This document shows positions 1-32,000 of a stretch of 32,000 nucleotides of DNA, piece after piece (positions within the stretch are counted from its first letter, which is position 1; the number at the start of each line of letters is the position of its first letter). Both the position numbers and the translations under genes were made by a program. The DNA comes from Fibrobacter succinogenes subsp. succinogenes S85 (GTDB lineage: Bacteria; Fibrobacterota; Fibrobacteria; Fibrobacterales; Fibrobacteraceae). Location: positions 540,001-572,000 of the forward strand of contig NC_017448.1 of the NCBI RefSeq assembly GCF_000146505.1, written 5' to 3'. The notes beneath the pieces were generated by a model. The model did not search any database, was not told the origin of the DNA, and saw nothing but the letters and a program-made list of their open reading frames with translations.

Positions 1-1199
1 ACATCGGTTGTAGAACGTCAACGAAAGCCCGCAGGATCGCTAAAGCTGTTTTAAGCGCAGCCTTGGAAGGGAATAGTGAAGGCAAGCCGTTCATTTTCCC
101 CAACATCGTCTTCAAGTACTCACGAGCTATCAATGGTACAGAATCCTCCCCCAACTATGACATTTTTCAGATGGCCTTGAAGGGGACTGCGAGCAGAATG
201 ATTCCAACATATTTCAACTGCGATGCGCCTTTCAACAGGAATGCGAATCCGAACAAAATTGGAATTATGGGTTGCCGAACTCGCGTTGTCGCTGACATAC
301 ATGGTAATACCACAGGTTTAAATAGGGGGAATATCGCCTGTGTCACGACAAATCTAGTACGGCTAGCAATTGACTCAAATCATGACTTTCAGGTATTTCT
401 CAAAAAAATCGGTACGCTTTTTGAGGAATGCAAGGAACTGCTACTTCATCGTTTTGCAACGTTATGCAAAGGAACCTCCCCCATTTTCGCTATTGAGAAG
501 GGCCTATACCTAGATTCGGAAAAAGGACGTGAGGTGGCGCTTATGCATGGGACGCTTTCCATTGGCTTTATCGGTCTGTGGGACGCTCTTTCGGAACTGC
601 TTGACACAGACTTTTCTGATGTAGACAATCTTCGTATGCATCATGGAAAAGCCCTAGCAGTACTTCAGGTGATGCGGCAAAAAGTGGATTCGTTTATAGA
701 GCAGAGCCATATGAACTTTTCGCTGTTGGCCAGTGCAGCGGAGGCAACGACCGGCATCTTTGCAGATCGTGATTTCAAGGAATACGGCATTCAATGCAAG
801 TCTGCGGCGAAGGGTTTCTACACAAATTCCTTCCACATTCCCGTTGACACGTCAATCCGACTTTTCGAAAAAATCCAACTAGAGGCTCCTTTCCACAAAT
901 TATGTAATGGAGGCTGCATTAGCTATGTGGAACTAGACGAACAGCCCTGCTACAATGTCGGAGCAATACAGAAGGTCGTGGAATTCGCCATGAAAAACAA
1001 CTGTAACTACTTCGGCATTAATTTCCCGCTAGACCAGTGCAACGCATGCGGTCATTTCGGAAGGATCGGCGATACGTGTAGTTCTTGCGGTTCCTCAGAC
1101 ATTTTGCGTTTGCGAAGGGTTTCCGGCTACCTTTCGGAAAAACGAGCATTTACGAAAGGGAAAAAGCGGGAACTGAACCTACGAAAAGCCTCTTTTTAG
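1..1199 (+). CDS. nrdD: Anaerobic (class III) ribonucleoside-triphosphate reductase, C-terminal portion. The 5' end lies outside the window.
   Basis: The frame of the listed ORF (63..1199) stays open back to position 3 with no stop, so the TTG at 63 is not the real start. Motifs seen: MGCRTRV (active-site Cys region), GRGN-type NRGNIACVTTNLVRLA, a C-terminal Zn-site CNACGH...CSSCG, and the glycyl-radical motif RRVSGYLS close to the C-terminus. Confidence 0.8.
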   Translation, partial: IGCRTSTKARRIAKAVLSAALEGNSEGKPFIFPNIVFKYSRAINGTESSPNYDIFQMALKGTASRMIPTYFNCDAPFNRNANPNKIGIMGCRTRVVADIHGNTTGLNRGNIACVTTNLVRLAIDSNHDFQVFLKKIGTLFEECKELLLHRFATLCKGTSPIFAIEKGLYLDSEKGREVALMHGTLSIGFIGLWDALSELLDTDFSDVDNLRMHHGKALAVLQVMRQKVDSFIEQSHMNFSLLASAAEATTGIFADRDFKEYGIQCKSAAKGFYTNSFHIPVDTSIRLFEKIQLEAPFHKLCNGGCISYVELDEQPCYNVGAIQKVVEFAMKNNCNYFGINFPLDQCNACGHFGRIGDTCSSCGSSDILRLRRVSGYLSEKRAFTKGKKRELNLRKASF

Positions 1200-1297
1200 A
1201 GTTCTTTCATTTTTTTCAAAAAATCGTACAAAAGCTTGGAAAATGCCCCATAATACGGATAGAAAATCAACCGACCATTTGGTCAAAGGATTCCTTG

Positions 1298-1900
1298 ATG
1301 AGACCGAAAGAGTTTATTGACATGTTCCCTTACGGATACACCCGCCTACGCAACTTGAACGGCAGTGCAGCCCTAAGACTTGAAACAAAGTGTACAAACG
1401 CTTACGTATATGTAAAAAAAATACACCGCAGAATGCCGGAAATCAACCAGGATATCGTAGATGACATTCAGTTAGAATGCGACAATGGAGTCATCATAGA
1501 TTGGTTCAACGACAACGCTTGCCGCTATTTCATCATAATGAGAAAGCATGACGAACTGCTCGCTTACAAGATTGTGCTGAACGCATTCTTTCAAAAAGAG
1601 ACCTTTGAAATAATAGGCTATTTCTTTGAGAATGAACACGAGAACCATCGCAAGAGAGTATACAACGAGCGCTATCTGAAAAATGTTTCACCAGATGCCT
1701 TGATAACGGAAACAGACTTTACGAATGAGCGATACGACATCATCTTTCCCGATGATGCATTAACCCACTGCAGGAGACTAGGCAATACCATTGCCATGAG
1801 CTCCATCTGCTCAACTGAGTCATGCAGTCAAAACCACAGTGATTTAAACATCCACAACAACGAATCCTTGGAGGATAACAGTGAAAGCGACATTGAGTAA
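1298..1900 (+). CDS. Hypothetical protein with a Ser/Asp/Glu-rich acidic C-terminal tail
   Basis: This is the in-frame ATG (MRPKEF...) downstream of the nrdD stop, with AAAGGA about 8 nt upstream. The longer listed ORF start (1085) overlaps nrdD and is unlikely. There is no CxxxCxxC, so it is not NrdG. The 3' end overlaps the GTG start of the kinase by 20 nt. I recognise no family. Confidence 0.4.
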   Translation: MRPKEFIDMFPYGYTRLRNLNGSAALRLETKCTNAYVYVKKIHRRMPEINQDIVDDIQLECDNGVIIDWFNDNACRYFIIMRKHDELLAYKIVLNAFFQKETFEIIGYFFENEHENHRKRVYNERYLKNVSPDALITETDFTNERYDIIFPDDALTHCRRLGNTIAMSSICSTESCSQNHSDLNIHNNESLEDNSESDIE

Positions 1901-3146
1901 AACTGCCCAAAGCATTGTTCCCGATCGGAACCTCCCCGTGTCCTTGGTAGCCAAGCCCGGACACCTCCTGCATACGGAAAATGGTCAATCAATCGTATTG
2001 GGGGATCAAATTGCAGGAGGAGGAGAAGGACATATTTTCAAGACCAACTCGCCTAGCTATGTGGCCAAGGTCTATATGCCTGAAAAAACAACGACACACA
2101 AGCAGGCAAAAATTCAGAAATTGATTCAAAAGGGGATTGATTTTCCTGGCATCAGCCTGCCTAAAGCGCTGCTCTACAACTCAAAGGATGAATTCGTGGG
2201 ATACATAATGAAAAAGGCGGAGGGAGAAAAGGTTCGTAGTCTTTACCTGAAACCGCTTTTTTTGAAGAAGTTCCCAAACTGGAAAAAGCGTGATTTGGTC
2301 GAACTCTGCATTACTATCCTAAAAAAGATTGGCTACTTGCACAAGAACGGAATCATTCTCGGTGATATCAACCCCGACAATATTCTTGTCAAGTCGCCAA
2401 AGGAAGTTTATTTCGTTGACTGCGACTCTTATCAAGTTGATGGCTATCCTTGTCCAGTCGGCACCATCCCGTTCACGCCTCCCGAACTACAAAACAAGGG
2501 GCATTATAACAGTTACCTGCGCACTATAGGTAACGAAAACTTTGCTGTAGCGGTGCTGCTGTTTTCGTTGATGGTTACAGGGCAAATGCCCTATAACCAG
2601 AAGGATGGGGAAAGCGCCCAGCAAAACATTATCGATATGAATTTTTCGTATCCTCTCGGCGAAGCTTCTAACAAGAAGACTCCTGCCGGGCAGTGGAGAT
2701 TTCTATAGAGTCATCTTCCAAGGTTCTTGAAGGATGCATTCTACAACACGTTCAACAAAGGCGGTACGTATTCCACTGAAAGAACACGGTTAAATTCATA
2801 CGACTGGTTCAAGAAATTCAGCGAGTACTTAAGGCTACTTGATTCCGGAAAGTACGGTGAGCAGGATGAAATGTCTGAACAGGTCTATCCGACTCGCTTC
2901 AAGAAGCAGAGGGGTGTTACCTATGTCAAGTGCCATCAATGTGGGGAAGATACCGATGTGAATATCATAAGCAAATATGGTATTTGCATGGAGTGCCTGC
3001 GCAAGAATAGGCTTAGTCGCTACCAGAGATCGTCTGCGCCACAGTATAAGTCTGGATATCAGGGGACATTTAGCCAGCCAGCTCGGGTTCGAACAAGCCA
3101 GAATCCCTTAGCTTCGGTTTGGGAAATACTCAACTGGTTCGTCTAA
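1881..3146 (+). pseudogene. Ser/Thr protein kinase (TerY-P-triad type) with a C-terminal zinc ribbon, interrupted by one in-frame TAG at 2706..2708
   Basis: ORFs 1881..2708 and 2727..3146 are in the same frame and are separated only by a TAG (reads ...QWRFL*SHLPRFLKDAFYNTF...). Kinase motifs: Gly-rich loop GGGEGHIF, VAKV lysine, catalytic loop GDINPDNILV, DFG-equivalent VDCDS, and APE-like PFTPPE. The downstream piece carries CHQCG...CMEC (CxxC-N17-CxxC). Confidence 0.65.
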
Positions 3147-3264
3147 TTACAAGGAGGCAAAATAAAAATCATACAAAGAAGCTTGTCAAAAACCATAATA
3201 CTATCGGAAGTCGATTATAGAGCTTCCTCTAACAATAAACAACAATCAACTCAAAGGATATACT

Positions 3265-3948
3265 ATGAACAGAAATCTGCTCAGTATTGAAGATCTCGAA
3301 AACAATCCCTCCAGCCGTGTACCCGTGTGCCTCGTGTTGGATACCAGTGGTTCCATGGAGGGCGATTCCATCAATGAATTGAATGAGGGCGTGCGTCTCT
3401 TTTACGATGCCGTGCGCAGCGATGAGACCGCCCTGTATGCCGCAGAGATTTCCGTGGTGACGTTCGGTGGCCATGCCTCGTGCCAAGCGGGCTTTAGCAC
3501 ACTTGAACACCAGCCCGATGCACCCCAGTTCTACGCCGATGGCGGTACACCCATGGGCGAGGCAATGAACATGGCGCTGGATATGCTTGAAAAAAGGAAG
3601 AGCGAATACAAGGCCAGTGGCGTAGACTATTACCAGCCGTGGATTGTGCTCATGACTGATGGGATGCCCAATGGCAGCCAGGCGGAGCTCTCCCGCTCTA
3701 TCCAACGCACTTGCGACATGATTAATGATCGCAAGCTGACCATTTTCCCCATCGGCATCGGTGAGGACGCCGACATGGATGTGCTTGCCAGGTTCTCCCC
3801 GAAGCGTAGCCCGCTCAAGTTGCAGGGTTTGAACTTCAAGGAGTTCTTCGCCTGGCTCAGCAAGAGCGTGTCCAAGGTTTCCCAGTCTACGCCGGGCGAC
3901 AAGGTACAGCTGGACGTGGACGGCATCAAGGGTTGGGCGGAGCTGTAG
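3265..3948 (+). CDS. von Willebrand factor A (vWA) domain protein, TerY-like
   Basis: MIDAS motif DTSGSM near the N-terminus, later GGTPMGEAM and LMTDGMPNG, about 227 aa, typical of TerY-type vWA proteins. The stop (3946-3948) lies 1 nt before the ATG of the next gene. Confidence 0.85.
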   Translation: MNRNLLSIEDLENNPSSRVPVCLVLDTSGSMEGDSINELNEGVRLFYDAVRSDETALYAAEISVVTFGGHASCQAGFSTLEHQPDAPQFYADGGTPMGEAMNMALDMLEKRKSEYKASGVDYYQPWIVLMTDGMPNGSQAELSRSIQRTCDMINDRKLTIFPIGIGEDADMDVLARFSPKRSPLKLQGLNFKEFFAWLSKSVSKVSQSTPGDKVQLDVDGIKGWAEL

Positions 3949-3949
3949 C

Positions 3950-4951
3950 ATGAATTGGGTTACAATCCAATGCGCAGTGCGGGGCCGAGGTCACGTGAGT
4001 TCCGGTACTCCCTGCCAGGACAAGACCTTCTCTATCGTTAAGGACGCGTGTTCCGTATGCGCCCTTGCCGATGGAGCGGGTTCCGCGAGCCATTCGCACT
4101 TTGGTGCCGAAGCCGTGACGCAAGCGATTTGCAACTACATGGCAGAAAACTTTGACCTCATTATTAACGAAGATGGGGCAGCCGTGAAGAGGAACATTCT
4201 TGCTGTTATAGGTGAACGCCTCGAGACGCTCTGTAGTGAGAAGGGGTGTGCTATCAGGGATCTTGCCTCGACGCTCCTATTCGTTGCCGAGAAGGGCGGC
4301 AAATTCATCATCTGCCATATTGGGGATGGTGTCATCGGCTACGTCAAGGAAGGCAAGGTGCTGGTCGCATCGCAGCCTGAAAACGGCGAGTTTGCGAATA
4401 CCACGGTGTTCACGACATCGAGTAACGCTATCGCGAGCATGCGGCTCATCAAGGGAGACCTGAAGCAAATTTCGGGATTCATCCTGATGTCCGATGGTAC
4501 GGAAACCAGTTTTTACAACAAGCGGAACAAGGCTCTTTCTCCTTCCCTTGCCCGCTTGACAAGGCTGGCTTCCGTTTGCACCCCCGATTACATGTCGCAG
4601 AAACTGAACTGCACCTTCGAAGACCTTGTAAAGCAGCAGACTTCCGATGACTGTAGCATCGTACTGATGTCACGGTCTCCAGGTAGTCGAGGCTATATGG
4701 ATTTTTCCGAGAAGGACAAATGTGAATTCTTGGGCCTAGCCAATACACGGGTTTCCCGCAAGAGGCTCAGGAGTTTCGACAAAGCTCTGACGGTGCTACA
4801 ATCCTGGGGAACCTATCGAGCAATCAAGCGCAGACTCCACCTGCGTGGCAAAAAGCTTGACAGGATTCTCAAGAGACTTGACAACGCAAATATTCTTGAA
4901 ACCCGTGAGGACGGACGTTACAAATCCGCCCTCCGGGCTTTTTTTGTTTAG
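3950..4951 (+). CDS. PP2C-family serine/threonine phosphatase (PP2C_2-like) with a basic C-terminal extension of about 90 aa
   Basis: N-terminus RGRGHVSSGTPCQDK...ALADGAGSASHSHFGAE, then HIGDGVIGY and LMSDGT, the pattern of bacterial PP2C_2 phosphatases that accompany vWA/kinase genes. It is translationally coupled to the vWA gene. Confidence 0.8.
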   Translation: MNWVTIQCAVRGRGHVSSGTPCQDKTFSIVKDACSVCALADGAGSASHSHFGAEAVTQAICNYMAENFDLIINEDGAAVKRNILAVIGERLETLCSEKGCAIRDLASTLLFVAEKGGKFIICHIGDGVIGYVKEGKVLVASQPENGEFANTTVFTTSSNAIASMRLIKGDLKQISGFILMSDGTETSFYNKRNKALSPSLARLTRLASVCTPDYMSQKLNCTFEDLVKQQTSDDCSIVLMSRSPGSRGYMDFSEKDKCEFLGLANTRVSRKRLRSFDKALTVLQSWGTYRAIKRRLHLRGKKLDRILKRLDNANILETREDGRYKSALRAFFV

Positions 4952-4991
4952 AAAAACAACTCTTCCGACCAAAAAAGGTATATTTGTCCCT

Positions 4992-5678
4992 ATGAGATTT
5001 AGGGATTATATAGATACGGCACAAAGGCATCTAATAAGTTGCGAGGCAATTTGCAGGACAATCGAATGGGATAAATGTAGTAACGAAGAAAAAAATGAAA
5101 TTTTAAAAGATTTGTTTTATCTCACTGGATACATATTAGAAGCGCTTACTATTTACACAGTTTATAGCAGAGGTCATTTCAATCCCAATAAAGACATTAC
5201 CGAACTAGATATTAAGTTTACCAAAGATACACATGTTGACTACTACAATACAAGAGAGATTCATCCAAATAAAAATGACCCTAAAGACAAATTTTCTATT
5301 TCATGTCGAACACCAAAAAATGCGGAATCATATGAAACTTTTAACAAAAATTTAGAAGAACTAAATAAATTAATACGTGAAACAACTATTTATCCAATAC
5401 AAAGCCATAAGTTTTTTGCAATCATTCAGAACGTCCTCAATGATTCAAATAAAGGACTAATATTCTCAAGCGAAAATATACCTCTTTTCTCCAATATTAA
5501 AGTTTCAAACAATGAACGAGAAAAAAAAATCTTAACGCTAATTATGTCTTGGGATTCAAGCCTCAGGTATTCCACAAATCAATGGAATAAAATCAAAGAC
5601 ATTCTGACCAAAGAAAATATAGAATACATAATTATTTTATGTAAAATGATAAAAAAACTTGTATACAAAGTGGGGTAA
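4992..5678 (+). CDS. Hypothetical helical protein (weak, non-catalytic HEPN-like pattern), first gene of the AT-rich cassette
   Basis: ATG at 4992 (MRFRDYIDTAQRHLISCEAI...). The listed ORF start at 4845 overlaps the PP2C gene. Helix pattern A..HL...E.....Y.LTGY.LEAL, then a QSHKF and a late SLRY. I could not find an Rx4-6H motif. The sequence is AT-rich and Lys/Asn/Ile-rich. The stop lies 3 nt before the next ATG. Confidence 0.5.
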   Translation: MRFRDYIDTAQRHLISCEAICRTIEWDKCSNEEKNEILKDLFYLTGYILEALTIYTVYSRGHFNPNKDITELDIKFTKDTHVDYYNTREIHPNKNDPKDKFSISCRTPKNAESYETFNKNLEELNKLIRETTIYPIQSHKFFAIIQNVLNDSNKGLIFSSENIPLFSNIKVSNNEREKKILTLIMSWDSSLRYSTNQWNKIKDILTKENIEYIIILCKMIKKLVYKVG

Positions 5679-5681
5679 TCC

Positions 5682-8600
5682 ATGACATTCATTTCAAAAT
5701 ATGCAATTGCTTTACAAGCATTTCTTCATTCCCTTATCAATGAAGAACGTGGAGAAAAATTTAAAGTTTTCATCCGAGCAGGCTTTCAAATAGATGTGTT
5801 CGTTTTTTTATTCAATCACCAACATCATCAAGATATAGAAAAAAAATTTGACAACTTTTGCAAAGCAAATAAAGACCTAGCAGACCTTGATCCTATTGCA
5901 GAAAATGATGAAATACAAATCTTTTTCAACATTTATCCGATTTCAGAATTAGAAGACTCTTTTTATTCTAGTATTGTTAACAAACCTAATTGTATTGATT
6001 ACGGTCCACGTTATAGATTCGACTCTTTTTATAGCACATCAAAAATTGACCTCACTAAAGAAGATCAAACTAAGATTCCTGTTATCACATTTTACAGTCA
6101 CAAGGGAGGTGTTGGCAGAACCACAGCAATGGCTTCATACGCATTGCATTTGGCAAAATTAGAAAAGAACGTTGCCATTATTGATTGTGATTTAGAAGCA
6201 CCTGGTTATCTCAATTTCTTTAATCTATCAGAAAACGATGAACACGAAGAACTAAAAGAAGGGAAAAAAAATGGTCTTGTTGAGTTTTTGTGCGACTCCC
6301 AATTTTTGGGAAAAAATATCAAAATAGAAGATTACATATTAAATGTCGGAGCACGAAATCGAAACAGCAACTATCATCCAGCATTAGACCGCATTTGGCT
6401 CATCCCGGCAGGAAATCTTAACGAAGGTGTTACAGAAGATAACGCTTTAGAAAGTCCAAATAGACAAGACTATATAGAAGGTTTGGCTAAATTGAATTTA
6501 GGCAACACCCAAAATGTCATCAAAAGTTTCAACACGCTATTTGAACATTTAAAAACCTTAAATGTCGATGCTATTCTAATTGATTCCAGAACAGGATTTA
6601 ATGACATCTTCGGAACTGCAACATTACATTTATCTTCATGCGTTGTAGGATTCTTTGGATTAAGCAGACAAAACGAACCGGGCTTAATAAATCTTTTAGC
6701 CAAACATGTTCAAAACGAAAATTTATTCAAACTAATCCTAGCATATTCAATTTTACCAAAAAATTACAAAGAAGACAACATTTTAATGGAAGCCTATAAT
6801 CGAATGGAAACTTTCATTATGAATGTTTATGACCAAAAAAATGCCCCGACAAGAATTCCAATTCATCGAAATGACGATTTAGAAAGAATTGGGATAGGCG
6901 ATCTAGCCGCAGATAAAAAATTCATTGATATGAACACATCAACAGATAGGAACATTCAATTTTCTGACTATACTCAGCTTTTTAATGAGATAGACAGAAA
7001 TTGTTTCCCAGAAGGTCTGCTAAGCAGTATATTTGGTCTAATGGCTGATAATCTTAAATCAAACAAAGACAATAGGTACAATTCATATGATTTAAGAAAC
7101 ATAATCCTTCAACATTTAAAAAAAGTTTTAGACGAGTCTATAAATAGTGCAGAAGAAGACCGCATAAATGAAAATACTTTTTTCTATAGACAATGCATGA
7201 ACGATTTATTTGACAAAGATAAGTTCATTATTTGCGGACGCAAGGGAACAGGCAAAACACATTTGTGCAAATCTCTCCAAAATCAGCAAATATCAAATAA
7301 AATTAAGAGTAACTCTCGACAGAAAGACAATGCTGAATTTATTTATGCCAATGCTTTGCCCGATAATAAGGATCAGGAAGTTGCGCTTTCCATAATAATT
7401 AGGTCAGCCTTCAACAAAGACGTTGATTATCTAAATCTTTGGAGAATATATACATGGAGCAAACTATTTCTTGATAACGGTAACGAAAGTCTCTCCGAGA
7501 TCCGATCCGTTGTAAAGCAACAAAGTCCATTAGCCAATAAATATTCCTCTATTAATGGAGAATTAGATACTTTAGAATTTATGGAACTCGTAAATGATAT
7601 AGACAGTCTTCTACACATTGTGGAAGACTTATATAGATTTGACGAGGAACTAGCCAAAAACAACAAAAAATTACTTATTCTCTACGACAAACTAGACTTG
7701 TATATTCGGCCCTCCTATTGGGAAAAAGCAATATCGTCCCTATTTGAATATTGGACTCATGCAGGATCAAATCTCCATAATATCGCTCCAAAAATATTCA
7801 TTCGCACAGATTTATTTTGGCAATCAATACAAGGGTCCATTACAGAACTATCTCCGAACAACATCATCAGCACAGAATGGACCATTGAAGAAATTTTTGG
7901 TTATTTATTTAAGCTTATTTTTTCAGACCAAAGAGCCAGCTCGGCTTATTGGGATATAGCAAAAAATTTCGGCATAGATCCGCAATACATAGCAGATACT
8001 GAAAAAGCTTTTAAAACAAACAACAATCAACTCAAGGTTCTTTCACAAGCAGAAATGGAACCTCTTTTACAAGTTTTCTTTGGTAAAGACACTCAAGGTC
8101 TGGGAAAGCCCTGGGACTACTTCAAAAAAGAATTATCAAATGCAGACTACACAACCAACTTACAACTATTCATCAATATTTTATACCACAATGCTATAGA
8201 CAAATCTTTAGCAATAGCAAAATCAAATATAACCGAAATAATAAGTCCAGCGATTTATACATCAACAGAGGTTAGAGCTTATGCTGCAAAAATGTTATTT
8301 GAAAAGCTTGCCGAAGACCAATTCTGTAAGAACCTAGCAAATTTTCAACATGCAGTATTCTTTGCAGATAACGGATTATACCGCTATAAATCATTAGATA
8401 CAAATAAATTCGATAATTTGATAAATACAGTTTGTGAACAGAACAAATTTTTAGATTTCGGAAGTACTAAAGAAAATTTGATAAACGCCATATTTAGCAA
8501 TGGCATTATGACCATCAATAATACTACAAAAGGTGATATTTTCGTATTCGCTCCATTATATTGGTACCCATGGGGACTTCAAGAAGTCAGTTTTGAAAGC

Positions 8601-8828
8601 AAGAACAAAACTATCAAGAAGAATGATGAGTATTTTGAGTATAAAGATGAGTTAGCTAGCAATAATGCAGATGCAGCAAAAAAAGCCATTATTGCCAGCA
8701 ATGCTGCATTAATGGCTTTGGGACTCGGCAGTATATTCGGTGGACCAGTCGTTGCATCAGTCGCTTCTGCTGCAGTTATAGCGACAAGTATCGCAAAAAT
8801 GATATCCAAGATAAATAGCAAAAAATAA
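5682..8828 (+). CDS. Large multidomain NTPase: unknown N-domain + ParA/MinD-like ATPase with a KGGVGR P-loop + second P-loop NTPase module + hydrophobic small-residue-rich C-terminal tail
   Basis: Uninterrupted 1048-codon ORF.
- aa 141-148 KGGVGRTT (nt 6102-6125), a deviant Walker A with Arg in place of the P-loop Lys
- VAIIDCDLEAPG (Walker A'-like)
- AILIDSRTGFND (MinD DSPAG-like switch II)
- second Walker A GRKGTGKT (nt 7236-7259) with LLILYDKLD (Walker B-like) and IFIRTDLF
- C-terminal AIIASNAALMALGLGSIFGGPVVASVASAAVIATSIAKMISKINSKK. Confidence 0.85.
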   Translation: MTFISKYAIALQAFLHSLINEERGEKFKVFIRAGFQIDVFVFLFNHQHHQDIEKKFDNFCKANKDLADLDPIAENDEIQIFFNIYPISELEDSFYSSIVNKPNCIDYGPRYRFDSFYSTSKIDLTKEDQTKIPVITFYSHKGGVGRTTAMASYALHLAKLEKNVAIIDCDLEAPGYLNFFNLSENDEHEELKEGKKNGLVEFLCDSQFLGKNIKIEDYILNVGARNRNSNYHPALDRIWLIPAGNLNEGVTEDNALESPNRQDYIEGLAKLNLGNTQNVIKSFNTLFEHLKTLNVDAILIDSRTGFNDIFGTATLHLSSCVVGFFGLSRQNEPGLINLLAKHVQNENLFKLILAYSILPKNYKEDNILMEAYNRMETFIMNVYDQKNAPTRIPIHRNDDLERIGIGDLAADKKFIDMNTSTDRNIQFSDYTQLFNEIDRNCFPEGLLSSIFGLMADNLKSNKDNRYNSYDLRNIILQHLKKVLDESINSAEEDRINENTFFYRQCMNDLFDKDKFIICGRKGTGKTHLCKSLQNQQISNKIKSNSRQKDNAEFIYANALPDNKDQEVALSIIIRSAFNKDVDYLNLWRIYTWSKLFLDNGNESLSEIRSVVKQQSPLANKYSSINGELDTLEFMELVNDIDSLLHIVEDLYRFDEELAKNNKKLLILYDKLDLYIRPSYWEKAISSLFEYWTHAGSNLHNIAPKIFIRTDLFWQSIQGSITELSPNNIISTEWTIEEIFGYLFKLIFSDQRASSAYWDIAKNFGIDPQYIADTEKAFKTNNNQLKVLSQAEMEPLLQVFFGKDTQGLGKPWDYFKKELSNADYTTNLQLFINILYHNAIDKSLAIAKSNITEIISPAIYTSTEVRAYAAKMLFEKLAEDQFCKNLANFQHAVFFADNGLYRYKSLDTNKFDNLINTVCEQNKFLDFGSTKENLINAIFSNGIMTINNTTKGDIFVFAPLYWYPWGLQEVSFESKNKTIKKNDEYFEYKDELASNNADAAKKAIIASNAALMALGLGSIFGGPVVASVASAAVIATSIAKMISKINSKK

Positions 8829-8885
8829 ATTATTCCAAGTTCATCTTTAAAGAACTAAGTCTTTTTAGAATTACCTAAAGAGATT

Positions 8886-9761
8886 CTAAAATTTCAGCAA
8901 TTTTCTAGGGATAAACAACTTCGGCAGGCGCATCCAAAACCGGGGCGAAAGCGAAATCACCTTCGGAATCAGGCGGAGCGCCTTGAGCTTGCTTTGGGCA
9001 GCAACGGCAGAAAACCAGTTTGCCTTCCAGCAGCGGACCGCTTTTTTATACAACGGGTGCTTGCTGTAGTTTTCCGCCAAGATACGCAAAATTTCGCTAA
9101 AAATGCGGTTATTGTCCACATGCAGATTGTCGCCGTGTTCCCGGTAATAGCAGCACACAAAATCCTTTGAAACCGGTTGCGGGCCATAGTGGTAAAGAAT
9201 GCTCAGATAAAGCGGATAATCTTCAAAATAATACCGCTTATCGTAACCGCCGATAGCAAGAATCTTCTCGCGATCAAACATTTCAGCACAGCCATGCAAT
9301 GCCTTCTGCCCCAGGAAGGATTCTTCAAAAGAAATCTGAGGGACACTCCGCAGGTAGCGAACGTCCATTTCGGAGCCAATCTTATCGCCTTCGTATAGCG
9401 AAACAATCTGCCCAAAACACGATGCGGCTTCCGGGTGCGCATCTAGAAAATCGCTCTGCTTTTTAAGGCGATCCGGTGGCATGATGTCATCAGAAGAAAA
9501 CGAACAGACATAGCGGCCACGCGCAAGAGCAAGAGCTTCTATAAGCGTCGGTACAACGCCCTTATTCGGTCGATGGATGTACGTAAATTTCAGTTCGTCG
9601 GCCAGACGCTTTAGAATTTCTGGGGTACGGTCCTTGCTTCCATCGTCAATGACAATCAGCTCAAAGTCAACTCCAGTCTGTTCCATCACGGAACGCACAG
9701 CAGCTTCGACATACAGCTCATGGTTATAGCTAGGCAAGATTACAGAAACTTTTGGAGTCAT
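8886..9761 (-). CDS. Glycosyltransferase family 2
   Basis: N-terminus VSVILPSYNHELYVEAAVRSVMEQT...ELIVIDDGSKD plus a SSDD (DxD-like) motif. There is a 4-nt overlap (ATGA) with the upstream flippase gene. Confidence 0.85.
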   Translation of the reverse strand: MTPKVSVILPSYNHELYVEAAVRSVMEQTGVDFELIVIDDGSKDRTPEILKRLADELKFTYIHRPNKGVVPTLIEALALARGRYVCSFSSDDIMPPDRLKKQSDFLDAHPEAASCFGQIVSLYEGDKIGSEMDVRYLRSVPQISFEESFLGQKALHGCAEMFDREKILAIGGYDKRYYFEDYPLYLSILYHYGPQPVSKDFVCCYYREHGDNLHVDNNRIFSEILRILAENYSKHPLYKKAVRCWKANWFSAVAAQSKLKALRLIPKVISLSPRFWMRLPKLFIPRKLLKF

Positions 9762-11062
9762 TTTTCACCCCACTTTAAGCGGCTGACGAGAACAAATGAA
9801 GCAACAAGCGTAAGGAAATTTTCAAGAGCATACGCCATCATCGGGCCATTAAACTCATAAAGTTTTACAAAAGCATAAGTCGATAGCGCCAAGACAAGTT
9901 CCGAACAAATTTCAAGCGTCAGGAATTTCTTTGTTTCACGGCGCACAATCAGCACAAGCCCAAGCGCCCAACCGCCCACGCGGAAAAAGTCGCCAAGTAG
10001 CTGTACCGGGAGATAATCGGCGGCCCCCGCATACGATGAAGAAAGCATCACCGCAACAAGGAGCGAACGGCCAAAGTAAAGAATCAATACAGCCACTAGC
10101 GCAAGCAACATCGTCTTAAGGAATATCGGGCGGAACATTCCCCAGAATTCCGATTTCGTCATTTTCGCAGAGACTCGTGGCAAGATTATAACGCCGAGGA
10201 TGGCCGAGAAAAACGCCGTCAAGAAATCCGATATTTTCCAGATTCCCTGCCAAATGCCGGCAGCATCCCACCCTAGATTATCGCCAACAGTCTGTCGCAT
10301 AAACGTGAGCACCACAGGCGACAAGAGCATAGGGACAATTCCCATCAACGCATACGAGAGCCACGGCGCACGGATGTCAAGCGCGCTCTTGCGGATTTCA
10401 CGCAGGCTAAAGCCAGCACGTGACGCTATTTGCGCCGCAAAAATTCCTGCAACTACAGACTGCGTTGCCACAATCGAAAGTACGCTCAGGCGCCCCGAAT
10501 AAAGGAAAAACGCGACCCACAGCATTTGCCATAGCGAAGACACCATGTTGATGAGTGCCCAACGGCGGTAATGCCCAAGCCCGTTCATCACGGATGCAGT
10601 AATCGTAATGATGTTTGTCGCAAAGACGCCCGGCAAGGCAAAGATAATCGCCGCCTGCACAAGACGCGGGTGGATGCCCGGGAAAAACGATTCGAGCGGG
10701 ACCGTAAAGCAGAGAACGAGAGCTACGGCAAACGTGGCAATGCTTGCAAAAGTGGTCAAGCGAAAACCGCCACGCCACACACCCTTCAGTTGTTCCAAGT
10801 TGTCCTTATTCTGAGCACTAAGGCTCACCCAGCCATTCTGGAGCGCAAGCGAAGACGTTGCCTGTCCCATTGTCATAAAGTTCATGAACTGACCAACGCA
10901 CGCAAAAGCACTCGGCGGCAAGAACATGGCCAGAAGCTTATTCACCACAAAAACACGTAAGGCGTTGAGGAACGTCACCATTCCAGAACCCATAAACGCC
11001 TTCCAAAAATTCACAGGCTGAGGATTTGTCTTATTTTCCCTAGAACTCATTAATGGCTCCAA
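9758..11062 (-). CDS. Wzx-type (MOP superfamily) polysaccharide/lipid-linked oligosaccharide flippase, WzxE-like
   Basis: 434-aa polytopic membrane protein. The N-terminal pattern (KLLAMFLPPSAFACVGQFMNF...) resembles WzxE/O-antigen translocases. It sits between a DegT aminotransferase and a GT2 gene and overlaps both. Confidence 0.65.
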   Translation of the reverse strand: MEPLMSSRENKTNPQPVNFWKAFMGSGMVTFLNALRVFVVNKLLAMFLPPSAFACVGQFMNFMTMGQATSSLALQNGWVSLSAQNKDNLEQLKGVWRGGFRLTTFASIATFAVALVLCFTVPLESFFPGIHPRLVQAAIIFALPGVFATNIITITASVMNGLGHYRRWALINMVSSLWQMLWVAFFLYSGRLSVLSIVATQSVVAGIFAAQIASRAGFSLREIRKSALDIRAPWLSYALMGIVPMLLSPVVLTFMRQTVGDNLGWDAAGIWQGIWKISDFLTAFFSAILGVIILPRVSAKMTKSEFWGMFRPIFLKTMLLALVAVLILYFGRSLLVAVMLSSSYAGAADYLPVQLLGDFFRVGGWALGLVLIVRRETKKFLTLEICSELVLALSTYAFVKLYEFNGPMMAYALENFLTLVASFVLVSRLKWGEK

Positions 11063-12158
11063 TCACTTCGGAGACTTCGTCGTCGGTCATCACGGGACTC
11101 ATGGGAATGCTGAGTATCGTCTTTGCCATCGCTTCTGCAATCGGGTACTCACCGCTAAATTCGTGGGCATAAGCCTCTTGCAAATGCGGCGGAATCGGAT
11201 AATGAATAAGCGTCCCTATTCCGTGGGCAGTCAAGAACTTCTGCATTTCGTCGCGAGCTTCTTCGCTCTTTAAGCGAATTACAAACACATGGTAAACATG
11301 TTCCGAAGGCGTTGCAGGAAGTTCGGGCAGAATGACTTTGTCATTTTTAATATCACGGCAATAGCGAGCTGCAATTTCCCGGCGTCGATCATTGCATTCA
11401 TCCAAATGCGGAAGCTTTGCAAGCAAAAGAGCCGCCTGCATTTCGTCCAGGCGAGAGTTCACGCCCTTGTACATGTTCACATATTTTTGTTCGGAGCCAT
11501 AATTGCCCAGGGAACGGACGGCATTTGCAATATCCGTATCGTTCGTCAGGACCATTCCCGCATCGCCAAGCGCCCCCAGATTCTTTGTCGGGTAAAAGCT
11601 GTAAGCGGCAGCCGAGCCAAATGAACCTGCACAACGACCATCGCCAAGTCGCGCCCCATGAGCTTGCGCACTGTCTTCAAACAGCAGCAAGCCATGTTCA
11701 TTGGCAAACTCGCATATTTCATCCATCGCACAGAGGCGCCCGTACAAATGAACTACAAGAATTCCACGAGTGCGCGCCCCACAGGCATCCTTCAAGCGTT
11801 TCGGATCCATGTCATAGCTATTTTCGGCAGGTTCCACAAGCACCGGCTTGAGCCCAACAGCGCTAACAGCAAGGACGGTCGCGATATACGTATTCGACGG
11901 TACCAGGATTTCGTCGCCAGCCCTAAGCCTTCCAAGTTCCATCGAAGCACGCAACATGAGCGTAAGCGCATCAAGCCCATTCCCCACGCCCACTGCGTAT
12001 TTCACACCACAATATTCGGCAAAAGCTCGTTCAAATTGTTCGCCATAATGTCCACGAATGTACCAGCCCGACTCCACGACGGAACTCGCGGCCTCCTTCA
12101 AGGATTCCATGTACGGGGCGTTTAAAAGCTTGAGGTCGAGAAAGGGAACTTTTGCCAT
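11040..12158 (-). CDS. DegT/DnrJ/EryC1/StrS-family PLP-dependent sugar aminotransferase (WecE-like)
   Basis: N-terminus VPFLDLK...ESGWYIRG..GEQFERAFAEYCGVKYAVGVGNGLDALTL, then FEDSAQAHGA and the SFYPTKNLGALGDAG (PLP-Lys) motif. Confidence 0.85.
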   Translation of the reverse strand: MAKVPFLDLKLLNAPYMESLKEAASSVVESGWYIRGHYGEQFERAFAEYCGVKYAVGVGNGLDALTLMLRASMELGRLRAGDEILVPSNTYIATVLAVSAVGLKPVLVEPAENSYDMDPKRLKDACGARTRGILVVHLYGRLCAMDEICEFANEHGLLLFEDSAQAHGARLGDGRCAGSFGSAAAYSFYPTKNLGALGDAGMVLTNDTDIANAVRSLGNYGSEQKYVNMYKGVNSRLDEMQAALLLAKLPHLDECNDRRREIAARYCRDIKNDKVILPELPATPSEHVYHVFVIRLKSEEARDEMQKFLTAHGIGTLIHYPIPPHLQEAYAHEFSGEYPIAEAMAKTILSIPMSPVMTDDEVSEVIGAINEF

Positions 12159-12190
12159 ATTGTTTTCACTGAATAATCTTTTGTCCTAAT

Positions 12191-12223
12191 ATAAAAAAAT
12201 CGGCTCCGATAAAGGAACCGATT
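12191..12223 (-). terminator. Rho-independent terminator downstream of tRNA-Lys
   Basis: On the minus strand: AATCGGTTCC-TTTATC-GGAGCCGATT (10-bp stem including one G-U pair, 6-nt loop), followed directly by a T7 run. Confidence 0.5.
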
Positions 12224-12225
12224 AC

Positions 12226-12298
12226 TGAGCTACGAAGGGCTCGAACCTTCGACCCACGCCTTAAAAGGGCGTTGCTCTACCAACTGAGCTAGTAGCCC
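12226..12298 (-). tRNA. tRNA-Lys (anticodon UUU)
   Basis: The reverse complement reads GGGCTACTAGCTCAGTTGGTAGAGCAACGCCCTTTTAAGGCGTGGGTCGAAGGTTCGAGCCCTTCGTAGCTCA. It has a 7-bp acceptor stem (one G-U), a D-loop AGCTCAGTTGGTAGAGC, an anticodon stem ACGCC/GGCGT with loop CTTTTAA, and a T-arm GAAGG-TTCGAGC-CCTTC. No CCA is encoded. Confidence 0.9.
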
Positions 12299-12309
12299 GA
12301 GCACGAGCA

Positions 12310-12338
12310 AATATATAAAAACTTTTTTGTATTGTAAA
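12310..12338 (-). promoter_or_regulatory. Candidate sigma70-like promoter for tRNA-Lys
   Basis: Minus strand TTTACA-N17-TATATT. The -10 element ends 11 nt upstream of the tRNA 5' end. The promoter rules for this phylum are uncertain. Confidence 0.35.
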
Positions 12339-12426
12339 GGTATTATAATGGGCAATAAACAAAAAAAATAGCCCATTCTGCGAATTTTTAACAATGCGCT
12401 CGCTTGACTTTTTATAAATTTATGCC

Positions 12427-13440
12427 ATGGATTTATTGAAAAAACTATCAGCAATTGCGGCACTCGCTATCGCATGTCCGGCATCAGATTTTGGCTATTT
12501 TTCTCAGCACGATGCAGGGCAAGAAGTTTTTTCGTTCCTCTCGACTTTTGACAGTCCCCGTAATGCGGCGCTTGAGAAATCAGCATCGGCACTCCCCACA
12601 ACGGACCCGACTGTAGTGCAGCTGAACCCGGCTGCGATCCTCATGCCCGAAGGCAAAAAGCGCGTGGCCGAAGCGCACTGGCAAACAGGCGAATTCGCCG
12701 ACAACCAGGGAACGCTCTCGTACACAACGCAATTTGAAAAGTTTATCCTGCAGTTCTCGTACAACTGGATTTCGTACGGAACGATTACTGGCTACGATGA
12801 ATACGGTGATGAAAACGGCAGCGAATACAAGCCGTTCAGCCAGCTTGCAACTTTATCCGTGGCGTACCCGATGAAGCACATCCGCGTGGGTGCAACGATC
12901 AAGTTTGCATCGGACAAGCTCACCGGAGACAACGAAGACCAGACCGCAATGGCAGCAGCATTTGACTGGGGCCTGACCTGGGTTTCCGATTCCAAGAATT
13001 ACGGATTTTCGTTTGTCGCAAGAGACTTCGGTGCCATGCTCCGCGGTTACGTCAAGGAAGACGCAGACGACACCTACCCCTTGTCGCAAACATTTGCAAT
13101 CAGCGGATTTATGAAACCCCGTAGCGTACCGCGTTTGACGTTGTTTGCAGAGACCGACTTTCCTCGTTATGCAGAACCGGACTTGAACCTCGGTGCGGAA
13201 TACGCGCTCGGTGAATTTTTCCGCATCCGCGCTGGCTTTACGCGCACATGGCTTGACATCACCCGCGATATCAAGGAACTGGCCAATTCGTCCAGCAGAC
13301 CGGACGAGACCAATGAAGCCCGCATTTTCAGCCTCGGCCTTGGTTACGCCTCGGACCTGTTCGCCGTGGACTACGCTTTTTCTTACTTAGCCCAGAGCTT
13401 AGGCTTCGAACACAGGCTCGGCCTCCGCGTGGAATTCTAA
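12427..13440 (+). CDS. Outer-membrane beta-barrel protein, PorV/PorQ (UPF0164)-like
   Basis: Signal peptide (LSAIAALAIACPA). N-terminal pattern SPRNAALEKSASAL..DPTVVQLNPAAI resembles the ARa.AlGgA...d....NPAgl signature of PorV/PorQ-type barrels. Strands alternate hydrophobic residues, and the C-terminus is ...LGLRVEF. Confidence 0.45.
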   Translation: MDLLKKLSAIAALAIACPASDFGYFSQHDAGQEVFSFLSTFDSPRNAALEKSASALPTTDPTVVQLNPAAILMPEGKKRVAEAHWQTGEFADNQGTLSYTTQFEKFILQFSYNWISYGTITGYDEYGDENGSEYKPFSQLATLSVAYPMKHIRVGATIKFASDKLTGDNEDQTAMAAAFDWGLTWVSDSKNYGFSFVARDFGAMLRGYVKEDADDTYPLSQTFAISGFMKPRSVPRLTLFAETDFPRYAEPDLNLGAEYALGEFFRIRAGFTRTWLDITRDIKELANSSSRPDETNEARIFSLGLGYASDLFAVDYAFSYLAQSLGFEHRLGLRVEF

Positions 13441-13458
13441 GCATTATCGAGACTTACG

Positions 13459-14253
13459 ATGCGACAGTTTGACGTTTTTGTTTTCAACGAAAACTACGAC
13501 GAGACGCAAGGCAACCTCCCCCAACCGCCATTCACGGATCCAGAACTCGGCTGGTTTTTCACTCGCGACTGGAACAAGCATCTCGATGAAATTGAAGGGG
13601 AATGGGTAGTTTTCGCGCACCCGAGCATCAAGATTGACCGCAACTTTTTGAACAACGTTGCTGAGGTCACAGACTCCTTCCCGATGGTTGATGCTTTTGC
13701 TCCACGCATCCGTACAAACAATGGAAAATTTTTAGGCGGCTACCTGTTAAGACCGTCATCCAAGGGTTCTGGTTTTATTGAAATTGACGAGAACGCACCG
13801 TTGCGTTACGTCGCCGCGCCGCACCCTTATTTGGGGATTTTCTCAAGGCGCATTATCCAGCGTACCGGCGGGTTCGACACAACACTCCCGGAAAATGCAA
13901 GGCTTGCAGACTTTACCCTCCGCATGATGCATGCAGGCGGCAAGATGTTCTCCGTGCCGTATCTCGTAGCTCAAGCAACAGGCGACGGAGCCGAGGCAGT
14001 CACAGGAAACAATCGCAAAGAAAATGCGCACAATCTCGCAGAAATGCGCGCGGGAATGCGCGACCTCAAGTCAATCGCTATTATCTTGTCTAAAGCATTC
14101 GGTGCAGAAGCATCCACGCCATTTGCACTCCACCACCCAAGCGTCATCCCGACACTTCTCCGCAACCGCAAACAGCGCAAAAAAAAGCGCAAAGCGGCAA
14201 CACTCCTTTCCAAGCTCAAAGCGGATTTTTTGAAAGAAGTGACTGCAAAATAA
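13459..14253 (+). CDS. Hypothetical protein, possibly a degenerate GT-A fold glycosyltransferase-like protein, with a basic C-terminal tail
   Basis: Clean ORF in core-like composition. The segment IFSRRIIQRTGGFD resembles the GT2 'f.r..f..vGGFDe' region, but I see no clear DxD. The C-terminus is RNRKQRKKKRKAATLL. Confidence 0.45.
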   Translation: MRQFDVFVFNENYDETQGNLPQPPFTDPELGWFFTRDWNKHLDEIEGEWVVFAHPSIKIDRNFLNNVAEVTDSFPMVDAFAPRIRTNNGKFLGGYLLRPSSKGSGFIEIDENAPLRYVAAPHPYLGIFSRRIIQRTGGFDTTLPENARLADFTLRMMHAGGKMFSVPYLVAQATGDGAEAVTGNNRKENAHNLAEMRAGMRDLKSIAIILSKAFGAEASTPFALHHPSVIPTLLRNRKQRKKKRKAATLLSKLKADFLKEVTAK

Positions 14254-14315
14254 GCGGAAAGATCCAAAAATGTCAAAAAAATCCAAAATCTGAATCCAAA
14301 GCCATCATTACATGC

Positions 14316-14346
14316 AAAAAAAGGACCCCGCCGAGTGGCGAGGTCC
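14316..14346 (-). terminator. Rho-independent terminator downstream of gap, possibly bidirectional
   Basis: GGACCCCGCC-GAGT-GGCGAGGTCC (9/10 bp paired). It is flanked by A7 on the plus strand (T7 on the minus strand) and by AAAAGCTTTTTT on the other side. It lies between convergent genes. Confidence 0.5.
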
Positions 14347-14428
14347 AAAAGCTTTTTTAGCGGAGGTGTGGGAAACAATTTGCTTTTAAGCGGTTACGCC
14401 CACACCACTAACACTAGTTAAACTTTAA

Positions 14429-15472
<1,044 letters not shown>

Positions 15473-15621
15473 TTATTGTTGAAATTGCTACCCGCCTACA
15501 CGGCGGAGCTTTGCTGGCAGGAAAGATACAAAAAATCAGGATATTTGTGTAGTAATAATCTCAAAAAAAGAGAGTAAAACGACCAAAGACCGCCATATGA
15601 GGTCTTACCACGTCTACCCCG

Positions 15622-16389
15622 CTATTTTTCCAAGACTTCAAGGACTAACTTTTCGAGCATTTCGAAGCTCGGGGCGCCGCTCCAGACGCGCTTGATGTAA
15701 CCGTTTGAATCAAGGAGCATGAGCGTCGGAACAGCGTGAATCCCGTAACGGCGCCAGAGTCCCTGGTCCGCATCGCGGTAAAGCGGATACGGGGAGGCAT
15801 GCTGTTTCTTGTAGAACGCAAGGAGCGGCTTGGTCTGTTCAGATGAAATGCCGATGACTTCGAGTCCCTGGCTAGAATACTTGTTGTAGATTTTTTCAAG
15901 CACGGGGAGCGTCTGGCGGCAAGGCCCGCACCAGGTCGCCCAGAAGTCGAGAAGAGTCGCCTTCGGAGCATCCTTTCTCTTTTCGCCGTTCTTGTAGAAG
16001 TTCTTGCCGAATTCAGCCATCTTGCTTCCTATGGCAGACCCGGTGAGGCTAGAAATGTCGTCCGGGCGTTCAGTCAGCGTTACCGTCAGCGGAATACGCT
16101 TGCCATCGCGGAAGATTTCAATCGCCACCTTAGAACCCACTTTTGCAGTTTTCAAAACATCCTGCATCTGAGCGACATTCACCAAGTCCTTGCCACCAAA
16201 ACCGATAACAAGGTCGCCAGAAACGACACCAGCCGCCAAGCAACCCGATTCAGGATGCACGCCAGAAACGCGGAGCGCTAAGTGATTTTGATAGAGATCC
16301 TTTTTATAAATAAGTCCAAGCCACGGCCCCGCAAATGCGGAAACCGAGAAAAGCGAAAGAATACAAATGGCACGAATGATTTTCGACAT
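15622..16389 (-). CDS. Secreted PDZ-domain / TlpA-like thioredoxin-fold thiol:disulfide oxidoreductase
   Basis: Signal peptide, PDZ-like segment (GV.V..V...S.A..AG...GD.I...), then LLDFWATWCGPCRQTLP (CxxC) and a thioredoxin-fold C-terminus. Confidence 0.8.
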   Translation of the reverse strand: MSKIIRAICILSLFSVSAFAGPWLGLIYKKDLYQNHLALRVSGVHPESGCLAAGVVSGDLVIGFGGKDLVNVAQMQDVLKTAKVGSKVAIEIFRDGKRIPLTVTLTERPDDISSLTGSAIGSKMAEFGKNFYKNGEKRKDAPKATLLDFWATWCGPCRQTLPVLEKIYNKYSSQGLEVIGISSEQTKPLLAFYKKQHASPYPLYRDADQGLWRRYGIHAVPTLMLLDSNGYIKRVWSGAPSFEMLEKLVLEVLEK

Positions 16390-16416
16390 TTAATCCACCC
16401 TATATATAATTGCTAT

Positions 16417-16971
16417 TTAAAACAGATAAAAACCGATATTCAAAGCCGCTGAAAAATGGGCTTCGCGGCTGAAGATGTCATCGCTTTTATCCACCAACGC
16501 CTTGCCCATGATGTAGCTTGCATCCAGTTCTATACGGCACAAAAAGCTCGTATTCTTGAAAAAAGTGATATCACGGCCATAGCCAAGCGTCGCGCGCGGC
16601 TGGAAATAGTTCTTGCCGTAACGGTCAAAAGAAATCATCGAAAAGCCGAGGCGAACAAAGTCATCTTCGCGAGTTCCGCGGAAAAAGAATCGCCAATCCG
16701 TGCCGACTTCAAAGTAATCGCCCGAGAACAGGAACGCCGCAAAAAGATCCGCCGAATGGTGCTTATGGAAACGGTGTTCGCTGCTCAGCAAAATTCCCGG
16801 ATGCACGGAACTCAGATAATAGACAAGTTGCAGTTCGCCACCAAACGAGAGCGCCGAAAGAGAATCTGATGCCGGTGCATCTTCGTAGGGTTGCTCGATA
16901 AAGTATCCAGCGAATGACTGGACACAGCTGAGCAAAAGCGCTACGAGGAATATTTTAACACACCGGACCAT
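16417..16971 (-). CDS. Small outer-membrane beta-barrel protein (hypothetical)
   Basis: Signal peptide MVRCVKIFLVALLLSCVQSFA, alternating amphipathic strands, and a C-terminal ...NIGFYLF with a terminal Phe. Confidence 0.45.
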   Translation of the reverse strand: MVRCVKIFLVALLLSCVQSFAGYFIEQPYEDAPASDSLSALSFGGELQLVYYLSSVHPGILLSSEHRFHKHHSADLFAAFLFSGDYFEVGTDWRFFFRGTREDDFVRLGFSMISFDRYGKNYFQPRATLGYGRDITFFKNTSFLCRIELDASYIMGKALVDKSDDIFSREAHFSAALNIGFYLF

Positions 16972-16980
16972 CAGCGTTCA

Positions 16981-18123
16981 TTAGCCCTTCGGATTCTTGG
17001 CATCGTAATCGGCGAGAGACTTGAAACCGTCTTTTGAGAGCGCTTCTTCAAGTTCCTTACGCATCGCATGGGCAGCCATCCAGCGGAAAGCCACCACAGA
17101 ATAGCACTGCACCGCATCGACACCGAGCTTGATGAGGTCATAAATCTTGTAGCCGTGGTCAATGCCACCACAAGCAATCACGCTCATCTGCGGGTAATGT
17201 TCACGAATAAACTTGACATTGCGCACTGTATTTTCGTAAAGCGGGCGGCCAGACATGCCACCGCGATCATTATCAGCACGGAGCGGAGTCAAATCGTCGT
17301 ACTTCACATGAACTGGGAGGTCCGTAACTTTCTTTGTCGGGTACGTGTTACCCATGACAACACCGTTCACGCCCACCTTCACCAACATATCCATGATGGT
17401 TGCCGTGTGATTTTCGGGCATATCCGGGCTGAGTTTTGCATAAATGGCCTTGCGGACCGGCTGTTTATTGCGATAATCCGTGATGGCGGTAAAGATTTTG
17501 TTGACAAGCGTCATGTCCAAATCGAGGCGATTCTCCCCCGTATTCGGGCAGCTCAGGTTGATTTCGACGTAGTCCGCCACGCGGTAAGCGATGGAGAAAC
17601 TTTCGACGATGTCCTGAAGCTTTTCGTTTTCATCCGTGAGACCCGGCGTTTCGGCAACAGAGATGCCCACGCACATTTGAACCCTGTGAGCTGCGGTAAT
17701 CTGGGTATCCACGCGACGGGTCACTGCGTCGACGCCATCGTTGTTGAGACCCATGCTATTATGAATTGCACGGTCATTCTCGATAAAACCGATACGCGGT
17801 CTGTGCGTGTTCCCTTCGCGGACGTGGCGGGTTGCAGTCCCGACAGAGATGCCTCCAAAGCCCATGTTGGCAAAATCGCAAATGCGTTTCGCCGTCTTGT
17901 TTGCACCAGCCGCGAGCATAATCGGGCAACCAAAATGGAGCGGATTTGAGCCATCCGCAAACGTCACCACGCGATTCAGAGTCTTGCTCAAGTCCGGGCG
18001 ACCACCCATGAACGGTATAATCGGGGCAAAGCGAGCCACATGCTTCAGGGAATCATGGCGAAATTCTGGATTATTGTGGAAAATACGGCGAATAAGTGCC
18101 AAAATGCGGTCACTCACGCGCAT
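16981..18123 (-). CDS. pyrD: Dihydroorotate dehydrogenase (class 2 / quinone-type like)
   Basis: Motifs GFGGISVGTAT, NSMGLNNDGVD, VEINLSCPNT, GVVMGNT, GGMSGRPL, IACGGI. The start is uncertain: ATG at 18123 (MRVSD, best match to PyrD N-termini), 18156 (MNNN) or 18186 (longest ORF). Confidence 0.8.
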   Translation of the reverse strand: MRVSDRILALIRRIFHNNPEFRHDSLKHVARFAPIIPFMGGRPDLSKTLNRVVTFADGSNPLHFGCPIMLAAGANKTAKRICDFANMGFGGISVGTATRHVREGNTHRPRIGFIENDRAIHNSMGLNNDGVDAVTRRVDTQITAAHRVQMCVGISVAETPGLTDENEKLQDIVESFSIAYRVADYVEINLSCPNTGENRLDLDMTLVNKIFTAITDYRNKQPVRKAIYAKLSPDMPENHTATIMDMLVKVGVNGVVMGNTYPTKKVTDLPVHVKYDDLTPLRADNDRGGMSGRPLYENTVRNVKFIREHYPQMSVIACGGIDHGYKIYDLIKLGVDAVQCYSVVAFRWMAAHAMRKELEEALSKDGFKSLADYDAKNPKG

Positions 18124-18277
18124 ATAGTATTCGTGGTTGATGCAATTATTGTTCATGAGTAGTAAAATAGAAAAATCTGATACCAAAGACAGCCTAGCAA
18201 GACTTATAGAACCAACAAACCACCTATTGCCATGCCATGAAAAATTTTATAATTCTTACTAGACAAGAGAGTAAATT

Positions 18278-19651
18278 ATGCAAAATCAAATCAAAAAAGA
18301 TATTCACGAAAACATGCCGCGCTATATCGACATGCTTTCGAGCCTGGTAGCCATTCCATCCATCAGTTTTGACAATTTTGACCAAAAGTACGTTTTGGAT
18401 AGCGCGAACGCCGTCAAGGCGATGTTTGAAAAAGCGGGACTCACGAACATCCAGTTTTTGATGCCGCCGAGCGGGCGCCCGAGCGTTTATGCAGAAAGCC
18501 TCACCAGCCCGGACAAGCCGACCATCCTTTTGTACGCGCATCACGACGTGCAGCCGCCCATGCGAGAAGCTTTGTGGGACACGCCGCCGTTTACCGCTAC
18601 GCAGAAAGGCGACCGCCTCTTTGGACGAGGCACCGCTGATGACAAGGCTGGCATCATCACGCATCTCGCAGCCCTCGAACAGGTCCGCCGCGAGCTCAAG
18701 GGCAACGGTCCGAACCTCAAGTTTATCATTGAAGGTGAAGAAGAATCCGGGAGCGCAGGCTTCGAAAGGATTCTCACGGAACATGCAGAACTCTTGAAGA
18801 GCGACGCCGTCATTATTGCAGACCTCGGGAACTTCGCAAAGGGAACGCCGTCCATCACGACGACGCTCCGCGGCATGAGCGCCATCAACGTGACGCTCCG
18901 CGCGACAAAGGCCCCACTCCATTCCGGCTCATGGTCTGGCCCGATTCCCGACCCCGCCCAGGCTCTTTGCCGCATGATTGCAAGCCTCACCGACAAGGAC
19001 GGCAAGATTCTCATCCCGCATTACGAAGACGACATTATCCCGCCGACCAAGGAAGAGCTTGAATCTTACAAGTCGCTCGGCATGACTGAAGAAATTTTCC
19101 GCAACGACGGCGGCGTTCTCGAGCAAGTGAAGTTGAACGTGCCGGAAGACGAAATTCTGCTCTCGCTGTGGCGCCGCCCGAGCATCATCGTGAGCACGAT
19201 TGAATCCGGCTCCCGCGTGAACGCCGGCAATGTGCTGCAAGATAGCGCCTATGCCCGAATCGGCATCCGCCTTGCACCCGGCATGGACGCCGTGAGATGC
19301 ACCGACATGCTCGCCGACTTCCTCAAGGCCCAAGTTCCAAACAACATGGAAATCACCATTGACAAGGAAGACGGTGCCAATCCATTCACGACCGACACGA
19401 ACCACCCGTTCTTCAAGAAAATGAGCGAAGCCATGGCGGACGCTTACGCCTCCCCCACCAAGTTCATTGGATGCGGCGCAAGCATCCCAGGCGCAGAACT
19501 TTTCCGCAACACGCTCGGTAACGTCCCGATTTTGCTCACGGGTCTCGAAGACCCGGAATGCAACGCCCATGGCGAAAACGAAAGCCTTTACCTGCCCGAT
19601 TTCGAAAGCGGCATCGTTGCAGAAGCGCTTTTCTTTGCATCCATTTCGTAA
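18278..19651 (+). CDS. M20-family metallopeptidase (dipeptidase / ArgE-DapE-like)
   Basis: YAHHDVQP, GRGTADDKAG, IIEGEEESGS and a C-terminal ...NAHGENE motif. 457 aa. Confidence 0.85.
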   Translation: MQNQIKKDIHENMPRYIDMLSSLVAIPSISFDNFDQKYVLDSANAVKAMFEKAGLTNIQFLMPPSGRPSVYAESLTSPDKPTILLYAHHDVQPPMREALWDTPPFTATQKGDRLFGRGTADDKAGIITHLAALEQVRRELKGNGPNLKFIIEGEEESGSAGFERILTEHAELLKSDAVIIADLGNFAKGTPSITTTLRGMSAINVTLRATKAPLHSGSWSGPIPDPAQALCRMIASLTDKDGKILIPHYEDDIIPPTKEELESYKSLGMTEEIFRNDGGVLEQVKLNVPEDEILLSLWRRPSIIVSTIESGSRVNAGNVLQDSAYARIGIRLAPGMDAVRCTDMLADFLKAQVPNNMEITIDKEDGANPFTTDTNHPFFKKMSEAMADAYASPTKFIGCGASIPGAELFRNTLGNVPILLTGLEDPECNAHGENESLYLPDFESGIVAEALFFASIS

Positions 19652-19660
19652 GGAGGATCT

Positions 19661-20350
19661 ATGAAACGTAAAAGACTCGTCGTACTGACAGGCGCTGGAA
19701 TCAGCGCGGAATCTGGCCTCCGCACATTCCGCGGAAACGACGGCATGTGGGAACACGAAAACATCGAAGATGTCTGCACACCGGACGCCCTTCGCCGTGA
19801 CCCGAAGCGCGTCAAGGACTTTTACAACTTCTTGCGAAAGGGCCTCCCCGAGCACGCTCCGAATGCGGCACACATCGCGCTTGCGAAGCTCGAAGAGCGC
19901 CTCGGCGACGAATTCTTGCTGGTGACGCAGAATGTCGACGACCTCCACGAACGTGGAGGAAGCAAGCGCGTTTTGCACATGCACGGCGACTTGATGAAAC
20001 TCCGTTGCACTAAAAACGAGCACGAATTTGAATTCACGGGTGAAGAAACTTTGGACACAAAATGCCCGATTTGCGGAAGCCCCGTGCGCCCGGACATCGT
20101 GTTCTTTGGCGAAACGCCGTTGTACATGGACGAGATTCAAGAAGCTCTGATGAATTGCGACGAATTCGCCTACATCGGCACTAGCAGCGTCGTGTATCCG
20201 GCAGCAGGGTTCAAGAGCTTTGCGAAATCCTACGGAGCAAAAGTCACTTGCTTAAATCTTGAAGCACCCTATGGCGACCCGTACACGGACGTCGTCATTC
20301 AAGGAAAAGCGACCGAAGTCGTTCCCAAGTGGTGCGAAGAATTCAAATAG
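19661..20350 (+). CDS. cobB: NAD-dependent protein deacylase, sirtuin (CobB type)
   Basis: VVLTGAGISAESGLRTFRG, TQNVDDLHERGG, HMHG, Zn-ribbon C..N-...-CPICG, FFGE. A strong AGGAGG lies 6 nt upstream and overlaps the peptidase stop. Confidence 0.9.
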   Translation: MKRKRLVVLTGAGISAESGLRTFRGNDGMWEHENIEDVCTPDALRRDPKRVKDFYNFLRKGLPEHAPNAAHIALAKLEERLGDEFLLVTQNVDDLHERGGSKRVLHMHGDLMKLRCTKNEHEFEFTGEETLDTKCPICGSPVRPDIVFFGETPLYMDEIQEALMNCDEFAYIGTSSVVYPAAGFKSFAKSYGAKVTCLNLEAPYGDPYTDVVIQGKATEVVPKWCEEFK

Positions 20351-20370
20351 AATTGCGCTCGAAATGCACG

Positions 20371-20401
20371 AAAAATGCGCGGGACAACCCGCGCACTTTT
20401 T
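20371..20401. terminator. Bidirectional rho-independent terminator between convergent genes
   Basis: AAAAA-TGCGCGGG-ACAA-CCCGCGCA-CTTTTTATTTC. The stem is a perfect 8 bp, with an A-run on one side and a T-run on the other. Confidence 0.6.
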
Positions 20402-21341
20402 ATTTCTTTTCTGGTGTTTTTGTTTCCGGAGTATCGTCCTTGATCAAGCGCACATACGATTGCGAGTGAGTGCTGAACGTTACTCGCCCAGGGAAAATTT
20501 CAAAGCAGAACTTGTCTTCGGAGGTCCAGAAATGACTAAAGAAGTTGTTGCTGATACCTGTGCTACATTTGACCGGAGTCGCTTCAAATCCCAAGTTATC
20601 GGTCGGGGTCACATTACACTTTTCCCAGCCCTTGCGAGACATGAGCACGCTCGACGGGTCACCAAGCCCTAAACCAGCAGCAGTCTTGATCAATGTTTCA
20701 AAGTCCTTTTTGCTCGGAACGCGCCAGCCCCTTACGGCACAATACTTGTTCACCGAGCTCCATTCGTACAGGCCCTCGCCCGTATAGCCCACGCACTTGT
20801 ACTTCAAGGGTTCCTTCATCCACACTTGATCGCCAATCCTTACGGTCTTGTAGACCTGACCATCGCGAGGGTCGACAAACTGTGATTCAAAAAGATTCGG
20901 GGAAAGCGAAAACCTTTTTTGCCAAATGTATTCCTGCAAGATATCGAGCATTTGCGCGCACGGTTCAAAAGAGAGTCCCAAATCCACACAAAGTCGTCTT
21001 TGGCAAGCCTCCAAAACTTCTTGCTGTTCGCCATCCGAAAAACTTCTGACCTCATACATGCTTGACGGAATTTGCTTTAAGACAAGCAGGAACAAACGGT
21101 CCTTAGCATCTGCAAATTCGGGAGCATTCAAATCACGCAGTTCTTTTTCCAAAGTTGATTCGTTTGCGAAAATAGAATCACCGACTTTTTGAACAAGAGC
21201 TTCACACAATGCATTGACATCTTTTTGCGCCACCTTGACCGGAGGGCGAACCAATTTTGCACCGCAGAACGGGCAATTTTCCATTTTATCGATTAAAGCA
21301 TCAAAATCTTTTAGATTTTTATGACACTCTTTACAGAACAT
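20400..21341 (-). CDS. Fibrobacter succinogenes major paralogous domain (Fib_succ_major) protein with an N-terminal zinc ribbon
   Basis: N-terminus MFCKEC...CPFCGAKL. The C-terminal half, FVDPRDGQVYKTVRIGDQVWMKEPL...GWRVPSKKDFETL...FWTSE, matches the paralogous-domain signature. Confidence 0.75.
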   Translation of the reverse strand: MFCKECHKNLKDFDALIDKMENCPFCGAKLVRPPVKVAQKDVNALCEALVQKVGDSIFANESTLEKELRDLNAPEFADAKDRLFLLVLKQIPSSMYEVRSFSDGEQQEVLEACQRRLCVDLGLSFEPCAQMLDILQEYIWQKRFSLSPNLFESQFVDPRDGQVYKTVRIGDQVWMKEPLKYKCVGYTGEGLYEWSSVNKYCAVRGWRVPSKKDFETLIKTAAGLGLGDPSSVLMSRKGWEKCNVTPTDNLGFEATPVKCSTGISNNFFSHFWTSEDKFCFEIFPGRVTFSTHSQSYVRLIKDDTPETKTPEKK

Positions 21342-21484
21342 AACGTTCTCCCCAATAATATTATCGAGCTTTCAACATCCATAGGGAGCCTCTAAAAAAT
21401 TTAGCGGCAACCTTTGATGATAATATTAAAAAACAAGAATGAAAGGGATGTAAAACTTATGCAAAAAACGATTGCAAGGATTAA

Positions 21485-22702
21485 TTACTTGGCACAAAAG
21501 CAATAGGCGAAATGATTCGCTTCGGCAATTTTCGTCGGGAGTTCGGCGGAAAGACATTTTTCGCGAACTTCGGCAGAAGCCTGTGCGCATTTACAGCAGC
21601 GATCGGCAAAGCGGCAACCCTTGGCAAAATCCTTTGGATGCGGCACAGCCCCCGGAATGGACGCGAGCGTGCGCAAGTCGCTATGGCTTTCGGGAATCGC
21701 AGCAAGGAGGCCTTGCGTGTACGGGTGCATCGGATGGTTGATGACTTCGCGAACGGGGCCTTCTTCGACAATGCGGCCGGCATACATCACAGCAACGCGG
21801 TGTGCGTACTGCGAAACAATTCCCATGTTGTGCGTTATGAGGAGAACTGCTGTTCCCGTTTTCTCGGCCATTTCCTTGAGCACAGCAAGAACTTGAGCTT
21901 GCACAGTCACATCCAAAGCAGTTGTCGGTTCATCGGCGATGATCAATTTTGGCTTTGGCAAAAGCGCCATCACGATGCAGACGCGTTGGAGCATACCGCC
22001 TGAAAGTTCGTGCGAATACGAATTCAAAACGCGGTCAGGGTCGTTGAAACCAGCCAAACGGAGTTGCTCGCGGATTAAGTCCAACGGCGAGTTGACTGGA
22101 TCCCCTCCGCTTCGCTCCGAGGATGACGAACTGCCACGAGATGGCGCGGAATCTTGTTTGGACTGCGTATTTTTCGAGACTGCGCCGAACTTGAAAACTT
22201 CGAGAAGTTGCTTTTTGATAGTAACAACAGGGTTCAACGCTTGCATCGGTTCCTGGAAAATGCAAGCAATTTCGGAACCGCGGACAGATTGCAAGTCTTT
22301 GAGCGGAAGTGTCGCTAGGTCACGAGAATTCGCATTGCCATCGTCAGCATCGCGCGAATCTTGAGCCTGCGCATCATTCGCCCCCACATCGAACAAAATC
22401 TCGCCGTTCACAATCTTTGCGCTTGGCCACGGCAACAAGCGCAAAATACTCATCGCAGTCACGCTCTTTCCGCAACCGGACTCGCCCACCAACGCAAAGA
22501 ATTCGCCCGGGAAAATGTCAAACGAGACGCGGTCCGTCACTTGCAACGGTTTCCTGCCGTCACGCGAGTTACCGTTCTTGTCGAACCCGAACGCCACCGA
22601 AACTTCTTTTACACGCAAAACGGGGACTTTACTGGATCCTTCAACTTCGCTCAGGATGACGCGTTCCTCTCGTCTCTCGTCTCTCGTCTCTCGTCTAAAC
22701 AT
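21485..22702 (-). CDS. ABC transporter ATP-binding protein, oligopeptide/dipeptide (DppD/OppD) type, with repeat-derived insertions
   Basis: Walker A GESGCGKS, signature LSGGMLQRV, Walker B LIIADEPTTALD, H-loop ITHN, and the Opp-type C-terminal HPYTQGLLAAIP. The ATG at 22702 overlaps the permease stop by 8 nt. A TTG at 22618 just before the ABC core (PVLRVKEV) is an alternative start. The longer listed start at 22753 is unlikely. Confidence 0.85.
   Translation of the reverse strand: MFRRETRDERREERVILSEVEGSSKVPVLRVKEVSVAFGFDKNGNSRDGRKPLQVTDRVSFDIFPGEFFALVGESGCGKSVTAMSILRLLPWPSAKIVNGEILFDVGANDAQAQDSRDADDGNANSRDLATLPLKDLQSVRGSEIACIFQEPMQALNPVVTIKKQLLEVFKFGAVSKNTQSKQDSAPSRGSSSSSERSGGDPVNSPLDLIREQLRLAGFNDPDRVLNSYSHELSGGMLQRVCIVMALLPKPKLIIADEPTTALDVTVQAQVLAVLKEMAEKTGTAVLLITHNMGIVSQYAHRVAVMYAGRIVEEGPVREVINHPMHPYTQGLLAAIPESHSDLRTLASIPGAVPHPKDFAKGCRFADRCCKCAQASAEVREKCLSAELPTKIAEANHFAYCFCAK
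22095..22130. repeat. Copy A of a short dispersed repeat (ACTGGATCC..CTTCGCTC..AGGATGACG) inside the ABC ATPase CDS
   Basis: ACTGGATCCCCTCCGCTTCGCTCCGAGGATGACGAA shares three blocks (ACTGGATCC, CTTCGCTC, AGGATGACG) with copy B. It is translated as ...SSSSERSGGDPV... within a low-complexity insertion of the ATPase. Confidence 0.6.
22631..22661. repeat. Copy B of the same short repeat, at the 5' end of (or just upstream of) the ABC ATPase
   Basis: ACTGGATCCTTCAACTTCGCTCAGGATGACG. It is translated in a different frame from copy A, as VILSEVEGSS. Confidence 0.6.
22667..22696. repeat. Heptanucleotide tandem repeat (CTCTCGT)x4 plus 2 nt
   Basis: Read directly: units at 22667-73, 22674-80, 22681-87 and 22688-94, then CT. 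On the coding strand this is (ACGAGAG)n and encodes RRETRDERREE at codons 3-13 of the ATPase ORF, immediately downstream of the permease stop. Confidence 0.85.
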
Positions 22703-23774
22703 ATCTATCTCCCGACTTCGGGTCCATAGCATCTCGCACGCCTTCGCCGACAAACGTCGTAAGGAGGAGCGTCACAAACAACGCAACAACAGTGCTCACG
22801 GAAATCCACGGAGCGTAGAGGTTGTTGAGTCCCTGGCTCATGAGTTCGCCCCAGCTCGGCGTCGGTGGCTGGAGTCCAAAGCCCAAGAAGTCGAGCGACG
22901 TGAGGCTCCCAATTCCACCAATGAGCGTGAACGGGAAAAGCGTCACCACGGGAGTCATTGCGTTCGGCAAGATTTCCTTGAAAAAGATATGGCGATGCCC
23001 GAGTCCAAGCACCTTCGCAGACATCACGTAAGTCATGCTGCGGAGCTTCAGGAATTCCGCACGCATGTAATAGCTGAGCGAAAGCCAGTTAAACGCCGCC
23101 ATAATCAAAATCAAAAGCCAGAAACTGCGGCCGTAAATACTGCCAATGAGAATCACCACGTAAAGCATCGGGAGCGACGACCAGATTTCAATCATACGCT
23201 GCATGCCCGTATCCCAGAACTTCCCGAGATAGCCCTGAATACCGCCAATGACAATGCCGAGGAACGTACCAAGCACGGTCAAGAGCAAGCTAAAGCTGAT
23301 GCAAATGCGGAACCCGTGAATCAAGCGCGAAAGAACATCGCGCCCATTGCTATCGGTCCCGAGCCAGTGCTTTGCGCTCGGCGCAAATGGAGGGGTTCCC
23401 TCCTCGCTCAGATCCGCCTTCAGCGGATCGTGCGGCACTGGCGGCATGAACGTCCACATCTCGGGGCAGCCTCCAGCACGCGGGAATCCGTCTTCTTCAT
23501 CCTGCTTACATTCTTCGACATCTGCAAAAAGCTTTGCGTAATCCTGCTCCGTCTTGTATTCGCCGCCAAAGTCCGCTTCGCTGTAACGCGCAAACGCCGG
23601 AAAATAGCTCTTGCCGTTGTAACGCAAATAGAACGGCTCGTCATTTACCGTCCACGGGCTCGTGAGCGAAAGCAAGTACGCCACAACCAGAATCACAAGC
23701 GACCAAAAGGCGCGCTTGTTCTTGCGGAAGCGCTTTAAGCGATTCAAAGTTTCTGTCGAAAGTCTAAGTTTCAT
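22695..23774 (-). CDS. ABC transporter permease, OppC/DppC/YejE type
   Basis: N-terminal TM, then a long periplasmic loop, then HWLGTDSNGRDVLSRLIHG. Six TM segments and the EAA-like loop region YVMSAKVLGLG..HIFFKEILPN. Confidence 0.85.
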   Translation of the reverse strand: MKLRLSTETLNRLKRFRKNKRAFWSLVILVVAYLLSLTSPWTVNDEPFYLRYNGKSYFPAFARYSEADFGGEYKTEQDYAKLFADVEECKQDEEDGFPRAGGCPEMWTFMPPVPHDPLKADLSEEGTPPFAPSAKHWLGTDSNGRDVLSRLIHGFRICISFSLLLTVLGTFLGIVIGGIQGYLGKFWDTGMQRMIEIWSSLPMLYVVILIGSIYGRSFWLLILIMAAFNWLSLSYYMRAEFLKLRSMTYVMSAKVLGLGHRHIFFKEILPNAMTPVVTLFPFTLIGGIGSLTSLDFLGFGLQPPTPSWGELMSQGLNNLYAPWISVSTVVALFVTLLLTTFVGEGVRDAMDPKSGDRYV

Positions 23775-23828
23775 AGATTAAACAAGGCTCGGCGCATTTT
23801 CGCATTTTCGCGGCAGTTCCAACAACCA

Positions 23829-24971
23829 TTAAATACTCGACTCGATAAATTCCTTGCGGAACGTTCCGTTACCAAGCAAAATATCAATCGGCAGCTTGTG
23901 GAACTCGTACTCGTACGGAGGCTGTTTCCACGCAAAATCCTTCGGGTATTCGTTGAAGATGTACTGCAACAGCTTCACCGCCATCTCAAAACTGCGGAAC
24001 TTGTTACGGTCCGTCACGTGAATCTGCGCACCGCCACAAATCTGCCCCGCACCCTTGTGGAACGTCGGCTGGAAGTAGTTTTCGCGGAAATACACGCCCG
24101 GAAGCTTAAGCCCGTTCATGTACTTGCAAAGCTTGACCGCATCGATAAACGGCGCACCAAAAATTTCGAACGGACGCGTCGTGCCACGGCCTTCGCTCAC
24201 GTTGGTCGCCTCAAACAAACACATACCCGGATACACAATTGCAGTATCAAGCGTCGGCATGTTCGGGCTCGGCAAAATCCACGGGAGTCCCGTTTCATCG
24301 AACCACATGCGCTTATCGTAACCATCCATGTGCATCACGTAAAGTTCGCACTTCGGGAATCGTTCGGCCTTGAACTGTTCGGCAAGTTCACCAATCGTCT
24401 TGGCATGGCGCGTACGAATGCTATGAAGCCCAACAAAGCTCGTGTAATTGAGGTCGAGCACCGGGCCTTCTTCGTCCACGCAGTTAATCGGATTCGGGCG
24501 GTCCACCACGACCACCGGGATTCCCGCCTTCTCGCAAGCCTTCATGCAGAGGAAAAGCGTCCAGATGAACGTGTAGTAACGCGCCCCCACATCCTGCAAA
24601 TCCACAAGCATAGCATCCACGTGCGAAAGCATTTCTGCCGTCGGTTCGCGATGTTCGCCGTAAAGGCTGTAAACCGGAATATGCAATTCCGGGTCTTCGT
24701 AGCCTTCCCATTCAATCATGTTGTCTTGCGTGTGTCCCTTGATGCCGTGCTGCGGGCCAAACAAAGCCGATAGCTTAAAGAGCTTGCCGTCCAAATCCTT
24801 GAGCAAGTCAAGCGTATAACTCAAATCGGCACAGACCGAAGCCGGATGGAGAACCGCACCCAGGCGCTTACCACGAAGTACCACCGGGAAACTTTTTTCA
24901 AAATGAGAAAGAGCTAACGTAACCATGTTTTTAAAGGTAGTAAAACCACCTTTAAACGCCAGCCGCTTCAA
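23829..24971 (-). CDS. DUF1343-family protein (NamZ-like exo-beta-N-acetylmuramidase family)
   Basis: LFGPQHGIKG, VYSLYGEHREPT, MLVDLQDVGARYYTFIWTL, VVVDRPNPI, SFVGLHSIRTRHAKTIGELA. All are characteristic of DUF1343. Confidence 0.75.
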   Translation of the reverse strand: MKRLAFKGGFTTFKNMVTLALSHFEKSFPVVLRGKRLGAVLHPASVCADLSYTLDLLKDLDGKLFKLSALFGPQHGIKGHTQDNMIEWEGYEDPELHIPVYSLYGEHREPTAEMLSHVDAMLVDLQDVGARYYTFIWTLFLCMKACEKAGIPVVVVDRPNPINCVDEEGPVLDLNYTSFVGLHSIRTRHAKTIGELAEQFKAERFPKCELYVMHMDGYDKRMWFDETGLPWILPSPNMPTLDTAIVYPGMCLFEATNVSEGRGTTRPFEIFGAPFIDAVKLCKYMNGLKLPGVYFRENYFQPTFHKGAGQICGGAQIHVTDRNKFRSFEMAVKLLQYIFNEYPKDFAWKQPPYEYEFHKLPIDILLGNGTFRKEFIESSI

Positions 24972-26028
24972 GCCGTTTCACATGGCAATATGCAAGTTCT
25001 TTTGTCCGCTCGTCACGCAAATGCAGGCTGGAGCCCTCGCAATAGCGCCAATACTTGCAAGTTTTGCAGTCACCAATTTTCGCCCAGCTGCGGTCGCGCA
25101 TCACCTGATAGCGGTTCTGCCATACATCCCACAAGTCATCCTTGTAGATATTCCCTTGAATGTAATCCCCACGCAAGCTCGGGCATGCCGAAATGCTTCC
25201 ATCGCACAGCACCGACGCAATATTGACGCCCGCCCAGCAAAAGAACGGATTATCGCGAACGGCCTTTTCGTAACTGCCGAGAAAACCTTCGCAATCGTAG
25301 TTCACATTCATGAGATTTTGCTTCTTGGCTTCACGAATAAATTCAAATACTTGACGAAATTCTTGATTCGTAAGCTGGAACAGCGGATTGTCTTTTGCAC
25401 GGCCTTTCGCAAATACATTCGAAACACGCCAACGCTTGACGCCTAGATTTAAAAGCAAGTTATAAATCTTGGGCAATTCCTTAAGGTTCTTGCGATTCAC
25501 GCAAGTCATCACGTCAAACGTAATGCCGTCCGTATGTGAGGCCATGTTGATGGCACGCACCGCACGTTCGAAGCTGTGCGCATTGCCGCGGAAATGGTTA
25601 TGATTTTCTTCAAGGCCATCAAGGCTAATCGTCAACGCACGCAACCCTGCATTCATGAGTTTCGTATAACGTTCTGGATTTAAAGCCAGTCCATTCGTCA
25701 CCATGCCCCAAGGGTATCCACGCGCTTTAATATCTTTGCCGATTTCTTCAAGATCGGCTCGCATTAAGGGTTCACCGCCAGTAATCACCACAATAAAATT
25801 GCTAGGATCGACATGTGGCGAAACGCCATCCAAAACTCGCATAAAATCTTCACGAGGCATGTCCGGAATCGCATCGGCAACACAATCGCTCCCGCAATGC
25901 AAGCAATGTAAATTGCAACGCAACGTACATTCCCAAAAGAGGTACGTCAGGGGATGATCCTTAATCTGGCTATGACGATAAAGGCGATGCGCTTCAAGCG
26001 CAAGAAACTTTTTAATACCGAGATGCAT
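24952..26028 (-). CDS. Radical SAM enzyme with a C-terminal SPASM-type auxiliary cluster domain
   Basis: CTLRCNLHCLHCGS (CxxxCxxC), GGEPLM. The Cys-rich C-terminus (CWAG...CDGSISACP...CKTCKYWRYCEGS) is typical of SPASM. It overlaps the NamZ-like gene by 20 nt. Confidence 0.85.
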   Translation of the reverse strand: MHLGIKKFLALEAHRLYRHSQIKDHPLTYLFWECTLRCNLHCLHCGSDCVADAIPDMPREDFMRVLDGVSPHVDPSNFIVVITGGEPLMRADLEEIGKDIKARGYPWGMVTNGLALNPERYTKLMNAGLRALTISLDGLEENHNHFRGNAHSFERAVRAINMASHTDGITFDVMTCVNRKNLKELPKIYNLLLNLGVKRWRVSNVFAKGRAKDNPLFQLTNQEFRQVFEFIREAKKQNLMNVNYDCEGFLGSYEKAVRDNPFFCWAGVNIASVLCDGSISACPSLRGDYIQGNIYKDDLWDVWQNRYQVMRDRSWAKIGDCKTCKYWRYCEGSSLHLRDERTKELAYCHVKRLEAAGV

Positions 26029-26045
26029 ACGGAATCAATTCCGAG

Positions 26046-26693
26046 TTACTCATCATCTTTGCAAGAGCCTTCAAACGCGCAGGGCGGACCATAAAGAACA
26101 ACGGTCTCATCAATGATAATGGTATTATAATTCGCTTGGAATTCAGCTTCGTTGTAGACCTTGCCATCACTGCATGTATAAACTTTATCCTTCACATAGA
26201 CAACGCCATACTTGGCCGTAACTTCGGGCTTGAAAACAATTCCATATTTTGCAGTCACTTCTGTCGGATCGCGCGTTACAGGAACCTGTTCCTCATCAGC
26301 TGTAGATTCAACGCAGGTCACCCCATCGGTGCATTCATAAACATTGTCGTCTTTATGAGCCGTGCAGGTTTCCCTGTCCATATAAACACCGTACAAAGGC
26401 ACGACCTCTATTTCGCCACTGGAGCTTTCAGCAATCGGAGAGGAACTAGAAGATTCAACGGAGCTAGACGATTCAGCAGACGAACTAGGCTGAACATCCG
26501 AAGAACTTGAAAACTGATTTTTGACCGTTGAGCTTGAACTCACCTTTTCTACGGACGAACTTGAATTTTGTCCATTAGTTGTACTTGAACTGGAATCCGG
26601 AAAAACAGGAGCCGCAGGAGAAGATCCATTATCGCAGGCATTCCAAAAAAATGCCGTCAGTGCAAGCAGAAATTTTTTCCAGTGTTTATACAT
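26046..26693 (-). CDS. Putative lipoprotein with a Ser-rich linker and a Cys-containing C-terminal domain (radical-SAM-associated)
   Basis: Start taken at MYKHWKKFLLALTAFFWNAC (lipobox-like ...WNAC). There is a Ser-rich tract of about 60 aa, an internal repeat VTAKYGIVFKPEVTAKYGVVYVKD and 7 Cys in the last ~120 aa. The stop lies 17 nt upstream of the radical SAM start. Confidence 0.6.
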   Translation of the reverse strand: MYKHWKKFLLALTAFFWNACDNGSSPAAPVFPDSSSSTTNGQNSSSSVEKVSSSSTVKNQFSSSSDVQPSSSAESSSSVESSSSSPIAESSSGEIEVVPLYGVYMDRETCTAHKDDNVYECTDGVTCVESTADEEQVPVTRDPTEVTAKYGIVFKPEVTAKYGVVYVKDKVYTCSDGKVYNEAEFQANYNTIIIDETVVLYGPPCAFEGSCKDDE

Positions 26694-26852
26694 TTGACAG
26701 ACTCCTTCAAAACCCATTCAACCACATCATTAATATAAACAAATAGGCATACCTTTTCAATTGTGGATAGCCCTATTCACAACGCTTTTCCCACGCAAAA
26801 AAGCCCCCGAAAAGCAAAAATATTGCACAAACGTATTATATAGACTTTTTTA

Positions 26853-28310
26853 TTACCTGAATTCCGGAGCAATCGTCAAGATGAGGCTCAATCCGTGCCA
26901 ACTATGGAAAGCAAACTGCACACGGAACAGATACATATCCGGCTTGCGGACGCGAACACCGAATCCCCACGAGTTATAGAGATGGTCCTTCGACCAACTA
27001 TTTATCTTGTCACTAATCATGGCATATTCATTAAAAACAACACCATCTACAAGACGGTCCACCGGCCAACGGTATTCTGTTGAAAGACCTAGCACGAATG
27101 GAGCCACCCATGCCCCCGTATAGCCACGTAATGGGAACCTCGCATTCAACGACGGAAAAGCCGAATATGGAGCGCCACCCTTTTCCATTTCCCACATTCC
27201 CTGGAAACGGAGCTGGAACGCAAACACGCGATGTTCAAAAAGCGTTTCCACGAGATTTTCCGGGCGCCACACGCGTAATACTTCATTCAAAGAAAAGTCT
27301 GTATAGAACTTTCTTGTCTTGCGGCCTTCTTTTGCAGACAACACATATTTGTCAGCCCGACCAATAAAGAAATAAATCTGGTAAAAAGCGTCAACACTCA
27401 CATAATCGTGATTTTTGCCACCATCTTTCAACGCACTAGAACGGTGTAACCCCACAATAGACATATCATCGGCAGTTATCCCGCTATAATGACTTGTCAG
27501 CACATACGAGGCACTCAAACTTAAACGTTGGCCTTTTGACGGAGCATATGGGAAATCCAAATTATCAAAGACCAGGTTCACGTAAAACGGAATTTCAAAG
27601 TGGCCTTGATACAATCCTCGATCCTCAATCGGGAACTTCGGGTGATCCAGCACCGAATCCTTCGTATCCGTGAAATCCGCCAAATGATAAACAAGTTCTG
27701 AGCCAAAACTAAAGTTGAGGTTTCTTGATTCTGTAATCGGGAAACCGAACCGGAGACCTGCATTAATCGTCGTATCCGCTTGTTTGAACGACTCCTTCGT
27801 CACAGGCAAAGTAAATCCGTTATCACGATCCATATAAATATTCAGGTTTACCAGACCGTACAATTTCTTACCAAACAACGACTGCTTAGAATAGCGCATT
27901 TTCACATCAAAATCGCTATTGGCGTAGTAATGGCCTTCAAAAACAGCGTAATCGTTCTGATAAAACAAGTTCCGGTGTCGGTAGCATAGACCGATCATAG
28001 TCGAGCTGCCGGGCTTCAGATTAAAAACCGGATAAATAAAAATGTTGCGTTTTTCACCAAAAGTAATCAGGTCCACCGCCTTGTCTGCAACTCCATTTTC
28101 AATTGCATAATGTAATGGTGCCGCAATCGGGTAGACAAGTGAACTAAAAAAAGGTTGGATGACATGGATGAATGGCCACGCAATGACTTCGGTAAACGAC
28201 ATTGAACCCGAAGAAGTATCCTGAACAGCTTCGTCAGACTTCTTCGCAAGTGCAGGCACACTCAACACGCCCACAAGCACCAGTAATGTCACCAAACGCA
28301 TCATTTCCAT
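26853..28310 (-). CDS. Outer-membrane beta-barrel protein, Omp85/BamA-superfamily-like (putative)
   Basis: Signal peptide MEMMRLVTLLVLVGVLSVPALA. Long run of amphipathic beta strands. The C-terminal region GFGVRVRKPDMYLFRVQFAF resembles the Omp85 barrel end. No clear POTRA repeats were recognised. Confidence 0.45.
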   Translation of the reverse strand: MEMMRLVTLLVLVGVLSVPALAKKSDEAVQDTSSGSMSFTEVIAWPFIHVIQPFFSSLVYPIAAPLHYAIENGVADKAVDLITFGEKRNIFIYPVFNLKPGSSTMIGLCYRHRNLFYQNDYAVFEGHYYANSDFDVKMRYSKQSLFGKKLYGLVNLNIYMDRDNGFTLPVTKESFKQADTTINAGLRFGFPITESRNLNFSFGSELVYHLADFTDTKDSVLDHPKFPIEDRGLYQGHFEIPFYVNLVFDNLDFPYAPSKGQRLSLSASYVLTSHYSGITADDMSIVGLHRSSALKDGGKNHDYVSVDAFYQIYFFIGRADKYVLSAKEGRKTRKFYTDFSLNEVLRVWRPENLVETLFEHRVFAFQLRFQGMWEMEKGGAPYSAFPSLNARFPLRGYTGAWVAPFVLGLSTEYRWPVDRLVDGVVFNEYAMISDKINSWSKDHLYNSWGFGVRVRKPDMYLFRVQFAFHSWHGLSLILTIAPEFR

Positions 28311-28333
28311 TCTAATATATAGTTATATTGGTT

Positions 28334-30766
28334 ATGATGTTTTCTCTTTTTGCAAAAATTATCAAAAAATTGGCGGCTTACCCGAAGATTATCCTAACGG
28401 TTTTTCTGGCGGTAGGTATTTTGAGCATTTACCCCATCATGCATTTGCGATGGGATTTACAGTTACAAGACACGATTACGAGTGCGCGAGAACCGAGCAA
28501 CGTCCAGAAAATTGAAGACGAATTCGGTGGGCTTGGAAGCCTCATCGTCATCTTGCAATCGGAGGATTCGAGTGCGAACTACCAAATCGCCAAAAACCTC
28601 GCACAAAAGATGCAGCAGAGTCCGGCAGTCCATTTTGCCGACTTCGAGACCGACATTGAATTTTACAAGAAGAACAAGTTCTTGTACGCCAGTGAAAACG
28701 ACATTGACATCATGGTGCATCGCATTGAAAAGCTCAAGCACGACTACATCATGAAGAACAACCCGCTGTTCATTGACCTCAAGAGTGCGATTGATTCCAT
28801 CACGCAGACGACTTCGGAACAGCGCGAACAGCTTTTAAGCGACCTCGAAAAGAAGTATTTTGACAAGCTCGCCGTGAGCCACTCCAACAAAACCGGGACC
28901 ATCCGTATCGTTGAAATTTACCCGACGCATTCGATCTCGGATTTGCAGGCAAACAGGAACCTTTTCTACGAAGTTTCAAATCAGTTGAAAAATGAAAAAA
29001 CACCTAGCGATTTCCAGGTGTATTTTGCAGGAAAGGTCTACGAATCCATCCAGACCGGCAAGCGGCTTCTGCCCGAAGCAAAGATGGTGGGCTGCGTCAC
29101 AGCGGGTCTGATTCTTCTGCTTCTGATTCTCAACTTCTTTAGGCAGCCGCAATTGATTTTTATTTCAGCTCTGCCAATTGCAACACCGATTTTTACGACG
29201 ATGGCGTGTTCGTATATGTTCTACGGACGCATTAACTTGTTTACGCTTTTGCTTGCAATTGTGCTCCCGGGACAAGCTCTGCAGATTATCAACCACGTTC
29301 TGAACCGATACTTTTTGGAACGCGAGCAGAACTTGAGCCCACAACTTTGCATTGAAAGTGCGCTCCTTGGCATCGGGCCCTCGACCGCCGTTTCGAGTTT
29401 TGCATTTGCAACATTGTTCGCTAGTTTGATTTTGATTCCGCTGCCAGGACTCCAGGAACTGGGCGTTCTCGGTTCAACGGGCTGCATTTTGAACTGGGCC
29501 ATTACGCTCCTTTTCTCGGCTGCACTTTTGCAGGTCACGCAACGCAAAAAACCGTTCTCGATTAGACACTCGCAAATTCACCCTGAGTACAAGATTTCAA
29601 TGCTTTCAAATCGTTTGAACTGGACGATTTTCTCGATTATCATCGCGGCAAGTCTCGTTGGGCTTTACATCGGCGGTACTCGCATCCACATCCGCAACGA
29701 CTTTTCGGCTACAGAAATCAACTACAAGGACGCAACGATTGATTCCCTAATTGCAGAGACGGGATTCATGAACAAGACGCCCGTCATCGTGATGCTCCCG
29801 GAAAGTGCCGAAAGCGAGAACCTGCTGGAACGATTCACCGAGCTCAAAAACAACGGCGAACTTTCAACCGTCAACTCGCTGTTTACGCTTGCACAGTTTT
29901 CCCCCAACTTGCAACAGAAGAAAATGGAAAAGCTCCGCCAGTTGCACAGCTTGGTCACTAAGGAATTTCGTGAAGCGCTCTCCAAGAGCGAACTTGAAAA
30001 TCTTGAAAAGGTGGAACAGGCGCTTGAATTTGACGAAGCCGATGACTTTGAGCCACCTGAGTATATCGCCAAGAAGTTCCGCGACAAGCACGGCAAGCAA
30101 GGCCGCTTTGCGTTCATCTTTACCGACATCAAGGAAAACTTTGGCAGCGAATGCGTAAAATTGCACAAAGAACTCCACCAGATTGAAGGTATCGACAACG
30201 GGAAATACTTGGTGGCAGGCATCCCGATTACTCGCGCTATTTTCTTGGATAGGATTACAAATAATATCAGTAGACCATTGCAAGTGGGTGGTATTTTAGT
30301 GTTTCTGTTCATGCTCGTTTATTATAACCGCTTTAGCCGCGCCTTGTTTACCGCACTTCCGTCTGTATTTGCAGCAAGCTGGTTCCTCGCAGCGCTCAAC
30401 GCATTTGACGTGAAGATTTCAGCATACAGCGCACTCGCCTTCCCGATTTTGATTGGAGCAAGCGTCGATGGCTCCCTCCAGTTTTTCTCGGCTTATTACG
30501 AGAAGCAAACAGGGACCGCGCTCACAATCCTTAGGGACAAGTTCTTTACGATTTTTCTCTCGCAGATGGCCGCCTTCATCGGTACATACGGCATGCTCGT
30601 TTCGTCCCACCCGGGGCTTCGCAGCATGGGCTACGTCTCGTTGACAGGCCTTATCTGCATATTCATTTCCCAATTCACCATCTTCCCCCTCATCGCAGGA
30701 TCGCTCGACCAATACCGTCTGAGACAGAAAAGGAAAAAGGAAGCTAAAGATGAAAACGCTTTCTGA
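28334..30766 (+). CDS. MMPL/RND-superfamily membrane transporter
   Basis: About 810 aa with two blocks of ~5-6 TM helices (aa ~250-400 and ~650-790), each preceded by a large soluble loop, as in MMPL/HpnN-like transporters. The first ATG is at 28334; the listed start at 28328 is TTG. Confidence 0.7.
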   Translation: MMFSLFAKIIKKLAAYPKIILTVFLAVGILSIYPIMHLRWDLQLQDTITSAREPSNVQKIEDEFGGLGSLIVILQSEDSSANYQIAKNLAQKMQQSPAVHFADFETDIEFYKKNKFLYASENDIDIMVHRIEKLKHDYIMKNNPLFIDLKSAIDSITQTTSEQREQLLSDLEKKYFDKLAVSHSNKTGTIRIVEIYPTHSISDLQANRNLFYEVSNQLKNEKTPSDFQVYFAGKVYESIQTGKRLLPEAKMVGCVTAGLILLLLILNFFRQPQLIFISALPIATPIFTTMACSYMFYGRINLFTLLLAIVLPGQALQIINHVLNRYFLEREQNLSPQLCIESALLGIGPSTAVSSFAFATLFASLILIPLPGLQELGVLGSTGCILNWAITLLFSAALLQVTQRKKPFSIRHSQIHPEYKISMLSNRLNWTIFSIIIAASLVGLYIGGTRIHIRNDFSATEINYKDATIDSLIAETGFMNKTPVIVMLPESAESENLLERFTELKNNGELSTVNSLFTLAQFSPNLQQKKMEKLRQLHSLVTKEFREALSKSELENLEKVEQALEFDEADDFEPPEYIAKKFRDKHGKQGRFAFIFTDIKENFGSECVKLHKELHQIEGIDNGKYLVAGIPITRAIFLDRITNNISRPLQVGGILVFLFMLVYYNRFSRALFTALPSVFAASWFLAALNAFDVKISAYSALAFPILIGASVDGSLQFFSAYYEKQTGTALTILRDKFFTIFLSQMAAFIGTYGMLVSSHPGLRSMGYVSLTGLICIFISQFTIFPLIAGSLDQYRLRQKRKKEAKDENAF

Positions 30767-31940
30767 TAGAACTCAAAATATTGCAGCATCGCTCACCGTC
30801 GCCATCGACACAATGGCAAAACAGATGATCGCAGACGGCAAGGACGTCGTGAGTCTCGGCGCAGGCGAACCCGACTTTGGAACGCCCACCCCCATTCAAG
30901 ATGCGGCAATTGATGCTATCCGCGCAGGCAAGACGCGCTATACTGCACCTGTCGGGATTCTTGATGTGCGCAAGGCTGTTGCAAAGAAATTGGAAGAAGA
31001 AAACGGACTCCATTACAATGCATCGCAAATCATCATGACGAGCGGTGCAAAGCACGCCGTGTTCAACGCTCTCGCCGCCCTCATCAATCCGGGTGACGAA
31101 GTGATTATCCCCGCCCCGTACTGGGTCACGTATCCGGAACTTGTGAAGTGGCTCGGCGGTACGCCGGTGTTTGTTGAAGCCGGCATTGAAAAGAACTTCA
31201 AGATTGATGCCGAAGATTTGCGCAAGGCTTGCACGCCGCGCACGAAGGCAATTCTCTTGAACAATCCGTGCAACCCGACTGGCGCCGTTTACAGCAAGAG
31301 AGAACTTGAAGCATTGGCAAAGGAAATTGTAGCACAGGACATCTACTGCATCTCGGACGAAGTTTACGAATACTTTGTCTACGATACTGAGTTTACGAGC
31401 GCAGCAGTATTCCCCGGCATGGCAGAACGTACAATTGTGATTAACGGCTTTTCGAAGTCTCACTGCATGACCGGCTGGAGAATCGGTTACGATGCCGCCC
31501 CCGCCCCGATTGCAAAAATCATCGGAAAAATCCAGGGACAGGCCACGCACCACCCGAGCAATGTCGCACAGTACGCCGCACTCGGCGCTCTGAACATGGA
31601 CAAGAGCAATGTTCATGCCATGCAGGCAGCCTTCCGCAAGCGCAGAGCCTACATGCTTGAACGCACTTCGTTCCTCTCGACCAAGCCGCGCGCACCCGAA
31701 GGCGCATTCTACCTTTTTGCACCGGTGAGCGATTACTACGGGAAAAAGACTCCGGACGGCAAGGTGATTGCAGGCTCGATTGATTTTTGCAGCGCACTTT
31801 TGGAAAGCAAGGGACTTGCGATTGTGCCAGGCGCCGCCTTTGGCGACGACACATGCGTTAGATTCTCGTACGCCGCAAGCGATGAAAATCTTGCGAAGGC
31901 TTGCGACCGCTTTGAAGCATTCGTGAAAGAACTCTCGTAA
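30750..31940 (+). CDS. aspC: Class I PLP-dependent aminotransferase (aspartate aminotransferase type)
   Basis: LGAGEPDF, YT...G, NNPCNPTGAVY, FSKSHCMTGWRIGY (PLP Lys), RFSYA. It overlaps the transporter gene by 17 nt. Confidence 0.85.
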   Translation: MKTLSDRTQNIAASLTVAIDTMAKQMIADGKDVVSLGAGEPDFGTPTPIQDAAIDAIRAGKTRYTAPVGILDVRKAVAKKLEEENGLHYNASQIIMTSGAKHAVFNALAALINPGDEVIIPAPYWVTYPELVKWLGGTPVFVEAGIEKNFKIDAEDLRKACTPRTKAILLNNPCNPTGAVYSKRELEALAKEIVAQDIYCISDEVYEYFVYDTEFTSAAVFPGMAERTIVINGFSKSHCMTGWRIGYDAAPAPIAKIIGKIQGQATHHPSNVAQYAALGALNMDKSNVHAMQAAFRKRRAYMLERTSFLSTKPRAPEGAFYLFAPVSDYYGKKTPDGKVIAGSIDFCSALLESKGLAIVPGAAFGDDTCVRFSYAASDENLAKACDRFEAFVKELS

Positions 31941-32000
31941 TAAGGAATTGCGATGTTCCCATTCCGCCTCGTCAATCCAGACCCATCGAAACCGTTTACC

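Follow-up and report, generated by a model that had tools for sequence, protein, structure and literature searches.

What does a pair of GC-poor genes do in the chromosome of Fibrobacter succinogenes subsp. succinogenes S85, and does it belong to any known system of bacterial conflict? The pair lies within a stretch of 32,000 nucleotides (contig NC_017448.1, positions 540,001 to 572,000), here called the window. A sequence-only reading of it had taken the two genes for a foreign cassette and a candidate defence system.

A compositionally foreign two-gene operon

The two genes lie on the same strand and form an operon with a spacer of only 3 nt (TAA-TCC-ATG); both the coordinates and the spacing of the earlier reading were reproduced (Table 1). 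Counted from position 4992, the product of gene 1 has 228 aa; the longest open reading frame begins at a GTG at 4845 and NCBI annotates a protein of 244 aa, and the Met at 4992 is nearly invariant across the alignment of the gene-1 family. The product of gene 2 is 100% identical to the S85 protein FSU_0496. The GC content is 29.4% in gene 1, 33.6% in gene 2 and 33% in both together, compared with 47.5% (1-4951) and 49.8% (8886-32000) in the flanks, which confirms the AT-richness that had been estimated by hand.

Table 1. Features of the cassette, in coordinates of the window
Feature	Position	Strand	Basis
Gene 1, divergent HEPN-fold protein, PDC-M28A-like, predicted effector/toxin	4992..5678	+	Family profile, AlphaFold2
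Gene 1, helix-1 motif A10..H13..C17	5019..5042	+	H13 and C17 nearly invariant (alignments of 28 and 105 sequences)
Gene 1, helix-2 motif Y43-L-x-G46-Y47-x-x-E50	5118..5141	+	Y43, G46 and Y47 invariant; E50 nearly invariant
Gene 1, His139, candidate "alternative histidine"	5406..5408	+	Invariant in family alignments
Gene 1, motif W187-x4-R192-Y193, putative Arg of the HEPN motif	5550..5570	+	W187, R192 and Y193 invariant
Gene 2, 1048-aa dual P-loop protein FSU_0496, PDC-M28B and PDC-M28C fused	5682..8828	+	PADLOC models
Gene 2, N-terminal alpha/beta domain, aa 1-119	5682..6038	+	AlphaFold2; within PDC-M28B model coverage
Gene 2, ParA/MinD-type (SIMIBI) ATPase domain, variant Walker A	6057..7013	+	NCBIfam, Pfam, Foldseek
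Gene 2, first-ATPase motifs	Walker A KGGVGRTT 6102-6125; DCDLE 6183-6197; Walker B LIDSRTG 6576-6596	+	Sequence
Gene 2, second NTPase module, Sll1717-family, STAND-like, aa 465-970	7074..8591	+	NCBIfam, PADLOC
Gene 2, second-NTPase motifs	Walker A GRKGTGKT 7236-7259; Walker B LLILYDKLD 7671-7697	+	Sequence
Gene 2, lineage-specific C-terminal tail	8592..8825	+	Low-confidence model, hydropathy

Gene 2 combines two P-loop modules

The AlphaFold2 model of the gene 2 protein (pLDDT 81) divides into domains at aa 120-124, aa 445-464 and aa 971. All motifs previously read in this protein are present, KGGVGRTT (aa 141-148), IIDCDLE (aa 166-172) and LIDSRTG (aa 299-305) in the first P-loop module and GRKGTGKT (aa 519-526) and LLILYDKLD (aa 664-672) in the second, and the proposed combination of a ParA/MinD-type module with a second, independent one agrees with NCBIfam, Pfam and PADLOC matches, the last being PDC-M28B (1.8e-22, aa 126-390) and PDC-M28C (3.3e-12, aa 480-832). 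The N-terminal domain has no match in Pfam and no sequence match in the PDB, and is followed by a conserved GPRYRFDS junction (6003-6026). It is kept throughout the family, including the split B protein of Calothrix, with Met1 as the sole residue that is invariant family-wide.

The first ATPase domain scores 126 bits against the NCBIfam model AAA_KGGVGR ("KGGVGR-motif variant AAA ATPase", cutoff 90) and exceeds the gathering scores of Pfam ParA, CbiA and AAA_31, and its best Foldseek matches are Soj, MinD, BcsQ and ParA (E 1.6e-7, TMt <=0.74). The motif KGGxGR[ST]T is found in 293/297 relatives of gene 2, none of which has Lys at the Arg position. The "signature" Lys, the DxD and the Walker B acids are retained while the canonical P-loop Lys is changed to Arg, a substitution with which the domain may have lost ATP hydrolysis. 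The second module runs from an NTPase through a helical region to a winged-helix-like end, with a helix-helix-hairpin secondary structure at aa 907-956 of the AlphaFold2 model. Its score against NCBIfam ATPase_Sll1717 ("Sll1717 P-loop ATPase") is 72.9 bits, just under the cutoff of 75, while the split Calothrix C protein reaches 95.9 bits. The GK[ST] of this second P-loop is intact in about 282/297 relatives, with G-K and D..D invariant. Pfam gives only weak matches to nSTAND3 (E 0.008) and AAA_22, a putative STAND assignment is correspondingly weak, and no relative of solved structure was found for this module outside the P-loop.

Gene 1 encodes a divergent HEPN-like protein

Gene 1 of the window has no match among Pfam, PADLOC or NCBIfam models (NCBIfam up to E 1), and the PDC-M28A model of PADLOC matches 14 of 105 members of the gene-1 family. 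When the family profile is compared with the PDC-M28A protein of Calothrix, which scores above the Pfam HEPN gathering threshold, hhalign returns a probability of 94% (E 1.3e-7) with the motifs in register. The AlphaFold2 model (pLDDT 90, pTM 0.88) is mostly helical. Among solved structures, HEPN toxins are the sole recurring class with TMt >0.5 in Foldseek (0.53-0.57), at E >2 and hence not significant, and of the Pfam families PF05168 (HEPN-T) comes closest. The helical, HEPN-like character suggested earlier for gene 1 is upheld by the model and by the profile link to the Calothrix protein.

The canonical Rx4-6H motif is absent from gene 1, which has no His 4-6 residues after Arg192. The W187-x4-R192-Y193 motif aligns to FHPERRY of the Calothrix HEPN protein, and E50 coincides with the Asp/Glu conserved in helix 2 of HEPN domains, an acidic residue described earlier (PMC3710099). 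An alternative-His arrangement is known for AbiV and AF0298-type HEPN domains, and the combination of an alternative His with the Arg and an acid in helix 2 has been described as well (PMC3710099). In the gene-1 family the His/Glu/His/Arg set is invariant despite a mean identity of ~25%, pointing to an active site or a binding site. As judged from profile and motifs, gene 1 is a very divergent PDC-M28A protein with a predicted HEPN fold, in which the Arg and a candidate alternative His replace Rx4-6H.

Relation to PDC-M28 and other known systems

The sequence-only reading could match the architecture to no named system. This no longer stands, since the cassette corresponds to PADLOC candidate PDC-M28, with B and C fused and A very divergent, and matches two NCBIfam families. 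The PADLOC models recognise gene 2 and leave gene 1 without a match. PDC systems in PADLOC are unpublished candidates, and PDC-M28 is absent among the PDC candidates tested experimentally. By its predicted domains, the cassette is the B-C fused form of PDC-M28: the HEPN-like small protein, the N-domain with KGGVGR ParA-like ATPase and the Sll1717-type NTPase come in identical order, as in the canonical split A-B-C locus on a Calothrix plasmid (A 5.6e-14, B 2e-59, C 1.4e-81). It differs in that B and C are one polypeptide, that the PADLOC model fails to recognise its highly divergent A protein and that it adds a Fibrobacter-specific hydrophobic tail. The fused form is the common one, since the C half is borne by 117 of the 150 best KGGVGR-domain representatives, taken at 50% identity, and the three-gene rule of PADLOC may overlook it.

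Similarities to other systems are partial. A dyad of a small HEPN gene and ParA/Soj was proposed in 2013 as a toxin-antitoxin pair (PMC3710099). Like the cassette, the MAE_18760-family dyad, compared by its description, places a HEPN gene in an operon with a SIMIBI ATPase, as proposed toxin and regulator; however, MAE_18760 HEPN domains retain Rx4-6H, which gene 1 does not, and no second NTPase module is mentioned (PMC3710099). In type VII HEPN-MNT (HepT/MntA) systems a small HEPN-fold protein is also controlled by a nucleotide-using partner enzyme, and their toxins are the non-significant structural matches of gene 1 noted above, whereas in the cassette the partner is a dual P-loop protein of ~1000 aa rather than a nucleotidyltransferase, gene 1 lacks the Rx4-6H(xY) motif and the HEPN gene comes first. 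HEPN proteins of the AbiV/AF0298 type resemble gene 1 in retaining the motif Arg and having lost the motif His, but the gene-1 family has no sequence match to the PADLOC AbiV models, and AbiV acts alone, without an NTPase partner. VMAP/peptide-processing conflict systems (PMC7159879), again compared by description, share the combination of an altered-site MinD/ParA-like domain, in their case inactive and fused, with a STAND-type NTPase (AP-ATPase) but are systems of actinobacteria or multicellular bacteria with MoxR-vWA cores and other effectors.

The pair is co-inherited and mobile

A gene-1 homologue lies directly upstream of the gene-2 homologue in 74/79 loci, which answers the question of co-occurrence raised by the earlier reading; in the remaining 5/79 gene 2 stands at the contig start or no more than about 570 nt from it. 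At most 15 nt separate the genes in 70/75 pairs, an overlap of 4 nt is seen in 20 pairs, and pairwise identities of the two genes are correlated (r = 0.79; Mantel 0/999 permutations), as would be expected of any two linked genes. The two genes are translationally coupled and inherited together. Because both genes come from conserved families and occur together in nearly all of these loci, the features of the cassette are far beyond chance expectation, and spacing, composition and co-conservation together bear out a discrete, foreign operon.

The family is spread over at least six phyla (Fibrobacterota, Bacteroidota, Pseudomonadota, Desulfobacterota, Campylobacterota and Chloroflexota, plus Lachnospiraceae), and some genomes carry several copies. 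In all of 65 loci the GC content of the pair is below that of its flanks (32.8% vs 42.3%, p = 2e-12). In Escherichia, Proteus and Acinetobacter the pair is prophage-borne and adjoins the integrase: the order in E. coli is integrase, pair, icd, the Proteus prophage is lambdoid, and in the P2-like prophage of Acinetobacter the pair is flanked by tail gene D and the integrase. IMG/VR lists these regions of the three genera as proviruses and has a metagenomic viral contig with the pair as well. The cassette was absent from the sequenced phage genomes of INPHARED and from complete RefSeq E. coli genomes. Other loci are borne on cyanobacterial plasmids, with type III restriction (res) and hsdR genes adjoining. 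The contexts are variable, with 487 neighbouring ORFs falling into 406 clusters. In raw counts, made without a formal background control, WYL/WCX regulators make up 10/124 neighbours, and DruE, GajB, DRT, PsyrT, DpdJ, PDC-S01 and PDC-M16A also occur. With restriction-modification, Druantia and Gabija genes beside the pair, and with its prophage locations, the defence-like context claimed earlier is sustained, and no housekeeping context was found across the collected loci.

These data bear on the view that the pair is purely a toxin-antitoxin or addiction module, in which the ATPase neutralises the HEPN toxin and which stabilises prophages, plasmids and islands with no anti-phage role. This was the original proposal for HEPN and ParA/Soj dyads (PMC3710099), and it fits the tight coupling, the location on prophages and plasmids, the low GC and the patchy distribution. 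However, a two-NTPase protein of 930-1100 aa with variable, sensor-like tails far exceeds the needs of an antitoxin, the neighbours are mostly defence genes and WYL regulators, and defence cargo typically sits where the pair does, beside a prophage integrase and attachment site. We consider this view improbable, although it overlaps with the best explanation, since many pairs of this kind prove to be abortive-infection systems.

The hydrophobic tail is lineage-specific

The Gly/Ala/Ser-rich hydrophobic C-terminal tail claimed for gene 2 is real. It consists of a charged linker, a hydrophobic helical hairpin (8703-8804) and a basic amphipathic end; its hydrophobic stretch (aa 1008-1041) has a maximum Kyte-Doolittle 19-residue mean of 1.89, and it is poorly modelled (AlphaFold2 pLDDT 28-54). 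The logic of a sensor NTPase with a membrane tail did not survive as a family feature: of the 183 relatives whose tails reach the 19 residues needed for scoring, only 12 have a hydrophobic one, every one in the close Fibrobacter-type clade. Bacteroidales relatives mostly bear a beta-rich tail of 80-150 aa instead, and about 100 relatives are almost tail-less. Because the hydrophobic tail is missing or swapped for other small domains outside the Fibrobacter-type clade, it cannot be the conserved effector, and it is not a conserved killing device.

The roles might also be reversed in Fibrobacter, gene 2 being the effector that, once activated, harms the membrane by inserting its hairpin, and the HEPN-like protein a non-catalytic adaptor or sensor. 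The tail is transmembrane-like in hydrophobicity and conserved within the clade, and gene 1 lacks the canonical catalytic motif. Against this reversal, which we think rather unlikely, stand the very low model confidence of the tail, its loss or replacement by beta-rich or helical modules where the system is otherwise conserved, and the invariant residue set of gene 1.

The link to the triad is a Fibrobacter hotspot association

The kinase, vWA and PP2C triad of TerY-P type that had been described upstream of the cassette is indeed present in the window, and it also adjoins the cassette directly in L001, L002, L008 and L090. As a context of the family it does not hold, being a hotspot association specific to Fibrobacter: the triad was found in none of >70 non-Fibrobacter loci, and PP2C turned up in 3/124 neighbours, all three in Fibrobacter. 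Beside vWA and PP2C flanks that are 92-96% identical, the cassette of L001 is only 39%/61% identical and that of L008 is 40% identical and inverted relative to the triad. L088 has no triad, and one Fibrobacter contig bears two tandem cassettes. That the triad has the cassette as its output or accessory, regulated through the triad's phosphorylation cycle, is quite unlikely, even though the ParA/MinD family includes protein tyrosine kinases and gene 2 has weak BY-kinase matches; cassette alleles change while the triad stays the same, and the triad kinase of the window is interrupted by an in-frame stop.

A housekeeping ParA/MinD-type role in positioning, partition or BY-kinase-like regulation of the downstream polysaccharide genes (glycosyltransferase and DegT), to which the first NTPase domain, by its fold and family, and the names "BcsQ" or "tyrosine-protein kinase family" given to relatives in some sources might point, is very improbable. 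These downstream genes run convergently to the cassette and show no conservation with it, and scores against the equivalog models for BY-kinase, MinD and ParA fall far short of the cutoffs (e.g. 17.6 vs 108 bits). The cassette has no ParB, MinE or centromere partner, and the loci are foreign in composition and lie in prophages, plasmid islands and among defence genes.

Proposed function

A role of the cassette in conflict or defence appears quite probable, and for the HEPN protein of gene 1 as the effector the chances appear about even. We tentatively propose a switch. The gene 2 protein would hold the HEPN protein inactive until an infection cue is sensed by the Sll1717/STAND-like module or, in some lineages, by the C-terminal tail. 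The cue would lead to a nucleotide-dependent rearrangement, by ParA-like sandwich dimerisation and/or oligomerisation, and the HEPN dimer, freed or activated, would cleave RNA and arrest the infected cell. The effector would be an RNase that relies on Arg192, Glu50 and the alternative His139, a mechanism put forward for HEPN domains of the AbiV/AF0298 type. In Fibrobacter the hydrophobic tail is probably a membrane tether of the complex, comparable to the membrane-targeting helix of MinD.

In summary, we favour, with about equal weight for and against, a conflict module that is self-contained and moves horizontally, and that most likely serves as an anti-phage system of the abortive-infection type. 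Large KGGVGR-motif proteins have been listed as "putative novel defense genes" with ~12 log-odds (DefensePredictor supplement; PMC13092281). The experimentally validated DS-15 ("AAA1") is an anti-phage operon of E. coli with a ParA/MinD-type ATPase and small proteins (PMC13092281). It differs from the cassette in having a plain 281-aa KGGVGK ParA, similar to gene 2 only in the Walker A region, a 221-aa partner unrelated to gene 1 (hhalign probability 0.2%) and no second NTPase, and it is proof that the ParA/MinD-type class of ATPases can act in defence.

The cassette as a conserved two-gene unit

Comparison across homologous loci indicates that the AT-rich gene pair of the window is a real and coherent two-gene unit with a predicted function in conflict, formed by a small gene 1 and a large gene 2 (FSU_0496 of Fibrobacter succinogenes S85, 100% identity). 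The closely spaced, AT-rich layout described in the sequence-only reading agrees with the coordinates of both genes and with their GC contents, 29.4% for gene 1 and 33.6% for gene 2 against 47.5% on the left side and 49.8% on the right, and every motif that this reading had named was located at the position assigned to it. Upstream lie genes for NrdD, a protein kinase, a vWA protein and a PP2C phosphatase, and downstream, on the opposite strand, are a family-2 glycosyltransferase gene and a DegT aminotransferase gene. The sole Rfam match over the window is a tRNA gene between the DegT and outer-membrane-protein genes, about 3.4 kb from the cassette. Just ahead of gene 1, TATATTTG resembles the Bacteroidota -7 promoter element TAnnTTTG; as a promoter element it would mean a near-leaderless transcript that starts within the 40-nt gap past PP2C. 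The terminator scan called no intrinsic terminator 3' of PP2C, including at the short hairpin that overlaps the PP2C end.

Coordinates of the cassette, its surroundings and related features in homologous loci
Feature	Locus	Coordinates	Detail
Gene 1 ORF	Window	4992-5678	228 aa; same direction as gene 2
Gene 2 ORF	Window	5682-8828	1048 aa; 3 nt after gene 1
TATATTTG	Window	4979-4986	5 nt ahead of gene 1 ATG
Hairpin GCCC-TCC-GGGC with T-run	Window	4928-4945	Overlaps PP2C end
Triad (kinase, vWA, PP2C)	Window	1881-4951	Outside the cassette
Triad kinase	Window	1881-3146	In-frame TAG at 2706-2708
ORF ahead of kinase	Window	1085-1900	No Pfam match
Hotspot comparison with L001, L002, L008	Window	3265-8828	
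tRNA gene	Window	12226-12298 (-)	Rfam 68 bits
Long gene 1	L001	6249-7985	
Long gene 1	L002	6712-7992	
Long gene 1	L090 (UWB5)	8235-9986	
Long gene 1	L088	2334-4163	
Two tandem cassettes	L088	2334-11089	609 + 1023 aa; 244 + 1022 aa
Two small GTPase genes	L090 (UWB5)	2381-4142	
E. coli prophage version	L080	10001-13258	153 + 928 aa
WYL/WCX regulator	L085	4579-5640	
WYL/WCX regulator	L010	4837-5919	
WYL/WCX regulator	L005	11311-12405	
KGGVGR domain fused to TIR	L095 (Sinorhizobium plasmid)	3995-6199	
KGGVGR domain after MqsA-family gene	L084 (Rhizobium plasmid)	4489-6866	624-aa protein

Co-occurrence of the small upstream gene had been proposed as a check, and it holds across the family. A locus scan with one genome per species gave 79 loci; 74 of them have a gene 1 homologue immediately 5' of gene 2 in the same orientation, and in the remaining five gene 2 begins at the contig start or within about 570 nt of it. 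The intergenic distance is at most 15 nt in 70 of 75 pairs, with a 4-nt overlap in 20 pairs, the pairwise identities of gene 1 and gene 2 are correlated (r = 0.79, Mantel 0/999), and the GC content of the pair falls below that of its flanks in 65/65 loci. The family is found in Fibrobacterota, many Bacteroidota, Pseudomonadota, Desulfobacterota, Campylobacterota, Chloroflexota and one Lachnospiraceae genome, with several copies in some genomes. A search with the whole gene 2 protein gave more than 3,500 matches among the candidates scored.

Domain structure of the two proteins

The AlphaFold2 model of the gene 2 protein (pLDDT 81) consists of three segments (aa 1-119, 125-444 and 465-970) and a low-confidence tail. 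Its first module is a ParA/MinD (SIMIBI) ATPase by fold and by family-level sequence, as had been proposed. Pfam assigns aa 134-280 to the ParA/CbiA/AAA_31 group, slightly over the gathering scores (ParA 28.9 bits against 27.1, CbiA 28.9 against 25.4, AAA_31 27.7 against 27), the NCBIfam model 'KGGVGR-motif variant AAA ATPase' (AAA_KGGVGR) covers aa 132-340 with 126 bits against a cutoff of 90, and Foldseek ranks Soj, MinD, BcsQ, FlhG and ParA highest among solved structures (E about 1e-7, 1.6e-7 for Soj/MinD; TMt up to 0.74), ParA/MinD-class matches alone being returned for the whole model. The first Walker A reads KGGxGR[ST]T in 293/297 relatives: the signature Lys141 is kept and the canonical P-loop Lys is replaced by Arg146, with Lys at this position in none of the 297, and gene 2 thus departs from the deviant Walker A KGGxxK[ST] with its canonical P-loop Lys. 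Such an Arg-for-Lys P-loop may turn the first module into a slow or non-hydrolysing ATP-binding clamp. The N-domain ahead of it can be aligned with the B protein of a Calothrix plasmid locus; Pfam gave nothing over noise for this domain, and its profile found P-loop-level or chance matches only among PDB sequences.

The claim of a second, independent Walker A NTPase in gene 2 is also upheld. GK[ST] is retained in about 282 of 297 relatives, the G-K and the D..D Walker B of this module are invariant, and PADLOC model PDC-M28C matches aa 480-832 at 3.3e-12. The NCBIfam model 'P-loop ATPase, Sll1717 family' (NF047389) scores 72.9 bits at aa 490-748 (cutoff 75); with the same model the split Calothrix C protein reaches 95.9 bits. 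Around aa 500-590 Pfam gave weak P-loop matches only (AAA_22, nSTAND3), the STAND models being weak as well (nSTAND3 16.3 bits against 27.2; NPHP3_N E 0.11), and a profile of the C-terminal half against PDB sequences returned P-loop-level or chance matches only, with no solved relative past the P-loop. In the AlphaFold2 model the second module ends in a helical region followed by a helix-helix-hairpin at aa 907-956 that is winged-helix-like, an ending that would fit a STAND-like layout.

For gene 1, searches with the window protein alone gave no match in Pfam, PADLOC or NCBIfam (the latter two at E up to 1). We therefore turn to its family, assembled first from the loci and then from database matches, which has a mean identity of about 21-25% and conserves H13, C17, Y43-L-x-G46-Y47-x-x-E50, H139, W187 and R192-Y193. 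PADLOC model PDC-M28A is matched by 14 of 105 members, and Pfam HEPN (PF05168) by one member at E 0.0016 and not by the window protein. The HEPN-like character suggested for gene 1 gains support from the Calothrix A protein, which is annotated 'HEPN domain protein' and scores 23.9 bits with Pfam HEPN against a gathering score of 22: hhalign relates the gene 1 family profile to it with a probability of 94% (E 1.3e-7) and with all conserved motifs in register. Neither the family profile nor the Calothrix HEPN protein found a match among PDB sequences. Foldseek of the gene 1 model (pLDDT 90, pTM 0.88) against the PDB returned HEPN toxins as the sole recurring class with TMt above 0.5 (0.53-0.57), a similarity that is not significant. 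The Rx4-6H motif is absent from the family, since the invariant R192 has no His 4-6 residues after it. The invariant H139 lies upstream of R192 in the helix-2/helix-3 insert, and helix 2 carries an acidic residue. An Arg with an alternative His and a helix-2 acid is exactly the arrangement of AbiV and AF0298-type HEPN domains, which has been held to be potentially catalytic (PMC3710099). Given the profile link to the Calothrix A protein, the model and this alternative-His arrangement, we regard the gene 1 product as a divergent protein of the HEPN fold with possible catalytic activity, an assignment that is moderately supported.

Several Fibrobacter relatives carry long HEPN-like genes of 426-609 aa at the gene 1 position, in which Pfam found nothing over noise. 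In L001 and L002, helix 1 (A..RH..C) and helix 2 (YYLxGYxxE) are separated by a charged coiled-coil segment with a heptad-like pattern, about 170-300 aa long, an insertion that rules out a tandem HEPN duplication as the origin of the long variants.

Comparison with known systems

The sequence-only reading matched the cassette to no named system, a view that has to be revised. PDC-M28, a PADLOC candidate system with an HEPN-like gene A, a gene B for an N-domain and KGGVGR ATPase and a gene C for an Sll1717-type NTPase, has its B and C models matched by gene 2 (B over aa 126-390 at 1.8e-22), and its A component is matched by profile only. The Calothrix plasmid carries this system as a textbook split locus, with A of 138 aa (5.6e-14), B of 464 aa (2e-59) and C of 503 aa (1.4e-81), whereas the window variant is fused, HEPN-divergent and tail-bearing, its B and C forming a single 1048-aa ORF in place of two of the three genes. 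Clustered at 50% identity, matches to the KGGVGR domain number 6,341 representatives with an E cutoff of 1e-3 and 1,125 with a cutoff of 1e-10. The Sll1717-type half is carried by 117 of the best 150 of these representatives, and the fused form is therefore common and the split three-gene form a minority among the closest relatives. Rule-based defence finders probably overlook the fused, divergent-A form, and counts of defence systems in gut and rumen genomes may therefore be too low for it. Other arrangements of the KGGVGR domain were seen on rhizobial plasmids, fused to TIR in Sinorhizobium and, in Rhizobium, located after a gene with an MqsA-family antitoxin annotation.

The PDC systems are unpublished candidates distributed with PADLOC, of which some have been tested; in the literature we found no anti-phage test of PDC-M28 among these, and no paper or functional study on KGGVGR, PDC-M28 or Sll1717. 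A 2013 survey described a dyad of an HEPN gene (MAE_18760 family) and a ParA/Soj-like ATPase, and proposed the HEPN protein as its toxin and the ATPase as its antitoxin (PMC3710099). Because PDC-M28 is already catalogued and this dyad was described, the cassette is not categorically new. The MAE_18760-family HEPN has the Rx4-6H motif, whereas gene 1 has neither this motif nor an NCBIfam match at E up to 1, and its membership of that family is therefore unlikely. A pure addiction module would follow from the toxin and antitoxin roles assigned to the dyad; it fits the family-wide data less well than a conflict unit whose large protein would also sense infection.

Inactive MinD/ParA-like domains fused to STAND ATPases occur in other conflict systems (Kaur et al. 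2020, PMC7159879). Among the high-scoring 'putative novel defense genes' of the DefensePredictor study are large KGGVGR-motif proteins, one of which shares 29% identity with gene 2 over 291 residues (E 5e-21); the study also validated an unrelated ParA/MinD-ATPase system, DS-15 (PMC13092281). Membership of DS-15 was ruled out, the ATPase similarity being at Walker A level only and the partner unrelated to gene 1. Type VII HEPN-MNT systems differ in their MNT nucleotidyltransferase partner, which neither Pfam nor NCBIfam detects in either cassette protein.

Lineage-specific tail, triad and hotspot

A sensor NTPase acting through a membrane tail had also been proposed, and a membrane-tail effector would fit the hydrophobic C-terminus seen in the window. 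The conserved core of gene 2 stops near residue 970, and among the 183 relatives scorable for a tail (at least 19 residues) the window-like hydrophobic Gly/Ala hairpin occurs in 12, all of one close Fibrobacter-type clade. This distribution rules out the membrane tail as a core feature and marks it as a lineage-specific addition. About 100 gene 2 relatives are nearly tail-less; most Bacteroidales relatives have beta-rich tails of 80-150 aa and some have repeated small helical modules, in which Pfam gave nothing over noise (a weak CSD hint at E 0.05 in one, DUF5659/IF2_N-like hints in another). MinD carries a membrane-targeting C-terminal helix, and by analogy the Fibrobacter tail may have a membrane-targeting role.

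The position of the cassette next to a TerY-P-type triad is true of the window, and it could make the pair an output of the triad; as a family feature the association fails. PP2C is found among 3/124 neighbours, all in Fibrobacter, the triad is absent from non-Fibrobacter loci, and L088 carries two diverged cassettes in tandem with no triad, adjacent to a radical-SAM (NrdG-like) gene. The triad association is thus local and not a property of the family. In three related Fibrobacter genomes the triad genes beside the cassette are strongly conserved (vWA 95-96%, PP2C 92-95% identity in L001 and L008), and the cassettes share only 39%/61% identity with the window in L001, 31%/46% in L002, and 40% in L008, where the cassette is inverted and abuts the PP2C stop codon. 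UWB5 has the same layout as the related Fibrobacter triad-plus-cassette loci. On these alignments the site just past PP2C behaves as a hotspot, and the Fibrobacter nrdD-proximal locus is a natural one in which cassette alleles turn over beside the triad.

The triad kinase of the window has an in-frame TAG where its L001 homologue has Trp (WRFL*SHLP against WRFLWSHLP); the kinase is one ORF of about 407-428 aa in L001, L002, L008 and L090. The S85 kinase may be a pseudogene or readthrough-dependent, or the stop may be a sequencing error. An ORF ahead of the kinase recurs at the same position in L001, L002 and L008 with 56-64% identity and could belong to the Fibrobacter triad island as an additional component; two small GTPase genes are also present at this position in UWB5.

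Genomic contexts of the family

Neighbouring ORFs are not conserved, 487 of them falling into 406 clusters. With 10 of the 124 nearest neighbours, a WYL/WCX regulator is the commonest, a BrxR/CapW-like protein of about 353 aa seen in 14 loci. In Bacteroidales it often follows gene 2 directly in the same orientation, and in that clade it could act as a transcriptional regulator of the cassette. A conserved third gene was ruled out, this regulator being the recurrent downstream gene in Bacteroidales and limited to those 14 loci. Further neighbours include DruE, GajB, DRT, PsyrT, DpdJ, the candidates PDC-S01 and PDC-M16A, AAA_14/DUF4143 and the helicases PIF1 and UvrD. Restriction genes of types III and I adjoin the system on cyanobacterial plasmids and an integrase on a Pantoea plasmid. 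The E. coli copy is flanked by a lambdoid prophage integrase and icd, the Proteus copy is inside a prophage related to the E. coli one, and the Acinetobacter copy occupies one end of a P2-like prophage, with tail gene D on one side and the integrase on the other. IMG/VR records the regions of Proteus and Acinetobacter as proviruses and also contains one metagenomic viral contig that carries both genes; tblastn of the Fibrobacter and E. coli proteins against 50,697 phage records gave no real match, and the complete RefSeq E. coli genomes gave no megablast match to the E. coli version. A housekeeping ParA function, suggested by the fold of the first module, is the weakest reading: gene 2 scores far below the cutoffs of the functional equivalog models (minD 27/213, ParA_partition 24/180, BcsQ 21/158, eps_fam 17.6/108 bits), and none of the housekeeping contexts named beforehand as a refuting sign was found among the family loci.

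Proposed function and implications

The data directly show the domain make-up of the two proteins, the linkage of their genes, the mobility of the pair and its defence-type surroundings. Across the family, a two-gene conflict unit accounts for the data better than each of the four rival readings (pure addiction module, membrane-tail effector, output of the TerY-P-type triad, housekeeping ParA function). In such a unit, the HEPN protein would be the effector, an RNase or an RNA binder, and the gene 2 protein would both restrain it and sense infection. The intact Sll1717/STAND-like NTPase would do the sensing together with the variable C-terminus, the ParA-like module would serve as a nucleotide-dependent dimerisation switch, and activation would lead to growth arrest. 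A speculative alternative for control is a BY-kinase-like modification of the invariant Tyr beside Arg192. HEPN toxins are AMPylated by MNT; such a Tyr modification would parallel this, although the enzyme class differs. It is improbable, in our estimate, that the cassette represents a new class of immune switch, in which an Arg-bearing ParA/MinD sandwich-dimer module and a STAND-like sensor NTPase in one polypeptide would control a non-canonical HEPN RNase by direct, nucleotide-dependent clamping or by BY-kinase-like modification of the RY Tyr.

Members are frequent in Fibrobacter and in Bacteroidota of the rumen and gut, and in Enterobacterales and Acinetobacter prophages carry them as cargo. 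If functional, they would form a widespread and wholly uncharacterised defence family and would give a tractable case of a HEPN active site that departs from the canonical one. The ParA/MinD switch, best known for chromosome partition and division-site placement, would then join the repertoire of immune regulators.
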